In this document: in pieces, positions 1 to 64,000 of the stretch
Layout: each line of letters begins with the position of its first letter
Position numbering within the stretch: position 1 is the stretch's first letter
From: an uncultured delta proteobacterium
GTDB lineage: Bacteria; Desulfobacterota; Binatia; Binatales; Binataceae
Length of the DNA: 64,000 nucleotides
Direction: 5' to 3'
NCBI GenBank assembly: GCA_963782535.1
Contig: CAWAKE010000009.1
Location: forward strand, 408,610 to 472,609
Made by a program: the position numbers and the translations under genes
Notes under the pieces: model-generated
Told to the model about the DNA's origin: nothing
Database searches by the model: none
What the model saw: the letters and a program-made list of their open reading frames with translations, nothing else

Positions 1-953
1 CGCGCGAAGATCGCCTCGATTTCTTGCATATCGGCGTCCGAGATGGACCAGCCCAGGGCGCCGACGTTATCGTCAACCTCTTTGGGATTGCGGCAGCCGA
101 CCAGCGCGGTGCTGACGATGGGATTGGAGAGCGTCCAGCGCAGGGCGAATTGCGGCAGGGATTTGCCGTAGCGTTTGGCCATCGCTTTGAGTTCTTCGAT
201 GGCGCGCAAATTCTTGAGGAAATGATTGGGGCCGAAGAGATGCTGGAAGAGATTGAGGTTGAGCAGTTGGCCGCCCTTGGAGCGCCAGTCGCCCTTGTCA
301 AAGGTCATTTCCTCGTTGAAGGTCCCGGTAAGCATCCCGTAGGCGAGCGACCCGTAGGCCATCACGCCGATATTATTTTCGCGACAATACGGGAAGATCT
401 CCTTCTGCATGCGGCGATCGAACATGTTCCAGCAATACTGGACGACGTCGACGCGGCGGGCCTTCATACAGATTTCGATTTCGTCGAGCTTGAAGTTGGA
501 GAGGCCGACCGCGCGGGCCTTGCCTTGTTTGACAATGTCGTCGAGCGCGCGCATCGGCTCCTCGAACGGCATGCTGCGGTCGGGCCAATGGATGAGGTAA
601 ACGTCGACGTGATCGGTTTGGAGCGCTTTGAGGCTGTTTTCGATCGACTCCATCACGCGCTTGCGGCTGCTGTCGCGATAGTTGGTTGCCTTGGGATAGC
701 CGACGCCAAACTTGGTCGTGATAATGGCTTCCTTGCGGCGCGCGCCGAGGGCCTTGGCGAGTGATTTTTCGGAGGCGCCGAAGCCGTAAGCCTCGGCGGT
801 ATCAAAGCTGTTGATCCCGACGTCAAGGGCGCGGTTGATCGCCTTGATGAATTCGGTTTCTTCGATGCTGCCGTAGCCGCCGCCAATCTCCCAGCAGCCG
901 AAGCCCATCGCTGAAATTTCAATACCGGTTTGGCCGAAATGGCGATACTCCAT
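1..953 (-). CDS. Aldo/keto reductase (3' end runs off the window)
   Basis: Absent from the ORF track because it has no stop in the window. Manual translation from ATG at 953 (GGAGG RBS upstream): MEYRHFGQTGIEISAMGFGCWEIGGGYG...GINSFDTAEAYGFGASEKSLAKAL, a typical AKR N-terminus. Confidence 0.9.
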   Translation of the reverse strand, partial: MEYRHFGQTGIEISAMGFGCWEIGGGYGSIEETEFIKAINRALDVGINSFDTAEAYGFGASEKSLAKALGARRKEAIITTKFGVGYPKATNYRDSSRKRVMESIENSLKALQTDHVDVYLIHWPDRSMPFEEPMRALDDIVKQGKARAVGLSNFKLDEIEICMKARRVDVVQYCWNMFDRRMQKEIFPYCRENNIGVMAYGSLAYGMLTGTFNEEMTFDKGDWRSKGGQLLNLNLFQHLFGPNHFLKNLRAIEELKAMAKRYGKSLPQFALRWTLSNPIVSTALVGCRNPKEVDDNVGALGWSISDADMQEIEAIFA

Positions 954-1208
954 CTTTACCCGCCTCCAGAGCTTGAGCTGGCCGCATCCGGTGGAACTGC
1001 GCGGGAGCGACCACATGTACTGTACCGCCATATGCCGCCAATCTGCAAAGCACGCGGACGACGCGCGAGATTGCAGCCGGCGGCGCGATCGCGGGGTAAC
1101 GGCTACGGCGCTGGACCGGCGGCGTCGGAGCGAAGATATAGCAATAGAAGCCGACGAAAAATGGCGGTCCATGCTCAAGCAGACGCTGAGCTGAACTACC
1201 TTGTCCGG

Positions 1209-3062
1209 TTACCTCGGGATTACGGGGAGGAGGACGCAGGAGGCCATATCGTTTTGATGAAATACGGTCTGACGCGCTGAGATTCCTTTGGTCCCTTCGC
1301 CAAACGGTTCGCCGGTATTGAGGTTGCGGTCGAAGCGCGGGAAGTTGCTCGAACTGATTTCGAGGCGGATACGGTGGCCCGGTTGAAAGAGATTACTGGT
1401 GGCCCACAAATCGATCGTGAACAGATAGGGCTTACCGGGTTCCATCAAAGCGGGCGCGCTCGCAGAGTCGCGATAGCGGGCGCGCAGGATACCGTCGACG
1501 AGATTTTGCGCATAGCCACTCGGATGAACGTCCACGAGCTTTGCAGTGAAGTCGGTATCTACCGCCGAAGAAGATGCCCATAGTGCGACAGACACGGGTC
1601 CGGTGACCTCGAGCGGCTGTTCGAGCGGCTCGGAGGTGTACACCAGTACGTCCTTGCGCTCCTCGACCGGACGTTGATCCTGGACGCCCATATCAATCGC
1701 CAGATTGTTCCCGCCCAGCGATGGCACCGGGTCGTCGGGATCGTAGGTGTAGGCATCCGCCTGTTCGCGGTCGGGCGGCACTGTGGAGAGCGTCCCGTCG
1801 CCATTCAAGGCATTGGCGCCCTTATGGCTGTGGAGGTAATAACGGACGTGGCGCATATTGGGAGGCGGCCAGTCGGAAAGTTTTTGCCAGCGATTCGCGC
1901 CCAGCGTAAAGACGGTAACGGGGGCGTCGTCGATTACGCCATTGTCGATATCCTTGAGCCAGTAATCGAACCAGCGCAACAGAGTTTCGTTGAGGTCGAT
2001 CAGCGCAGCCGGTCCAAAATCAATATCGCCGGTACCGCGCGAACTGGGTATATTGTAGGGGAGCAGATGGCCCCAAGGCCCTATAATAAGCCGCTGGCCG
2101 TTTCGCGCATTTTCGAACCTGCTATTGTCCTTGATGCTGCGATACGCGCGCTGCCCACCTTCACCAAAAATGTCGTACCATGAAGTGACGTGCAGCATCG
2201 GTACGTTAACGCTCTCCGCATGCCGGTTGACGTTGGCGCGATACCAGTACTCGCCGTCATCGGCGTGGGCGATGTGATCGGCAAGATATGGCGCAGTCTC
2301 CTTGAGGAGCCCGACCCAGTCCTTGATAGGAAGATGGCGATACCATTCGTCGGTGAGCGGAGTGAAGGCGTTGAGGCCGAAGCGAGTCTGCCGAATAATC
2401 GGAAACGCGCCACCTTCAACATACTGTTTGACCTTTTCGAACAGGTCGTTGCGCTTCGCACGCTTCAGAGTGTTGAGTCCCTTGAAGATCGCATAAGGAA
2501 TCATCCAGCCCCACAGGGAAGCGCCGCCGGTGTGATAAATCCAGCTTGCGTGGTAGTCCGAGGAAGCCGAAACGGGCGCCATCGCCTGCAGGGAGGGCGG
2601 CATCGGATCGTTACAGGCGATCATGTATTGAGTGAGGCCGAGATAGGACTGGCCGGTGGTGCCTACACGGCCATTTGACCATGGGAGCCGCGCTGCCCAC
2701 TCCACGGCGTCGTACCCGTCGGCTATCTCCTGGAAGATCGTGTCGTACTCACCTTCGGACTCGAAGCGGCCGCGACAGTCCTGCGTGATGGATACATAGC
2801 CGTAACGGGCGAAGAGGTAAGTCGGGCCGTTGGGATCGTCGGTACCCTTCTTATTGTAAGGCGTGCGGCTGAGGAGTACCGGAAAGCGCCCGGGCGCATC
2901 CGGACGTACTACATCCGCGTAAAGTGTGATTCCATCCCGGGTCTTCATCGGGATGCTTTTTTCGGTGGCGATTTTGTAGGTTTTACGCGCCGGAATAATC
3001 ACGTCGGCCTCCGCAGAAGTAGCACTAGTTGCACGTGTCAACCCGTTCCCGCGCGTACCCAA
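1209..3062 (-). CDS. CocE/NonD family hydrolase (X-Pro dipeptidyl-peptidase-like S15)
   Basis: IPMKTRDGITLYADV, RTPYNK, QDCRGRFESEG, nucleophile motif GQSYLG, C-terminal ISSSNFPRFDRNLNTG. Confidence 0.92.
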   Translation of the reverse strand: MGTRGNGLTRATSATSAEADVIIPARKTYKIATEKSIPMKTRDGITLYADVVRPDAPGRFPVLLSRTPYNKKGTDDPNGPTYLFARYGYVSITQDCRGRFESEGEYDTIFQEIADGYDAVEWAARLPWSNGRVGTTGQSYLGLTQYMIACNDPMPPSLQAMAPVSASSDYHASWIYHTGGASLWGWMIPYAIFKGLNTLKRAKRNDLFEKVKQYVEGGAFPIIRQTRFGLNAFTPLTDEWYRHLPIKDWVGLLKETAPYLADHIAHADDGEYWYRANVNRHAESVNVPMLHVTSWYDIFGEGGQRAYRSIKDNSRFENARNGQRLIIGPWGHLLPYNIPSSRGTGDIDFGPAALIDLNETLLRWFDYWLKDIDNGVIDDAPVTVFTLGANRWQKLSDWPPPNMRHVRYYLHSHKGANALNGDGTLSTVPPDREQADAYTYDPDDPVPSLGGNNLAIDMGVQDQRPVEERKDVLVYTSEPLEQPLEVTGPVSVALWASSSAVDTDFTAKLVDVHPSGYAQNLVDGILRARYRDSASAPALMEPGKPYLFTIDLWATSNLFQPGHRIRLEISSSNFPRFDRNLNTGEPFGEGTKGISARQTVFHQNDMASCVLLPVIPR

Positions 3063-3227
3063 GCAATAACGCCGGGATAGTCAATGCGCGTAAGATATTT
3101 CGCGCACCCGTGCATAGCGCCACCAACGGTCGCTCAAATAAACCGTGTCGTCAAGCCGAAGCGCGAACGTTTGGTTTCAGGAGGCCGGATTTTTTAGAGG
3201 CCGCGCGAAGGCGAAGCAGCGCCGTCC

Positions 3228-5486
3228 TCAGGCTGTTGGCGCCTCGAGCCACAAAACTGCAAGCGGCGGCAACACCAGAGTCAGTGAAAATGGAAAGCCA
3301 TGAGACGGGGAGGGATCGGCCCAGACGCCGCCGGCATTGCCCTTATTGCTGCCGCCGTATATCTCGGCGTCCGTGTTAAGAAGCTCCTTATAATAGCCAC
3401 CCGTCGGAACCCCGAGGCGATAGCTGGTCCTGACGACTGGCGAGAAGTTGCAGATGCAGACGATCTTAAGGCCGCTCGCGGGTGCTATACGGATGAAGGC
3501 GATGACATTTTCATCCGAGTTGTTCGCGTCGATCCATTGAAAGCCACGAGGATCGCAGTCGCCTTCGTGCAGCGCGCGCTCGCTGCGGTAAAGGCGGTTC
3601 AAGTCGCGTACCAGAGTCTGCACTCCGCGATGTTCGGAGCCGTCGTCGTCGAGCAGATGCCAGTCGAGGCTGGAGTCGTGATTCCATTCGTTCCACTGGC
3701 CGAACTCACTGCCCATAAACAGCATTTTCTTGCCCGAGCGCGCCCACATGTAACCATAGAGCGAGCGCAGGTTAGCGAACTGTTGCCAGCGATCCCCGGG
3801 CATCTTCGAAAGCAGCGATCGTTTGCCGTACACTACTTCGTCGTGCGAGATGGGCAGCACAAAGTTTTCGGTCCACGCATAGAGCAGGCCGAAGGTGAGA
3901 TCGCGGTGATGAAAGCGGCGATGAACGGGTTCCTTGGAGAAATATTCGAGCGTGTCGTGCATCCAGCCCATGTCCCATTTGAGACCGAAGCCGAGACCGC
4001 CGACATAGTTCGGTCGGCTGACTGCCGGCCATGCGGTGGATTCTTCGGCGATCATCATGACCCCGGGATGGTGTGCGTAGATGCGCTCATTGAGCATTCG
4101 GATGAAGGAAACCGCGTCAAGGTTTTCACGACCGCCATAAATATTCGGAATCCATTGGCCGGGGTTGCGCGCGTAGTCGAGATAGAGCATCGAGGAAACC
4201 GCGTCGACCCGGATGCCATCGGCATGGAACTCGGATAGCCAGTAGTTTGCGCTCGAGAGGAGAAAGGCGCGGACTTCATTGCGGCCAAAGTTGAATACGT
4301 AGGTATCCCACTCGGGGTGATGGCCGAGGCGTGGGTCGAGGTGTTCATAGAGCGCTGTGCCATCGAAGCGGCCGAGGCTCCAGGCGTCGGTCGGGAAGTG
4401 AGCCGGAACCCAGTCCAGAATCACGCCGAGGCCGCGGCGATGAAAATGATCGACGAGATAGCGAAAGTCGTCGGGAGAACCGAAACGCGAGGTCGGCGCG
4501 AAATAGCCTGTTGTCTGGTAGCCCCAGGAGCCGGCGAAAGGGTGTTCCATAACCGGCATGAATTCAGCATGAGTGAAGCCCATATCAATCAGGTAATCAC
4601 CCAGCTGATGAGCCAATTCGCGATAGCTGAGAGAGCGATTTCCGTCCTCGGGAGCGCGGCGCCATGAGCCCGGATGGACTTCGTAAATCGAGATTGCTGA
4701 GCGCAGCGGATCGAATTTACCACGCGCGTCAATCCATTCGCCATCTGTGAATGAAGTGGACGCGCGATCCACCAGGGATGCGGTTCGAGGCGGAATTTCG
4801 GCCGCAGTTGCGAATGGATCGGCCTTCAGCATGATGGCATCGCCGCGGGTGTGAATCTCATACTTATAAAGCACGCCGGGGGCGAGGTCGGGAATGAAGA
4901 TTTCCCAAATGCCGGACGGACCGAGCGTGCGCATCATATGCAGTCTGCCGTCCCAGTTGTTGAAATCGCCGACGACGCTGACGCCGGCGGCGTTGGGCGC
5001 CCAAACCGCAAATGCTATTCCGTCAATTCCATCGATCGAGAATTGGCGCGCACCGAGCCGTTCCCAGGCGCGCTCGTGGCTGCCCTCGGCCCAAAGATGG
5101 AGGTCGAGATCGCCGAGCGAGGGCATGAAGGCGTACGGTTGGCGGATCGTGACTACGACGCCGTCAGGATAGTGGACCTCAAGGCGATAGTGGAAAATCT
5201 TCCGACGGTCTTCCAGCAGCAAATCGAAAAGACCGCTTTGGTGCCGCACCATCGGACGGCGGTCGCCATCGTCGATGACCAGGAATACTGCTTCGGCGTC
5301 GGGGCGAAAGGCGCGAACAATCATTCCGCGCTCGGTCGGATGGATGCCGAGGATCGAGTGAGGATCCTGATGACGCAGGGCGAGCAGGCGCGCAACTTCG
5401 TCGGGTTCGATCCCTGCGATTTCCGGCTTGGTCTTGACCATAGAATCGGGCTCTCGGGCATCGGGAGTGACAGAGCGGCCTTTCAT
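3228..5486 (-). CDS. glgB: 1,4-alpha-glucan branching enzyme
   Basis: FAVWAPNA, IYEVHPGSW, SWGYQTTGYFAPTSRFG, DGIRVDAVSSMLY, AEESTAWP, LPISHDEVV. Confidence 0.97.
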   Translation of the reverse strand: MKGRSVTPDAREPDSMVKTKPEIAGIEPDEVARLLALRHQDPHSILGIHPTERGMIVRAFRPDAEAVFLVIDDGDRRPMVRHQSGLFDLLLEDRRKIFHYRLEVHYPDGVVVTIRQPYAFMPSLGDLDLHLWAEGSHERAWERLGARQFSIDGIDGIAFAVWAPNAAGVSVVGDFNNWDGRLHMMRTLGPSGIWEIFIPDLAPGVLYKYEIHTRGDAIMLKADPFATAAEIPPRTASLVDRASTSFTDGEWIDARGKFDPLRSAISIYEVHPGSWRRAPEDGNRSLSYRELAHQLGDYLIDMGFTHAEFMPVMEHPFAGSWGYQTTGYFAPTSRFGSPDDFRYLVDHFHRRGLGVILDWVPAHFPTDAWSLGRFDGTALYEHLDPRLGHHPEWDTYVFNFGRNEVRAFLLSSANYWLSEFHADGIRVDAVSSMLYLDYARNPGQWIPNIYGGRENLDAVSFIRMLNERIYAHHPGVMMIAEESTAWPAVSRPNYVGGLGFGLKWDMGWMHDTLEYFSKEPVHRRFHHRDLTFGLLYAWTENFVLPISHDEVVYGKRSLLSKMPGDRWQQFANLRSLYGYMWARSGKKMLFMGSEFGQWNEWNHDSSLDWHLLDDDGSEHRGVQTLVRDLNRLYRSERALHEGDCDPRGFQWIDANNSDENVIAFIRIAPASGLKIVCICNFSPVVRTSYRLGVPTGGYYKELLNTDAEIYGGSNKGNAGGVWADPSPSHGFPFSLTLVLPPLAVLWLEAPTA

Positions 5487-5550
5487 AATTCACCATTTGC
5501 AAATAGCAATTCAGGGGTTTCAGAATAGCTACATGCGGTTCGATTCGTCG

Positions 5551-8500
5551 TCATTCCGAATCAGTTGCCTCAATTCCAAGCAATTGCTCGATGCCGGCGA
5601 TCGGCACGCGGAGCCAATCCGGACGATTATTCAGTTCATACCCCAGTTCGTAGACTGCTTTTTCCATTTGGAATGCATTCAGCAGAATCCGCATCTCCTC
5701 GAGACTCCTGGAAATGAAAGGCGCGTCGCCGGCAGTGATTGTGTATTCCTTGAGAAACGCCCAAGATGACCAGGTTTGCCACAAATGCGCCCAAGCGGTG
5801 AGGCGACTACTGTCGGTCGCGGTCATGGGGCCACGTTCAATTTGCACTGCCTTGGCGGCATAGACGGCATAGGAAAACGAACGCAGCATTCCGGCGACAT
5901 CTCGCAAGGCGCAGCGTTTCCGCCGGCGCTCGGGGAGCGAATGCGCGGGCTCGCCCTCGAAGTCAATGATGACAAAGTCCTTACCGGCGTTGAGAATTTG
6001 GCCGAGGTGGAGGTCTCCGTGCGTACGCATTCTGACCGCGGTCACCCGTCGTTTGAGAAAGGCTTCGAAGCACGCAGTAATGCGAGCCTGATACGCAGGC
6101 AGACGATTGGCCAACTCGCGAACTTCTGCGGGGAGGGCTGCAAGACGACCTTCGACCTGCCGCATTACTGCGCCCTGAAGGTTTCGCATCGATTGATAGG
6201 CTGATCGTTGGTAGAGGTTGGTGTACGGTTCAGGTGCAAAGTCCGCGTCGTCGGAATCCGAACTCAGTGCCAGATGGAGTTCGGCGACGCGCCGACCCAT
6301 CAGCCTGGCGGCCTCGAGATAGGGACCGATCCGTTCGTGATTTTGATGATCGGGTCCATCCGACGCGAGCAGATCGATGAGGTCGCCGGCCGGGATGACG
6401 GGACTCGCATTAGGCTCGGCGGCTACGCGTTCGAAATAGAATTCCAGTTCGTGCAGAGTGAAATCCCAGGCGTCACCATGATTTTGTACAAAACCCTGAA
6501 GGATTCCCAGCGTGCGCGGCTCGGCGCGTCCGATAGTGTATTCGAGCGAGCCCGCGACCGGAGCCAGACTCGCAAATGAATGCTCAGTGAGAAAGCGACC
6601 GACTTCGAGATCGGGATTGACACCGGGATCGAGGCGGCGAAAGAGTTTCAAGATCAACCGGTCGCCGAATATGATGGAGGTGTTACTCTGCTCGGCGCGC
6701 AATACCCGCGGTTCGCAAGCCTCGTCGCGGCTGCCGCGCAGGTCGCGATATCGCGGAGTTGGCGTGGCATGGACCTCGCCAGAGCGGCTCTTGAACCGAC
6801 GCCGGCGATCCATACTGTCGAGCAATGCCAGAGCTAGCGCCGGATCAGTCAAGGCGTCGTATAGAACGCCGGGGACATTGCCGCCGTCGCCGTCGTGATT
6901 GACTTGGGCAATTATGCGATCGTGCGTGCGTTCGTTGATTTCGCGGGCCTTATCACCGATCGCCAATGCAATCGGCAATACGTAGATTTCCGCTTCGCCA
7001 TCGGTAAATTCGACGTTGACCAGTAAAATGCGGGCGTCACCCTCGAAATTCGGCAGGGCGATCGTATCGGTTATTTTGGCCGATTTAATCTTGCGCGCCT
7101 TGCTGCGGAACCACCGGCATTGAGGCATATACTGAACAAGAATCGATTCAAGGTTCGCACGCGAGGCGCCACTGAGAAATGCATCGAACGAGTTGCGCAT
7201 TGTCAACGTTCCCGGCTCGTAGACGGGAACGCCGGATGCAGCGCCAGTGCGCGGAGATTCAACGGAAAACCACAGGAACATATGTGGACCGAGGGTGAAC
7301 AGATAGGGCAGATCGCCGATTGGCGGAAAGGGATTTCGTCCGAACAATTCGATCGGGACCATTCCCTTCAACTCCGCCAGGTTCAGTTCGACGAACTGGA
7401 CGAACCGGGAGAGGTTGGCAACTATCAGCACCCGCTCATCCATGTAAGTGCGAAAGTAGGCGATGACGTGAGGGTTTTCGGGGTGGAGGAATTCGATTGA
7501 GCCGCGACCGAAGGCCTTAAACTGCTTTCTCAATGCAATCATGCGGCGCATCCACCAGAGTAGTGAATGGTGATTACTCTCTTGCGCTTCGACGTTTACA
7601 GTCTGATAGTGGTATTCGTAGTCGATCACCACCGGTAGGATGAGACTCTGCGGATTAGCAGTTGAGAAACCGGCGTTACGGTCACTCGACCATTGCATCG
7701 GGGTGCGCACGCCGTCACGATCGCCGAGGAATATATTATCCCCCATTCCGATTTCGTCGCCGTAGTAGATAACCGGTGTGCCCGGCAATGAAAAGAGCAG
7801 CCCGACGTTAAGCTCGATTGCGCGCCGATGATTGCCGAGCAACGGGGAGAGTCGGCGCCTGATCCCGAGATTGAGCCGCATGCGCCCATCTTGCGCATAG
7901 GCGCGATACATATAATCACGCTCCTGGTCGGTGACCATCTTGAGCGTGAGCTCGTCGTGATTGCGCAGGAACAGCGCCCATTGGCAGGTTTCGCCGATCG
8001 CGGGCGTTTGCGCCCAGATGTCGGTGATAGGAAAACGATCCTCCATCCGCACCGCCATAAACATTCGCGGCATCAGAGGGAAATGAAACGCCATATGGCA
8101 TTCCTCGCCTTCCGCCAGATACGAAACGGCGTCCTCGGGCCACTGATTTGCTTCGGCCAGAAGCATCCGATTAGGAAAGTGGCGATCGACGTGATGACGC
8201 AGTTCAGTCAGGAACGCATGGGTTTCAGGGAGATTCTCACAAGTCGTGCCCTCGCGTTCGAATAGATAGGGCACGGCGTCGAGGCGGAGGCCGTCAACTC
8301 CCATGCGAAGCCAGAAATCGACAACCTCGAGCATCGCCTTGCGCACGGCTGGATTGTCGAAGTTCAAGTCCGGCTGATGGCTGAAGAAGCGATGCCAGTA
8401 ATATGCCTTGGCAACGGGGTCCCATGACCAGTTCGACAGTTCGGAGTCCTGAAAGATAATGCGCGCTTCCCGATACTTGTCCGATGTGTCGTTCCAGACA

Positions 8501-8922
8501 TAAAACTCGCGCTCTACACTCTCCGGAGCCGCGCGGCGCGCTCGTTGAAACCATGGATGCTGATCGGAGGTGTGATTCAACACCAGCTCAGTGATTACAT
8601 AGAGACCGCGGCGATGGGCCTCTTTGAGAAAGGCACGAAAATCTTGCAAAGTGCCGCAATCAGGGTGGACATCCATGTAGTCTGAAATGTCATAGCCGTC
8701 ATCCCGCTGGGGCGAAGGATAGAACGGCAACAGCCACAACGCCGTGACGCCCAGGTGCTGGAGATAATCAAGCTTTTCCGTGAGGCCGCCAAAATCGCCG
8801 ATACCGTCGCCGCCGGTATCATAAAAGGAGCGTACACGAACTTCATAAATGATCGCATCCTTATACCACTGAGGATCGTCGGCAAGTCCGCGGGCAGCTG
8901 AGTTGGAGTGACGTTTCTTCAT
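5551..8922 (-). CDS. treS: Trehalose synthase fused to maltokinase (TreS-Mak/Pep2)
   Basis: WYKDAIIYE, DGLRLDAVPYL, FLRNHDELTL; C-terminal kinase EQSNTS, HGDLHLGQ, IIDFEGEP. Start placed at ATG 8922 (ATGA overlap with the glgE stop) rather than 8997. Confidence 0.95.
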   Translation of the reverse strand: MKKRHSNSAARGLADDPQWYKDAIIYEVRVRSFYDTGGDGIGDFGGLTEKLDYLQHLGVTALWLLPFYPSPQRDDGYDISDYMDVHPDCGTLQDFRAFLKEAHRRGLYVITELVLNHTSDQHPWFQRARRAAPESVEREFYVWNDTSDKYREARIIFQDSELSNWSWDPVAKAYYWHRFFSHQPDLNFDNPAVRKAMLEVVDFWLRMGVDGLRLDAVPYLFEREGTTCENLPETHAFLTELRHHVDRHFPNRMLLAEANQWPEDAVSYLAEGEECHMAFHFPLMPRMFMAVRMEDRFPITDIWAQTPAIGETCQWALFLRNHDELTLKMVTDQERDYMYRAYAQDGRMRLNLGIRRRLSPLLGNHRRAIELNVGLLFSLPGTPVIYYGDEIGMGDNIFLGDRDGVRTPMQWSSDRNAGFSTANPQSLILPVVIDYEYHYQTVNVEAQESNHHSLLWWMRRMIALRKQFKAFGRGSIEFLHPENPHVIAYFRTYMDERVLIVANLSRFVQFVELNLAELKGMVPIELFGRNPFPPIGDLPYLFTLGPHMFLWFSVESPRTGAASGVPVYEPGTLTMRNSFDAFLSGASRANLESILVQYMPQCRWFRSKARKIKSAKITDTIALPNFEGDARILLVNVEFTDGEAEIYVLPIALAIGDKAREINERTHDRIIAQVNHDGDGGNVPGVLYDALTDPALALALLDSMDRRRRFKSRSGEVHATPTPRYRDLRGSRDEACEPRVLRAEQSNTSIIFGDRLILKLFRRLDPGVNPDLEVGRFLTEHSFASLAPVAGSLEYTIGRAEPRTLGILQGFVQNHGDAWDFTLHELEFYFERVAAEPNASPVIPAGDLIDLLASDGPDHQNHERIGPYLEAARLMGRRVAELHLALSSDSDDADFAPEPYTNLYQRSAYQSMRNLQGAVMRQVEGRLAALPAEVRELANRLPAYQARITACFEAFLKRRVTAVRMRTHGDLHLGQILNAGKDFVIIDFEGEPAHSLPERRRKRCALRDVAGMLRSFSYAVYAAKAVQIERGPMTATDSSRLTAWAHLWQTWSSWAFLKEYTITAGDAPFISRSLEEMRILLNAFQMEKAVYELGYELNNRPDWLRVPIAGIEQLLGIEATDSE

Positions 8923-10895
8923 GACCTCGGCTCGATGCGCAAAATGTGTGCAGGTTCGATTTGCGGATCCAAACGAATGTAATTGCTGTCGCCCCACTCG
9001 TAGCGTGCGCCGGTTAGCAGATCGGTCACCTGGTAGCGTTGGCCTGGCGCGACACCAATCGCGTCGGCGGCGAGGAAGGCCGTGCAGTGATGCGGATTAT
9101 GCGGGTCGAGATTGACAGCGGTCAAAATAACATTAGTGCGATCGGCGGAGGCTTTCGAGTACAGGATTATCTGTTCGTTATCGGTGGTGTGGAAGCGGAG
9201 GTTCGCGAACTGTTGAAGTGCCGGGTTGCCACGCCGAATTGCGTTGAGATGCGCGATGAACTCACGAATGTTGGGCTCCCGGTTCGGATCGCGAGTTTTA
9301 ATTTCATATTTCTCGGAGTTCAAGTAATCTTCGGTGCCGGGAATCGCTTCGTTTTCGCAAAACTCGTAGCCGCTGTAAATTCCGTACGAAGGTGACAGCG
9401 TAGCCGCCAGTACGAGCCGGCTTTTAAAGGCGGGCTGGCCGCCATTCTGAAGGATTGGTGGCAGAATGTCGGGTGTGTTCACGAAGAAATTGGGGCGGAA
9501 ATAATTGAGCATGTCGGGCTGCGTGAGTTCGGTCAGATACTCTGTCAATTCAGTCTTGGTATTGCGCCAGGTGAAGTAAGTATAGGACTGGGTAAACCCG
9601 GCTTTTGCCAGAACCTTCATCATCTTGGGGCGGGTGAAGGCTTCCGCAAGAAATATAGCTTCCGGATGCTTTTCCTGGACCGAATTCACCAGCCATTCCC
9701 AAAAGCTGACGGGCTTGGTATGAGGATTGTCTACGCGGAAGATGTTTACGCCATGCTCGATCCAGAATAGTACGACGCGGCGCAATTCCTCGACTAATCC
9801 CTTCTGATCGGGGGAATCGAAATTGATTGGATAGATATCCTGGTATTGCTTAGGTGGATTCTCGGCATATTTGATGCTGCCGTCCGGACGATGCCGAAAC
9901 CATTGCGGGTGTTCCGTTACCCAGGGGTGGTCGGGTGAACACTGGATCGCAAAATCCATGGCGATTTCGAGTCCGAGGCGTTTGGCGACCGCGACGAAGT
10001 GGTCGAAATCGGTCAGGGTGCCGAGTCTCGGCTCAATAGTCATATGCCCGCCGGCGGAACTTCCAATTGCCCATGGACTGCCAGGACTATCCGCTGCGGC
10101 GATCAGGGAATTGTTGGGACCCTTGCGAAAGGTAGTACCGATCGGATGGATTGGAGTGAGATACACTACGTCAAAGCCCATGTCCCTGATGTCGTTGAGC
10201 GAGGCCTCGGCTTCGCGCAGGGTGGCGTGATGGCCAGGCCGAGAGCTTTGGGAGCGAGGGAAAATTTCATACCACGCGCCGAAACGGGCTTGCGGCCGAT
10301 CGGCGATGATAGCTGACTTGCTTTCAAAAAGGACGGCGTCAGCGCGTTCTTCGTTCCGATCGACGGCGGCCTCAAGACCGGCCTCGGATACAATCGCGAC
10401 CGCGTCACGTTCCCGCGAACTGGTAAGTGCACGAAGCTGTGAGAGGCGGGCAGTGATCAGTGTTCGATCCGGGCCGGTGGCCCGCCGCTTAATGATTTCG
10501 AGCAACTCGATTCCCTCCGCGAGGTCAGCGGCAAGATCAAGTGCAGTCGCACTTTTTTTTAGAAAATACTGGCGCCACGAGGTGAAAGCGCGTGTCCAGG
10601 CTTCGATCGCAAAGGTGTACCGGGTGTTTTCGGCAAGCGGAAATTCGCCACGCCAGCGGTCGTTATCTATGTGTATCATCGGGGCTTCGTGGAACCCCTT
10701 GTCGCAGGTTCGCCGCCATTTTATGACCGCGGCCAATGCCGCCGGACCGTCGCCAAATATATCCGCCTCGACCATGCACGTTTCGCCGGCGATGCGTTTG
10801 ACTGGATAGCGTCCGCAATCGACGGTTGGGGTTGCCGCTTCGATAACGATATGTCCGAACGCCGGGGCCGACCTTGTGGATTTGCGCGGGCTCAT
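8919..10895 (-). CDS. glgE: Alpha-1,4-glucan:maltose-1-phosphate maltosyltransferase
   Basis: WYEIFPRS, GSPWAIGS, YAENPPKQYQDIYP, FRVDNPHTKP, FLAEAFTRP, GFTQSYTYFTWR. Confidence 0.96.
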   Translation of the reverse strand: MSPRKSTRSAPAFGHIVIEAATPTVDCGRYPVKRIAGETCMVEADIFGDGPAALAAVIKWRRTCDKGFHEAPMIHIDNDRWRGEFPLAENTRYTFAIEAWTRAFTSWRQYFLKKSATALDLAADLAEGIELLEIIKRRATGPDRTLITARLSQLRALTSSRERDAVAIVSEAGLEAAVDRNEERADAVLFESKSAIIADRPQARFGAWYEIFPRSQSSRPGHHATLREAEASLNDIRDMGFDVVYLTPIHPIGTTFRKGPNNSLIAAADSPGSPWAIGSSAGGHMTIEPRLGTLTDFDHFVAVAKRLGLEIAMDFAIQCSPDHPWVTEHPQWFRHRPDGSIKYAENPPKQYQDIYPINFDSPDQKGLVEELRRVVLFWIEHGVNIFRVDNPHTKPVSFWEWLVNSVQEKHPEAIFLAEAFTRPKMMKVLAKAGFTQSYTYFTWRNTKTELTEYLTELTQPDMLNYFRPNFFVNTPDILPPILQNGGQPAFKSRLVLAATLSPSYGIYSGYEFCENEAIPGTEDYLNSEKYEIKTRDPNREPNIREFIAHLNAIRRGNPALQQFANLRFHTTDNEQIILYSKASADRTNVILTAVNLDPHNPHHCTAFLAADAIGVAPGQRYQVTDLLTGARYEWGDSNYIRLDPQIEPAHILRIEPRS

Positions 10896-11783
10896 GCTTC
10901 GAGAATCCTTCCCGATTTTCCTTTCCCTGCATTCGCCGCGAGTGCGGGATTGCAGAGGGCTGACTCAGTCTGTGAGAAAGAGTTGCGGCGATCCGCGAAG
11001 ATCGCCGCCGTGTTCAGTCATCGTATGCCGGCTCAATTACAGGTTGATACGAGTATGATTCGTTTGCAATGATATATCAGTATTTCGGATTTGTTGCGCA
11101 TTTGTCAACGGTCCTTATAGCCTATAGACTGTTCTTCAACGATGAACGAGACTATTTGATGAGTCGTGGGTGCACGAGTGGAAGGACATTGCAGGTGACC
11201 GTTGGGCGACGTGAGCGGAAAGATCAAGGCGGGATTGCGGGCGCTGCATCAGTAGCATTTCGGCGAACATCCAGAGCTTGCGCTGCTGTGATACGAGGAG
11301 CGTCCGCTGATGCCTTTAAGGGAATTGATGAGCGCGTGCTTACGGTCGATATTTGACGATAAACCCACAAGCGTGAGACCTCTGCGCGCTTTGTCGAACA
11401 ATTTTGCGGGCGATTCCCCGACCAGAGCCGCGACGAAAACGCCGGAGCGTTTGGCGGCACAATCTGCGGTTACAGGCCGTCGATGATTGCAACGGGACTG
11501 ATCGAAAATCCGGCGGCCGGTCGCGAGGTCTTCCCGCTAGGGAGAGCCTCTTTGCTGGTGCGTCGGGCGCAGGAGCTTCAATAATCGTAACTAGTAGGAC
11601 TATCACTTACTTTGCGGTGGTGGTCATGCTCAAATTCACATCGACTGATGGAGCGATGATTGACGTATTGAAACTCGAAAGCGTCACCTGATTTCGCGTT
11701 GGGGAATCAAATACGCAATACCCATTTCGCAATACAGGATCGCTCAGTATGCGAGCGCGAATTAACTCGAGGCTGAGTTGTAG

Positions 11784-13979
11784 ATGGCATCCGGCTTTTC
11801 AACTTCCAGAATAACAGAAGGCCTTCCTGCGCCCTTGGGTGCAACCTGGGATGGGCTAGGAGTTAACTTTGCAATCTTTTCAGCGAACGCAACAAAAGTC
11901 GAACTCTGCCTATTCGACGCAACCGGCGCCAGAGAGATAGAACGCATCGAGTTGCCCGAATACACGGACGAGATCTGGCACGGATATCTGCCCTACGCCC
12001 GACCCGGTACAATCTATGGCTATCGCGTTCACGGGCCGTACGAACCACGAAATGGACATCGTTTCAATCCGAACAAATTGCTGCTGGATCCTTATGCAAA
12101 AGCCTTGATCGGCCAGCTGAAATGGGCGAACGAGGTCTATGGCTACAAGAGCGGCGCCAAGGGGGGCGATCTGACATTCGATCAGAGAGACAGCAGTCGT
12201 TTTGTACCGAAATGCCGTGTGATTGATCCGGCATTCACATGGTCTCGCGATCGGCCGCCGCGAATACCCTGGGACCGCACGATTTTCTATGAAACGCACG
12301 TCCGAGGATTTACCAAGCTTCATCCCGCAGTTCCTCCGGAGCTTCGCGGGACCTTTGCCGGGTTCGCCTGCCGCGAGGTCGTCGAATATATCAAGAGCCT
12401 TGGTGTTACCTCAGTGGAGTTGTTGCCGGTTCAGGCATTCCTCAACGACCGTCATCTACTCGGAAAGGGTTTGACTAATTATTGGGGCTACAACACGATC
12501 GCGTTTTTTGCACCAGACCCGCGCTATTTTGCGACTGGGACAACGGCTGAACTCAAGCAGATGATCGCCCACCTGCACGACGCTGGATTGGAAGTAATTC
12601 TGGATGTCGTTTATAACCACACTGCAGAAGGCAATGAGCGCGGTCCGACGCTATCGTTCAGGGGAATCGATAACGCGTCATACTATCTGCTGCTTTCTGA
12701 AAATCAACGTTTCTACCTTAATGATACCGGCACCGGTAATACGTTGAATCTCAGCCACCCGCGGGTTTTGCAAATGGTCACAGATAGCCTGAGGTATTGG
12801 GCGCTGGAAATGCATGTCGACGGGTTTCGGTTTGATTTGGCGACAATCTTGGGTCGTGAACCGTGGGGCTTCGATGAGGTCGGAGGGTTTATGAAAAGTT
12901 GTCGGCAGGACCCCGTGCTAGCGACCGTGAAACTGATTGCAGAACCCTGGGATTGCGGGCCGGATGGATATCAGGTGGGCCGCTTTCCGCCGGGCTGGGC
13001 TGAATGGAATGACCGTTATCGCGATGCGATACGAAGTTATTGGAAGGGCGACGAAGCGAAGGTCCCGGAAGTAGCAACCCGGCTCGCGGGTTCCGCGGAC
13101 TCATTCAACTATCGGGGGCGCCGGCCCTGGGCGAGTGTCAACTTCATTACGGCTCACGACGGATTCACGCTGAACGATCTCGTTTCCTACAATGAGAAAC
13201 ACAACGAGGGTAACGAGGAGAATAATCAGGACGGGAGCTCGAATAACCACTCCTGGAATTGCGGTGTAGAAGGAGCGACGGACGATCCAGAGATCATAAA
13301 TCTTCGTGAGCGGCAGAAGCGGAATATGCTCGCTACGCTGTTCCTTTCTCAGGGAACCCCGATGCTTCTTGCCGGAGATGAATTCGGGCGGACTCAAGGC
13401 GGCAATAACAATGCCTATTGCCAGGATAATGAAGTTGGCTGGATTAATTGGGAAAAGATCGACGAAAATGGTCAATCCCTGACGAGTTTCGTTAGAACGC
13501 TCACGAAGTTGAGGAGCACATTTCCTATTCTCCGACGCGCTCGATTTCTCAGTTCTGAGATAAATGAGGCGCTTCTTGTCAAAGAGATAACCTGGATCAA
13601 TGCCACAGGGCTTGAGATGCAGCCAGGCGATTGGAATGACGGCAACATGCGATGTTTCGGCATGCTCCTTGACGGCCGTGCGCAGATTACCGGGATCAGA
13701 CAAGCTGCCTCAGATCCGACATTGTTGCTGGTTATGAATGCATATCATGGGACTGTGAAATTCAGAATCCCGGAAGTTGCGGGCGGAAATCGTTGGCGGT
13801 GCCTTATAGATACAAACGAGCCGGTCCGCGACGAACTGTCGCTTTTCAAGGGCAAGGATCAATGTGATGTGGTGGGACGCTCGCTACGGGTTTTCGCATT
13901 GGACGACAAAGGTGAGACGATCCCATTGGTAAGGCAGACGGCCCTCGATCTTTCCCGGAGCAAGCAGCTAGCACGATAG
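11784..13979 (+). CDS. glgX: Glycogen debranching enzyme (isoamylase)
   Basis: PLGATWDGLGVNFAIFS, NYWGYNT, DVVYNHTAEG, DGFRFDLA, IAEPWD, NFITAHDGFTL, NNNAYCQDN. Confidence 0.96.
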   Translation: MASGFSTSRITEGLPAPLGATWDGLGVNFAIFSANATKVELCLFDATGAREIERIELPEYTDEIWHGYLPYARPGTIYGYRVHGPYEPRNGHRFNPNKLLLDPYAKALIGQLKWANEVYGYKSGAKGGDLTFDQRDSSRFVPKCRVIDPAFTWSRDRPPRIPWDRTIFYETHVRGFTKLHPAVPPELRGTFAGFACREVVEYIKSLGVTSVELLPVQAFLNDRHLLGKGLTNYWGYNTIAFFAPDPRYFATGTTAELKQMIAHLHDAGLEVILDVVYNHTAEGNERGPTLSFRGIDNASYYLLLSENQRFYLNDTGTGNTLNLSHPRVLQMVTDSLRYWALEMHVDGFRFDLATILGREPWGFDEVGGFMKSCRQDPVLATVKLIAEPWDCGPDGYQVGRFPPGWAEWNDRYRDAIRSYWKGDEAKVPEVATRLAGSADSFNYRGRRPWASVNFITAHDGFTLNDLVSYNEKHNEGNEENNQDGSSNNHSWNCGVEGATDDPEIINLRERQKRNMLATLFLSQGTPMLLAGDEFGRTQGGNNNAYCQDNEVGWINWEKIDENGQSLTSFVRTLTKLRSTFPILRRARFLSSEINEALLVKEITWINATGLEMQPGDWNDGNMRCFGMLLDGRAQITGIRQAASDPTLLLVMNAYHGTVKFRIPEVAGGNRWRCLIDTNEPVRDELSLFKGKDQCDVVGRSLRVFALDDKGETIPLVRQTALDLSRSKQLAR

Positions 13980-14242
13980 GTTCAGCGGTCAAAAGATCTC
14001 AGGTGCCTGATTCGCGGCTCGCGATGCAGGGCGGAGCTTTGCGCTCCTCGCCCGCAGACCCGTGGCTTGAGGGTGCGAGGCTTGCGTGTCCTTCCTCGGC
14101 GTAGGACGATTTGCTTCGAAGGGTGTTTTCCCGGGCGTCGTTATTAGCACGAGCGCCGGAGAGGAGGCGCCTGGCGATATGTGAGATCCGAGACGTATCT
14201 TCAGACGATGTTTAGAACGGTCGAATAGCTGGTCTTTCGGAG

Positions 14243-16273
14243 ATGCGCAGTCGGTATAGAGCGCGCAATGATGCGTGGTTGATCGCGATTAGCGCCCACC
14301 CACTGACGGGCTTTTCGCGCCTGCGCAAAGTTCGTGCGAGGCAGCGGCGGTGTAAACGGAACGGCGAGCGGAGGGCGTCCCCGGTTCGATCAAAGGCGGC
14401 GCTTTTGGGGCAGCAGTCTGTGGCTGAGGCTCCGAGGTATCGCCGACCGCGCTCGCCGGTTGCCCTCGCAATGCTGGTGATCATGCTGGTGGCGGCATGC
14501 TCGGGAGCGTTTGCACTTGAGGTGGACGCGCTCAATCCCTCGCGCGAATACAAGGTTGACCGTATCGTTCTGGTCGGCAATCAGCGATTGAGCGACGGAG
14601 ACCTGCTCCAGGTGATGTCAACCAAGTCGCGGCCGTTCTATCAATTCTGGGAGAAACGTCCGCCGTTCGAGTCAGACACTTTCGTTCAGGACTTGAAGCG
14701 CATAAAGAGCCTCTACCGCACCTACGGCTACTACCGAATGCAGCTATCCTACGATCTGGACGTCAGCGGCGATCTCGTGACTCCACGGATTCGGATCAGC
14801 GAAGGGCCACCGGTCAAAGTTGCGACGAGGACGATTGAGGTATTGCAGGGCGCGCCGCGGCCTAAACAGCTCGAGCCGCATTTCAAACTCCCACTTCGGG
14901 CCGGCGACGATTTCAAAGAGGACACTTATCAACTGTCCCAGCAGGCTCTTCAGGATCTTTACCTGCGGCACGGTTACGCGCGCATCACCGCCCAGCGACA
15001 TGCCGAGGTCTTTGTCGGACCAGGCACTGCGCGCGTGCAGTACAAGGTCGAACCCGGCAAGTTGAGTGTATTTGGTCCGACCTCTGTCAGCGGCCTCGAT
15101 AAGGTCAGCAAAGAAATTGTGATGCGCGAACTGACCTATCGTGCCGGCAAAGTGTTCGATCCGCGGAAGATCGAGACTTCACGCGAGAACCTGCTCAATC
15201 TCAATCTGTTTGCCGCCGTACAGTTCATGCCCGAGCAGGACCCCAAGGATCCGCGGATCGTGCCGATAACAATCGACCTGCGGGAGAAGCCCTCGCGGAA
15301 GATCGATCTCACGCTTGGTTACAACACTCAGACCCTGTTCAACGTTGGTCTCGGTTGGAGAGACTACAATTGGCTGGGTGGCGGAAGGCAGTTATCCATC
15401 GATGCGACGTATTCCAACGTTACCAGCTCGCTGCGTTCGGAATTCGTTCAGCCGCATTTTTTAACGAGTAAAATGCGCGCGGTAATCGACGTCAGGCAGG
15501 ACCAGGAAATTTACCAGACCTATACGCTTTATGCGTCGCGATTCGAACCGCGCCTGAGCTATGGATTCAACAGGAATCTCACTGGCTACTTCGGCTACCG
15601 GCTCGACTATCTGAAATTCAACTCGGTCAATCCTTCGACGATTGCCGCAGTAGGCGGGTTCAGGTCGAACGGGGTTCTTTCAGGACCCGCAGCCGGGCTG
15701 ATTTTCAATACGGTCACAGAACCTCTCAACCCTCAGCAAGGCTGGATAATAACGCTGAATATGAATCAGGCGGGCGCGATTTTCGGCGGCAATTACAGCT
15801 ATTACCGTCTAGCTGCCGAGGCCCGCAAGTATATCCCGCTCGGATGGAAAACGGTGCTGGCGACGCGCTTCAAGCTCGGGTTAGCCGACACCCTTGGCGC
15901 GCCTGAAGACATCCCTCTTTCCGAGCGATTTTATTCCGGCGGAGAGGGTAGTGTGCGGGGTTATGGGCTTCGCCGGATTGGACCGCTCAGCGCCAGCAAT
16001 GATCCGCTCGGCGGGTTGAGTCTCGCCGAAGGATCGCTCGAACTGCGCCGGCCGCTGTTCTGGAAGTTGTCGGGCGCGCTTTTTTTCGACTTCGGCCAGG
16101 TCTCCACGCAGTCGTTCGACCCGCCGCTGGATCATTTGGTCTATGGATTCGGCCCCGCGCTGAATTTCACCACGCCGGTGGGGCCGTTAAGCATATATTT
16201 GGGAATTCCGTCCAAGGCCCCGCGCGGCGATCGGAGCTGGCAAGTCTATTTCAGCGTCGGCCAGTTTTTCTAA
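14243..16273 (+). CDS. tamA: Omp85-family outer membrane protein with POTRA domains (TamA-like); true start probably GTG 14420
   Basis: POTRA-like repeats, ERFYSGGEGSVRGY loop-6 motif, C-terminal YFSVGQFF beta-signal; directly upstream of a TamB-like gene. Confidence 0.82.
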   Translation: MRSRYRARNDAWLIAISAHPLTGFSRLRKVRARQRRCKRNGERRASPVRSKAALLGQQSVAEAPRYRRPRSPVALAMLVIMLVAACSGAFALEVDALNPSREYKVDRIVLVGNQRLSDGDLLQVMSTKSRPFYQFWEKRPPFESDTFVQDLKRIKSLYRTYGYYRMQLSYDLDVSGDLVTPRIRISEGPPVKVATRTIEVLQGAPRPKQLEPHFKLPLRAGDDFKEDTYQLSQQALQDLYLRHGYARITAQRHAEVFVGPGTARVQYKVEPGKLSVFGPTSVSGLDKVSKEIVMRELTYRAGKVFDPRKIETSRENLLNLNLFAAVQFMPEQDPKDPRIVPITIDLREKPSRKIDLTLGYNTQTLFNVGLGWRDYNWLGGGRQLSIDATYSNVTSSLRSEFVQPHFLTSKMRAVIDVRQDQEIYQTYTLYASRFEPRLSYGFNRNLTGYFGYRLDYLKFNSVNPSTIAAVGGFRSNGVLSGPAAGLIFNTVTEPLNPQQGWIITLNMNQAGAIFGGNYSYYRLAAEARKYIPLGWKTVLATRFKLGLADTLGAPEDIPLSERFYSGGEGSVRGYGLRRIGPLSASNDPLGGLSLAEGSLELRRPLFWKLSGALFFDFGQVSTQSFDPPLDHLVYGFGPALNFTTPVGPLSIYLGIPSKAPRGDRSWQVYFSVGQFF

Positions 16274-16275
16274 GG

Positions 16276-19200
16276 ATGACTACGATTTTCCGATACCTCC
16301 GGCGCGTGGCTGCGGCCCTCGCGATACTGATATTAGCCGCGATTGCGGCCGCCCTCATTTTCATCCACACCGCGGCTTTCGACCGGATCGTCCGAAACCA
16401 ACTGGTCAACTATGCGTCGTCCACCTATCGCGCGGAATTCGCGGTCGGTCGAGTCGCGATCTCGGGATTGAAAACCGTCGTCGCCCAGGATGTCTCGATC
16501 ACTTATGGCGACGCTCCGCTGTTGAAAATTCCACGGCTTGAACTGCACTTTTCCCTGGTGCCGCTGCTGTGGCGCGCGGTCCATTTGCGCCTGGTGATTC
16601 ACCAGCCCCGAATCCAACTGGCGCAAGATCCAAAAGGGCGTTGGAATCTGCTTGAGGCCTTTACTCCAAAGAACACAGAATCTGCCTCGAGCAATTTCAG
16701 CATCTACCTCGACAGGATCGCGATCACGGACGGATTGATTGAGATTTATCGGCACGGAGCGACACGGGCGGCCTATGCGATTTCCGGGACCACGCTGCTG
16801 GGGCGGATCGAAATCCGTCCGCGCGGCATCCAATTTGAGGCTCACGAGCTAGTCGCGCGGCTGGCCGCGCCTGGATTTTCGCCGGCCTCTATCCAAGCGT
16901 CATTCAGCTATCAAGATGTAAAATCGCCCGCCAGCGTGAAGGTTACGACGCTGCTGGTCAGTACCGAAAAATCCAAAATAGCCCTGGTTGGCAGCCTCCG
17001 CGATTTTGCTCAGATGAATCTGGCGGCACAGCTTTCGATCGACACACTAGCGCCCGCAGACCTGCGGCAGATTCTCCCGGGTTATCCGTTGAAGCAAAAT
17101 ATCTTGGGCAAAATTGTCTTTGCGGGTGCGAGGCAGACGCTAACCGGCAAACTCGACCTCGCGTCGGGTGACGCCCGCGCCGCCGGTAACATCAGTGTAA
17201 ATCTGACACGAGATATACCGGCTTTCGACGCGAAGGTCGCTCTGACGCGGCTCGATTTGCGCGACGCGCTCGGCGAGAAAAGCATGGCCGGGACGGTTGA
17301 GGCCCAGATGTCAGTGCGTGGCGCCGGTACCGACCTTGCGTCCCTGGTTGGTAACGTGGCGGTCCGGGGCCACGGCGTCGCGGCAAACGGTTGGAACCTG
17401 GGAGAGGTCGCCTTCGACGGCGAGCTTGCGCAAAAATTATCGACGCTGCAAGGAACGATCAGTGGACCGGGCGGTCGTTTGAGTTACAACGGATCCGTCA
17501 CGGTTTCCAGTAATCCACGCTACAGGATCGCGCTGACGGCCGCGCATCTGAACCTTCGGCAGGCCGCCGTGCTCACGCGGCCTCCAGCTACCGACTTGAA
17601 TTTCAAGGCTACGTTCGATGGCAGCGGAATTTCAGCATCACGGATCGATTCCGGATTGACTCTCGAATTGTCGCATTCCGCCGTCGGTCGGGTTGTAATC
17701 GACCGTGGGAATGTAACGGCACGGATCGCGGCGGGCAAAGTTGATATTTCAAATGCGAGCGTCACAGGTAGCGGAACCGTGATTTCGGCGAATGGCGTCG
17801 TTCCGATCGACCCGCGCGGGAAGGTTCGGGTCTCTTATAAAGTTCAAGCGCGGCGGCTCGACCGATGGTTCGAGCTTGCCGGCATGAAGGGCAGCGGGGG
17901 ATTCGAACTGTCGGCAAATGCCAGTGGTTCGCTCAGCGATCTGAGTACGCGAGGAATTTTGCAGATCCATCGGTTGCACTTGGCCGGCTATTCCGCCGAT
18001 AGCGTCTCTGCCAGCTACGACCTCGCCGGCTTCGGTCAGGGGATGCCGCAAGGAAATATTTCGACTGATCTTGCAGGAGTCGAGGCCGGCGTAAGCCTGA
18101 AGCGGTTGCAAGCTCGATTGCAGATCGCGGGACAGCAGGCCGTGACGGTGAATGCCGCATTCGATGCGCTGGACAGCGACGGTCGCAAAGACCAAATGAC
18201 GCTTCGGTTCCAATACGAACCCGATCGCATCAGCGGAACTCTGTCCAAGGCGCTGCTGACCCTGCCGGACGGCGAATGGCGGCTCGCTCATCCGGCATCG
18301 TTTTCCCGCAGCGCCAGCAGTGGCATTAGAATTCGGGACTTTCAGTTGCGCAACGGCGCCCGTCAGATTGCGGTGGACGGTACTGTCGGCGCGCGCGGCG
18401 AACATGACATGCGGTTGCGGGTCGAGCAGTTGGATCTCGGGGTGCTGAAGCCGGTAATGCCCGCGGGTTACTCCCTCGCGGGAGCTTTGTCCGCCGATGT
18501 TCGAGTAACCGGCACGAGTTCCTCTCCGTCCATCGAGGCCACCTTGGGCGCCGAAAAAATCAGGCTAAAGACGGCACGACTGAGCCGCGTCACCGTAGGC
18601 GTTAAGTATCGAGGTGACGCCGCAACTGTTGACGCTCGTATCCAGCAGGACTCGCAGCATCAAATGACGGTTACTGGAACGGTGCCGCTCAAGCTCGATT
18701 GGTCACAGGGATTCAACGCGCGATTTGGCCGGAATCTTGACCTGAGAATCTTTTCCGCAGGTCTCAAGATGGACCCTCTCGCCGCACTCGCGCCAGCCAC
18801 GGTCAAGGACGCGTCCGGCTTACTAAAGATGGACCTTGCAGTCCGCGGGCCGGTTTGGAGTCCAAGCGCGAGCGGAACGGTGGGGCTGGTCGGTGGAAAG
18901 GCGAAAATTGTGCCCTTGGGAGTGCAGGTAACCGACGTTGACCTTCGCACGCAGGTTACCCCCGATCAAATTAAGGTCCTACAGTTGTCGGCCCGATCCG
19001 GGGACGGGACGTTGCGCGGTACCGGAACGGTCGCAATGGCCGGCCGCACGCCCGGTGCCGTCAACTTACATCTCGACTTTGATCGATGGCCGGCGATCAA
19101 TACGCCACGCTATCAGTTCGTTGTTCAAGGCAACCTCGCTGCTTCGGGAACGCAAATGGCCCCTAACCTCACCGGTAAAATCGAGGTCGTCAGAGGTACG

Positions 19201-20091
19201 GTCCATCCCGATCTTTCTTTTCTCGATGCGGCGGCGCCCCTTGCGCCGGACGATACGATTACGGTGATCGAACCGGGCCAGAGGCCTTCTCCGGATCATA
19301 ACGGTACGCCAGTGGTCGGAGCGCAACCGCCGGTTGAGAGCCCTAAGGTTGCCCAGACTTCCAGATTTAACCGGTTGGCGATGGACGTGAAGCTGATCGT
19401 GCATCGCAACACCTGGATTCGCCATGAACGGGCGGCCGCCGAACTCGAGGGAAATTTGGATATCATCAAGCGCCCGCAAAAACCGGTCGAGGTAATCGGT
19501 AAAATCCAGACCGTGCGCGGATGGTTGAATTTTGAACAACGGCGGTTCGATTTGGTATCCAGCCTGATCCAGTTTACTGGCGGCGGGAAAATCGATCCGT
19601 CGCTCAATATCGATGGCCGTTACAAGCTAACCAATTACATCGTCGACGTGATCATTGGCGGGACCGCGAGTAAACCGACGATCAACCTCACCAGTCAGCC
19701 CGACCTTCCGCAAGCGGATATACTTTCGCTGCTGCTCTTTGGGCGGACCACCAGCGCGCTCAGTTCGAGCGAGCGCTCCACGCTGCGGCAGCAAGCAAGT
19801 AATTTGGCGGTAAGCGCGGGCGTTGCGACCGTGGGCAAAGCGATTTCCAAGGCGCTCGGCCTTCAGGCTTTCGGAATCCAGTTGAACGAGATCAGCACGA
19901 GTCAGAGCGCCGTCGGTCTCGGGCACTATTTTGGCGAGAACACATACGTGTCTGCCTCGCAGCAAGTTCAAGGTGCGCAAGGCCGCGAGGTTTCTGTGCA
20001 GTATTATCTCACCCGCTGGTTGTCAGTGAAAAGCTCGACCTCTTCAGACGGCTCGCATGGAATCGCCGTCAGCATCAATAAACAATATTAA
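16276..20091 (+). CDS. tamB: Translocation/assembly module TamB (AsmA-like, DUF490 C-terminus)
   Basis: 1271 aa, N-terminal membrane anchor, long beta-rich body, C-terminal GTASKPTINLTSQPDLPQADILSLLLFG. Confidence 0.88.
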   Translation: MTTIFRYLRRVAAALAILILAAIAAALIFIHTAAFDRIVRNQLVNYASSTYRAEFAVGRVAISGLKTVVAQDVSITYGDAPLLKIPRLELHFSLVPLLWRAVHLRLVIHQPRIQLAQDPKGRWNLLEAFTPKNTESASSNFSIYLDRIAITDGLIEIYRHGATRAAYAISGTTLLGRIEIRPRGIQFEAHELVARLAAPGFSPASIQASFSYQDVKSPASVKVTTLLVSTEKSKIALVGSLRDFAQMNLAAQLSIDTLAPADLRQILPGYPLKQNILGKIVFAGARQTLTGKLDLASGDARAAGNISVNLTRDIPAFDAKVALTRLDLRDALGEKSMAGTVEAQMSVRGAGTDLASLVGNVAVRGHGVAANGWNLGEVAFDGELAQKLSTLQGTISGPGGRLSYNGSVTVSSNPRYRIALTAAHLNLRQAAVLTRPPATDLNFKATFDGSGISASRIDSGLTLELSHSAVGRVVIDRGNVTARIAAGKVDISNASVTGSGTVISANGVVPIDPRGKVRVSYKVQARRLDRWFELAGMKGSGGFELSANASGSLSDLSTRGILQIHRLHLAGYSADSVSASYDLAGFGQGMPQGNISTDLAGVEAGVSLKRLQARLQIAGQQAVTVNAAFDALDSDGRKDQMTLRFQYEPDRISGTLSKALLTLPDGEWRLAHPASFSRSASSGIRIRDFQLRNGARQIAVDGTVGARGEHDMRLRVEQLDLGVLKPVMPAGYSLAGALSADVRVTGTSSSPSIEATLGAEKIRLKTARLSRVTVGVKYRGDAATVDARIQQDSQHQMTVTGTVPLKLDWSQGFNARFGRNLDLRIFSAGLKMDPLAALAPATVKDASGLLKMDLAVRGPVWSPSASGTVGLVGGKAKIVPLGVQVTDVDLRTQVTPDQIKVLQLSARSGDGTLRGTGTVAMAGRTPGAVNLHLDFDRWPAINTPRYQFVVQGNLAASGTQMAPNLTGKIEVVRGTVHPDLSFLDAAAPLAPDDTITVIEPGQRPSPDHNGTPVVGAQPPVESPKVAQTSRFNRLAMDVKLIVHRNTWIRHERAAAELEGNLDIIKRPQKPVEVIGKIQTVRGWLNFEQRRFDLVSSLIQFTGGGKIDPSLNIDGRYKLTNYIVDVIIGGTASKPTINLTSQPDLPQADILSLLLFGRTTSALSSSERSTLRQQASNLAVSAGVATVGKAISKALGLQAFGIQLNEISTSQSAVGLGHYFGENTYVSASQQVQGAQGREVSVQYYLTRWLSVKSSTSSDGSHGIAVSINKQY

Positions 20092-20435
20092 AATGAACGG
20101 GCACTGCCCGGCCGTCAGTTTGCCTGGTTGCTTTAGCGATGCAATGAATACCGGAACAGTCCCCGGTTTCCCGCGAGCGGCCGGTCCCAGGAATAGTTGT
20201 GCGCTCCAACAGTCGAAACCTTGTGCGATCGGAGGCTCCGCTGCAACGGACCAAAACGCCGCTACGCTTTTGTGGCGGCCTTGCTTATAATCCGGAATAT
20301 GCCGATTATTTGGAAAGTCCGCGTTTGAGTTCGCAAATCAGCGCGAGCCGTTCGTCAACCAGATGCAGTTGTGTAACGCATGGTAGCCACTGAGTAATTC
20401 GATCCACGCGAAAGACCTACGAACGAAACAGGGAA

Positions 20436-21278
20436 TTGACATTGAATACTGAGCAACAAGTGAGCATTCGCGAGTTTACTACGTTAACTGCCGAAGTGAG
20501 CGGTGCCGTCGGTCATCTCGTGCTCAATCGGCCTGAGCGTCTTAACGCGATCAACGACGCCGTGATGAGCGAGTTGATCGAAGCGGTGGACTGGTTCGAT
20601 AGCCACCGCGAGCTGCGGGTCGTAATTTTCAAGGGTGCCGGGCGCGCCTTTTCGGCGGGCGCGGACCTGAAAGATTTGCCGGGTGCGGAAACGCGGGTCG
20701 AAAGCGGCGGGAGTTGGCTTGCGCGGCGCAGGGCCGGGCAAATCGGAACTCGGCTATGCGAGGCGATCGAGCAGATGCAGGCGGTAACGATCGCGCAGGT
20801 GCATGGAGCGGCAGTCGGCGGCGGAATTCTGTTGATGGCGTGCTGCGACCTACGAATCGTCGCGGAAGGCACGGTTATGTTTATCCCGGAAATCGATATC
20901 GGGACCCCATACTCATGGGGTGCGATCCCGCGGATGGTTCGTGAGATTGGTCCCGCGATAACCAGGGAACTGGTCATGACCTGTCGGCGCTTCACGCCGG
21001 AGGAAGCCAAGGAGTGGCGCTGGATAAACCGCGTAGTCGCGCTTCCGCGGCTGCAAGAAGAAGTCGAGCAACTCGCCCGCGATTTGGCGGCCAAACCTTC
21101 GGGGGCGATGATGATTACCAAGGACCATGTCAATGCGATCACGCGCGTGATGAGCGCTGGAATCACGTCCTACGCTGACGGCGATCTGGCGCGAGGGTGC
21201 GCTGCCGAGGATGAGGCGCAGGCAGCGGGACGGAAGTACGCGAATTCGAAGGTCGGCAATCGGCGCGAGCGTAAGTAG
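20436..21278 (+). CDS. Enoyl-CoA hydratase/isomerase family protein
   Basis: LNRPERLNAI, GRAFSAGADL, IAQVHGAAVGGG, CDLRI, PEIDIG. Confidence 0.9.
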   Translation: MTLNTEQQVSIREFTTLTAEVSGAVGHLVLNRPERLNAINDAVMSELIEAVDWFDSHRELRVVIFKGAGRAFSAGADLKDLPGAETRVESGGSWLARRRAGQIGTRLCEAIEQMQAVTIAQVHGAAVGGGILLMACCDLRIVAEGTVMFIPEIDIGTPYSWGAIPRMVREIGPAITRELVMTCRRFTPEEAKEWRWINRVVALPRLQEEVEQLARDLAAKPSGAMMITKDHVNAITRVMSAGITSYADGDLARGCAAEDEAQAAGRKYANSKVGNRRERK

Positions 21279-21684
21279 CCGCTATCCGAACGTCGGACCG
21301 CAATGTCCACCGCAGCCAAGCCGGCCGCGCAAGAGTAACGATTGATCTGCCGAGATCTACGTCCACAAAGTGAGGAGTGGGGCGGCAAATACACGACCCC
21401 GGGCCGCGCGGCGAATCGCACGCTAGTGCCCCGCCAAATTCGAGGACAGACGTGCGCTGTGGGAAAACCGTCGCATCCACTCCAATCGGAGTTGCGACGA
21501 ATCCCGGGGCATTGTCCGTGTTGGCAACAGAATATTATCTGGCACAAGCTGACTGATTCCCGCGGTTAATTCGATGCTGTGCCGTTCGGCGACACTTCCC
21601 GTACTGTCTGAGCCCTCCGGAGTCAGTTTGGGAATGAAATGGAACGGGGCCAACGCACAATTCAAAAATCTCGGGGCACGAACA

Positions 21685-21700
21685 TGGCATGCTTGCTGCA
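21685..21700 (+). promoter_or_regulatory. Possible sigma54 (-24/-12) promoter upstream of glgP
   Basis: TGGCATGCTTGCTGCA fits GG-N10-GC and is close to TGGCAC-N5-TTGCA; about 265 bp upstream of glgP. Confidence 0.35.
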
Positions 21701-21963
21701 CCTTATGCAGTTCGAGACTAGACTCAAGGCAGGCCTATAGCACAGATAAGCGGGGCGACAGCCAAGTCTCGCGCCCTGCCTGGCCGAGGAGGACTTGAGA
21801 CGCGAGACGCAGTTGATGCGCGGAGATCGCAGGTGCCGGAGGAAATGTTTAATCGAGCGCACCGCCCATCGGTGACGACTCTTACTGCTGAATGCTGCAC
21901 TGAGTTAACAATCTTGCACCATTTCGACGTACCCGGTGCCAGGCATGATGGTGTTTAAACAGG

Positions 21964-24483
21964 ATGCCAGATCTGAATCAGACTCTGCTTGAGTCAAAAT
22001 CACAAAATCTCGGTGCGCTGGTCGAGTTAGCGTTGGACCTGCGAAATTGCTGGAACCACTCGGCCGATCCGTTATGGAGCAGAATCGACCCGGAGCTCTG
22101 GGCACTGACGCACAATCCGTGGGTCGTGTTGCAAACGGCTTCACGAACAAAGCTAAAGGCCTTGGCACGAGACCGTGAATTCGGGCGGGTTATTGGGCAA
22201 CTCCTGAACGGACACCGGAAATCGCTGAAAAACGAAGCTTGGTTTCAGCGCGCGATCGGCGACTCGACGTTGAGTTGCGTTGCCTATTTCAGCATGGAGT
22301 TTGGACTTAGCGAGGCCCTTCCAATCTACTCCGGTGGACTGGGGAACGTAGCGGGCGATCAGCTAAAAGCTGCGAGCGATTTGGGGGTGCCGCTGGTAGG
22401 TGTGGGACTGCTCTATCAGCAGGGTTACTTCCGCCAGGCTATTGACGCCGACGGAACCCAACGGGCACTGCATACTTTCAACGATCCCGGCCAATTGCCC
22501 ATTACCCCGGTACGGAATCAGGATGGCGAGTGGTTCAGATTGATGGTTATACTGCCTGGCCAAAAGCTTTGGCTGCGCGTGTGGCAGGCTCAAGTCGGGC
22601 GCTTGAAGCTTTATCTGCTCGATAGCAACGACCCTGCGAACGCACCCGTCTATCGAGGCATCACCAGCGAGCTATACGGCGGTGGACACGAACTAAGGTT
22701 CGCACAGGAACTGGTACTCGGGATCGGCGGCTGGCGCCTATTACGCGGCCTCGGTTTGACACCGGAAGTCTGCCACTTGAATGAAGGGCACGCGGCGTTT
22801 GCGGTGCTGGAACGCGCGCGAAGTTTCATGGAGGAGCAGGGACAGCCTTTCGAGGTGGCGCTCGCAGTTACGCGTGCCGGAAACCTGTTTACGACACATA
22901 CTCCGGTGGAAGCGGGGTTTGACCGCTTCGCGCCAGACTTGGTTGACCGGTACCTTGGACGATACGCACGAGAACGCCTCGGTATCGAGCTTTCGCATCT
23001 CCTCGCGCTCGGGCGCGCGGTCCCTGACGACCCGAATGAGCCGTTCAACATGGCTTATCTGGCTATTCGCGGCAGTGGCATGATCAACGGTGTCAGCCGT
23101 CTGCATGGCGCGGTCAGTCGGAATATCTTTCAGGGCCTCTTTCCGCGGTGGCCTCAGGCCGAGATTCCAGTCGGTTATGTGACCAATGGCGTGCACACGC
23201 CGACGTGGGATTCGGCGGCTGCGGATACACTTTGGACCGAGGCCTGCGGACGCGAGCGTTGGCGCGATACCATGAAGACGGTCGAAGAAGATATCTGCTG
23301 CGTGACGGATAGCGTGTTGTGGGAACTCCGCACTACGAACCGGCGCGACTTGGTTCGCAGCGTGCGCGAGCGTCTTGCCGGCGAGTTTGCGGCTCGCGGC
23401 GACGATCCGAAAGACGCGGACAGTATATTCGACCCGAATGCCTTGACGCTGGGCTTCGCCCGCCGGTTCGCAACCTACAAACGCCCCAATTTGCTCTTGC
23501 ACGATCCGGACCGGCTCATTCGCCTTTTGACTAATTCCGAACACTCGATTCAACTGGTGATCGCCGGTAAGGCCCATCCGCAAGACACCGCCGGTCAGGC
23601 ACTGATCAAGGCCTGGATCGAGTTCGTCAGGCGTCCTGAAGTAAGGCGCCATGTCGTCTTTCTCAGTGACTACGACCTGGTACTAGCCGAACGACTCGTA
23701 CAGGGCGCCGATCTATGGATCAACACCCCGCGCCGCCCGTGGGAGGCCTGCGGCACGAGCGGAATGAAAGTGCTGGTAAACGGCGGCCTTAATCTTTCCG
23801 AATTGGACGGCTGGTGGGCCGAGGCATATTCGCCTGAGGTCGGCTGGGCCTTGGGCGATGGCAAGGAGCATGGCGACGATCCGGCTTGGGACGCGGTGGA
23901 AGCGGAGCAACTGTACGATCTCCTCGAGAACCAGGTAATTCCGGAGTTTTACCATCGCGACAGCAATGGCATCCCCACCGCATGGGTCGCGCGAATGCGC
24001 GAAAGCATGTCGCGTCTTACGCCGCGTTTCTCGGCCAATCGGGCGGTGCGGGAGTATACGGAGGAATATTATATTCCATTAGCGGCGGCTTATAGCACGC
24101 GCGCGAAGGACCGCGGCGCGCCTGGTAAGTCCCTAATCGAGTGGAAACGGCAGTTGGCCGAGCATTGGGCATCGGTGAAATTCGGCGAATTGCGCGTATC
24201 GAGCTCTGAGCAGTCGCATTCGATCCAGGTCGAGGTTGACCTCGGAATACTGCGTGCCGAGTGGGTGAAAGTGCAATTATATGCCGATCCGATCAACGGA
24301 GAACCGCCCTTCATATCGGAGATGAAGCGGACGCGCGGCGATGCGGCGACTAGCGGATGGCATATCTATACGATCAATGCTCCGGCATCGCGTCCGGCTT
24401 CTGATTATACTCCGCGTATTGTCCCATCATATCCCGGCGCCAGCGTACCGCTAGAAGCTGCCTATATACTCTGGTTTCGCTGA
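21964..24483 (+). CDS. glgP: Alpha-glucan (glycogen/maltodextrin) phosphorylase
   Basis: YFSMEFGL, YSGGLGNVAGD, HLNEGH, FARRFATYKR, PLP-site EACGTSGMK. Confidence 0.96.
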   Translation: MPDLNQTLLESKSQNLGALVELALDLRNCWNHSADPLWSRIDPELWALTHNPWVVLQTASRTKLKALARDREFGRVIGQLLNGHRKSLKNEAWFQRAIGDSTLSCVAYFSMEFGLSEALPIYSGGLGNVAGDQLKAASDLGVPLVGVGLLYQQGYFRQAIDADGTQRALHTFNDPGQLPITPVRNQDGEWFRLMVILPGQKLWLRVWQAQVGRLKLYLLDSNDPANAPVYRGITSELYGGGHELRFAQELVLGIGGWRLLRGLGLTPEVCHLNEGHAAFAVLERARSFMEEQGQPFEVALAVTRAGNLFTTHTPVEAGFDRFAPDLVDRYLGRYARERLGIELSHLLALGRAVPDDPNEPFNMAYLAIRGSGMINGVSRLHGAVSRNIFQGLFPRWPQAEIPVGYVTNGVHTPTWDSAAADTLWTEACGRERWRDTMKTVEEDICCVTDSVLWELRTTNRRDLVRSVRERLAGEFAARGDDPKDADSIFDPNALTLGFARRFATYKRPNLLLHDPDRLIRLLTNSEHSIQLVIAGKAHPQDTAGQALIKAWIEFVRRPEVRRHVVFLSDYDLVLAERLVQGADLWINTPRRPWEACGTSGMKVLVNGGLNLSELDGWWAEAYSPEVGWALGDGKEHGDDPAWDAVEAEQLYDLLENQVIPEFYHRDSNGIPTAWVARMRESMSRLTPRFSANRAVREYTEEYYIPLAAAYSTRAKDRGAPGKSLIEWKRQLAEHWASVKFGELRVSSSEQSHSIQVEVDLGILRAEWVKVQLYADPINGEPPFISEMKRTRGDAATSGWHIYTINAPASRPASDYTPRIVPSYPGASVPLEAAYILWFR

Positions 24484-24578
24484 TGAGCGACGACTGGCAT
24501 CGTAAAGTGAGGCCTGAAATATGCACATAAGCAAACAATCATGCACTTTTTCTCAAGGCACTCCCTGAGAGACACGAC

Positions 24579-26633
24579 ATGGTCAGTTGGTCGCAACTCG
24601 AGGGTTCGCCACAGCCGCTTGGCGCCATGTGGATGAGTTCTGACGAGAGCTTCAACTTTGCCCTGTATTCCCGACATGCGACCGGCGTAACCTTGCTGCT
24701 GTATTCCGCCGACGATCTGGTTAATCCGGCACGGCGTATAGCGCTCAATTATCTAACGCATAAATCAGGGCGGATCTGGCATTATCGGCTGGTTGCCAGC
24801 GACGTTCCCAACGCCCGCTACTATGCATACTCTGTCGAAGGGCCGAATGATCCTCATGGGTCCTGTCACTTCTTCGACCCCGGTAAGGTGTTGCTTGATC
24901 CCTATGCCAAGTCGATATTCTTTCCACCGTCATTTAGCCGCGCCGCGTCCATCGGCCGGGGGTCGAATGCCGGGAGAGCGCCGATTGCCGAGCTTCCGAA
25001 GCACACCGAACCATTCGAGTGGAATGAAGAGTCCCGGCCAATTCACTGCGCAGACGCCATTATTTATGAATTGCATGTAAGGGGCTTTTCGAGGCGCCCC
25101 AACTCGGGCGTGACCGCGGACAACCGTGGAACCTATGCAGGCGTGGTCGAGAAAATTCCCTACTTGAAGGAACTGGGAATTACGGTCGTAGAACTAATGC
25201 CGGTATTCCAGTACGACCCGGACGAAGGAAACTATTGGGGCTATATGCCCTTGAGCTTCTTTTCGCCGCACCAAGGATATTCCGCGAATCCAGGCGCAGT
25301 GCAAGCAGCGAATGAATTCAAGGCGATGGTCAACGCGCTACATCGCGCAGGACTCGAAGTAGTTCTCGACGTCGTTTACAACCACACTTCGGAAGCCGGG
25401 ATTGACGGTCCCACCTACAGTTATCGTGGCATCTGCAATAGCAGCTACTATCTCCTCGACGAGACTATGATGCATTACCGCAATGATACGGGTGCCGGTA
25501 ATGTGCTTCGGTCCGCCCATCCGATAGTGCGAAGGATGATAATCGACAGCTTGCGCTTCTGGGTGCGTGAGATGCATGTCGATGGGTTTAGATTCGACCT
25601 TGCCTCGATTTTCAGCCGCAATAGCGATGGATCAATCAATCTCGACGATCCACCAATCATCTCGGAAATCACCAGCGATGAGGAATTCAGCGCGATCCGC
25701 CACATCGCGGAAGCATGGGATCCTGGTAGTTACGAATTGGGGCGTAGTTTTCCAGGCAGATCGTGGAGCCAATGGAACGGCAGATTCCGCGATGACGTGC
25801 GCAGTTTTGTCAAGGGTGACTGTGGCAAGGTCGGGGAGCTGATGAACCGGATTTATGGCAGTGCCGATTTGTTTCCGGACGATCTCGACAATGCGTACCA
25901 TCCTGGCCAGACAATTAACTACGTAGCTTCTCACGATGGCTTCAGCCTTTATGATCTGGTCGCTTACAATAGCAAGCAAAATTTCGCCAATGGCGAAGAC
26001 AATCGCGACGGGACTGATAATAATCTGAGCTGGAACTGCGGTTGGGATGGCGATCAAGACGTCCCAGCGGAAATAATGAAGCTGCGCAAACAGCAAATAA
26101 AAAATTTCTTCACGATTCTGATGCTCTCGAACGGAACTCCCATGTTCCGGGCCGGCGATGAGTTTATGGACACGCAAGCCGGGAACAATAACCCCTGGAA
26201 TCAGGATAATGAGACCAGTTGGCTGGACTGGGATCGCTTGGAGAAGCACGGTGATATTTTTCGGTTTTGCAAGGGAATGATCGCGTTTCGCAAAGCGCAT
26301 CCGTCTTTGGCGCGCAGCCGCTTCTGGCGCGACGATATTCGATGGTACGGGGTCAACCGTCAGGTCGATTTGGATTATTATTCACATAGCCTGGCATTTT
26401 GTTTACACGGCAAATCACAGCAGGATCGAGACATCTATGTAATGATTAATGCGTATTGGATGGATTTGAAATTTGGAATTCAGGAGGGTGGAGCTGGGGA
26501 TTGGCTACGAGTCGTCGACACCAGTGAACCGAGTCCTCTCGATCTGGCGCAGCCTGGCAGCGAAACGTCACTCATGTCGCTTGAATACACCGTCAAAGCC
26601 AGGTCCGTCGTGGTGCTGCTCGGAAGCGCATGA
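24579..26633 (+). CDS. glgX: Second isoamylase / GlgX-like debranching enzyme
   Basis: NFALYSRHA, NYWGYMP, DVVYNHT, DGFRFDLAS, IAEAWD, ASHDGF, GNNNPWNQDN. Confidence 0.88.
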   Translation: MVSWSQLEGSPQPLGAMWMSSDESFNFALYSRHATGVTLLLYSADDLVNPARRIALNYLTHKSGRIWHYRLVASDVPNARYYAYSVEGPNDPHGSCHFFDPGKVLLDPYAKSIFFPPSFSRAASIGRGSNAGRAPIAELPKHTEPFEWNEESRPIHCADAIIYELHVRGFSRRPNSGVTADNRGTYAGVVEKIPYLKELGITVVELMPVFQYDPDEGNYWGYMPLSFFSPHQGYSANPGAVQAANEFKAMVNALHRAGLEVVLDVVYNHTSEAGIDGPTYSYRGICNSSYYLLDETMMHYRNDTGAGNVLRSAHPIVRRMIIDSLRFWVREMHVDGFRFDLASIFSRNSDGSINLDDPPIISEITSDEEFSAIRHIAEAWDPGSYELGRSFPGRSWSQWNGRFRDDVRSFVKGDCGKVGELMNRIYGSADLFPDDLDNAYHPGQTINYVASHDGFSLYDLVAYNSKQNFANGEDNRDGTDNNLSWNCGWDGDQDVPAEIMKLRKQQIKNFFTILMLSNGTPMFRAGDEFMDTQAGNNNPWNQDNETSWLDWDRLEKHGDIFRFCKGMIAFRKAHPSLARSRFWRDDIRWYGVNRQVDLDYYSHSLAFCLHGKSQQDRDIYVMINAYWMDLKFGIQEGGAGDWLRVVDTSEPSPLDLAQPGSETSLMSLEYTVKARSVVVLLGSA

Positions 26634-26674
26634 GGGGACGGGTCATCGTGTAATGGAAACAGGAGCTCTCGATC

Positions 26675-27136
26675 ATGTCATATCCCTACAAGCAGATAGT
26701 ATGTCCCGTTGATTTCGACGAGTGCTCAAGCGAAGCTCTCAGAGAAGCGGGAACTCTCGCCTTGGAGCGTGGGTGCACAGTACATGTGCTGCACGCAGTG
26801 CAAATCAACCCGCTGGTAGATCAAGGGGCGGCTGAAGGGTTTTCAGCTCAGGAAATGTATGAGACCCAGCTTGAAGATGCGCGCAAAAAAGTTGAGCAGA
26901 TGCTGACCGCACTGCCGCCAGAGGTTAAGAGGGAGGTGGTAGTGGAAATCGGCGAGCCTGGGGATGTAATTCTCAACGTGGAAAAGCGCCTTGATGCGGG
27001 CCTGGTCGTTATGGCCACCCATGGAAGAAGAGGCCTTAAGCATCTGGTGCTCGGAAGTATAGCTGAACGCGTCGTGCGAGATTCGTTAGTCCCGGTACTC
27101 ACGGTTCGGCAAAGCTCCAACCGGCGTTCGAGCTAG
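26675..27136 (+). CDS. Universal stress protein
   Basis: IVCPVDFDECS, VVMATHGRRGLKHLVLGSIAERVVR..PVLTV. Confidence 0.93.
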   Translation: MSYPYKQIVCPVDFDECSSEALREAGTLALERGCTVHVLHAVQINPLVDQGAAEGFSAQEMYETQLEDARKKVEQMLTALPPEVKREVVVEIGEPGDVILNVEKRLDAGLVVMATHGRRGLKHLVLGSIAERVVRDSLVPVLTVRQSSNRRSS

Positions 27137-27266
27137 GACTCTCGTAAGCTGACAATATTTTCGCCGGCGGGTTATCCGTCGCAGACGACGTATTGAGTAA
27201 GCATTGTGGAGGAGCACCGGCCGCGTCCGCAAGTGCAACTCTATAGCCACGGTCGCGAGCGAGTGT

Positions 27267-28937
27267 TCAATGGGCAGATGTGGCGGCGCTGCCAGTACGC
27301 GTACGCTGTAACAGCAAAAATGAAGGAATCAGCAAGATCATTACGATCGCCAGCATTCGGTAAATCTCGTTGAACGAGAGCATTGCCGCTTGCGCCTGGA
27401 TCGCGCCATAAACTAACCCTAGCCCCTGCTTCTGGCCGGTGACGATTTGCGGCAAATAATGGAACTGCGGTGACCCCGGTTGAGGCCGCGCCATATTACT
27501 GAGTCGCCAGGCGTCGAAAACCGAGAAGTGTTCAACCAACCTTGATTGGTGAATTTGCTGTTGGCTGATCAACACGTTGGTCATGTATGAAATTCCGACC
27601 GCCGCCCCAGTGTTACGCATCATGTTGAACAGGCTTGACGCATAGCCCATCCGTTCGTGCGTGACGCACGATAGCGCGGCTGCCGATGCGGTGGGGAAAA
27701 TCATCCCGAGACCTAACCCCATTATGGTGTTCGGCCAAACCACCGCCCACATGCTTACTTGCAGATTCCAGCCAGACATCGCCCATAGCGCGATAGCCAC
27801 TAGAGTGAACCCGCCGCCAATGAATCCGCGGGTGTCGGCGCGCGTACGTGCTAATTGGCCCACGATCATCATGGAGAACATCGATCCGAGCCCGCGCGGG
27901 GCTTGCACGAGGCCAGCCTTCCATGCGTTGTAGCCCATGAGCTCCTGCAAGAAGACGGGATTCAGTAAGAGGCTGCCGAACAGCACAAAGCTCATACCGA
28001 CGATGACAACGACCGAAGTGGTAAAGGAGCGCTCCTTGAGAATTCGCAGATCGACTATCGGATCGCTGGAGTGCAACTCGCCGTATCCGAGCACTATAAA
28101 GGACAGCACTGAGATCGCAGTCGCGTAAACCACCCATGGCGAAGCGAACCAGTCCGCGCGCTGGCCGCGGTCGAGCACAATCTGGAGCAGGCCGAGACTG
28201 AGCACAAGGGAAAGAATACCGAGATAGTCAACGCGGCCGCCTCGTGCGCGGCGTTCACGCATGAAAGGCGGATCGTGCACAAACACCATTACCATCAGAA
28301 ATGCGATCGCCCCGAGCGGTAGATTGATATAAAAATTCCAGCGCCAGTTCCAGTTGTCAGTGATCCAACCGCCCAGTGTCGGACCCAGGATCGGCGCGAC
28401 CATCAACCCCATTCCCCATACCGCCATACCCATTTGCTGCTCTTGAGGGGGGAAGGTCTCCATCAGGATAGCTTGCGATGACGGAATCATGGCAGCACCC
28501 GCGGCGCCCTGCACCAGCCGGAAAACTACCATCGTCGCTAGCGAAGGAGCCGCACCACATAGCGCGGATGCGGCAACGAAAATTGCCATGGACAACAGGA
28601 AATAGCGCTTGCGCCCGAAGCGTGACGAGATCCACCCGGTCATCGGAATCATGACGCCATTCGCGACCAGGTAGCTGGTCAGCACCCAGGCGATCTCATC
28701 GACGCTCGCCGAAAACGTCCCCTGCATGTGAGGTAACGCGACGTTGATGATCGAAGTGTCGAGTACCTCGAGCGTGGTACCGAGCATGACCGCGATCGCG
28801 ATCAACCATTTGTGAGTGTCCGGAGAATGGGCCGGCGTCAATTGAGCCGTGCTCGAACTATGATCTGGCGCATTCACCGATGCATCGCTCATTTCCATGG
28901 CGCCGCGTCCATCCCGTTTTCCTCGCTCGGGAGGCAA
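27267..28937 (-). CDS. DHA2 (EmrB/QacA) family MFS efflux permease
   Basis: LEVLDTSIINVALP, WVLTSYLVANG, APILGPTLGGWITDNWNWRWNFYINLP; many hydrophobic helices. Confidence 0.92.
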   Translation of the reverse strand: MPPERGKRDGRGAMEMSDASVNAPDHSSSTAQLTPAHSPDTHKWLIAIAVMLGTTLEVLDTSIINVALPHMQGTFSASVDEIAWVLTSYLVANGVMIPMTGWISSRFGRKRYFLLSMAIFVAASALCGAAPSLATMVVFRLVQGAAGAAMIPSSQAILMETFPPQEQQMGMAVWGMGLMVAPILGPTLGGWITDNWNWRWNFYINLPLGAIAFLMVMVFVHDPPFMRERRARGGRVDYLGILSLVLSLGLLQIVLDRGQRADWFASPWVVYATAISVLSFIVLGYGELHSSDPIVDLRILKERSFTTSVVVIVGMSFVLFGSLLLNPVFLQELMGYNAWKAGLVQAPRGLGSMFSMMIVGQLARTRADTRGFIGGGFTLVAIALWAMSGWNLQVSMWAVVWPNTIMGLGLGMIFPTASAAALSCVTHERMGYASSLFNMMRNTGAAVGISYMTNVLISQQQIHQSRLVEHFSVFDAWRLSNMARPQPGSPQFHYLPQIVTGQKQGLGLVYGAIQAQAAMLSFNEIYRMLAIVMILLIPSFLLLQRTRTGSAATSAH

Positions 28938-29053
28938 TTCGAATCGATATGGATATCACTGTAGCGCCAGGCAGACTTCGGCGGCCGCGATCGTATTTTC
29001 GACGACGTGAGGGAATAGCGCTGCACTGCGCAAACCGATTCGCAGGCGGCTAG

Positions 29054-30608
29054 GAGTCCGTCCGAGAAATTTCGCCGGTTAAGTTGATCTCCGGATTGGA
29101 GCGATTGGCTATTGATGATGCCGGTCGCCCCAGGATCCTGCGAAGCGCCGGCTGGTCGGCTGGCGACTACAAAGAGGTGCGCGTTTTGCTGCGGTATTTC
29201 TCGTGACCGCCTGGATGACGGTTACGCATTGCAGAGCCGGTGCAACTTCAAAATGTTGTGGGTGAGACAGACCAGCGCCCACTCGCCCCGGACTTTAGCC
29301 AAGCCGCGCAAAAGAAAGCGGCGAAACCCGCGGGCCTCTTTGATCTGGCCGAAGACCGGCTCCACGATCGTTTTCCGTGTCACATAGATTGCCCGCCCCA
29401 CCTTAGTCTGAAGCTTGCGTTTCATGCGGTCGACCCGCGTCGCATTGCGCGGTAACGGTCCGCGCGAGCAGGGCTGGCGGTATTCGTCATGCTTCTGCTT
29501 GCCAGTCGCGATATAGCAATCGATCGGGTCTCCAGACTGACCGAGAGCCGCCAGATACGCGAGGTTCTTCTCCGAGCAATAGCCACTGTCGGCCACGAGG
29601 CCGGTGGGTCGCTGTCCGCTCTGTTGCTCGATCACCTGGACCATCGGTTCGATTTGCTGTTTATCGTTGGCTGCCGGCGTCACGCTCTGCCCCACGATTA
29701 ACTGCAACACCGGCTCCACTGCCGCCTGCGCATTGTAGCCTTGCACCAGACCGTCGCTGCCCTGCATCAGGCGCGACTCCGGGTCGGTGAAATTGTATTG
29801 ATCTTTGTCCGCGGGCTTCGCCGATTGCACTTCTGCGCGCGGCTTTCCGGCCTTCTCCGCCGACTGCCGCGCCCGCTCTTCCAGCGCCCGTTGCGCCGCG
29901 CGAATCTTCCTTAGCCGGCTCTCGCGCCGCTGCAACTCTGCGGGTAGCTCGTCGCCCCGCCGATCGGCCCCGTAGTGCGCGTCTTCGGCGGCGTCCACCG
30001 CCTCGGCCTGGGCCAGCAGTTCCCGGACCTCTGCGCGCAGTTGCCGTTGCCGCTCCTGCATCCGGCCATAGCTCATCGCTTTGTGCTTGCTGGCGTTGGC
30101 TTTCAGCTTGGTGCCGTCCAACGCCACCCGCCCCAGTTTCAGCGCTCCCGCTTCCAGCGCGATCTTCAGCACCTCTTCAAACAGCCCGGCCAGCGTCGCC
30201 AGATGGAGCTTGCGAAAATCTGCGATGGTACGGAAGTTCGGCGCGTTGCCCGCCGCCAGCACGCGAAACCCCACGTCCTCGATTAAACGCCGCTCGATGC
30301 GCCGCGAGCTAAATACCCCCACGCAATACCCATACACCAGCACCTTGGTCATCATCCGCGGATCGTAGGGCGGCTGCCCGCGTTGCTCGTCCCCATACGC
30401 CGCATCCAGCGCCGATAGGTTCAGATTGTCGACCACATCGCTGACGAAGTAGACCAGATGATTCTCGGGCAACCATTCACGCAGGCTCGGGGGAAGCAGA
30501 AACTCTTGATCCGGATGGTACGGTCGGTAGCTCTTACCCATGCCTAATTATCTACTACTCACACCCCGTTTTCTTCCTCAGTCAAATAACTATTTCTCGG
30601 ACACGCTC
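29054..30608 (-). mobile_element. Complete IS1182-family insertion sequence (1555 bp)
   Basis: 17-bp terminal inverted repeats GAGTCCGTCCGAGAAAT (29054-29070) and ATTTCTCGGACACGCTC (30592-30608), matching at 14/17, flanked by CTAG direct repeats (29050-29053, 30609-30612). Confidence 0.9.
29222..30541 (-). CDS. IS1182 family transposase
   Basis: LLPPSLREWLPENHLVYFV, PPYDPRMM, ALDGTKLKANAS, NFTDPESR, ADSGY, RKTIVEPVFGQIK. Confidence 0.95.
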   Translation of the reverse strand: MGKSYRPYHPDQEFLLPPSLREWLPENHLVYFVSDVVDNLNLSALDAAYGDEQRGQPPYDPRMMTKVLVYGYCVGVFSSRRIERRLIEDVGFRVLAAGNAPNFRTIADFRKLHLATLAGLFEEVLKIALEAGALKLGRVALDGTKLKANASKHKAMSYGRMQERQRQLRAEVRELLAQAEAVDAAEDAHYGADRRGDELPAELQRRESRLRKIRAAQRALEERARQSAEKAGKPRAEVQSAKPADKDQYNFTDPESRLMQGSDGLVQGYNAQAAVEPVLQLIVGQSVTPAANDKQQIEPMVQVIEQQSGQRPTGLVADSGYCSEKNLAYLAALGQSGDPIDCYIATGKQKHDEYRQPCSRGPLPRNATRVDRMKRKLQTKVGRAIYVTRKTIVEPVFGQIKEARGFRRFLLRGLAKVRGEWALVCLTHNILKLHRLCNA

Positions 30609-31730
30609 CTAGTCTTCGAGGTGGTAAAAGCGGGCCGGGTTCGCGGTCATGATATTGTGGCGTGCGGCTTCGGGCAGGACCTTCACCGCGTTCTGTATCT
30701 GCTTCACCACCCCGGGATAGGTGCAGTCGAAGTGAGGGAAGTCGGAACCCCACAGGATGTTGCGATCGAAGCCGAGTTCGCACATCGCGGCGAGCGTCCG
30801 TTCGTCAGGATCAAATGACAGGTAGCACTGCTCCCTGAAATATTCGGTCGGCGGCTTCTTGAGCCACGGTGCCATCGAACCCATTTTTTCGTAATGACCG
30901 TCCATTCGATCGAGCCAGTAGCCGGCCCAACCCACGCCCGACTCCAGGAAGCCAATCCTCAATTTCGGGAACCTCTCAAGCACGCCGCCGCAAATCACAT
31001 CCATGCAGGCGGCCTGCTGCTCAAACGGATGACAAATCATGTGAAATGAAAAGGTGTCGTGCAGGTAGCGGTCCGCACCAAGCGCGGGCATCTTGGTGCC
31101 GAAACTCGAATGCACCGCGACGGGGATATCGAGCTCCTGGGCCTCGCGCCAGAAAACGTCATAAGCCGGGTCGCACAGACGCCGATGATTGTATGGATTC
31201 GGCCGGATAAAGACCGCTTTGAAATTGAGATCTTTGACCACGCGGCGCATCTCGTGCACGGCCATGTCGATATCCTGGATTGGCATTGGAGCGACCCCAT
31301 AGAGCCGCTTCGGGTAGGGCCGGCAGAAATCCGCCATCCAGTTGTTATAGGCACGGCAGGCCGCGCCGGCGAGGCGCGGATCGTCGAGGTCGCCGTAAAT
31401 CAGATAAAAGGAGGGATAGAGAAACGAAACGTCGATGCCTTCTTCGTCCAGCACCTTGACGCGGGCCTCGGGATCCCAACTGCCCGGTAGGATGTCCTCC
31501 CACGCGGCGACGCGGGTGCGCGCCGGATCGAGATAGCCCCCGGGAATTACCGATGCGACGATCGAACCGCCCGGTCCGCGCCGCCGCTCGCCATTTACCC
31601 AGAACTCGTCGACCCCGTCCGCGTTGCGTTGAATTCGCAGGACACGATCGCGGAATTCAGGTTCGACGTACTCTTCCCAAAGCTTGCGCGGCTCTACGAT
31701 GTGACCATCGGCGTCGATTACGCGGGCCAT
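30609..31730 (-). CDS. Amidohydrolase family protein (Amidohydro_2)
   Basis: IDADGHIVEP, PVAVH, GGVLERFPKLRIGFLESG, WGSDFPHFD. Confidence 0.9.
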   Translation of the reverse strand: MARVIDADGHIVEPRKLWEEYVEPEFRDRVLRIQRNADGVDEFWVNGERRRGPGGSIVASVIPGGYLDPARTRVAAWEDILPGSWDPEARVKVLDEEGIDVSFLYPSFYLIYGDLDDPRLAGAACRAYNNWMADFCRPYPKRLYGVAPMPIQDIDMAVHEMRRVVKDLNFKAVFIRPNPYNHRRLCDPAYDVFWREAQELDIPVAVHSSFGTKMPALGADRYLHDTFSFHMICHPFEQQAACMDVICGGVLERFPKLRIGFLESGVGWAGYWLDRMDGHYEKMGSMAPWLKKPPTEYFREQCYLSFDPDERTLAAMCELGFDRNILWGSDFPHFDCTYPGVVKQIQNAVKVLPEAARHNIMTANPARFYHLED

Positions 31731-31816
31731 CGGTAATGACCTCCGGATAAATCTGGCTGCTTGGAGTGCAATACCAATGGCAGTAATTTGTCAAGCGAGG
31801 GTCAGTCACTCTCGCG

Positions 31817-33768
<1,952 letters not shown>

Positions 33769-34020
33769 CAGGACCGATCTTTCGCTCGCGCCATACTCGT
33801 CCGGTTATTGCATTTCGTCATCGAGTCTTGCTCCAAGGCTTCCAGCCGATGCACATTGGCATGCCGAATTTGAATATCATAGTGAGATTTCTGCGCGCGA
33901 TCAGCGGACACCTCGGCCGTGACTGAACTCCGCCAGCAATCGCCGGCGCAAAAAGGCGCTCAACGGTTCCCGGCAGGCGCGCATCCCGAATCTGTACCGT
34001 AACCGCGATTATCAGAACGG

Positions 34021-36462
34021 TCAGATCAGTACTTCTGCCTTGCGCAAGCGCTCCAGCTCTTCGTTAGTCAGTCCAAGCAGCGAAGTCAGCACGGCCTTCG
34101 TATCGGCGCCGAGCACGGGCGCTGGAGCCTTCACGCGGCATGGGGTCTCGGACATTTTCCATGGAATACCCGCATGGATGCGGCGGCCCACTTCCGGATG
34201 CTCGAGTTGGACCAGGTAATCGCGCGCCCGCAGATGCGGGTCGTCCGTCAAATCCTTGTTGCTCATCGAGGGGAACGCCGCGACTCCGGCGGCCTGCAGA
34301 AGTTGCGTCATTTCCCAGCGATCGCGCTCTTTGGTCCAACCGGTAATCACTTCGTCCAGCGATGCTTCGTTGCGCTTTCGCAAGGCCGCAGTCTTGAAGC
34401 GCGCATCGTCGGCGAGTTCCGCTTTGCCCATCGCATCGCAGAGCGCGCGCCACTCGCGCTCACTGCCAACCGCTATCGATATCCATTTCTCGGAATCCCC
34501 CGCCGCCTTATAGCACTCATGGGGCGACATCATGCTGTCGTGATTTCCCCTTCGCGCGGGCTCGCGTCCTGTCATCGCGTACTCCAGCAACCCTTCCGGC
34601 ATTTCCACCAAAACCGTTTCCCACTGCGATTGGTCGATATACTGGCCTTCCCCGGTAAGCGCCCGATGAGTCAGCGCGGCCATTACCGCGAGTGCGCCGA
34701 ACACGCCCGCGTTTGGGTCGGGATAGGATACGCCGATTTCGCAAGGTTCGCCGCCTGGATACCCAGTCGCGAAAAAAAGTCCCGACAGCGCCGCCGCAGG
34801 CGGACCGTATCCTATGAAGCCGCGAAATGGTCCCGTTTGTCCAAATGCCGACATCGAGATCATGATCAGATCGGGTTTGATCGCGCGGAGCTTTTCATAT
34901 CCCAGGCCTAGACGATCCATCACTCCGGCCGCGAAGTTTTCTGTTACGACGTCGGCTTGCTTGACCAGCTCGCACGCGATCTCGATCGCCTCCGGCTTCG
35001 ACAGATCTAGCGCGAGACTGCGCTTGCCCTGATTGTACTGATTGAAATAGCCGGCACGGTTGATCCCCGGCTGTTTGTCCGGGAATGGTCCGACCAGGCG
35101 CGACGGGCAAACCCGCTTGGATGTCTCTACGCGAATTACCTCGGCGCCCAAATGGGCCAGTTGCAGTGTGCAGTAGGGCCCCGCCCAGACCCAGGTGAAG
35201 TCGAGTACTCGCACGCCGGACAAGGGCAACGCGCCCTCACCGGGATTAACCACGCGGGCCCCGCCTGCGCGATTTTCCGCTTCTTCGCCGGGCCATGGCG
35301 TACCGCCCATTACTACTTCATTATGTTCTCCGAGACGCGGCGCCGGCCGGCGCAATGCCCACGAAATTTTTCCGTACTTCGACGGCATTCCCGGTACCAT
35401 CAGCGTGCCGACGCCCGGTTGTTCGAGCGGCACAAAGAATTTTCGTTCGCGCAGATGCTCGCTCTTGTAGAGCTGTTCCATTGTATTGATTGTCGCAAAC
35501 GGGATTCGCCGCTGCTGCGCTTCTTTATAAAGATCCAACACTTTCCATTGGCCGAACCAATCCGTCATCAGGGCCTTGAGCGCGTCGTTGTTCTGTCCGC
35601 GAGCGAAGCGATCCTTGAATAGGTCGTCTCGCGCCCACTCCGGATTACCCATAAACTCGACCAGCCGCTGCCACTGGTCCTCTTCAACCGTGAAGACGAA
35701 AATCTTTCCGTCCGCGCAGTCGGCGATAAACCACGGACCAATAATGCGCTGGCCGAGACGCGATGCCTGCTGCCCGGCGTATGTGTAATGGACGAAATTC
35801 TGTTCCAGCATCGCCGCGACACATTCTTGCTCGGATACGTCCACGGCTTGCCCGTTGCCCGACTTCAGCCGCTGCAGATACGCCGCAAGTGTTACCATCG
35901 CGGCATGCGCCCCGCCCTGAAAATCCAGTTGATGGCCGAAGCATTTTAGCGGCGGCAGTTCCGGATACGGAGACGCGCCGGGACTCAAAAATGCCCACCC
36001 GGAGGCGTGCGCCGCGTTGAGTTCATAACCTCGGTAGTCGGCGTGCGGTCCATAATCGCCGAACATCGAGATCGACGTCACGATTAGTTTCGGATGCGCG
36101 GCGCACAGCGCGGCACTGTCGAGTCCGCGGGCTGCACGCTCGAACGGCGCGACGTTATGGATTAGCACATCGGCGTGTTCGATCAGGTTGCGCAGCATTT
36201 CCCGCCCCTCGGCGCGCTCCAGATCGGCTGTGACTCCGCGTTTGTTCGCATTCAGATAGATGAATAACCCGCTCTTTTCCTGGTCGGGTTTATCGTTCGG
36301 ATAGGGTCCGCGACGCCGCGTCAGATCGCCCTCCGGCGATTCGATTTTGATTACCTCTGCACCGAGGTCGGCGAGCAGTTTTGCCCCAAATGCGGCTGAA
36401 ACGCCTTCGCCGCATTCGACTATCCTGAGCCCGCTGAACGATGATCGCGTCTGATTATCCAC
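34021..36462 (-). CDS. Family III (CaiB/BaiF) CoA-transferase with two fused domains
   Basis: Two copies of the fold: GLRIVE...LADLGAEVIKIE...NANKRG and GVRVLDF...LAHLGAEVIRVE...NQGKRS; ends APVLGADT. Confidence 0.92.
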   Translation of the reverse strand: MDNQTRSSFSGLRIVECGEGVSAAFGAKLLADLGAEVIKIESPEGDLTRRRGPYPNDKPDQEKSGLFIYLNANKRGVTADLERAEGREMLRNLIEHADVLIHNVAPFERAARGLDSAALCAAHPKLIVTSISMFGDYGPHADYRGYELNAAHASGWAFLSPGASPYPELPPLKCFGHQLDFQGGAHAAMVTLAAYLQRLKSGNGQAVDVSEQECVAAMLEQNFVHYTYAGQQASRLGQRIIGPWFIADCADGKIFVFTVEEDQWQRLVEFMGNPEWARDDLFKDRFARGQNNDALKALMTDWFGQWKVLDLYKEAQQRRIPFATINTMEQLYKSEHLRERKFFVPLEQPGVGTLMVPGMPSKYGKISWALRRPAPRLGEHNEVVMGGTPWPGEEAENRAGGARVVNPGEGALPLSGVRVLDFTWVWAGPYCTLQLAHLGAEVIRVETSKRVCPSRLVGPFPDKQPGINRAGYFNQYNQGKRSLALDLSKPEAIEIACELVKQADVVTENFAAGVMDRLGLGYEKLRAIKPDLIMISMSAFGQTGPFRGFIGYGPPAAALSGLFFATGYPGGEPCEIGVSYPDPNAGVFGALAVMAALTHRALTGEGQYIDQSQWETVLVEMPEGLLEYAMTGREPARRGNHDSMMSPHECYKAAGDSEKWISIAVGSEREWRALCDAMGKAELADDARFKTAALRKRNEASLDEVITGWTKERDRWEMTQLLQAAGVAAFPSMSNKDLTDDPHLRARDYLVQLEHPEVGRRIHAGIPWKMSETPCRVKAPAPVLGADTKAVLTSLLGLTNEELERLRKAEVLI

Positions 36463-36681
36463 AGTTTTCTCGGCTCCCTCTTAGCTCCATTCGCACGGCA
36501 CCTTCGCCGCGTTCTTCCTCCTAACTCTTTCGCGGCACGGATTGCAAAAGCGTGAATCAAAGGCGCTCCATCAAAATCTATGACCATTCCGCGCCGCCGG
36601 TGCCATCGTCCGCGCTTTGCATTTTGGAGCGTTTCGAACCTAAAGTGGGGAAATTCTGCGGGGCTGACAAAGGAGACGCAA

Positions 36682-37809
36682 ATGAAAGTTGGAATGACGC
36701 TCCAATTGACCAGTTTCGGCGACAAACCGGATTTCGAGACCTATCAGGACGAATTGTCCCTGATGGAGATGTCCGAGGCGTTCGGCTTCGACTCGGTCTG
36801 GGCCCTCGATCATCACTTTACCGGCTATGTGATGTCGCCCGATCCGACTCAACTACTGTCCTACGTTGCGGGCCGCACCAAGCGCGTGCAGTTAGGCACC
36901 TCCGTCATCGTTTTGCCCTGGCACGACCCGGTTGAAATCGCCGAAAAAATCGCACTGCTCGATGTCGTCTCGGGCGGCAGGACGATCTTCGGCTTCGGGC
37001 GCGGCGCCGCGACGGTCGAGTACAACGGCTTCCGTATCAACATGGAAGAGGCGCGCGACCGCTTCGTCGAAAGCGCGATTATCATCCGCAAGGGCCTCAC
37101 TCAGCCGAGCTTTTCGTTCGATGGAAAGTACTACAAGATTCCTGAGATTCAGATCCGGCCGCGGCCGATTTCCCATCCGGAAACCCGTTTCTACGCGTCG
37201 AGCGTCAGTCCCGAATCCGCCGAGATCATGGCGAAGCTCGGCCTCGGCGTGTTGATTATCGCGCAGCGAAGCTGGGAAGACACGGCTGCCGATTACGCGC
37301 GCTATTGCCAGACCGCGCTCGCCAACAACCTTACGCCGCGTCCCCCGATCGGCCTGCTCAACATACTCGTTTCCGATGACGCCGGTGAGGCCGCCGAGTT
37401 GGGCAATCGTCATCTGGAAGCGATGTGGGACTCGATTGACACTCACTATCACTTCTCCGACGGCCATCTGCGGGGCGTCAAAGGCTACGAGTTCTACGCC
37501 AAGCTCGAAAAGACCTATACCAAGTTGCAGGCCGACGCTGACGCTAAATCCAAGGCGATTGACTTCTTCCGCAGCCTGCACGCCGCGGGAACGCCTGAGC
37601 AGGTGCTCGAAAAATTACGCTACATCCATCAGACGGTGCCGCTCGAACACGTCATCGGAACGTTCGCGTTCGGCGGTTTGCCGTTTTCCAAGCTCGATCG
37701 CAGCTTCAAGCTCTTCGCCGAGAAGGTGCTGCCGGTGCTGAAGAACGATCCGGCCTTCGCCTATCCGGAAGATCGGCTCGGGCAGGCGCACACCGGGGCG
37801 AGCAAGTAG
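36682..37809 (+). CDS. LLM-class flavin-dependent oxidoreductase
   Basis: GFDSVWALDHHF, LGTSVIVLPWHDP, LDVVSGGR..FGFGRG. Start placed at ATG 36682 after AAGGAG. Confidence 0.92.
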   Translation: MKVGMTLQLTSFGDKPDFETYQDELSLMEMSEAFGFDSVWALDHHFTGYVMSPDPTQLLSYVAGRTKRVQLGTSVIVLPWHDPVEIAEKIALLDVVSGGRTIFGFGRGAATVEYNGFRINMEEARDRFVESAIIIRKGLTQPSFSFDGKYYKIPEIQIRPRPISHPETRFYASSVSPESAEIMAKLGLGVLIIAQRSWEDTAADYARYCQTALANNLTPRPPIGLLNILVSDDAGEAAELGNRHLEAMWDSIDTHYHFSDGHLRGVKGYEFYAKLEKTYTKLQADADAKSKAIDFFRSLHAAGTPEQVLEKLRYIHQTVPLEHVIGTFAFGGLPFSKLDRSFKLFAEKVLPVLKNDPAFAYPEDRLGQAHTGASK

Positions 37810-37836
37810 CGGATAACATTATCCGTGCGTCGTCAG

Positions 37837-37868
37837 ATTTCGGCCCGGCCCGTATGCCGGGCCGAAAT
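37837..37868 (+). terminator. Stem-loop downstream of the LLM gene
   Basis: ATTTCGGCCCGGC-CCGTAT-GCCGGGCCGAAAT, a perfect 13-bp stem. Confidence 0.55.
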
Positions 37869-38058
37869 CGTTTCCGAGCGAACTTCGCGCTCTTCCGCAT
37901 TCGGCGCCGGGTGACTATATCGCGGATATCCACCGGTGAGTCGCGACTCTATGTTGCTCATAGCGAATATCTCACTCCGGCCTGATGCGCCTCGACTGGT
38001 ATTATTCAATTCGCGCGCACCCGCTGACACCGATGCGAATTCAAAGGGAGTTTGATTT

Positions 38059-39093
38059 ATGCCGTCCGGACCCGATTTCTCTGGCGTGGCCAATGAAGCA
38101 TGGTTGGCGCAACATCGGGAAGTGATTATCGAGCCCGAGTTGCCAATCGTCGATCCCCACCATCATCTGTGGAGCCGCCCCGGCAACGTTTATCTCTTCC
38201 CCGAGTTACTGTCCGACGTTTCCAGCGGTCACAATATCCGCGCGACAGTCTTCGAGGAATGCGCATCGATGTACCGGGCCGACGGGCCTGAGGAACTCCG
38301 TTCCCTCGGTGAGACCGAGTTCGTTACCGGTATCGCTGCGATGAGCGCAAGTGGCGGCTTCGGACCGACTCGCGCGTGTGCCGCGATGGTCGGTAACGTC
38401 AATCTCCTCCTCGGCGCTCGCGTCGAGCCGATCATCGAGGCCCATCTCGCGGCCAGCGGCGGGCGCTTTCATGCAATCCGCTTTTCCACCGCGTGGGACG
38501 CCGATCAACGCGTCCACAAAACCGTGCCGCATCCGCGGATGCTCGCGGACACCCGCCTGCGTCAGGGGTTTCAATCTCTCGCCCGCTTCGGGCTCGCCTT
38601 CGATGCGTGGGTTTACCATCCGCAATTGAGCGAGGTTGCCGACCTCGCGACGGCATATCCCGGGACGCAAATCGTCCTGAATCATTTCGGTAGCCCGATC
38701 CTGGGCGGCCCCAACGCCGGCCGCAAGGAAGAGGTTTTCGCCGAATGGCGTGCCGCGATGACCGCTCTCGCAGCTCACGAAAATGTCAACGTGAAACTCG
38801 GCGCACTCCCGGTGCGGCGTTCCGGCACCGCTCGCGGGGCCGACGCCCCACCGCTCTCCTCCGAGGAGATCGCCGCGGCGTGGCGGCCCTTCGTTGAAGT
38901 TTGCATCGAGCAGTTCGGCGCTCTCCGCTGCATGTTCGAAAGCAATTTCCCGGTGCAAAAGCGCTGGTGCAGCTACGCAGTTTTCTGGAATGCGTGCAAA
39001 CGTCTCGCCGCCGGCGCCTCCGCTGCCGAGAAGTCCGCGCTCTTCAGCGGCACCGCGGCCCGAGTTTACCGCCTTCCCGCAGCGCTGGCCTGA
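38059..39093 (+). CDS. Amidohydrolase family protein (lactonase-like)
   Basis: IVDPHHHLW, FDAWVYHPQL, IVLNHFG, CMFESNFPV. Confidence 0.9.
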   Translation: MPSGPDFSGVANEAWLAQHREVIIEPELPIVDPHHHLWSRPGNVYLFPELLSDVSSGHNIRATVFEECASMYRADGPEELRSLGETEFVTGIAAMSASGGFGPTRACAAMVGNVNLLLGARVEPIIEAHLAASGGRFHAIRFSTAWDADQRVHKTVPHPRMLADTRLRQGFQSLARFGLAFDAWVYHPQLSEVADLATAYPGTQIVLNHFGSPILGGPNAGRKEEVFAEWRAAMTALAAHENVNVKLGALPVRRSGTARGADAPPLSSEEIAAAWRPFVEVCIEQFGALRCMFESNFPVQKRWCSYAVFWNACKRLAAGASAAEKSALFSGTAARVYRLPAALA

Positions 39094-39538
39094 ACCCAAC
39101 GCATTACTCCTCGCGGGCCGCCGCCCGGTCGCTGTGTAATGCCGAGTTTTGCAACGCCCATGGGCGTTCGTCGCAGTGATCGGGTGGGTACCCAGTCGTA
39201 TCGCCGGCGGCGCAGTCTGATTTGCCGGTGAACCAATCGCGCGTTTTTTCCACAGGTGCGAGAAGGTGCAGGAGTGCGAGAATGAACGTCGCGATGGAGT
39301 AATCCACAGATAAGCTCATTAGTAACCAAATGTCAGCAAAATTATGTGCATAACGATACGACGTTTGCGTTGCCAAATATTTAGATTCCTATTGCGCCTG
39401 TTTTCACGCCGTATCGATGGTTTGCGGGTGGCAAAATAACCTAACCATCAGGAATCCTGAGCCAGTAACCTCCGTGCATTCCCGCCCCGCACAGGACGAT
39501 GATCTACCACATTAATCACGTTTCAGAGTGAGGACCGC

Positions 39539-39988
39539 ATGAATTTGAACAAATGGATTGCAGCAGTGCTCGGGGCGGCGGGCTTGATGTTGGTAATTCC
39601 GCCGGCAAGCTTCGCCCAGTCGGGCTTGGCAACATGCTCCGACATGAGCCTCAGCAATACGCCTGACGTAATCCCGTCAGATGGTCTAATGCACACTATC
39701 GTGATTCAAGCGAGCGACAACGATGGCGAGGTACCGCCAGAAGAGTACAGGATTAAAGTGATTAAAATCACCAGCAGGCCAAGACATGGACGGCGCAAGC
39801 ACGCCGGTGTACGTAGCCAAGTTTCTGGAACGGACCCGGACCCTATCATGACTTCGGTTCAGGTGCTCGGTGCACAACCCGGCTCTCGCCAACGAATTTA
39901 TAATATCTGGATCAAGTGCTGGGATCAGGCTGCCCCGAAGGGTGCCATAACTCATCTGTTTGTCACTGTTCCGCCGACCGGTGGCTAA
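39539..39988 (+). CDS. Secreted hypothetical protein
   Basis: GAGGA RBS, Sec signal peptide ending ...ASFA, two Cys, beta-rich mature domain. Confidence 0.7.
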   Translation: MNLNKWIAAVLGAAGLMLVIPPASFAQSGLATCSDMSLSNTPDVIPSDGLMHTIVIQASDNDGEVPPEEYRIKVIKITSRPRHGRRKHAGVRSQVSGTDPDPIMTSVQVLGAQPGSRQRIYNIWIKCWDQAAPKGAITHLFVTVPPTGG

Positions 39989-40019
39989 CTCAACAGAACG
40001 GCGCCCAGCGCCTGCCTTA

Positions 40020-41306
40020 CTAGGCTTTCAGCGAGCGGGCCGCCGCCGGCCATCCCAGGTATGTCGGGGCGGTGCGGGTGCGGGCGAGCACGGCGACCGC
40101 CCGCAAACCGTCGGTAAAGTACGGATCGCCTGTAAGATTGCGCCGCGGCACGTCGGCGGGCGCGGCTTCGACCCCGGCAGCCAGACCGACACGGGCGACG
40201 CGCCTGGTCGCGAGCAGGTTATCCAGTACGTAGTTCCGTGCCTCGTCCACGTCCGGATCGATCTGATGAGTCGTCAGGTTCCAGGTTCGCGCGGTCAAGC
40301 GCACCCCGATGTCGCGGCTGACCTGGCCAATCCAGACCGGCTGACCGTCGAAGCGAACGCCAGTGCTCCACAGACGCAGGTGCAGGCGCTGGTTGACCCT
40401 CACGCGGGCACGCTGCAGCGCAAGGTCCTGCCGCCGTCCGCCGAGGTAGAGCGGGCTCACCGGAGCATAACGGTATTGCGATTCCAGCAGGAAGGCCTTG
40501 GCTGTTTTCCAGGCGGTGCGAAAGGTGATCGACTCGGTCTCGTCCCAGGTGCCGAGGCATTCCTGAATACTTGTGCGATCGCCCACAATTACCAGATTAA
40601 GCGGGTCGCCTTCCTTCGTATCTCGCGCGTTGCCGGTGGCGCGTCGTTGCCGTTGCAGCCACGCCTGCAGCGACGCCTCGTCTAGATCCTCGGCCTCCTC
40701 GGCGGCTTTCGCGGTTTCCGCCGGATGCGCGAGTACCAGTCCCGGCACCTCAACTGAGATTTGAAAGTCGATCGCATGGCTGCGCCCTGGCAACCGCACG
40801 TCAACCCGTTTGACACCTTCGTCCAATCGCGTGAACAGAAAACCGCCCGCCTTCGTCCCGGGTGCTATCACTCCTGTCGGGAAGCCCGCTACGCGGAAGA
40901 TTCTATCCATGCGCCGATTCGCCGCCCGCGCGCCCAGCAGCTTGAGCGGCAGTAGCGGCAACAGCGGAAGCACCAGCCATCCCAGCACCCCGAATGCCAC
41001 CAGCCGCTTGCCGATTGAATAATGAGCGATGCGCGCCGCCTCCAGCGGCGTGTAGTAGTCCGCATCCAGTCTCACCCGGTCCAGCCGCAATGGTTCGCTG
41101 CCGCCGTTGCTCACCTCCAGCCAGACCGCTTGCAAACCATGGCGCATCAACCGAATCCCGAACAGCCGTTCGCTCTCGCGATTGCTCGGTACCGCAACAG
41201 CGACCTCGACCTCGCCCTCCCGGCGCGTAATCACCCGCTCCAGAAATCCGCGTTCCTCAGGATGCGGTGAGTAGTCTATGCTCAACCAGCGAAATAGTTT
41301 GACCAC
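40020..41306 (-). CDS. LssY C-terminal domain-containing protein
   Basis: GDPLNLVIVG, YRYAPVSPLY..GRRQDLALQ, RLHLRLW, WIGQVSRDIG, THQIDPDVDEAR. Confidence 0.8.
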   Translation of the reverse strand: MVKLFRWLSIDYSPHPEERGFLERVITRREGEVEVAVAVPSNRESERLFGIRLMRHGLQAVWLEVSNGGSEPLRLDRVRLDADYYTPLEAARIAHYSIGKRLVAFGVLGWLVLPLLPLLPLKLLGARAANRRMDRIFRVAGFPTGVIAPGTKAGGFLFTRLDEGVKRVDVRLPGRSHAIDFQISVEVPGLVLAHPAETAKAAEEAEDLDEASLQAWLQRQRRATGNARDTKEGDPLNLVIVGDRTSIQECLGTWDETESITFRTAWKTAKAFLLESQYRYAPVSPLYLGGRRQDLALQRARVRVNQRLHLRLWSTGVRFDGQPVWIGQVSRDIGVRLTARTWNLTTHQIDPDVDEARNYVLDNLLATRRVARVGLAAGVEAAPADVPRRNLTGDPYFTDGLRAVAVLARTRTAPTYLGWPAAARSLKA

Positions 41307-41377
41307 GCCTCGCGACCTCCGCTTTTTCTTCGTACACAGTGCGCGCTATATCAGTGGCGGGCGCATTCGCGATACAG

Positions 41378-41410
41378 AGAGGGGGCGGAGATACTCACTC
41401 CGCCCCCTCT
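41378..41410 (-). terminator. Hairpin after the tad cassette
   Basis: AGAGGGGGCGGAG-ATACTCA-CTCCGCCCCCTCT, a 13-bp stem 50 bp past the last tadE stop. Confidence 0.6.
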
Positions 41411-41460
41411 GATAAAACCTGACCGTCGGCGTTTACCGCCGGTCTCGCGATTATGCTCGA

Positions 41461-41889
41461 CTACCGGCTGATTACCATCTGCGCCGAGCTCGACAATGGC
41501 AGCGTCATCTGCGACATCGGATAGAACGGATGAAAGTCGTAGGTCACCTGAACCTTTACTACGCTTCCCGGCTTATTATCCGGCGTCCAACTGGTCGAGA
41601 CGGTAAGACCGCTGGAGTTCAGGCCGTATGCTTCGTTGCGCACGTATTGTTGGATATCTGCCGAAGTAGCCGGCGACAAGCTCGCGTTGCCATGAACGAT
41701 TGCGTAGCGCACCGCGTCACGCGCCGAGTTGGATACGAAACTGTAGCTGTACACCGCCATTCCGAACGCGATGATACCGAACGTGATCATCAACATCGGC
41801 AGCGCGACGATTGCGAACTCGGTGAACGTTGCCCCCCGCAACCATCTTTGTCGGCTGTGCTCGGGACGCTTGATCCTTCGCGACCTCAT
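41461..41889 (-). CDS. tadE: TadE/TadG-like pseudopilin
   Basis: Prepilin cleavage motif RG|ATFTEFA, hydrophobic helix, SARDAVRYA. Confidence 0.85.
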   Translation of the reverse strand: MRSRRIKRPEHSRQRWLRGATFTEFAIVALPMLMITFGIIAFGMAVYSYSFVSNSARDAVRYAIVHGNASLSPATSADIQQYVRNEAYGLNSSGLTVSTSWTPDNKPGSVVKVQVTYDFHPFYPMSQMTLPLSSSAQMVISR

Positions 41890-42318
41890 CTATTGAACCT
41901 CCATGATCGCCGTCGACTGAAGTGGTATAGAAGACGGAATGCCTGGATACCGCAGGAATGTGCTGAAGGTCGCCCTGGCCGTGATCTGGACGAAAAGTTG
42001 AGGCGCCGAACATTGCTGCGGACTGCAAGCGACCTTCGATCCGTTACACATGCAGAAGTCCGTCGCAGTAGCGCTCATACCGCTTACCGTACTGCCGTCG
42101 TTGAGCGCCGCCTGCTGTATCTTTGGATAGTCGATCGCAGTGACATAGCTTTGAGCCCCATATTGAACCCCGGCTCGTGCCGCATGCGCAACCGTGACCG
42201 AGGCATAGAACACGCGCGCAAAATCTGCCACCACGACCAGCAACAATATGATCGCCGGGAGCGCCAGTGCCATCTCGAGCGTGCTCTGCCCTCTCGTCTT
42301 TCTCTTTCGCGATAGCAT
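41890..42318 (-). CDS. tadE: TadE-like pseudopilin
   Basis: RG|QSTLEMALALP, hydrophobic helix, AARAGVQYG. Confidence 0.88.
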   Translation of the reverse strand: MLSRKRKTRGQSTLEMALALPAIILLLVVVADFARVFYASVTVAHAARAGVQYGAQSYVTAIDYPKIQQAALNDGSTVSGMSATATDFCMCNGSKVACSPQQCSAPQLFVQITARATFSTFLRYPGIPSSIPLQSTAIMEVQ

Positions 42319-42330
42319 CCGCCCCTCCTC

Positions 42331-43620
42331 CTATTGCGCTAGCGCCGCATTCTTGATCAGCGACCCGTTAGACAAACAACTATAGTTGTTATTGACGTTC
42401 GTCGTGCCGCTGATAGTCAGTGTGTCGGAAACCAACAGCGTGTACTGATTTGCGCCCGAGGTCCCGTTATACGTAAGGTGGGTTGTCGGAAAGTACAACG
42501 CACCGGTGAACGACGAGTTCGAGCCGCCGTTGATTATGCTGTCCACTCCATTGGTCATCGCTCGATCCTGGAAAAACAGCATCCCCTCGATGCTTCCGCT
42601 CGAGGAGCTGCACGGCGCGCTCAAGTTTACGGTTGCGTTTCCGTTGACCGTCACGCCGCCATAGGCGTTCGGGCTGCCATTCGAGGTATTTCGGCCGGTC
42701 AGAAAGAAGGTGACGCTGGAACCATTCACTGTGCCGCCGTTTAAAGCGAGTCCACCGCCGTTGATGTAGTACAAGCCGGGATTGAACGTGACGGCGCCGC
42801 CGGTTACTTTTATCCCACCGCAATACAGCCCGGGATTCAGCGTTGTATTCGTGCTGATATTTAGCATGTGGTAGCTGTTGCAGGTCTGGATCGCCGGCTC
42901 GGGTTCCCATGCCAGCGGATCGCCGAATGCCGCGATCCCGGTCGAAGGCGGCGTGCTGCCGCCGCCATTGATATTGGTGCCGCCCACCACGCCAACCAGT
43001 GGCGCTTGGATTGTCCCGCCACCGCTGACCGTCAGCGCCGAACCACTCGTAGAGTTGTCGTATAGACCACAAGCGGAATTGAGGTTGCCGGTTCCGCCCA
43101 CCGTTACCGCCCCGGAATCGTCAGGATTCAGAGCATATATGCACGAGCCTCCCGAAACCGTCAGCCCAACCGCATTGGTCGTCACCGGGACCGTCGATTT
43201 GCCCAGTACCCGCATGAAAAACGTCGGCTGCACCTGCGATACCGTTACTTGAACCGCGTTCACATTCGTCGCGTAAGGCCCCGATACCGGTGGGTTGTAA
43301 ACTGCTACCGTCACCTGCTGTGAGCTATGCGTGTTGGATGCGCCACTGGTGAATCCGTTCTGCGCCGCCGCCGCTCGCGCCGCCGCCGCTATCGTGGCGC
43401 TGTCCGCGTTCTGGGCGACCTCGTCCGCTCCCGCCATCGCCGCCGCATCCGCCGCGTTTTGCATCAGCCGCCTGGTTGTCCACAGATTGCCGATATCGAC
43501 CGCCAACGCCGAAAACCCGAATAGCAGCGTCAGTGCAAGCGATACCAACACGAACACCTGGCCCCGTGACTTTGATGCAACTCTCTGTTTCATACCTGCA
43601 ACGTTGATGCGCCGATTCAT
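42331..43620 (-). CDS. tadG: TadG-like pilus assembly protein with Gly/Asn/Thr-rich C-terminal domain
   Basis: RG|QVFVLVSL, ALAVDIG, MQNAADAAAMAGA, then repeated PGLY/GG beta-rich segments. Confidence 0.82.
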   Translation of the reverse strand: MNRRINVAGMKQRVASKSRGQVFVLVSLALTLLFGFSALAVDIGNLWTTRRLMQNAADAAAMAGADEVAQNADSATIAAAARAAAAQNGFTSGASNTHSSQQVTVAVYNPPVSGPYATNVNAVQVTVSQVQPTFFMRVLGKSTVPVTTNAVGLTVSGGSCIYALNPDDSGAVTVGGTGNLNSACGLYDNSTSGSALTVSGGGTIQAPLVGVVGGTNINGGGSTPPSTGIAAFGDPLAWEPEPAIQTCNSYHMLNISTNTTLNPGLYCGGIKVTGGAVTFNPGLYYINGGGLALNGGTVNGSSVTFFLTGRNTSNGSPNAYGGVTVNGNATVNLSAPCSSSSGSIEGMLFFQDRAMTNGVDSIINGGSNSSFTGALYFPTTHLTYNGTSGANQYTLLVSDTLTISGTTNVNNNYSCLSNGSLIKNAALAQ

Positions 43621-44109
43621 CGTCTGCCCTCCGCCGATCGAAGCTATACAACAGGAAAACTTCTCATAGGCGATTTAACAGTGTCGCCAGAATTCCCCGC
43701 ATAGTCATTGAGCAATATCCAAGCCGATGCCGCCGAGGCCTTACCCCATGCGCCCTCATCGAATCCTCTGCCGATCCGATTCGGTCTCGCCCCTCGTGTG
43801 CGCCGCCTGTCTCATTTATGTCCAGGCACCTGCGGCAAGGCCGTCTGCATCGATCGCGCCCGGCTGCCCGTCTTATGCGATTCCCACGAGCTTTCCGGTG
43901 GACTTTGTAATTTGGAAAAACTGCCGCCATATTCCCGACGTAAAAATTTGCGCGAACCGATTCCTTATTCTGTGATTTAATATGCTTTGTCGGCGCGTTT
44001 GGTGGGGTATTTGCTAGTTGTCGTCTTTGATTGGCGTCGCAGAGGCCTTGCGCGCGCAGGCGTAATAGTTGCAGCCTGCCTTGGGTGCTACGTATGCAAA
44101 GGGGAGATC

Positions 44110-45741
44110 ATGATGACCGATTCAGGCTCCAGAACGCACCGGCAGTCCCGCTTTTTCGCCGCTTTGGGATTGAGCGCAATCGTCGCGATCGCGCTCGCTG
44201 CCATGGGCAGCGCTGCAACAGCCGTCGCCAGCGCGCCATCTGGCAAGATTACGACCACTATCAGCAATGCGCCCACCTGCTCCGGTGGCTTTCAACATAT
44301 ATGGGTCACCGTCAGCGACGTTCAGGCCCACATGCGCCGCGCCGGATGGCAGGATCTGACCTCCGACCTTGCCGCGAATCCGATGCAGGTCGATCTCCTG
44401 GATGAGTCGCCAACCGATTGCTTCCTCGCAACGCTCGGCGTCACCAGCGGCCTCCCGCCGGGAAAGTACCAGCAAATCCGCATAATTCTCTTCGATGGCA
44501 CCTCCCATGGTAAGGGCGGTACCCACGGTAAGGGCGGCACCCACGGCCACGGCCACGGTCACCATGGTCCGCCTGTCACTCCGACTCCTCCCATGACCAA
44601 CGCCTGCTCGTCCATCGGCGTCTTCAATTGTGTTGATACCGGCAGCGGCCTCTTCCCAATCAAGTTGACCAGCGAAGCGAAAACCGGACTTAAGATCCCG
44701 CCCGGTCAGATTGCCGGCCACGGCCTGGTCATCGCTTCCGGTCAGGGCGCCGATCTCGATATCGACTTCAACGCCTGCCAGTCCGTCAAACAGGCCGGCA
44801 AAAGCGGCAAGTACATCCTCAAGCCGACCCTCCATGCCGGTGAGGTCGACACCAGCGCGATCATCTCCGGTGTCGTAGTAGAGGGTAATGTCAGCGGCCC
44901 CGACGTCGTTCCCGATACGACCTCCCCGGTGGCCGGCGCCAACCTCTAGCTCGAGAGCCAGACCCCGCCGCTCGACTACACCATCGGAACCCCCGCAGCC
45001 GCTCCGACTCCCGTCACGGCGCAAGTTGAAAACGTCGTTCGCACCACCACCAGCAACGCCGACGGAAGCTTCGGCTTCTGCCCGATGCCCGCCGGAACCT
45101 ATGAAATCGTCACCGACAGCAGCTCGATGCCCTCGGCCCCAACCGATGCCTCCAACGCGACCATCACCACCGGCGTCGTCGTTACCAATTCTGGCGGCCC
45201 CAATAATCTCGTGATTCCACTGCTCGACGACGCGAGCGGACCGGCGACGCTCCAGTCGATCGTCACGACCGAAAACTCGACCACGCCGCCCGGCGCCGGC
45301 GATAACGTCGAGCTCGCCGGCGTGCAGCCCTTCGACGGTAATTCCGGCCCGGTGCAGGCGATCGTGCCGCCGCTGGCCGGAACGCTGCCGACGCCCGGAC
45401 CCGACGGTCTGTCCTCGGTCGTGACCACGAGCACAGTGAATGCCGCCGATTGTTCGGATGCTGGGGTTTCAGCCGCGACCTGCCCAACCGGCACCAATTG
45501 CGCCTGCTTCACCTTGGCGCTTCCGGCCAGCAACCCGGTCATCGGCTCCGCTACCTCCGGAACCTACGCGGTTCCGGCTGCGACGCCCGCCGTTTACTCG
45601 GTTACCGGTGCCGCCTCGAGCCTGACCACGCCGGGGGCTCCGGAATGCGCGCCTTCGACCATGATCACCGACCCGGCCAGCCCGCTCGCCGTGCCGACCG
45701 CGATCGCCACGCCAATCCTTAGTTTCGGAGCTTGCGACTAA
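44110..45741 (+). pseudogene. DUF4382-type secreted protein interrupted by an in-frame TAG at 44947-44949
   Basis: ORFs 43987-44949 and 45085-45741 are in the same frame and the gap is open (ANL*LESQTPPLDY...DGSFGFCPMPAGTYEIV). Motifs HIWVTVSDVQAH, LPPGKYQQIRIIL, IDFNACQSV, YILKPTL. Confidence 0.75.
44504..44567 (+). repeat. Intragenic 18-bp tandem repeat plus CCACGG repeats encoding a His/Gly-rich insert
   Basis: CCCATGGTAAGGGCGGTA / CCCACGGTAAGGGCGGCA / CCCACGGCCACGGCCACGG encodes HGKGGTHGKGGTHGHGHGHHG. Confidence 0.8.
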
Positions 45742-45769
45742 GGCAGCCTGGCATTGAAACAATCGTAAT

Positions 45770-45804
45770 CGGCCGCGCGGCGCGTCTGCAGCGCCGCGCG
45801 GCCG
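45770..45804 (+). terminator. GC-rich hairpin after the DUF4382 gene
   Basis: CGGCCGCGCGGCGC-GTCTGCA-GCGCCGCGCGGCCG, a 14-bp stem with no U-tract. Confidence 0.45.
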
Positions 45805-46008
45805 GCGATAACCCGATCCGGCGGTCGAGCGCATAGCTCCTCCGCCGTTTCATTTTGTACGCCCTCGGCCCGCCGCTTCCGCACCCGCTCCGATTCACCT
45901 TTGGGCGCTTGCTGCCCGTCGCCCCGGCGCGGCCGGATGCCGAACTGTTGGCATCCGAAGGCGATTTGCTAAGGTGCGAATCACTCAACCGAATACTGGA
46001 GTCGCGAT

Positions 46009-47100
46009 ATGGCGAAACGAAAAATATTGATTGCTGGAGCGTCGGGGCTGGTCGGCTACGCGGCTGTGCGCCATTTCGCCAGGCTCGAGGGTTGGGAAGT
46101 CGTCGCCGTTTCGCGCCGCTCTCCCGCCCCGGTCGAGGGCGCCTCCTTTATGTCAGTTGACCTGCTCGACGCCCGCCGCTGCGAGGAAGTCTTTTCCCAA
46201 ATGTCCGACGTCACTCACGTCGTCTTCGCGGCCGTCAACGAAAAGCCCAACCTCCTCGAAGGCTGGCTCGAGCGCAAGCAGATGGAAGTCAACCTCTCGA
46301 TGCTGCGCAACCTCTTCGACCCGCTGCACAAGGTCGCGAAAAATCTCAAGCACGTCACCGTCATGCAGGGCACCAAAGCCTACGGCGCGCATATCGGCCC
46401 GATGGCCACGCCGGCGCGCGAACGCGCACCGCGCCATCCGCATGAAAATTTCTACTGGCTCCAGGAGGATTACATCCGCGAAAAGCAGGCCGGCCGCCCC
46501 TGGGCTTGGACCATCCTGCGCCCGCAACTCGTCGTCGGCGAGGCGGTCGGCAGCAACCTCAACGTCATTCCCGCGATCGGCGTCTATGCCGCCGTCTGGA
46601 AGGAAGCGGGCCGCCCGCTTTCGTTCCCCGGAGGTCCGCCCTACCTGTTCGAACTGGTTGACGTCGATCTGCTCGCGCGTTCCATGGAATGGGCGGCCAC
46701 CACCCCCGCCTGCCGCAACCAGCACTTCAACATCACCAATGGCGACGTCTTCCAATGGTCGGAAGTGTGGCCGACTGTCGCCGACGCCCTCGGCATGCAG
46801 GTCGGGCCGCCCGAGCCCCTGTCGCTGGTCAAGGAGATGCCGAAACACGCCGCCGAATGGGCCGCAATCGTCAAAAAATACGGCCTCGCCGCGCCCGCCG
46901 ACATGCACGAGTTTGTCGGCGAGTCATTCGGCCTGGCCGATTTCGCCTTCGCCAGCGGCGCTCACGAGGTCCATCCGATCCTCGTCAGCACCATCAAGGC
47001 CCGGCAGGCCGGCTTTCACGATTGCATCGATAGCGAAGACTTGCTCCGAAAATGCTTTCGCCGCTTCCAGGAGCTCAACCTGTTACCGAAACCCAATTGA
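46009..47100 (+). CDS. Extended SDR of the PRISE type (progesterone 5-beta-reductase / iridoid synthase-like)
   Basis: GASGLVG, QGTKAYG, NFYWLQED (NFYxxxED motif), WTILRP, FNITNGDVFQW. Confidence 0.85.
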   Translation: MAKRKILIAGASGLVGYAAVRHFARLEGWEVVAVSRRSPAPVEGASFMSVDLLDARRCEEVFSQMSDVTHVVFAAVNEKPNLLEGWLERKQMEVNLSMLRNLFDPLHKVAKNLKHVTVMQGTKAYGAHIGPMATPARERAPRHPHENFYWLQEDYIREKQAGRPWAWTILRPQLVVGEAVGSNLNVIPAIGVYAAVWKEAGRPLSFPGGPPYLFELVDVDLLARSMEWAATTPACRNQHFNITNGDVFQWSEVWPTVADALGMQVGPPEPLSLVKEMPKHAAEWAAIVKKYGLAAPADMHEFVGESFGLADFAFASGAHEVHPILVSTIKARQAGFHDCIDSEDLLRKCFRRFQELNLLPKPN

Positions 47101-47137
47101 TTGAACTTCGAGGTGCGCCCGGCAAGCGGCGCCCCGG

Positions 47138-47564
47138 TCACGTGGTTAGCTGCACGCGTTTGGTGAGTCTGTCCGCAACGTCGCTAATAAATTCATAGGC
47201 CGCACGCGCATTGCGCCGGTCGGCATACCAAGTGGCGATTAGCTGGGTATCAGCATCAAGCGCCGTCCACGTCCAAACGTCGCGATGCCCGAACTGACCA
47301 CGATTCTCTCGCGAGACGTTCCGTTGCTTCGCATATGCGAAGCTCCAATATACGAAGCTCCAAATTTCGTCATCCTGAATGCGCTGGCATCATAAATTAA
47401 GCACTGTGCGGTCTCGATAGTCTAGGAAGGAATTTCCAGCGTCCGCTAGAAGCTTGACAATCGTGTCTTTGCTGGCGTTCGCCATTCGAGCGATTGCACG
47501 AATGGCGACGCCTTCCACTATCAGGCCGAGTATCTGCGCGCTTCTCAATGCTCAAATTGTTTAC
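47138..47564 (-). pseudogene. IS1-family (DDE) transposase remnant
   Basis: Manual translation across one frameshift and a stop: NNLSIEKRA/ILGLIVEGVAIRAIARMANASKDTIVKLLADAG...L*CQRIQDDEIWSFV...AKQRN...DVWTWTALDADTQLI...DRLTKRVQLTT*. Contains an internal 15-bp duplication (47334-47363). Confidence 0.85.
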
Positions 47565-47586
47565 GGTATGGAAATAGGCCTTTAAA

Positions 47587-47600
47587 CTTGAATGGTCAAG
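47587..47600. promoter_or_regulatory. Palindrome between the transposase remnant and the cargo operon
   Basis: CTTGA-ATGG-TCAAG in the divergent spacer. Confidence 0.35.
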
Positions 47601-47656
47601 CATAAGAGTCTATTGAAATCGTTTGTCTGCGTTGCGCTTTCTGACTGTTGATTTAT

Positions 47657-48196
47657 ATGTCACTTCGCGACATAATCCAAAAGCTGATCATTGAGGAGCA
47701 ACTTTATTCAGTTCCGCCGTCATTACCTGGACTGCCGAAGATGCGAGAATTCTATGCTACTAAACCAGTTATGGATCTTCTCTTCGCAAAACTGCCTGAC
47801 AAGAAGCTTGCAGGAATAGGGTACGGGTTGCGCGGACAAATTGACCATTTCATTGACGGGAAGCGTCTTTGGGTGCGCCCCGATGGTGACGAAGGCACTA
47901 AAGCATGGCTCGCTCGTCTCGATCCGGTTGTTGACGAGGTATGGGAGTTTCGCGGGCTAAAGCCAAAACCAAGTGTCAGAATCTTCGGCACGATACCCTA
48001 TAAGGATTGTTTTGTCGGCCTCAATTGGGCGAAGCGAAAAGACTTAGGCTGTCGATATTCGGAAGAGTGGGTCGAAGCAATTCAGTATTTCAAAGAAAAA
48101 TGGCTAGAATTCTTTGGCATCCCGTGCACACACGAATTCTGGAGTTACCCCGATGACTACTTATCAGACGCAAGATTTATTTACGGAAATTCTTGA
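47657..48196 (+). CDS. Hypothetical protein, putative RelE/HigB-like toxin
   Basis: Intact 179-aa ORF. LARLDPVVDEVWEFR...PSVRIFG...DCFVGL resembles the RelE-fold pattern (L..L....vwE.R....R.f). It precedes an HTH gene. Confidence 0.5.
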   Translation: MSLRDIIQKLIIEEQLYSVPPSLPGLPKMREFYATKPVMDLLFAKLPDKKLAGIGYGLRGQIDHFIDGKRLWVRPDGDEGTKAWLARLDPVVDEVWEFRGLKPKPSVRIFGTIPYKDCFVGLNWAKRKDLGCRYSEEWVEAIQYFKEKWLEFFGIPCTHEFWSYPDDYLSDARFIYGNS

Positions 48197-48620
48197 AGGA
48201 ACCCCTATCCCACCGGAGAAACTGGAATACTTTCGCGCACGATTCCGACTTCAGGTCTATAACCTTGTGGCCAGTGCATTTAGCCAACAAGAGACCTTAA
48301 CTCAAGCCGGATATGCCCGACGAATACACCGTAAGCGTGAAGTACTCAATCGTCTGCTCAATAACCCTAGCAATTCGAGACTAGATACTGTCTGCGATCT
48401 TCTTGTCGGGTTGAAGCTTTTACCAATACTCGAAAGCGAGCGTATTGTAGATCGGCTGACGCCGCCCCACCGCGAACAGCAAGCGTCGAGCCTCATAGAC
48501 TCATTGCCGGGCAAGCAAGATGCGTCGCCATCAAAACAACGACCAGTAACAATCCCACCTCTAGGCAGCGCGATTGACGCAAAGCAGGGATATGGAAAGA
48601 CGTCGTTGATGCAGTCATGA
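48153..48620 (+). CDS. XRE-family HTH protein with long C-terminal tail, putative antitoxin
   Basis: GGAG RBS and ATG 48153; LTQAGYARRIHRKREVLNRLLNNPSNSRLDTVCDLLVGL is a Cro/XRE HTH. Overlaps the upstream gene by 44 nt. Confidence 0.65.
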   Translation: MTTYQTQDLFTEILEGTPIPPEKLEYFRARFRLQVYNLVASAFSQQETLTQAGYARRIHRKREVLNRLLNNPSNSRLDTVCDLLVGLKLLPILESERIVDRLTPPHREQQASSLIDSLPGKQDASPSKQRPVTIPPLGSAIDAKQGYGKTSLMQS

Positions 48621-49333
48621 AAGTTCTTTCGGTCATGCGAGCGGAAAGTGTTCGAGCCATGCGTATAGTTGGCGGCGATTATGGCTATCTGCCTGAGGCG
48701 GCAGCCCTGTTTGCCAAGCAATATGGCTTTATTGGAACACCAACAGCGGGAGAGATTGCCGCTGCGGAGCCTGCCAAGGGAGTAATATTCCGCAACGGCA
48801 AATTAGAAACATCCGACAGATTGATTCCTATCGATCTTTTTCAACTATTTCCAAGCGGTCTATCTGTGGTAACACACTCCAACACGACGGACTCCGATCT
48901 TGTTCTTGATCACATTACCGAATGGGGAAAATACACGTTCAAGCTCGAAATTGAGCCTTTAAAGAAAGGCATTGGACATTCGAGTAATCTTGAGGTCAGG
49001 CTACAGAAGTCCCTGCCGACCCTATTCCCGTTTCTCTCGGATATAGGTGCGGCAATTACGAAAGGATTGGATGATTGGTGGGATATTAAATCACCCTATG
49101 AATTGATCAACATCAATTTCTGGCACGACAAAACTAAAAACCCGCAATTTGCGCCGCCAGCATTTCGCCTAGATCGACGCGATAATGTGCCGTTTGAGCA
49201 AGAAGTCTATTACTCAGAAGCTCCGATGAGTACGGAAAAGCATATCGCGGTGCTTGAAAAATTAGAAAGTGTTTGTTTGAATGCTCTTGAAAACCTGAAG
49301 CAGGGAAGTGGCAGTGGAGGGATGGCTCAGTGA
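48617..49333 (+). CDS. Hypothetical protein, third gene of the cargo operon
   Basis: 238-aa ORF coupled to the HTH gene by an ATGA overlap; no family recognised. Confidence 0.7.
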   Translation: MKVLSVMRAESVRAMRIVGGDYGYLPEAAALFAKQYGFIGTPTAGEIAAAEPAKGVIFRNGKLETSDRLIPIDLFQLFPSGLSVVTHSNTTDSDLVLDHITEWGKYTFKLEIEPLKKGIGHSSNLEVRLQKSLPTLFPFLSDIGAAITKGLDDWWDIKSPYELININFWHDKTKNPQFAPPAFRLDRRDNVPFEQEVYYSEAPMSTEKHIAVLEKLESVCLNALENLKQGSGSGGMAQ

Positions 49334-49476
49334 CCTGAGACACCCGGCTATCGACTGGGCGCGCACTGCTAACCCACGGTGTCGTGAGTTTGAATCTCGC
49401 CTCTCCATCAACGGGAATTTCCGTGAGTCCGGCACATTGGGCGATCATGTGTAATTCCGTATCATTTGGATTTTGT

Positions 49477-49700
49477 CTAGCGTTTCTTGACTGCATCTTG
49501 GGCGATCTCTCTCCGTCGCTCAGGCGTGAGCTTATCAGCTTTGGCCCGTCCGCCCTTTGATCCGCCCAGCTTTCCAAGCGCAACAGCAGCCGCATTCCGA
49601 TTGTCATCAACGTGATCCTCGGTTTCCCTATCGTAATATCTCCGATGAGCTTGGCGAGCGCAATCGGGTCGCGCAGACGTTTCTCGCAGGTTGCGGCCAC
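49477..49700 (-). pseudogene. Small basic protein of the type accompanying IS1-like elements (frameshifted)
   Basis: KRLRDPIALAKLIGDITIG / ETEDHVDDNRNAAAVALGKLGGSKGGRAKADKLTPERRREIAQDAVKKR*; frameshift in the GGGAAA run near 49625. Confidence 0.7.
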
Positions 49701-49826
49701 TACGATATCGCGTCACTTGCCAAAAGATGCAGCGCCGTGTCAACAGTTGCGGATTTGAAACTGACCGACTACCCAATTACGCGGGGCTTGGAACTGCGCG
49801 CCGCCTGGAATTGCGCAGGCCGGCGA

Positions 49827-50939
49827 TCACGCGCTGACGCGCGAGACCACCGCTGCCAGCCGGCTCCGCGACGCCCGCGCACCCAGCCCCGCCGCGTCCA
49901 GCCGCTCGAAATATTCGCGCACCGCCAAGCCGATAAATTTCCGCACCGCCGCGCGCCCCGCCTCAACCTGCGCCGCCTCGAGCCCGCCTCCCGCGATAAT
50001 GATCAGCGGCTCGGTCAGCTCGGGGCTGCCCAGCAGCGCCAGCATCACATGCTCTTCGCCGTCGAGCCATGCGTTCAGCGCCGCCCGTTGCTCCGGCTGA
50101 TGCGCCAGATGGTAGGCCAACGCGCCGCCTCCGTACGCCACGTGCCGCGCCGCATCCTGCATCGCATAACCCATGATCGCGCGATCGGCCCGCGTCGGCG
50201 CAAACGCCGCCAGGTACCGGTAAAGCGCCAGCAGGAACCCGCCCAGCGCCAGGTTGATCATGAGCGATCCGCGCGGAAACTCATCGGCCCACAGCCACTG
50301 CTTGAGTCCCTGTTCGGCCGCCACGTTGGCCCGGCCCAGCCCCGTGCCGCCGTACAGCGCGCGCTTGCGAAACGCTTCGAGCAGCCGCGCCCCGTCGAGC
50401 ATCTGCGCGCACATGAAACTCTTCTGCTCGATAAATTCTTGGTTGATCAGCGCCACCCAGCGCGACGGAAAATCCAGCGCCACCGCGGCGCACTCCTGCA
50501 TGAACGTATAGACCTGCGCGCACGCCGCTTCGAGTTTGGGCTCCAGCGGATTGGCGTCGAGATCCGTCCACGGTACGTCCAGCGCCGGCGCCCAGCGCCG
50601 CGCCTTGCTCTCTTCGTAAAGCTCGGCCACGTTGTCCGACCATACGTCCGACTTGCGGTTGACCAGGTAGCCCATGTCGGGCAGCTTGCCCCACTTCTCG
50701 CTGCCCCGCGCCGCCATCGATTGGCTGGTGCGCACCATCTCCGGGATTTTGCTGTAGCCGTAACTGCCGAGGTCGAGGTCCTGGTAAACCAGCCCGCGCC
50801 GCGCGTCGCTCGGGCGGCCCTTGACCTTTTCCGTGTCCGCGTCGATCCAGTGCAGCGACAGGTTGCCCTGCATCACCGCGTTCATCGCGTCGAGGACCGC
50901 CTGGTCCTCCGTGTAATCCTTGTCGGCGTAAAAGGCCAT
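49827..50939 (-). CDS. Ferritin-like protein with degenerate di-iron site (putative structural subunit)
   Basis: Full-length paralog of 50980-52128, with ligand positions reading QECA, DGARL, ALGG, DAARH. Confidence 0.8.
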   Translation of the reverse strand: MAFYADKDYTEDQAVLDAMNAVMQGNLSLHWIDADTEKVKGRPSDARRGLVYQDLDLGSYGYSKIPEMVRTSQSMAARGSEKWGKLPDMGYLVNRKSDVWSDNVAELYEESKARRWAPALDVPWTDLDANPLEPKLEAACAQVYTFMQECAAVALDFPSRWVALINQEFIEQKSFMCAQMLDGARLLEAFRKRALYGGTGLGRANVAAEQGLKQWLWADEFPRGSLMINLALGGFLLALYRYLAAFAPTRADRAIMGYAMQDAARHVAYGGGALAYHLAHQPEQRAALNAWLDGEEHVMLALLGSPELTEPLIIIAGGGLEAAQVEAGRAAVRKFIGLAVREYFERLDAAGLGARASRSRLAAVVSRVSA

Positions 50940-50979
50940 TTTTTAATTGCCGGTCGTCAGCTCGATTCGAGCCGGCGGC

Positions 50980-52128
50980 TTAGAACTTGATTCCGGCCTC
51001 CGCAGCTGCCGTCTTGCCCATCTCGAACATATTCCACAGCCGCGAGCGATCGCCGCTCTTGCGCTCGGGCATCCCGCACTTGTCCAGCCGCTCGAAATGT
51101 TCCCGCATCTGCTTGAGCTGAAAGGCGGTGGTGATCTTGACGCCCTCCGCGATATTTTCCTGCCTGAGGCCGCCGCCGGCGAGCACGATAAACGATTCCG
51201 TCAGCTCGGTCGCCGTGCCCGACGCAAACGAGATGTTCTCGGCTTCGTCCAGATGGCTGTGCAGGATCTCGCGCTTTTGCGGAAACTGATCCAGCACCCA
51301 CTTGAAATGCTGCATGCCATAGCCGACGTGCCGCGCTTCATCCTGCATCACCAGCCGGAAAATCCGCTTGTCAACGTCGGTCGGCGATAGAAATTCGCTG
51401 AAGCGAAACAGCGTCAGCACGTTGCCCTCGGCCACCAGATGCAGCGCCACCGACATTTCGCTGAAGGAGTCGGCGTCGCGCAGATGCTTGAGCGCCATCT
51501 CGTTCATCGGGCTCGCCTTCATCAGGCCATGGCCCGTCGTCAGCGCGCGCTTGCGAAAAACCTCGGCGTGGCGCGCTTCGTCCATCGCCTGCGCCGCGAT
51601 AAAGGCGCGCACCTCGATAAATTCCGGGTTGAGCCGCGGCAGCCACATCGCCGGCGTATCGGTCGCGATCATCTCGACTTCGGTCAGGAACGTCATCAAC
51701 TGCGAGAGCGCCTTGCCGGTCGCCTCGGGCAGCTCGACCCCCTCCAGCCGGTCCCACGGAATATCCGTGGTCGCATTCCATTGCCGCGTCACCGCCTCTT
51801 CATAATAGCCGTCGGTGTTATGCGCCCAGACCTCGCTCTTGCGCGAGACCCACGGCTGCGCATCCGGCAGGCCCTCGGGCAACTCGGCGCCGCGCGCTGC
51901 GAACGAGCGGTTGCGCCGCAATTTTTCCGGCAGATCGCTGTAGCCGTACCCGCCCAGATTGATATCGCGATAGATCAGTCCGCGACGCGGATTCTCGGCC
52001 TGTGGCTTCACCTTCTCGGTGTCTGCCGCCATCCACGACAAATCCAGTTCGCCGGTGCGAATCGTGTAAAGCCACTTGTCGATGAAATCGCGATCCTCGA
52101 AGTAGTCTTTCGTTGCGAGATATCCCAT
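50980..52128 (-). CDS. Ferritin-like di-iron carboxylate protein (putative catalytic subunit)
   Basis: Complete ligand pattern LTEVE ... DEARH ... VAEG ... DEARH. Confidence 0.85.
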   Translation of the reverse strand: MGYLATKDYFEDRDFIDKWLYTIRTGELDLSWMAADTEKVKPQAENPRRGLIYRDINLGGYGYSDLPEKLRRNRSFAARGAELPEGLPDAQPWVSRKSEVWAHNTDGYYEEAVTRQWNATTDIPWDRLEGVELPEATGKALSQLMTFLTEVEMIATDTPAMWLPRLNPEFIEVRAFIAAQAMDEARHAEVFRKRALTTGHGLMKASPMNEMALKHLRDADSFSEMSVALHLVAEGNVLTLFRFSEFLSPTDVDKRIFRLVMQDEARHVGYGMQHFKWVLDQFPQKREILHSHLDEAENISFASGTATELTESFIVLAGGGLRQENIAEGVKITTAFQLKQMREHFERLDKCGMPERKSGDRSRLWNMFEMGKTAAAEAGIKF

Positions 52129-52144
52129 CGTGGCCTCCGCCCGG

Positions 52145-52582
52145 TCAGAAACTCACGTCAAGCTGGCTCGTCAGGTCGAAAAATTCCTGAATCGATTCCA
52201 TGAAACGATAGAGCTTGTCATGCCCCTCGGGCTCGGCGTAGCTCACCTTCAGCGCCTCACCGAAATGGGTCAGCGTGTTGATGTCATGATGGGTGTCGGC
52301 TTCGCCATTGCGCTTGATGTTGTCGATCATCTCGCGCCAGACCGCAGCGTCGCCCGCGATCGTAAAATCGACCGCCGCTGCGTCGATCTCGTCCACTTCG
52401 CGCACCCCAGCCAACTCAAACACCTCAAAACTAAGTATAAAGTTGCGTAGCTGGTTACTGTCGGCGATAGTGACGCCAAACGTGGTATCGATAAAGCCCA
52501 AGCGACGAAAACGCGCCTCCTCGGCTGCCATTCGCTCGCCAAGCTTTTCGAAATACTCCGTAGAGGGAAATTTTAGACCCAT
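52145..52582 (-). CDS. Small hypothetical protein, possible SCP2 (sterol-carrier)-like fold
   Basis: MGLKFPSTEYF..., DFTIAGDAAVWREMI resembles SCP2-like proteins; first gene of the ferritin-like operon. Confidence 0.55.
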   Translation of the reverse strand: MGLKFPSTEYFEKLGERMAAEEARFRRLGFIDTTFGVTIADSNQLRNFILSFEVFELAGVREVDEIDAAAVDFTIAGDAAVWREMIDNIKRNGEADTHHDINTLTHFGEALKVSYAEPEGHDKLYRFMESIQEFFDLTSQLDVSF

Positions 52583-52835
52583 AAAATCCCGGCCGCCCAA
52601 CCGGTCTTGCGTGGCGCTTGCTCCAACCGCGTCTGACTATCATCATCGCGGGTCATCTTCGGTTGGTCAAGGATGATTTCGGTCGGCAATCCCGTCCACG
52701 AAAGGGCTCGACGATCGCCCGATCGCTCGCGCCTATCGACGAAAAGGCCGCAAGTGATGCCGTCCTCAATTCGCTCGCCGCGTGCCATCGGTCCGGCGCT
52801 CCGACCGATGCGCTCATGAATCGGTCACGCTCGCT

Positions 52836-53513
52836 TCATTCTGCCTGCGCGCTTCTCGCGGGCGATTCAATTGCGTGAAAGTCGTCGGGTGTCGATTTTG
52901 GTCGGGGGTGGGCGCCGGCTGGGGGAATGGAATGGAGGAGGGCGAGAGCGAGGTCGGTATAGATATCGAGGAGCTGGTCGAGGGAGAGGCGGCCCTGGGG
53001 GCGGTACCAGCGGGTGACGGCGGTGAGCATCTGGAGGAGGGCGAAGGTGGCGATTTCGGCGTCGAGTACGCGGAAGGCGCCGGAGTTGACGCCGGCCTCG
53101 ACGATACTGCGGACCTGGTCGGTGTAGCGGCGCTGGAGTTTGGAGATGGCCTGGTAGTTTTTGGGGGTGAGGCTGCGCATCTCCATTTGCAGGACGGAGG
53201 CCTGTTTGCGATTGACGATATGGTAGCCGAGATGGAAGGCGACGAACTTGCGCAGGCGCTCGGCGGGAGCGGTGACGCCGGCGAGGGTGTGGTCGAGTTC
53301 AAGGGCGAGGGCCTCGGTGGTCTCCTCGCACAGCAAAAAGAGCAGCTGCTGTTTGCTGTCGATGTAGTTATAGAGCGAGCTTGCCTGGAGGCCGACCTTG
53401 CGCGCGAGCATGCGCAGGTTCATGGCGCCGTAGCCGTGTTCGGCGAGCAACTGGATGGCGGCGGTGCGCAGGTTGCGCAGGGTTTCGGCGCCGTTAGAGC
53501 CGGGTTTCCGCAT
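52836..53513 (-). CDS. TetR/AcrR family regulator (KstR2-like C-terminus)
   Basis: Start at ATG 53513: AAIQLLAEHGYGAMNLRMLARKVGLQASSLYNYIDSKQQLL ... RWYRPQGRLS. Confidence 0.9.
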   Translation of the reverse strand: MRKPGSNGAETLRNLRTAAIQLLAEHGYGAMNLRMLARKVGLQASSLYNYIDSKQQLLFLLCEETTEALALELDHTLAGVTAPAERLRKFVAFHLGYHIVNRKQASVLQMEMRSLTPKNYQAISKLQRRYTDQVRSIVEAGVNSGAFRVLDAEIATFALLQMLTAVTRWYRPQGRLSLDQLLDIYTDLALALLHSIPPAGAHPRPKSTPDDFHAIESPARSAQAE

Positions 53514-53619
53514 GATAATTCCTTGTGCGCCGGTCGCCGCAAGCTGGGCCCGGCCCGGCCGCCGGCCGGAGTCGTGGGGGCGGTGTGCGGGAGTGCCGAG
53601 TGGGGCGCCAGCGGAGCGA

Positions 53620-53680
53620 TTGACAAACAGTTTAGTGGATTGGTAGAAGTAAGTCGATAGAAACGAACAGCCGTTAGTTT
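53620..53680 (+). promoter_or_regulatory. Sigma70-type promoter plus candidate TetR operator
   Basis: TTGACA (53620), 18 bp, TGg-TAGAAG (53644); imperfect palindrome AAACGAAC-AGCC-GTTAGTTT (53661-53680) just downstream. Confidence 0.55.
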
Positions 53681-53763
53681 TATACGACGGACCGGCCGCG
53701 GGCGGGACGACCCGGAAACTCAGGCAAAGCATCGGGCAAAAAATCTGGCAAGGAGACCAAGAG

Positions 53764-55485
53764 ATGGCGGAATTCGATTTAGTAGTCAAAGGCGGGATGA
53801 TCGTTGACGGGACGCTGGCGCCGCGTTTCCGCGACGACATCGGAGTAAAGAACGGCAAGATCGCCAAGATCGGGCGGATCGCGCCGCACGAAGCGGCCAA
53901 GGTGATCGAGGCCGACGGTCTGGTGGTAGCGCCGGGCTTCATCGACCTGCACACGCATTACGATGCGCAGATATTCTGGGATCCGTACCTGACGATATCG
54001 GGCTGGCACGGGATCACGTCGGTGGTAATCGGCAACTGCGGATTCGGCTTCGCGCCGGTCAAGCCGGCCGAGACCGACCGTGCGATGCGCACGATGGTGC
54101 GGACCGAGGCGATTCCTTTGGCGTCGATGCAGGCGGCGATGAAGTTCGACTGGGAGAGCTATCCGCAGTTCATGGACTCGCTCGACCGCCAGCCCAAGGG
54201 AATGAATCTGCTGCCCTACATGCCGATGAATCCGCTGATGGGCTACGTCATGGGGATCGACGAGTCCAAGACCGGGCGGATGCCGACGGACGCCGAGCAT
54301 GCGACGATGCGGCGTCTGCTCAACGAGGCGATGGACGCGGGTGCGTGCGGGTGGTCGGCGCAGCGGCTGGTGCCGAACGGGCCGTCGGCGGTGCAGCGCG
54401 ACTACGACGGGTCGCCGATGAACACGGACCTGATGCACGACGAGACCTGCATCGAGATGGCGCGGGTGCTGGGCGAGCGCGGCGAGGGTTTTCAGGAGCT
54501 GACGCTGTCGAGCTGGGATCCGAAGGCCGACGCGAAGCATTTCGAGACGCTGGCGGAGATCAGCGGGCGTCCGATCATGTTCGAGGCGATCGCGACGCAG
54601 GACCGTTTCCCGCATCGGCATCGCAACACCATCAAGTGGCTCGAGCGCTGCCGTCAGAAGGGACTGCGGGTGTACGGGCAGGGCGTGACGACGGACGCGG
54701 GCCTGTCGTTTACGTTCGAGGACTGGAACCTGTTCGACGATTCCGACGCGTGGCGGGAAGCGACGACGGGGACGGTCAAGGAGCGAGCGGAGAAGCTGGG
54801 CGATCCGCGCCGGCGCGAGGCGCTGAAGAATCAGATGCCGCGCGAGAGCCTGATCACGAGCTACTTCGACGAGATCATCATCACGGACTGCACCAAGGCC
54901 GAGAACAAGCATCTCGAGGGGCTGACGCTGCGCAAGGCGGCGGCGCAGACCGGCAAGCATCCGGTGGACACGATGCTGGACCTGGCGGTGTCGGAAGAGC
55001 TGAAGACGGAGTTTTTCGCGCCGGCGGTCAATCAGGACATGAACCTGATGAAGGAGCTGATCGACACGCCGCACATCGCGTTCGGAGTGTCCGACGGCGG
55101 AGCGCACACGAAGTTCCTGACGGCGGGACGTTTCCCGACCGAGGGTATCGTGAAGTACGTGCGCGAGAAGCAGTGGATGACGCTCGAGCAGATCCACTGG
55201 CGGCTGAGCGCGCTGCCGGCGTTCTGCGGCGGCTTCAAGGACCGCGGCTTTTTGCGTGAAGGAGCGGCGGCCGACATCGTGGTGTACGATTTCGACAAGC
55301 TCAACGTGCTGCCGATCGAAATCCTGCACGACCTGCCGGGCAACGAATGGCGCCGGGTGCAGAAGGCGACCGGCTACCAGTACACCATCGTCAACGGCCA
55401 GGTGACCTTCGAGGGCGACAAGTGCACCGGGGCGACCTCGGGCCAGGTGCTGCGCCACGGCGTGGGCCGCTACGCCTCGGCCTGA
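53764..55485 (+). CDS. N-acyl-D-amino-acid deacylase family amidohydrolase
   Basis: VAPGFIDLHTHYDAQ, GITSVVIGNCGFGFAP, SDGGAH, DRGFLREGAAADIVVYD. Confidence 0.9.
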   Translation: MAEFDLVVKGGMIVDGTLAPRFRDDIGVKNGKIAKIGRIAPHEAAKVIEADGLVVAPGFIDLHTHYDAQIFWDPYLTISGWHGITSVVIGNCGFGFAPVKPAETDRAMRTMVRTEAIPLASMQAAMKFDWESYPQFMDSLDRQPKGMNLLPYMPMNPLMGYVMGIDESKTGRMPTDAEHATMRRLLNEAMDAGACGWSAQRLVPNGPSAVQRDYDGSPMNTDLMHDETCIEMARVLGERGEGFQELTLSSWDPKADAKHFETLAEISGRPIMFEAIATQDRFPHRHRNTIKWLERCRQKGLRVYGQGVTTDAGLSFTFEDWNLFDDSDAWREATTGTVKERAEKLGDPRRREALKNQMPRESLITSYFDEIIITDCTKAENKHLEGLTLRKAAAQTGKHPVDTMLDLAVSEELKTEFFAPAVNQDMNLMKELIDTPHIAFGVSDGGAHTKFLTAGRFPTEGIVKYVREKQWMTLEQIHWRLSALPAFCGGFKDRGFLREGAAADIVVYDFDKLNVLPIEILHDLPGNEWRRVQKATGYQYTIVNGQVTFEGDKCTGATSGQVLRHGVGRYASA

Positions 55486-55540
55486 GCGCTTAACCCCGGT
55501 TAGCCCACGTCAGTCGCGCCGCTAACCTATGATTCATGCT

Positions 55541-55581
55541 GCCACGGGCGGCGGGAGCAATCCCGCCGCCCGTGGCTTTTT
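55541..55581 (+). terminator. Intrinsic terminator
   Basis: GCCACGGGCGGCGGGA-GCAA-TCCCGCCGCCCGTGGC followed by TTTTT, between convergent genes. Confidence 0.85.
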
Positions 55582-55610
55582 GGCAATGTGTGGAGCGCCA
55601 ACCGGTACGG

Positions 55611-57011
55611 CTAGCGCATGATCAGATTCAGTCCGTTAGGAGTGGTAAATCGATTGAGGTCCGTAAAATCCTTCGGCGCCTGTTCGTTTACGTAAAAGGG
55701 GCGCCCGTCCCCCGGCTCGGCAAAGATTGTGGCGTGATCGGTTTGAACGTCCCAGATTCCGTACACCATCGAGTTAGACGAGTCCTGTAGTCCGATACCC
55801 GGTATATCCAGTGTATGGAGGAAGATTCCGATCGAGCGATTCGGCTTCATTTCCTTGTCGTAAAGATCCTCCCAGAGCGGTGCGTACGTCGCCGCGTCCA
55901 CATAAACGACTCGCTTCGCAAAACAGTACCCTGAGCTGCGCGATGGAAGTTTACTTACACTGACCTGATAGACCGTGCGCAATTGCCATTTGCCCCACGA
56001 CGGCTTTGGCCAGCCGAGGGGCATATCATAATGTTCCGGGAAGCGGCCGCTTGGCATCGTATAGCCAATCAGACTGAGTATTTTTCGGGTGCCGATGTAC
56101 CTGGCGTTGAGCTGAGTGAGATTTGCGTCGAAGCCATATCGGCGATCATCAGGAGTTTCGTCGGTACCCAGATCCGGGCTGCAGCGCGCAGACGCTGAAA
56201 GCGTCTGATAGCGCCTAAGCGACGGGATGAATACGTAAATGTCCTCGGGTTGTGTAAGATCGGTATGCGAAACCACGAGTACTGCCGTGTAGCGCTCCTG
56301 TTCGGGTTCCTGAACCATTTCGAACTGAGTAAAGTATTTGCCTTCGGCGCCGGAGAAAGTGGACGGGGTCCCGGGATCGGTATTGAATGACAATTGCCGA
56401 TAGACCTTCATGCCGGCCTTGCAACTGACGCTGCCGCCGCTGTCGACAAAGCACACGACCCCTCTGGTATTCACGGAGAGGTGCGGTGTGTAGCGAAACC
56501 ACAGGTTGGCCATAATCTTCCAGCCCTTGTGCGGTTCTTCCGGATGCGGAAATGGAATGCCGCCATGATAACCAGTGAGGGTCAGGCCGCCATCGGGAAG
56601 CTCTTTGATTTTCACTTGCGCGGAATACTTCTCGGTCGCATCCATATAGCTCTTCGGCAATGGATGAATAATCGTTGGACCGACCGGCATCTCAACATCC
56701 GGCGGCATTTTCCAGAAGTAACGGCCCTCGAAGAAGGCTGCCATTCCGTCAGGCATGAAGTCACGGAACGTACGCCAGTTTTGCATCGTGATCACAGTTC
56801 CGTCCGGAATCCTGGCTTGGAACCTCGCGACTTCATTGGAACTCGCCGACGAGCGATTTGGCGCTGCGGCAGTTGCGTTCGCACGTGGCGTAACGCTCGC
56901 CCCGGTCGTTGTTGGAGGAGGTTGCGCGGCAGAATCTGCTCGAACAGTTGTCGCCGAAAAGATGAGGCAGGATGCGAGCGCGACCGTACTGAATACACGA
57001 ACGAAACGCAT
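55611..57011 (-). CDS. DUF1329 domain-containing periplasmic protein
   Basis: Signal peptide; ITMQNW, YMDATEKYS, GGIPFP.P, YVFIPSLRR, KRVVYVD, DLYD. Confidence 0.8.
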   Translation of the reverse strand: MRFVRVFSTVALASCLIFSATTVRADSAAQPPPTTTGASVTPRANATAAAPNRSSASSNEVARFQARIPDGTVITMQNWRTFRDFMPDGMAAFFEGRYFWKMPPDVEMPVGPTIIHPLPKSYMDATEKYSAQVKIKELPDGGLTLTGYHGGIPFPHPEEPHKGWKIMANLWFRYTPHLSVNTRGVVCFVDSGGSVSCKAGMKVYRQLSFNTDPGTPSTFSGAEGKYFTQFEMVQEPEQERYTAVLVVSHTDLTQPEDIYVFIPSLRRYQTLSASARCSPDLGTDETPDDRRYGFDANLTQLNARYIGTRKILSLIGYTMPSGRFPEHYDMPLGWPKPSWGKWQLRTVYQVSVSKLPSRSSGYCFAKRVVYVDAATYAPLWEDLYDKEMKPNRSIGIFLHTLDIPGIGLQDSSNSMVYGIWDVQTDHATIFAEPGDGRPFYVNEQAPKDFTDLNRFTTPNGLNLIMR

Positions 57012-57173
57012 TTTCTGAACTCCATTGGACAGTATTCCGCGATCGCACGCGCTTCCGGAGCCACTGCGCCCCGGGAACGCGTGCGTCGTCGTGCTGAAAA
57101 AGGATCGGTACTACAGGCTAGTTCGGCCGCGAGGCCTCGGCATCCGATCTTCTGCCGCTTGTGCCGAGTTGCT

Positions 57174-57782
57174 TCAGGCCTTCGCGCTTGGTCGCGCCGA
57201 AACTTCAGCGTGCCAGCGCGCGAGATTCTCCTGCTCAGGTGTGATCGCGATTTTTGAGACGCGCCCGAAGTCTATCGCCACCAATGCGGTGATATCTGCG
57301 ATCGAAAATCGATCGCCTGCAACGAAGTGTCGCGAGCCGAGTTCCTGATTCAGCCAATTCAGCCCATCCTCGGCGTTCAAGCGCTGTACTTCTGCATATT
57401 CGGGCAATTGTCTGATGCGGCCCTTGAAGAAATCGTGGCGCTGGCGAAATGCGTCTGCGATCGGCTGGAGGACGTTGAATTCCATCCGGCGGTTCCACAT
57501 CTCGACCAACGCGCGATCTTTCGCGTCCACTCCGAACAGCGGCGGCTGCGGATGTAATTCTTCGAAGTAACGGCAGATTGCGACGCTCTCGGAAATGCAG
57601 GTGCCGTCGTCGAGTTCGAGTACCGGGACGGTACTCAGCGGATTTTTCTTGCGAAATTCCTCGCCGCGATTCACCGCTTTGACGATATCGATTTCTTCGT
57701 ACGGCACCTCGATGCCCTTTTCGGCAAGGAATATCCTTACACGGCGCGGATTCGGTGCGACTTGACTCTGGTAAATCTTCAT
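57174..57782 (-). CDS. Glutathione S-transferase family protein
   Basis: APNPRRVRIFLAEKG, VPVLELDDGTCISESVAICRY, FSIADI. Confidence 0.93.
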   Translation of the reverse strand: MKIYQSQVAPNPRRVRIFLAEKGIEVPYEEIDIVKAVNRGEEFRKKNPLSTVPVLELDDGTCISESVAICRYFEELHPQPPLFGVDAKDRALVEMWNRRMEFNVLQPIADAFRQRHDFFKGRIRQLPEYAEVQRLNAEDGLNWLNQELGSRHFVAGDRFSIADITALVAIDFGRVSKIAITPEQENLARWHAEVSARPSAKA

Positions 57783-57824
57783 TACGCGCTCCCGGTAACG
57801 ATCGGCACTCGCCGAGTGCCGGCG

Positions 57825-58991
57825 TTACCCTGTTTTCTTCGGCGCCTGCGGTACGCCGGCTTCGATAGTCAGTGGCAATTCAAACTTAATCGCCTGCGGT
57901 GCTTCGCAAACCTGGTCGCTGCACGCCTGAAAGCGCAGCGTGCCGGCGATTCGGTACGGCCCCGGTTCGATCCGCTTGCCCAGCGGTTCGAGGAACTTCG
58001 CTGGCATCGGCGGACTCCACTTGATGCCGACTTTGCCCATGGCTTTGCATCCGGCCGAATAGACCGGGAGGGTTTCTCCCAAAGCCTTCAATGACATCGG
58101 GCTCGCCGCAGGCAACTCGAGCGATTGTTCGCGGATAAGGGGACTTTCGAGACTTAGTTCAAGCGATTGGTAATTGGCGGGCAGCGGCTTGCCGTAAATG
58201 TGCCATCCGGAATCCACCTGCAAGTCCAGCGCAATCGCGAGCTCCTGCCCGGGAAAACACCGGTCGGTCGATAGTGCAACCGTCGCGGTGACTGGACCAG
58301 ACTGGATTCGAACCGCATTACTCGCTTCGCCGTCAAAATGGCGCAGGACGACCTGCGATGCGGATGCACGATATTCATAACTCGGCAGGAACAACTTGTC
58401 GCGCACCGTGCCATCGGGTGCGATCAAGTAATCGCCTGGCCATGGTATTCCGTACAGCATCTTGTGATCCGCGGGAATGTTAGTGTTGAAGATTCCGAAT
58501 TCCCGGATGACCTTGCTACCTGCATCGGAAAGCAACGGGTATCCAATTTTGTAGGTATCGGCGAAATTACTCAGAACTTCGCGTGAATCGTAAGTAATCA
58601 CCGCCGCATTGACACCGTGCGCTCGCAAGTTTTTCAGTGAGTTTTGCAGCTCGACGAGCTGGTTTCGGCAATAGGGTCACCAATCGGCGCTGCGGCTGAA
58701 GACCAGTAGCAGTCCGTTGGGCCCGGTCAGGTCGTGCAGCGACCGGCTGCGGCCGGACTGGTCGGGCAGCGAAAAATCCGGCACCTTGGTGCCGATCGCC
58801 GGCCCGGTGCAATAGCCGTCGTTTTGCGCCTCGACGAACTCGATCCATTCATCGGTTTTGATGTCTGCGCCACCCGCCATCATCTTGCGGACGACGCCGT
58901 TCAAGACCTCGGTTCTTCGCGCTGCTTCCACTTTCGGGTCACCTCCGGGCCAGGTTTCATCACCGGACCGAATCGGTTGCCGGTGCATCAT
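57825..58991 (-). CDS. Probable selenoprotein: AhpC/TSA-like redoxin (UxxC) fused to a DsbD N-terminal-like domain
   Basis: ORFs 58677-59024 and 57825-58628 are in frame across TGA 58679-58677: PDFSLPDQ...FSRSADW-U-PYCRNQL. C-terminal GWHIYG...FQACSDQVC. About 388 aa. Confidence 0.8.
58644..58676 (-). promoter_or_regulatory. Putative bacterial SECIS element
   Basis: After the UGA: CCCUAUUGCCGAAAC-CAGCUC-GUC-GAGCUG-CAA. The 6-bp stem has an apical loop starting GU, 21 nt from the UGA. Confidence 0.6.
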
Positions 58992-59007
58992 GCGGACGAT
59001 AATCAAG

Positions 59008-59123
59008 TTGGAACGATCAGTCAAGAACCGGTTGTAAGACGTTCGCGCGTCAAGACTGCGACGGCGCGATGGGGTCCTTGAGTATCAACTCGTTTTCCCG
59101 CTAATGTTAAACAATCGTTCCAA
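59008..59123. promoter_or_regulatory. Two related operator-like sites in the divergent promoter
   Basis: TTGACTGATCGTTCCAA (minus strand, 59024-59008) and TTAAACAATCGTTCCAA (59107-59123) share ATCGTTCCAA. Confidence 0.55.
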
Positions 59124-59150
59124 GATTTGACGGAACAAGTTTGACCGAAG

Positions 59151-59819
59151 ATGGCAGGGGTAAAACAATTCGATCGAAATGAGGCGCTGGAACGCGCCAT
59201 GACGGTGTTCTGGCGCAACGGCTACCAAGCCACTTCGATCCAGGACCTGGTCGAAGCCACGCGCGTCAACCGCGGCAGTCTCTATACGACTTTCGGCGAT
59301 AAGCGCGGTCTATTCCTTGCCGTTTTGGACCGCTACGCCGAACGGTTCTTTCAACCGATGATGGCTGACTTGAGCGATCCGGATCCGCGCCGTGCGATCG
59401 AGCGGATGTTTGAATCGATCATCCGGCGCACCAGCGATTCGCGCTGGCCTCGTGGATGTCTGTACACCAATACGTCGCTGGAGTGTCCCGGGGCTGGCGA
59501 TGATATAGGCCGCAAAATAGCGGAGTTGGTATCGCAGCAGGAGTCGGCGATATATCAGGTGGTACGCCACGCGCAGGAGGAGGGGTTGATCGGCCGCAAG
59601 GAGGACGCACGCGCGCTGGCGCGGTTTTTCGTTGGCGTCGCTCACGGCCTGAACGTGGTCAACAAAGCGGCGTCCGGTCCCGCGATGCTCAAAGACATGG
59701 TCAGAGTGGCGATGCGCGTGTGGGAGGTGGCGAAGGGGCCGGCCCGCAAGGTCGCTTGCGGCAAGGGCAGGGTGCGCGGCCGCACAAAAACGCCGAGTAC
59801 CCCGCATCCACTCAATTGA
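59151..59819 (+). CDS. TetR/AcrR family regulator (NemR/ComR-like)
   Basis: KQFDRNEALERAMTVFWRNGYQATSIQDLVEAT..NRGSLYTTFGDKRGLF; RGCLYTN. Confidence 0.92.
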   Translation: MAGVKQFDRNEALERAMTVFWRNGYQATSIQDLVEATRVNRGSLYTTFGDKRGLFLAVLDRYAERFFQPMMADLSDPDPRRAIERMFESIIRRTSDSRWPRGCLYTNTSLECPGAGDDIGRKIAELVSQQESAIYQVVRHAQEEGLIGRKEDARALARFFVGVAHGLNVVNKAASGPAMLKDMVRVAMRVWEVAKGPARKVACGKGRVRGRTKTPSTPHPLN

Positions 59820-60014
59820 AAAAATTCGGAATCGGTTTACCGACGCCGACTTCAATCTTAGCGAGAATCTCAGTCGTCTAAATCGTCGCAGATGAGCGAC
59901 GGTTAAATTGACGTAGTCCAGTTCAATAGCAAGTCAATGGAGTGAGTATCCCCGAGTAGTATTGGCGTCATAATCGCCAATCCTGGTCATCGAGAATACG
60001 CGGGGCCACCCGGA

Positions 60015-61061
60015 TCAGCCAATCCACCCCAACAAGATCGCCAGCAGTGTTCCACTGCCCATCACTACCCACAGAATGAAGCCCTGAATCAGCGGGCGCC
60101 GGCCGACCAGCTGCAAAGCCTTTCGGCTGAGTCCCGAGCCGATCAGAAATAACGTGACCACCAGCGAACGCTGTGCGCCGACGAAGACCAGATGGCCCGC
60201 GTGCCTCCACGCCGGAATCCAAGTGACTATTGCCGCCGCTGCAACGAAACCGAGAATGAACCATGGCCGCTTGGCCTTTCCGGACGTTGCGGTGTCGCTG
60301 CCACGATTCCAAAACATGCCGATCAGCAGCGTCACGGGCACGATCCAGAGCGCTCGAGTCAGCTTGATCGTGGTCGCGATTTCCAGCGCTCGCGCGCCGT
60401 ATTGCATCGCCGCCCCGACCACCGAACTCGTATCGTGAATCGCGAGCGCGCTCCATACGCCGAACTGCTCCTGGCCCAGATGGAAGTGATGCCCAATGCC
60501 GGGGAAAATGAAGAGTGCGACCGCGTTGAGAAAAAACACAGTCGCGAGCGCCACCGACACCTCATGATTCTTGGCGCGGATCGCGGGTGCGACTGCAGCG
60601 ATCGCGCTGCCACCGCATATCGCCGTACCGACCGTTACCAACAGCGAAGTATCCCGTTCCGTCCCAAGGAATCGGCCCAATGCAAGGCCGATGGTCATCG
60701 TTGCCGAGATACCAATTACGGTATAGAAAAACCCGTGCACTCCCGCGCTGGCTACGTCGGACAGGTTCATTCCGGCGCCCAGCCCGATTACTGAGATTTG
60801 CAGCAAAGGAGTAATCACGCGCGCCGTGCTGAACGGATAGGGGTTGCCGACGGTCAGCGCTACGACTATCCCAACCATCAACGCGACGCCCGGCGATACG
60901 AACGGCACGAGCGACGCGATCGCCAACAGTGGAAACGCGATCCGCACCATGAGGTTCGAGGGATTCGCCATGCTGAACTCGGTGCGCCAGTTCGGTAATG
61001 GCTGATGCACTGCGTCCTGCTGGGATTTTGTGGTTTCTGCTGGATCGATCATGGCAGTCAT
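60015..61061 (-). CDS. YeiH / putative sulfate exporter family membrane protein
   Basis: GTAICGGSAIAAVAP, AIHDTSSVVGAA, ATTIKLTRALWIVP, PWFILGF. Confidence 0.9.
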   Translation of the reverse strand: MTAMIDPAETTKSQQDAVHQPLPNWRTEFSMANPSNLMVRIAFPLLAIASLVPFVSPGVALMVGIVVALTVGNPYPFSTARVITPLLQISVIGLGAGMNLSDVASAGVHGFFYTVIGISATMTIGLALGRFLGTERDTSLLVTVGTAICGGSAIAAVAPAIRAKNHEVSVALATVFFLNAVALFIFPGIGHHFHLGQEQFGVWSALAIHDTSSVVGAAMQYGARALEIATTIKLTRALWIVPVTLLIGMFWNRGSDTATSGKAKRPWFILGFVAAAAIVTWIPAWRHAGHLVFVGAQRSLVVTLFLIGSGLSRKALQLVGRRPLIQGFILWVVMGSGTLLAILLGWIG

Positions 61062-61429
61062 GCGCGCCCCCGTGCGTCAAGTGCTCCAACCTGCGCCTCG
61101 AGCCGGTCGCGCAGTTTCGTGCAGATCATATGGCAGAGCTCGAATACCATATCGTCGGCAATCGAGTAATAAACGCTGTTTCCCACCTGCCGGCGTTTGA
61201 CCAGCCCGGTGTCCTGCAAGACTCTCAGATGCTTGCTAACGTTTGGCTGGGTTGATTCCACGCGTTCCGCCAGCACCGAGACACTCATTTCCCCGCCTTC
61301 AAGTTCCTGCAGTATGCACAGGCGCAGCGGTTCACTCATCGCCCGGAATCGCGCGGCGACCAGTTCGAGTGCTTCCCAGGTCATTGGCAGCCGCGATTCA
61401 CGTGGCCGACCCGTACTACTTGCTTTCAT
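61058..61429 (-). CDS. ArsR/SmtB family transcriptional regulator
   Basis: FRAMSEPLRLCIL, TQPNVSKHLRVL..GLV.RRQ.GNSVYYSI, C-terminal CHMIC. Start uncertain (61429 or 61384). Confidence 0.9.
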   Translation of the reverse strand: MKASSTGRPRESRLPMTWEALELVAARFRAMSEPLRLCILQELEGGEMSVSVLAERVESTQPNVSKHLRVLQDTGLVKRRQVGNSVYYSIADDMVFELCHMICTKLRDRLEAQVGALDARGRA

Positions 61430-61625
61430 GCCCAATGAGTTATATGTAAATAGAGCCCAAGTCAAATCGCGGGATAAGCGACCTTGCTGTACCGGCAGAG
61501 TCGCCGCTTGAACGATGACGATACCGACGCCACGCTGTAATTGCAGACTGCCTCAATCCTCACCAGTTCGGACGCTGCACGCAGGTCGTCTCATCGGTCA
61601 TCTATAGGAATCAACAGGAACAGTC

Positions 61626-62057
61626 ATGCACAACTTTACCCCAATCGCATCCACCCTCGGCGGCATTCTGATTGGACTGAGCGCGTCATCGATGTTGCTA
61701 TTCGACGGCAAGATCGTCGGAATCAGCGGGATTTTCGCCGGCCTGTTGCGTCCGGTCAAAGGCGATACCCTGTGGAAGGCCTGCTTTGTCGCCGGCCTGT
61801 TGGCCGGTGGATTATTGCTCAGGTGGATTCTCCCGCAATCCTTCGAGTTCGGGATTCTGCGCTCATCGGGCGTGCTCGCGATCGCGGGTCTGCTCGTGGG
61901 CTTCGGCACGCGGCTGGGCACTGGCTGCACCAGCGGTCATGGCGTATGCGGTGTCAGCAGGCTTTCCGCGCGCTCGATCGTCGCCACCGCAACTTTCATT
62001 GCAACTGGCGCAATTGTCGTCTATCTGTTCGATCATCTGCTCGGGGGACTGTCATGA
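61626..62057 (+). CDS. YeeE/YedE family sulfur-compound transporter subunit
   Basis: [45 protein letters not shown]. Confidence 0.92.
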
Positions 62058-62521
62058 AACCGCTTCTCACGTCGTTCTTTTCCGGAATCGTCTTTGCCCT
62101 GGGACTGGGCCTCTCCGGGATGACGCGCCCGCACAAGGTCATAGGGTTTTTGGATTTCTTCGGAAATTGGGATGCGAGTCTCGCCTGCGTCATGGTCGGG
62201 GCGATCGCCGTTTTCTTTTTCGCATACCGCTGGAGCCAAAAAATGACTTCACCGGTTCTGGTACCGAGCTTTTCCCTCCCGCAGCGCACCGATTTGGATT
62301 CACGCCTGATTCTGGGCGCAGCGATCTTCGGCGCCGGGTGGGGCCTCGGCGGGTTCTGTCCCGGACCCGCGCTTACCTCACTCGCGTCGGGATCGCTGTC
62401 AGTAGTGATTTTCGTCGTTGCCATGGGACTTGGTATGTATCTTCAGGCCTGGGTCGTTGATTCCGCGCGGTTATCTTCGCGACGTATGGCAGTTCTTTCC
62501 CCGGCCTCGCCGGATTCGTAA
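62054..62521 (+). CDS. YeeE/YedE family partner subunit (DUF6691-like)
   Basis: ATGA overlap with the upstream gene; [37 protein letters not shown]. Confidence 0.9.
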
Positions 62522-62633
62522 GTCGCGCGGCGCCAGATCCGCCCGCGCCTTTAGTGATGCCCTCGCATCCGATGCGATCGTGCGTCACCACCGAAAACAC
62601 GAAACACGCAGTGGAGGAGTCAAGCCGTTGAAC

Positions 62634-63881
62634 ATGAGATTTCGTCAAGGCACCGAATATCCGCAAGAGCTATCGCGCCGAACGTTCTTGAGGATTGCGA
62701 GCGGGATCACTGCCACCGGGATAATCGGTGCAACTGCGCTGCCGGCCTTCGCCGAGAAGCTGATTCATCTGCCGATCGAGAATGGCGTGCGGCGCCTCGG
62801 CCGCTTTCCGGAAAAAGGCGAGATGATCCTGTTGCGTACGCGGCCGCCGTTGCTGGAGACGCCGCTAGCCGTGTTCGACAAGGGAGTATTCACGCCTAAC
62901 GATCGGTTCTTCGTGCGCTGGCATTTGCCGGTTATCCCGACTTCGGTGGACGTCAAGACCTTCCGCCTCCGTGTGCACGGACACGTTAAGCAACCGGTCG
63001 AATTTACTCTCAATCAAATTCTCAGACAGTTCAAAGCGGTCGAACTCGCGGCCGTCAACCAGTGCTCCGGCAACAGCCGCGCCTACTTTTCCCCGCGTGT
63101 GGCTGGCGGTGAGTGGGGCAATGGCGCAATGGGCAACGCGATGTGGACCGGAATTCCATTGAAAGCGCTGCTCGAAAAGGCTGGAATACTGCCCGGCGCG
63201 GTGCAGGTCCGATTCAACGGCCTCGATTCCGGTGAAGTCTCAGCCACGCCCGACTTCATGAAGTCGCTAAGTATTGAACATGCGACAGATGGCCAGGTGA
63301 TGGCCGCCTATGGAATGAACGGGTCGCAGTTGCCGCTGCTCAATGGGTTTCCACTGCGGCTCGTGGTTCCCGGATGGTATTCCACCTACTGGGTCAAGAT
63401 GCTTACTGACATAGAAGTACTGGATAAGCCCGATGAAAACTTCTGGATGAGCAAGGCATACCGCATTCCGGATACGCCGGGCGGGATTATGAAGCCCGGG
63501 GAAAAAGACGTTAAGATGGTGCCTATCAACCGAATGGTGCCGCGTTCATTTATTACCAATCTGAAAGACGGCGAAAAGATCCATGTCGGCGCGTCAATAG
63601 AAGTCCGCGGAATAGCCTTTGGCGGCGACACGGGTCTCAAGGAAGTCGTATTTTCCTCTGACGGCGGAGTCAGTTGGCAGCCCGCGGCGCTTGGAAAAGA
63701 CTACGGCCGGTATAGTTTCCGTCGATGGCATTCGAGCTTCGTGGCGGCCAAGCCGGGTTATCGAACCCTGATGGTAAAGGCTACCAACAGCGACGGCCTT
63801 TCGCAGCCGGCAACGGCAGGCTGGAACCCCGGAGGCTATATGCGCAACGTTGTCGAACAGATAAAGGTCCGCGCGGCCTAG
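62634..63881 (+). CDS. sorA: Sulfite-oxidase-family molybdoenzyme, SorA-like, Tat-exported
   Basis: GGAGGAG RBS, Tat motif LSRRTFL, TPNDRFFVRWH, QCSGNSR (Mo-ligating Cys), GFPLRLVVPGWYSTYWVK, WNPGGYMRN. Confidence 0.85.
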   Translation: MRFRQGTEYPQELSRRTFLRIASGITATGIIGATALPAFAEKLIHLPIENGVRRLGRFPEKGEMILLRTRPPLLETPLAVFDKGVFTPNDRFFVRWHLPVIPTSVDVKTFRLRVHGHVKQPVEFTLNQILRQFKAVELAAVNQCSGNSRAYFSPRVAGGEWGNGAMGNAMWTGIPLKALLEKAGILPGAVQVRFNGLDSGEVSATPDFMKSLSIEHATDGQVMAAYGMNGSQLPLLNGFPLRLVVPGWYSTYWVKMLTDIEVLDKPDENFWMSKAYRIPDTPGGIMKPGEKDVKMVPINRMVPRSFITNLKDGEKIHVGASIEVRGIAFGGDTGLKEVVFSSDGGVSWQPAALGKDYGRYSFRRWHSSFVAAKPGYRTLMVKATNSDGLSQPATAGWNPGGYMRNVVEQIKVRAA

Positions 63882-63896
63882 ACGGAGATTTTATAT

Positions 63897-64000
63897 ATGA
63901 AACAAATGCATATCCGTATGATTGTGGCCGTCTTGCTCTTTGCTATCGGGTTTGCAGCTCAAACCAGCGAGGCGCGAGCCCAGACTTCGCCAGCGACAGG
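63897..64000 (+). CDS. Secreted protein, N-terminus only (possibly SorB cytochrome c)
   Basis: GGAG RBS and signal peptide MKQMHIRMIVAVLLFAIGFAAQTSEARAQ. The SorB identity is inferred only from position after sorA. Confidence 0.5.
   Translation, partial: MKQMHIRMIVAVLLFAIGFAAQTSEARAQTSPAT

Follow-up and report, generated by a model that had tools for sequence, protein, structure and literature searches.

Di-metal carboxylate oxygenases perform some of the hardest C–H oxidations in biology and, to our knowledge, few of their families have been characterised. In BMM and PaaAC enzymes, the catalytic subunit as a rule has a ligand-less partner, and UbiJ holds the lipid substrate for hydroxylases. 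In R2lox proteins a Val–Tyr ether cross-link is described in the excerpted texts of PMC6399176 and PMC9314684. According to the excerpts of the latter, R2lox binds long-chain fatty acids, C16/C18 hydroxy fatty acids co-purify with it and are not converted, and its physiological function was still termed undetermined in 2022. The same excerpts mention haloarchaeal gene clusters in which R2lox occurs with a ferredoxin and a sterol carrier protein and which were linked to hexadecane use; for these clusters, the available parts of PMC9314684 and PMC10867098 cite Kumar et al. 2020. Hydroxylation of alkanes by GkR2loxI is reported in PMC10867098.

The window, which is the whole stretch of 64,000 nucleotides that was analysed, contains three co-oriented, tightly packed genes on the minus strand, here called S, A and b. 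S (52145..52582) is the first of them and encodes a 145-aa protein modelled with an SCP2 fold. A (50980..52128) encodes a 382-aa protein with an R2-like ferritin fold, a complete di-metal carboxylate site and two DEARH motifs, and b (49827..50939) a 370-aa paralogue of A in which five of the six metal ligands are gone. The gaps of 16 bp between the S stop and the A start and of 40 bp between the A stop and the b start, already stated in a reading made from the sequence alone, are borne out by the ORF coordinates. As called, the S ORF covers 52145–52600; its start was moved to 52582 on homologue evidence, namely an alignment and at least 120 listed homologues of 144–164 aa, most of them 145–147 aa long.

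S is co-oriented with a gene for a TetR-family regulator (52836..53513, minus strand; 225 aa, TetR_N and TetR_C_24 domains) and lies 253 bp downstream of it. The best NCBIfam match of this protein is the fatty-acid regulator FadR with 63.5 bits, far under the cut-off of 200. Among seven related S-A-b-type loci with scanned neighbours, a TetR gene was located upstream in L008 only. The protein is a possible local regulator, and its membership of the module is uncertain. An amidohydrolase gene is also found near the trio. A promoter-like site is present upstream of S (52670–52642), and shuffled sequence yields as many such sites; the promoter/terminator scan gave no convincing terminator 3′ of b. 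Four metatranscriptome runs with four study codes contain short contigs that match the trio or a relative with 90–97% identity; two of these runs are possibly duplicate deposits of one data set. Two RNA-library contigs span the S/A and A/b junctions. Because contigs from RNA libraries do not prove transcription, they are at most a weak hint at expression of the trio.

For protein A, the full di-iron ligand set proposed from the sequence was recovered in the family alignment: E152, E184, H187, E234, E264 and H267 as well as both DEARH motifs are strictly invariant in all 51 ligand-complete relatives (51/51). The ligand on the first helix is the invariant E152 and not E150, which varies (E/Q/S/M/G/T). 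F191, four residues past H187, is likewise invariant in 51/51 relatives. We take this to be the position at which class Ia RNR R2 carries its radical tyrosine and, since an invariant phenylalanine occupies it, a radical-storage role for A is unlikely.

The AlphaFold2 model of A (pLDDT 92.7) has an R2-like ferritin fold and an extra conserved N-terminal segment of approximately 100 residues. VIA comparisons gave a top tie at Z 19–22 that comprises 6d9f, R2lox (4hr0), MMOH alpha and beta, a phenol hydroxylase chain, ADO-active proteins and RNR R2. The best PDB match is a VlmB homologue, 'Protein 60' (8wvr, 6d9f), with a profile E value of 2e-14, a Foldseek E value of 4.8e-5 and, for 6d9f, a VIA Z of 22.1 (rmsd 3.0 Å over 257 residues); R2lox follows in the profile search at about 1e-9. 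The identity to VlmB-type proteins is 17–18%, and the profile match is confined to the four-helix core (model 151–302), which amounts to remote homology. As judged from these profiles, A is a remote relative of VlmB-like proteins and of R2lox.

All Pfam and NCBIfam scores of A and b remained under the cut-offs, so that the two belong to no curated family, in agreement with the earlier reading of a candidate uncharacterised oxygenase. The best Pfam matches of A were DUF455 (22.8 bits, cut-off 34.3) and RNR R2 (19.5 bits, cut-off 33.6), and the NCBIfam R2lox model NF006200, with a cut-off of 194, gave 27.3 bits for A and 20.8 bits for b. The remark that the proteins were not recognised can be made more precise by the remote VlmB-like and R2lox relatives that were found by profile. 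Matches in the ESM Atlas are restricted to 'hypothetical' and 'ferritin-like' clusters. Additional domains (FrhB-like, lycopene-cyclase-like, TusA-like) occur in a few relatives, as single cases and maybe assembly artefacts, and no S-A or S-b fusion was seen among 510 proteins.

A and b align end to end with 150 of 364 residues identical (41%, E 1e-89), and the shared motifs ADTEKVK, RRGL.Y.D..LG.YGYS, AARG, FRKRAL, AGGGL and FERLD are those quoted from the sequence before. At the six ligand positions b has A, G, L, G, A and H; the loss of five ligands from an intact protein was therefore described correctly. Orthologues of b (at least 120 listed) are 67–97% identical and full length, with 368–394 aa. 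The complete ligand set was found in none of the 121 orthologues examined, so that the ligand loss is conserved, and the dN/dS values of b (0.12–0.24, compared with 0.02–0.15 for A) answer the question raised by the sequence-only reading of whether the degenerate copy is decaying. It is not: b is kept under purifying selection. An AU test rejected a single origin of the ligand-less copies (p 0.003), which have arisen at least twice independently inside the family.

The small protein S had been called SCP2-like, and structure comparisons agree. For its AlphaFold2 model (pLDDT 88.2), Foldseek returned 1wfr (TMq 0.71) and 2cx7 (TMq 0.68). The best VIA match is 2cx7_B with a Z of 13.9 and an rmsd of 2.2 Å over 123 of 130 residues, followed by nine more SCP2-type chains at Z 7.8–9.5; the UbiJ-SCP2 structure 6h6n has a Z of 8.2. 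On the basis of the model, S has an SCP2 alpha/beta fold. Searches of Pfam and NCBIfam, SCP2-type models included, gave no match at E ≤ 0.01, and a profile of S against PDB sequences gave nothing under E 0.69; S was therefore identified solely through fold searches. Conservation of S is high (mean column identity of 69% in the homologue alignment). MmoB/DmpM-type and PaaB-type chains did not occur among the best 50 of 59 chains with Z ≥ 2 in a wide VIA search with S, an absence that is not proof.

The A family is large: clustering at 90% gives 1997 matches, 50% identity leaves 805 clusters, and at least 569 loci are on record. The module is a conserved cassette of two to five genes across many soil and marine lineages. 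The scan for related loci was based on an alignment of 15 close relatives, and module composition was counted in 82 sources, one of which (L011) is incomplete. S adjoins A in 47 and b adjoins A in 35 of the 82 sources, and the expectation of a conserved triad did not hold. A is the constant part, whereas b and S each occur in only part of the family, and the three genes do not form a fixed triad. Because A is alone in 16 of the 82 sources and accompanied by b without S in another 18, the family does not always require S. b is absent in 46 sources, and a second A-S pair without b is present in the genome of the trio. A plasmid search yielded just two distant matches, from Xenorhabdus and Pantoea, with 27% identity. 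The Xenorhabdus plasmid region contains genes for an acyl carrier protein, a condensation domain and a sterol desaturase family protein, which have no bearing on the trio. Literature searches on ferritin-like di-iron proteins with SCP2 and on ferritin-like proteins in Binatia retrieved no published work on the family.

The ORFs scanned, which cover 30.6–64 kb of the window, include none with a reductase or ferredoxin domain. This part of the sequence-only reading stands; its further statement that the electron donor cannot be named needs revision, as a donor can be proposed from related loci. Of the 30 A+S loci that lack b, 11 have a co-oriented gene for a 2[4Fe-4S] ferredoxin at most 1.5 kb away from A, and in the gene maps of these loci it is located downstream of A and S; the ferredoxin of one such locus has 138 aa. 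Loci of this A-S-ferredoxin type were found in Actinomycetota, Binatota and Pseudomonadota. The 2[4Fe-4S] ferredoxin is the likely electron donor. Against this, the best that the genome of the trio offers is a weak counterpart (E 2e-4) of the ferredoxin from the other loci. The context gives no substrate, because the genes that flank S-A-b-type loci are not conserved. Near other family members, we found genes for SDR (10 loci), acyl-CoA dehydrogenase (6), PrpE-like ligase (6), CoA-transferase (5), thiolase-like proteins (4) and enoyl-CoA hydratase (4); these acyl-CoA neighbours, counted without background comparison and in at most 10 loci each, are common in these genomes. AcrC-like genes also occur among the neighbours.

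With moderate confidence, we propose that the three genes specify a heteromeric, soluble oxygenase with a di-metal (Fe/Fe or Mn/Fe) carboxylate centre, which belongs to a new family and acts on a hydrophobic substrate. A would be the catalytic subunit, with two metal ions held in its four-helix core by E152/E184/H187/E234/E264/H267. Reduced by an external donor, A would activate O2 and hydroxylate or desaturate the bound substrate, or oxidise it in a related two-electron reaction. b would be a metal-free structural partner that arose by duplication of A and probably pairs with A in the place of a second A. S may bind a poorly soluble aliphatic substrate or product, such as a long-chain hydrocarbon, a lipid or an acyl thioester, and hand this compound to or from A. 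Electrons would probably be supplied via a ferredoxin, which the genome of the trio would have to encode elsewhere. The candidate binding of A, b and S to each other is suggested by synteny alone; in a prediction of the A+b+S complex, scored for S, the median was 0.64, compared with 0.84 for a control in which chain 1 was replaced, a result that speaks neither for nor against binding.

Other readings account for parts of these data. The VlmB homologue leads the PDB profile, Foldseek and VIA comparisons and some relatives carry Pfam AurF weakly, as would be expected if A belonged to secondary metabolism and tailored its products as an N-oxygenase or azoxy-type oxidase (VlmB/AurF-like), with S and b as accessory scaffolds. 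This is unlikely, since NRPS, PKS and other biosynthetic genes are absent around the trio and in the mapped related loci, the two- to five-gene cassette is conserved in many soil and marine lineages, the SCP2 partner suggests a hydrophobic ligand, and AurF and CmlI, with a VIA Z of 14.7 each, are well under the top tie. We also regard as improbable that A and b bind or sense fatty acids without turnover, as long suspected for R2lox, with S as a lipid shuttle. The status of R2lox in 2022, its unconverted hydroxy fatty acids (PMC9314684, in part) and the lack of a reductase among the scanned ORFs of the trio locus (30.6–64 kb) would agree with such a role; the invariance of the six ligands and the DEARH motifs and the ferredoxin in 11 loci fit redox turnover better, and alkane hydroxylation has since been reported for GkR2loxI in the excerpts of PMC10867098.

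It is very unlikely that the module acts in metal homeostasis or protects against oxidative stress, with ferroxidase or peroxidase activity of the kind known from bacterioferritin or rubrerythrin. A has the large R2/BMM-type fold, extended at its N-terminus by about 100 residues, and is not a subunit of a 24-mer ferritin (Z 19–22 for its top tie against approximately 11 for ferritins and Dps), and its SCP2 partner and dead paralogue are without parallel in ferritins. Bacterioferritins match A weakly in phmmer (E 0.1), and the A-b pair lies beside a gene for a DtxR/IdeR-type metal-dependent repressor in five Tepidiformaceae-type loci, both of which speak for this role, but no DtxR gene occurs near the trio among the ORFs scanned (30.6–64 kb). 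Finally, A and b might form no heteromer at all, b being merely linked and having a separate non-redox role, for example in binding S or a lipid. The strong conservation of b despite its lost metal site would be compatible with this, as would the 46 of 82 sources and the second A-S pair of the same genome that do without b. We give this little credence: b adjoins A in every mapped locus that has it, in 24 of 26 other class genomes with a b-type gene this gene is within 400 bp of an A-type gene, A and b keep equal length and a common conserved N-terminal segment, and the precedent of BMM and PaaAC enzymes points to pairing.

If the proposed di-metal oxygenase is correct, a wider view is conceivable, which we put forward tentatively and as possible rather than probable. 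The family might be a previously unrecognised class of soluble di-metal oxygenases in which an SCP2 subunit takes over the substrate delivery and gating performed elsewhere by effector proteins or membranes, in which a dead partner was invented independently at least twice, turning a homodimer into an obligate heterodimer, and which oxidises long-chain aliphatics such as alkanes, lipids or acyl thioesters; its hosts would be abundant, uncultured bacteria of soils and the sea, including Binatia, Acidimicrobiia, Dehalococcoidia and Gammaproteobacteria. The A family is unnamed and is found in the dominant lineages of soils and sediments. It is a candidate for a new route of hydrocarbon or lipid oxidation in uncultured bacteria. 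Dead subunits that arose twice from one parent are a natural experiment in the origin of such subunits, and the SCP2 partner is a possible answer to how R2lox-type enzymes are supplied with insoluble substrates. As the three-gene set and the A-S-ferredoxin set are defined, heterologous expression can test these ideas directly.

Compared with known enzymes, the trio shares with BMM and PaaAC systems the joint coding of a catalytic subunit and a ligand-less paralogue, and DEARH-type motifs occur in both. The analogy to such pairs, drawn in the sequence-only reading, was apt: MMOH alpha and beta and ToMO beta align with the A model at Z 19.6–21.3 over 283–296 residues, the N-terminal part included. 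This likeness is at the superfamily level only, tied with R2lox (Z 21.6) and RNR R2, and the PaaAC chain 3pvr_B (Z 15.7) is under the top tie. Neither A nor b matched Pfam Phenol_Hydrox (PF02332) or PaaA_PaaC (presumably PF05138) at E ≤ 0.01. BMM alpha subunits have about 500 aa whereas A has about 380, the small partner in the trio is SCP2-like in its modelled fold with no effector- or PaaB-like fold among the matches of S, and no gamma subunit, PaaB/D/E-like ORF or FAD/[2Fe-2S] reductase was found among the ORFs scanned (30.6–64 kb). BMM beta is not the source of b, as the dead subunit arose within the A family. Identity of A with class I RNR R2 was rejected, given the Ribonuc_red_sm score of 19.5 bits against 33.6 and the replacement of the radical tyrosine by the invariant F191. 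VlmB differs in being an azoxy synthase and not a lipid enzyme, and in none of the searches made was a biosynthetic context seen for the trio, or an SCP2 partner or dead paralogue for VlmB. S shares its predicted fold with the lipid carriers SCP2, UbiJ and UbiT. No SCP2 model or chain matched S by sequence, and its partner is a ferritin-like protein instead of a flavin or U32 enzyme. AibH1H2 was considered as an analogue on account of the amidohydrolase gene near the trio and dropped, as the excerpts of PMC10401708 tie AibH2 structurally to PtmU3 and do not use the term 'ferritin-like'.

R2lox has the ferritin R2-like fold in common with A (VIA Z 21.6, rmsd 3.4 Å over 256 residues), together with the six-ligand site E/ExxH/E/ExxH and a Phe where RNR has its radical tyrosine. 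A differs from it in scoring well under the NCBIfam equivalog cut-off, in its additional N-terminal segment and in the residues of the ether cross-link: in an HMM alignment with the GkR2loxI chain, V72 corresponds to A155 and Y162 to L229 (R2lox numbering from PDB mutant titles), and A155 is Ala in at least 90% of the 51 relatives. A ligand-less partner subunit is not mentioned for R2lox in the excerpts of PMC9314684 and PMC10867098, whereas b is present here. The haloarchaeal clusters of R2lox, ferredoxin and sterol carrier protein are, by analogy, the closest published counterpart of the module, since the association of an SCP2-type protein and a ferredoxin described for them in part of PMC9314684 parallels that in the A-S-ferredoxin loci.

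The three genes of the trio are tightly packed on the minus strand, as the sequence-only reading had described and the open reading frames of the window bear out. The SCP2-fold protein S (145 aa; 52145-52582, start placed by homologues) is followed by the ligand-complete ferritin-like protein A (382 aa; 50980-52128) and its ligand-less paralogue b (370 aa; 49827-50939), with gaps, computed from the coordinates, of 16 bp (S/A) and 40 bp (A/b). A and b align end to end with 41% identity (150/364, E 1e-89), and all motifs cited for their full-length paralogy are present in this alignment. An alignment of 51 ligand-complete relatives showed that the invariant columns include E152, E184, H187, E234, E264 and H267, both DEARH motifs and F191. 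E152 is the first-helix ligand; the neighbouring E150 is not constant. At the six ligand positions b carries A, G, L, G, A and H, so that the set reported as complete in A has indeed lost five of six residues in b.

Neither A nor b reached the cut-off of any curated Pfam or NCBIfam family, in agreement with the claim that the proteins lie outside characterised families. Scores were 22.8 bits for Pfam DUF455 (cut-off 34.3), 19.5 bits for the Pfam RNR small chain (cut-off 33.6) and, for NCBIfam R2lox, 27.3 bits with A and 20.8 bits with b (cut-off 194); the best match of a single-sequence search of the PDB was only E 0.1. AlphaFold2 predicted A with high confidence (pLDDT 92.7), and Foldseek matched the model to R2-like ferritin proteins, namely VlmB (8wvr), its homologue 6d9f, NrdB and R2lox (E 5e-5 to 2e-4, TMq approximately 0.5). 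By exhaustive structural comparison, 6d9f, R2lox (4hr0), the alpha and beta chains of MMOH, a phenol hydroxylase chain, ToMO beta, ADO-active proteins and RNR R2 were tied at Z 19-22, followed by PaaAC, BoxB, DesA2, stearoyl-ACP desaturase and AurF (Z 14.7-15.7) and by ferritins and Dps (Z approximately 11). With the family profile as query, E was 2e-14 for the VlmB homologue and approximately 1e-9 for R2lox. Because the Val and Tyr that form the ether cross-link of R2lox are replaced by A155 and L229 in the profile alignment, A is a remote relative of R2lox and not a member.

For S, single-sequence and profile searches of Pfam, NCBIfam and the PDB gave no sequence-level match. Its predicted model (pLDDT 88.2) has an SCP2 fold, with 1wfr (TMq 0.71) and 2cx7 (TMq 0.68) found by Foldseek and 2cx7_B (Z 13.9, rmsd 2.2 Å over 123 residues) by exhaustive comparison, in which the matches ranked after 2cx7_B were all SCP2-type chains down to Z 7.8, UbiJ-SCP2 among them. 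Both comparisons support the SCP2-like nature first proposed for S.

Among 7967 candidates in a 90%-clustered collection, 1997 relatives of A were found at E ≤ 0.001, named, where at all, 'hypothetical protein' or 'ferritin-like domain-containing protein'. When sequences are grouped at 50% identity, A has relatives in 805 clusters, of which 97 match at E ≤ 1e-30. An alignment of 50 full-length sequences (A and b of the window, the second A of the same genome and 47 cluster representatives) contained the full ligand set in 29 and lacked it in 21; ligand-less forms make up a large share of the family. Species-representative genomes held 569 confirmed loci. The best 80 of these all come from metagenome assemblies and belong to Binatia, Actinomycetota (Acidimicrobiia and one Mycobacterium MAG), Chloroflexota (Dehalococcoidia, Tepidiformaceae) and Gammaproteobacteria. 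Within the window's class, 44 of 101 genomes match the family at E ≤ 1e-40, and 27, including the window's own, have a b-type orthologue as judged by listed identities (at least 46%); the b-type gene lies less than 400 bp from an A-type gene in 24 of the 26 others. These tallies take in the unpublished genome G083, which has an A-type match only. The family occurs patchily, in the manner of an accessory function. One b-type orthologue (G003:C31:639670-640761) contains an in-frame TGA and may be a pseudogene or reflect a sequencing error.

Architectures were compared in 82 sources, comprising the best 80 of the 569 loci, a sample biased by that choice, plus the second locus of the own genome and the window; open reading frames were called and classified by family HMMs. 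We found A + S in 19, A + S + ferredoxin in 11, A + b in 18, A + b + S (S-A-b as in the window, or A-b-S-S) in 17 and A alone in 16, with one locus truncated. The idea of a fixed S-A-b triad therefore had to be given up: A is the constant component, accompanied optionally by b and S. The own genome itself encodes a second A on another contig (C1, approximately 262.5-263.6 kb; 371 aa, full ligands, 44% identity to A); the gene immediately after it is an S homologue (32% identity to S), then come two further called frames of 143 and 261 aa, and b is absent. A third, very distant ferritin-like protein of this genome (L004; contig C7, approximately 360 kb; 347 aa, E 1.4e-5 to A) has the same six ligands and in the trees groups, as an outgroup, with an additional A-type gene of locus L009.

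The A-b-S-S form is often closed by an FmdB-type zinc-ribbon gene (five loci); this fixed A-b-S(-S)-zinc ribbon cassette (ribbon approximately 94 aa) occurs in Dehalococcoidia and Gammaproteobacteria, and its two S genes, when both are present, are different paralogues. At five of five Tepidiformaceae-type loci the A-b pair adjoins genes for a DtxR/IdeR-type metal-dependent repressor and a response-regulator-GGDEF-HD protein, which hints at metal-dependent control in this lineage. Extra domains, which may be assembly artefacts, were also seen in a few relatives: a partial A followed by an FrhB/FdhB-like (F420/FeS) domain (P0272) and a lycopene-cyclase-like C-terminus (P0375), each a single case, and an N-terminal TusA-like domain in two proteins of a distant clade (P0263 and P0280).

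The loss of ligands in b was proposed to be kept rather than to mark decay, and the orthologues agree. The 120 listed sequences are full length (368-394 aa, 67-97% identity), and with b of the window counted the complete set is found in 0 of 121. The ligand residue of A is retained at position 152 (E) in 13 and at 267 (H) in 46 of the 121, and never at 184 (E), 187 (H), 234 (E) or 264 (E). Such free variation of the replacements is as would be expected if no metal were bound there. Compared pair by pair with four related loci, the genes of the window gave dN/dS values of 0.12-0.24 (b), 0.02-0.15 (A) and 0.05-0.19 (S), rough figures with dS near or above 1 in many pairs.

A quick tree of 112 sequences and a careful one (LG+C20+F+G4 PMSF) of 64 hand-picked from these, sequences below 300 or above 470 aa having been removed earlier, gave the same topology for two b clades, each sister to its own A clade: the Binatia-type clade with support 96/99 and the Chloroflexota/Gammaproteobacteria clade with 90/61. 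All b sequences were united in 0 of 200 bootstrap trees, and a single b clade was rejected by the AU test (lnL difference 44.4, p 0.003). Any long-branch attraction should pull these two clades together rather than apart. The replacements differ as well: Leu stands in place of H187 in 116 of 121 Binatia-type sequences, and the other type often retains His at 187 and carries Lys or Arg at 264. Judged from these alignments and trees, the dead copy is maintained and of more than one origin, the latter a pattern that could also be produced by gene conversion acting on tandem copies.

A co-oriented TetR gene lies 253 bp upstream of the trio; the NCBIfam model that it fits best is that of the fatty-acid regulator FadR (63.5 bits, below the cut-off of 200). 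Farther away are a divergent amidohydrolase, a DUF1329 protein and a glutathione transferase. Related S-A-b loci share no conserved flanking genes, with TetR, in the seven loci whose neighbours were scanned, upstream in L008 only and a DsbA-like gene upstream in three. Just downstream of b, a stretch of low GC (47648-49333; 0.518, surroundings 0.58-0.64) with three co-oriented frames of 182, 168 and 238 aa without Pfam match may be a small foreign island. Next to three Tad/TadE pilus-assembly genes (41464-43620), the segment 43987-45741 encodes a DUF4382 protein carrying a His/Gly-rich insert and, after it, a 218-aa protein rich in Thr, Pro and Ser without Pfam match. RNA-library contigs from four metatranscriptome runs with four study codes, two possibly one data set filed twice, cover parts of the trio and in two cases span its gene junctions, which is not proof of transcription.

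No redox partner was found near the trio among the open reading frames scanned (30.6-64 kb of the window), in line with the noted absence of reductase and ferredoxin genes. Elsewhere, 11 of 30 A + S loci without b, from three phyla, encode a 2[4Fe-4S] ferredoxin (approximately 138 aa) on the same strand less than 1.5 kb from A, downstream of A and S and usually as the next gene; in the own genome it finds no more than a weak match (E 2e-4). Other recurrent neighbours were acyl-CoA enzymes, given here as raw counts of genes that are common in these genomes: an SDR (10 loci), an acyl-CoA dehydrogenase nearest to acryloyl-CoA reductase (6), a propionate-CoA-ligase-like enzyme (6), a family III CoA-transferase (5), a thiolase-like protein (4), an enoyl-CoA hydratase (4) and a ThDP enzyme near an acetolactate synthase model and, more distantly, 2-hydroxyacyl-CoA lyase (4).

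The trio is a real, well-conserved and uncharacterised module, most likely a new family-level variant of multicomponent di-metal oxygenases. In the most likely mechanism, A would bind two metal ions, be reduced via ferredoxin, activate O2 and oxidise a hydrophobic substrate. The paralogue b would probably be a structural partner standing in for the second A of a dimer, and S would keep the substrate soluble and present it, or receive the product. The data show directly the folds, the ligand set, the paralogy, the selection and the synteny; complex, chemistry, class of substrate and route of electrons are inferred from them. Literature searches for the A/b/S family itself found nothing. For R2lox, PMC9314684 describes the function as still undetermined and reports C16/C18 hydroxy fatty acids that co-purify with the protein; GkR2loxI is reported as a Mn/Fe alkane hydroxylase in PMC10867098. 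As far as these sources describe them, the haloarchaeal R2lox clusters, with ferredoxin and sterol carrier protein genes and a link to hexadecane use, embody the same idea as the A-S-ferredoxin loci, which realise it here in a different and more distant family.
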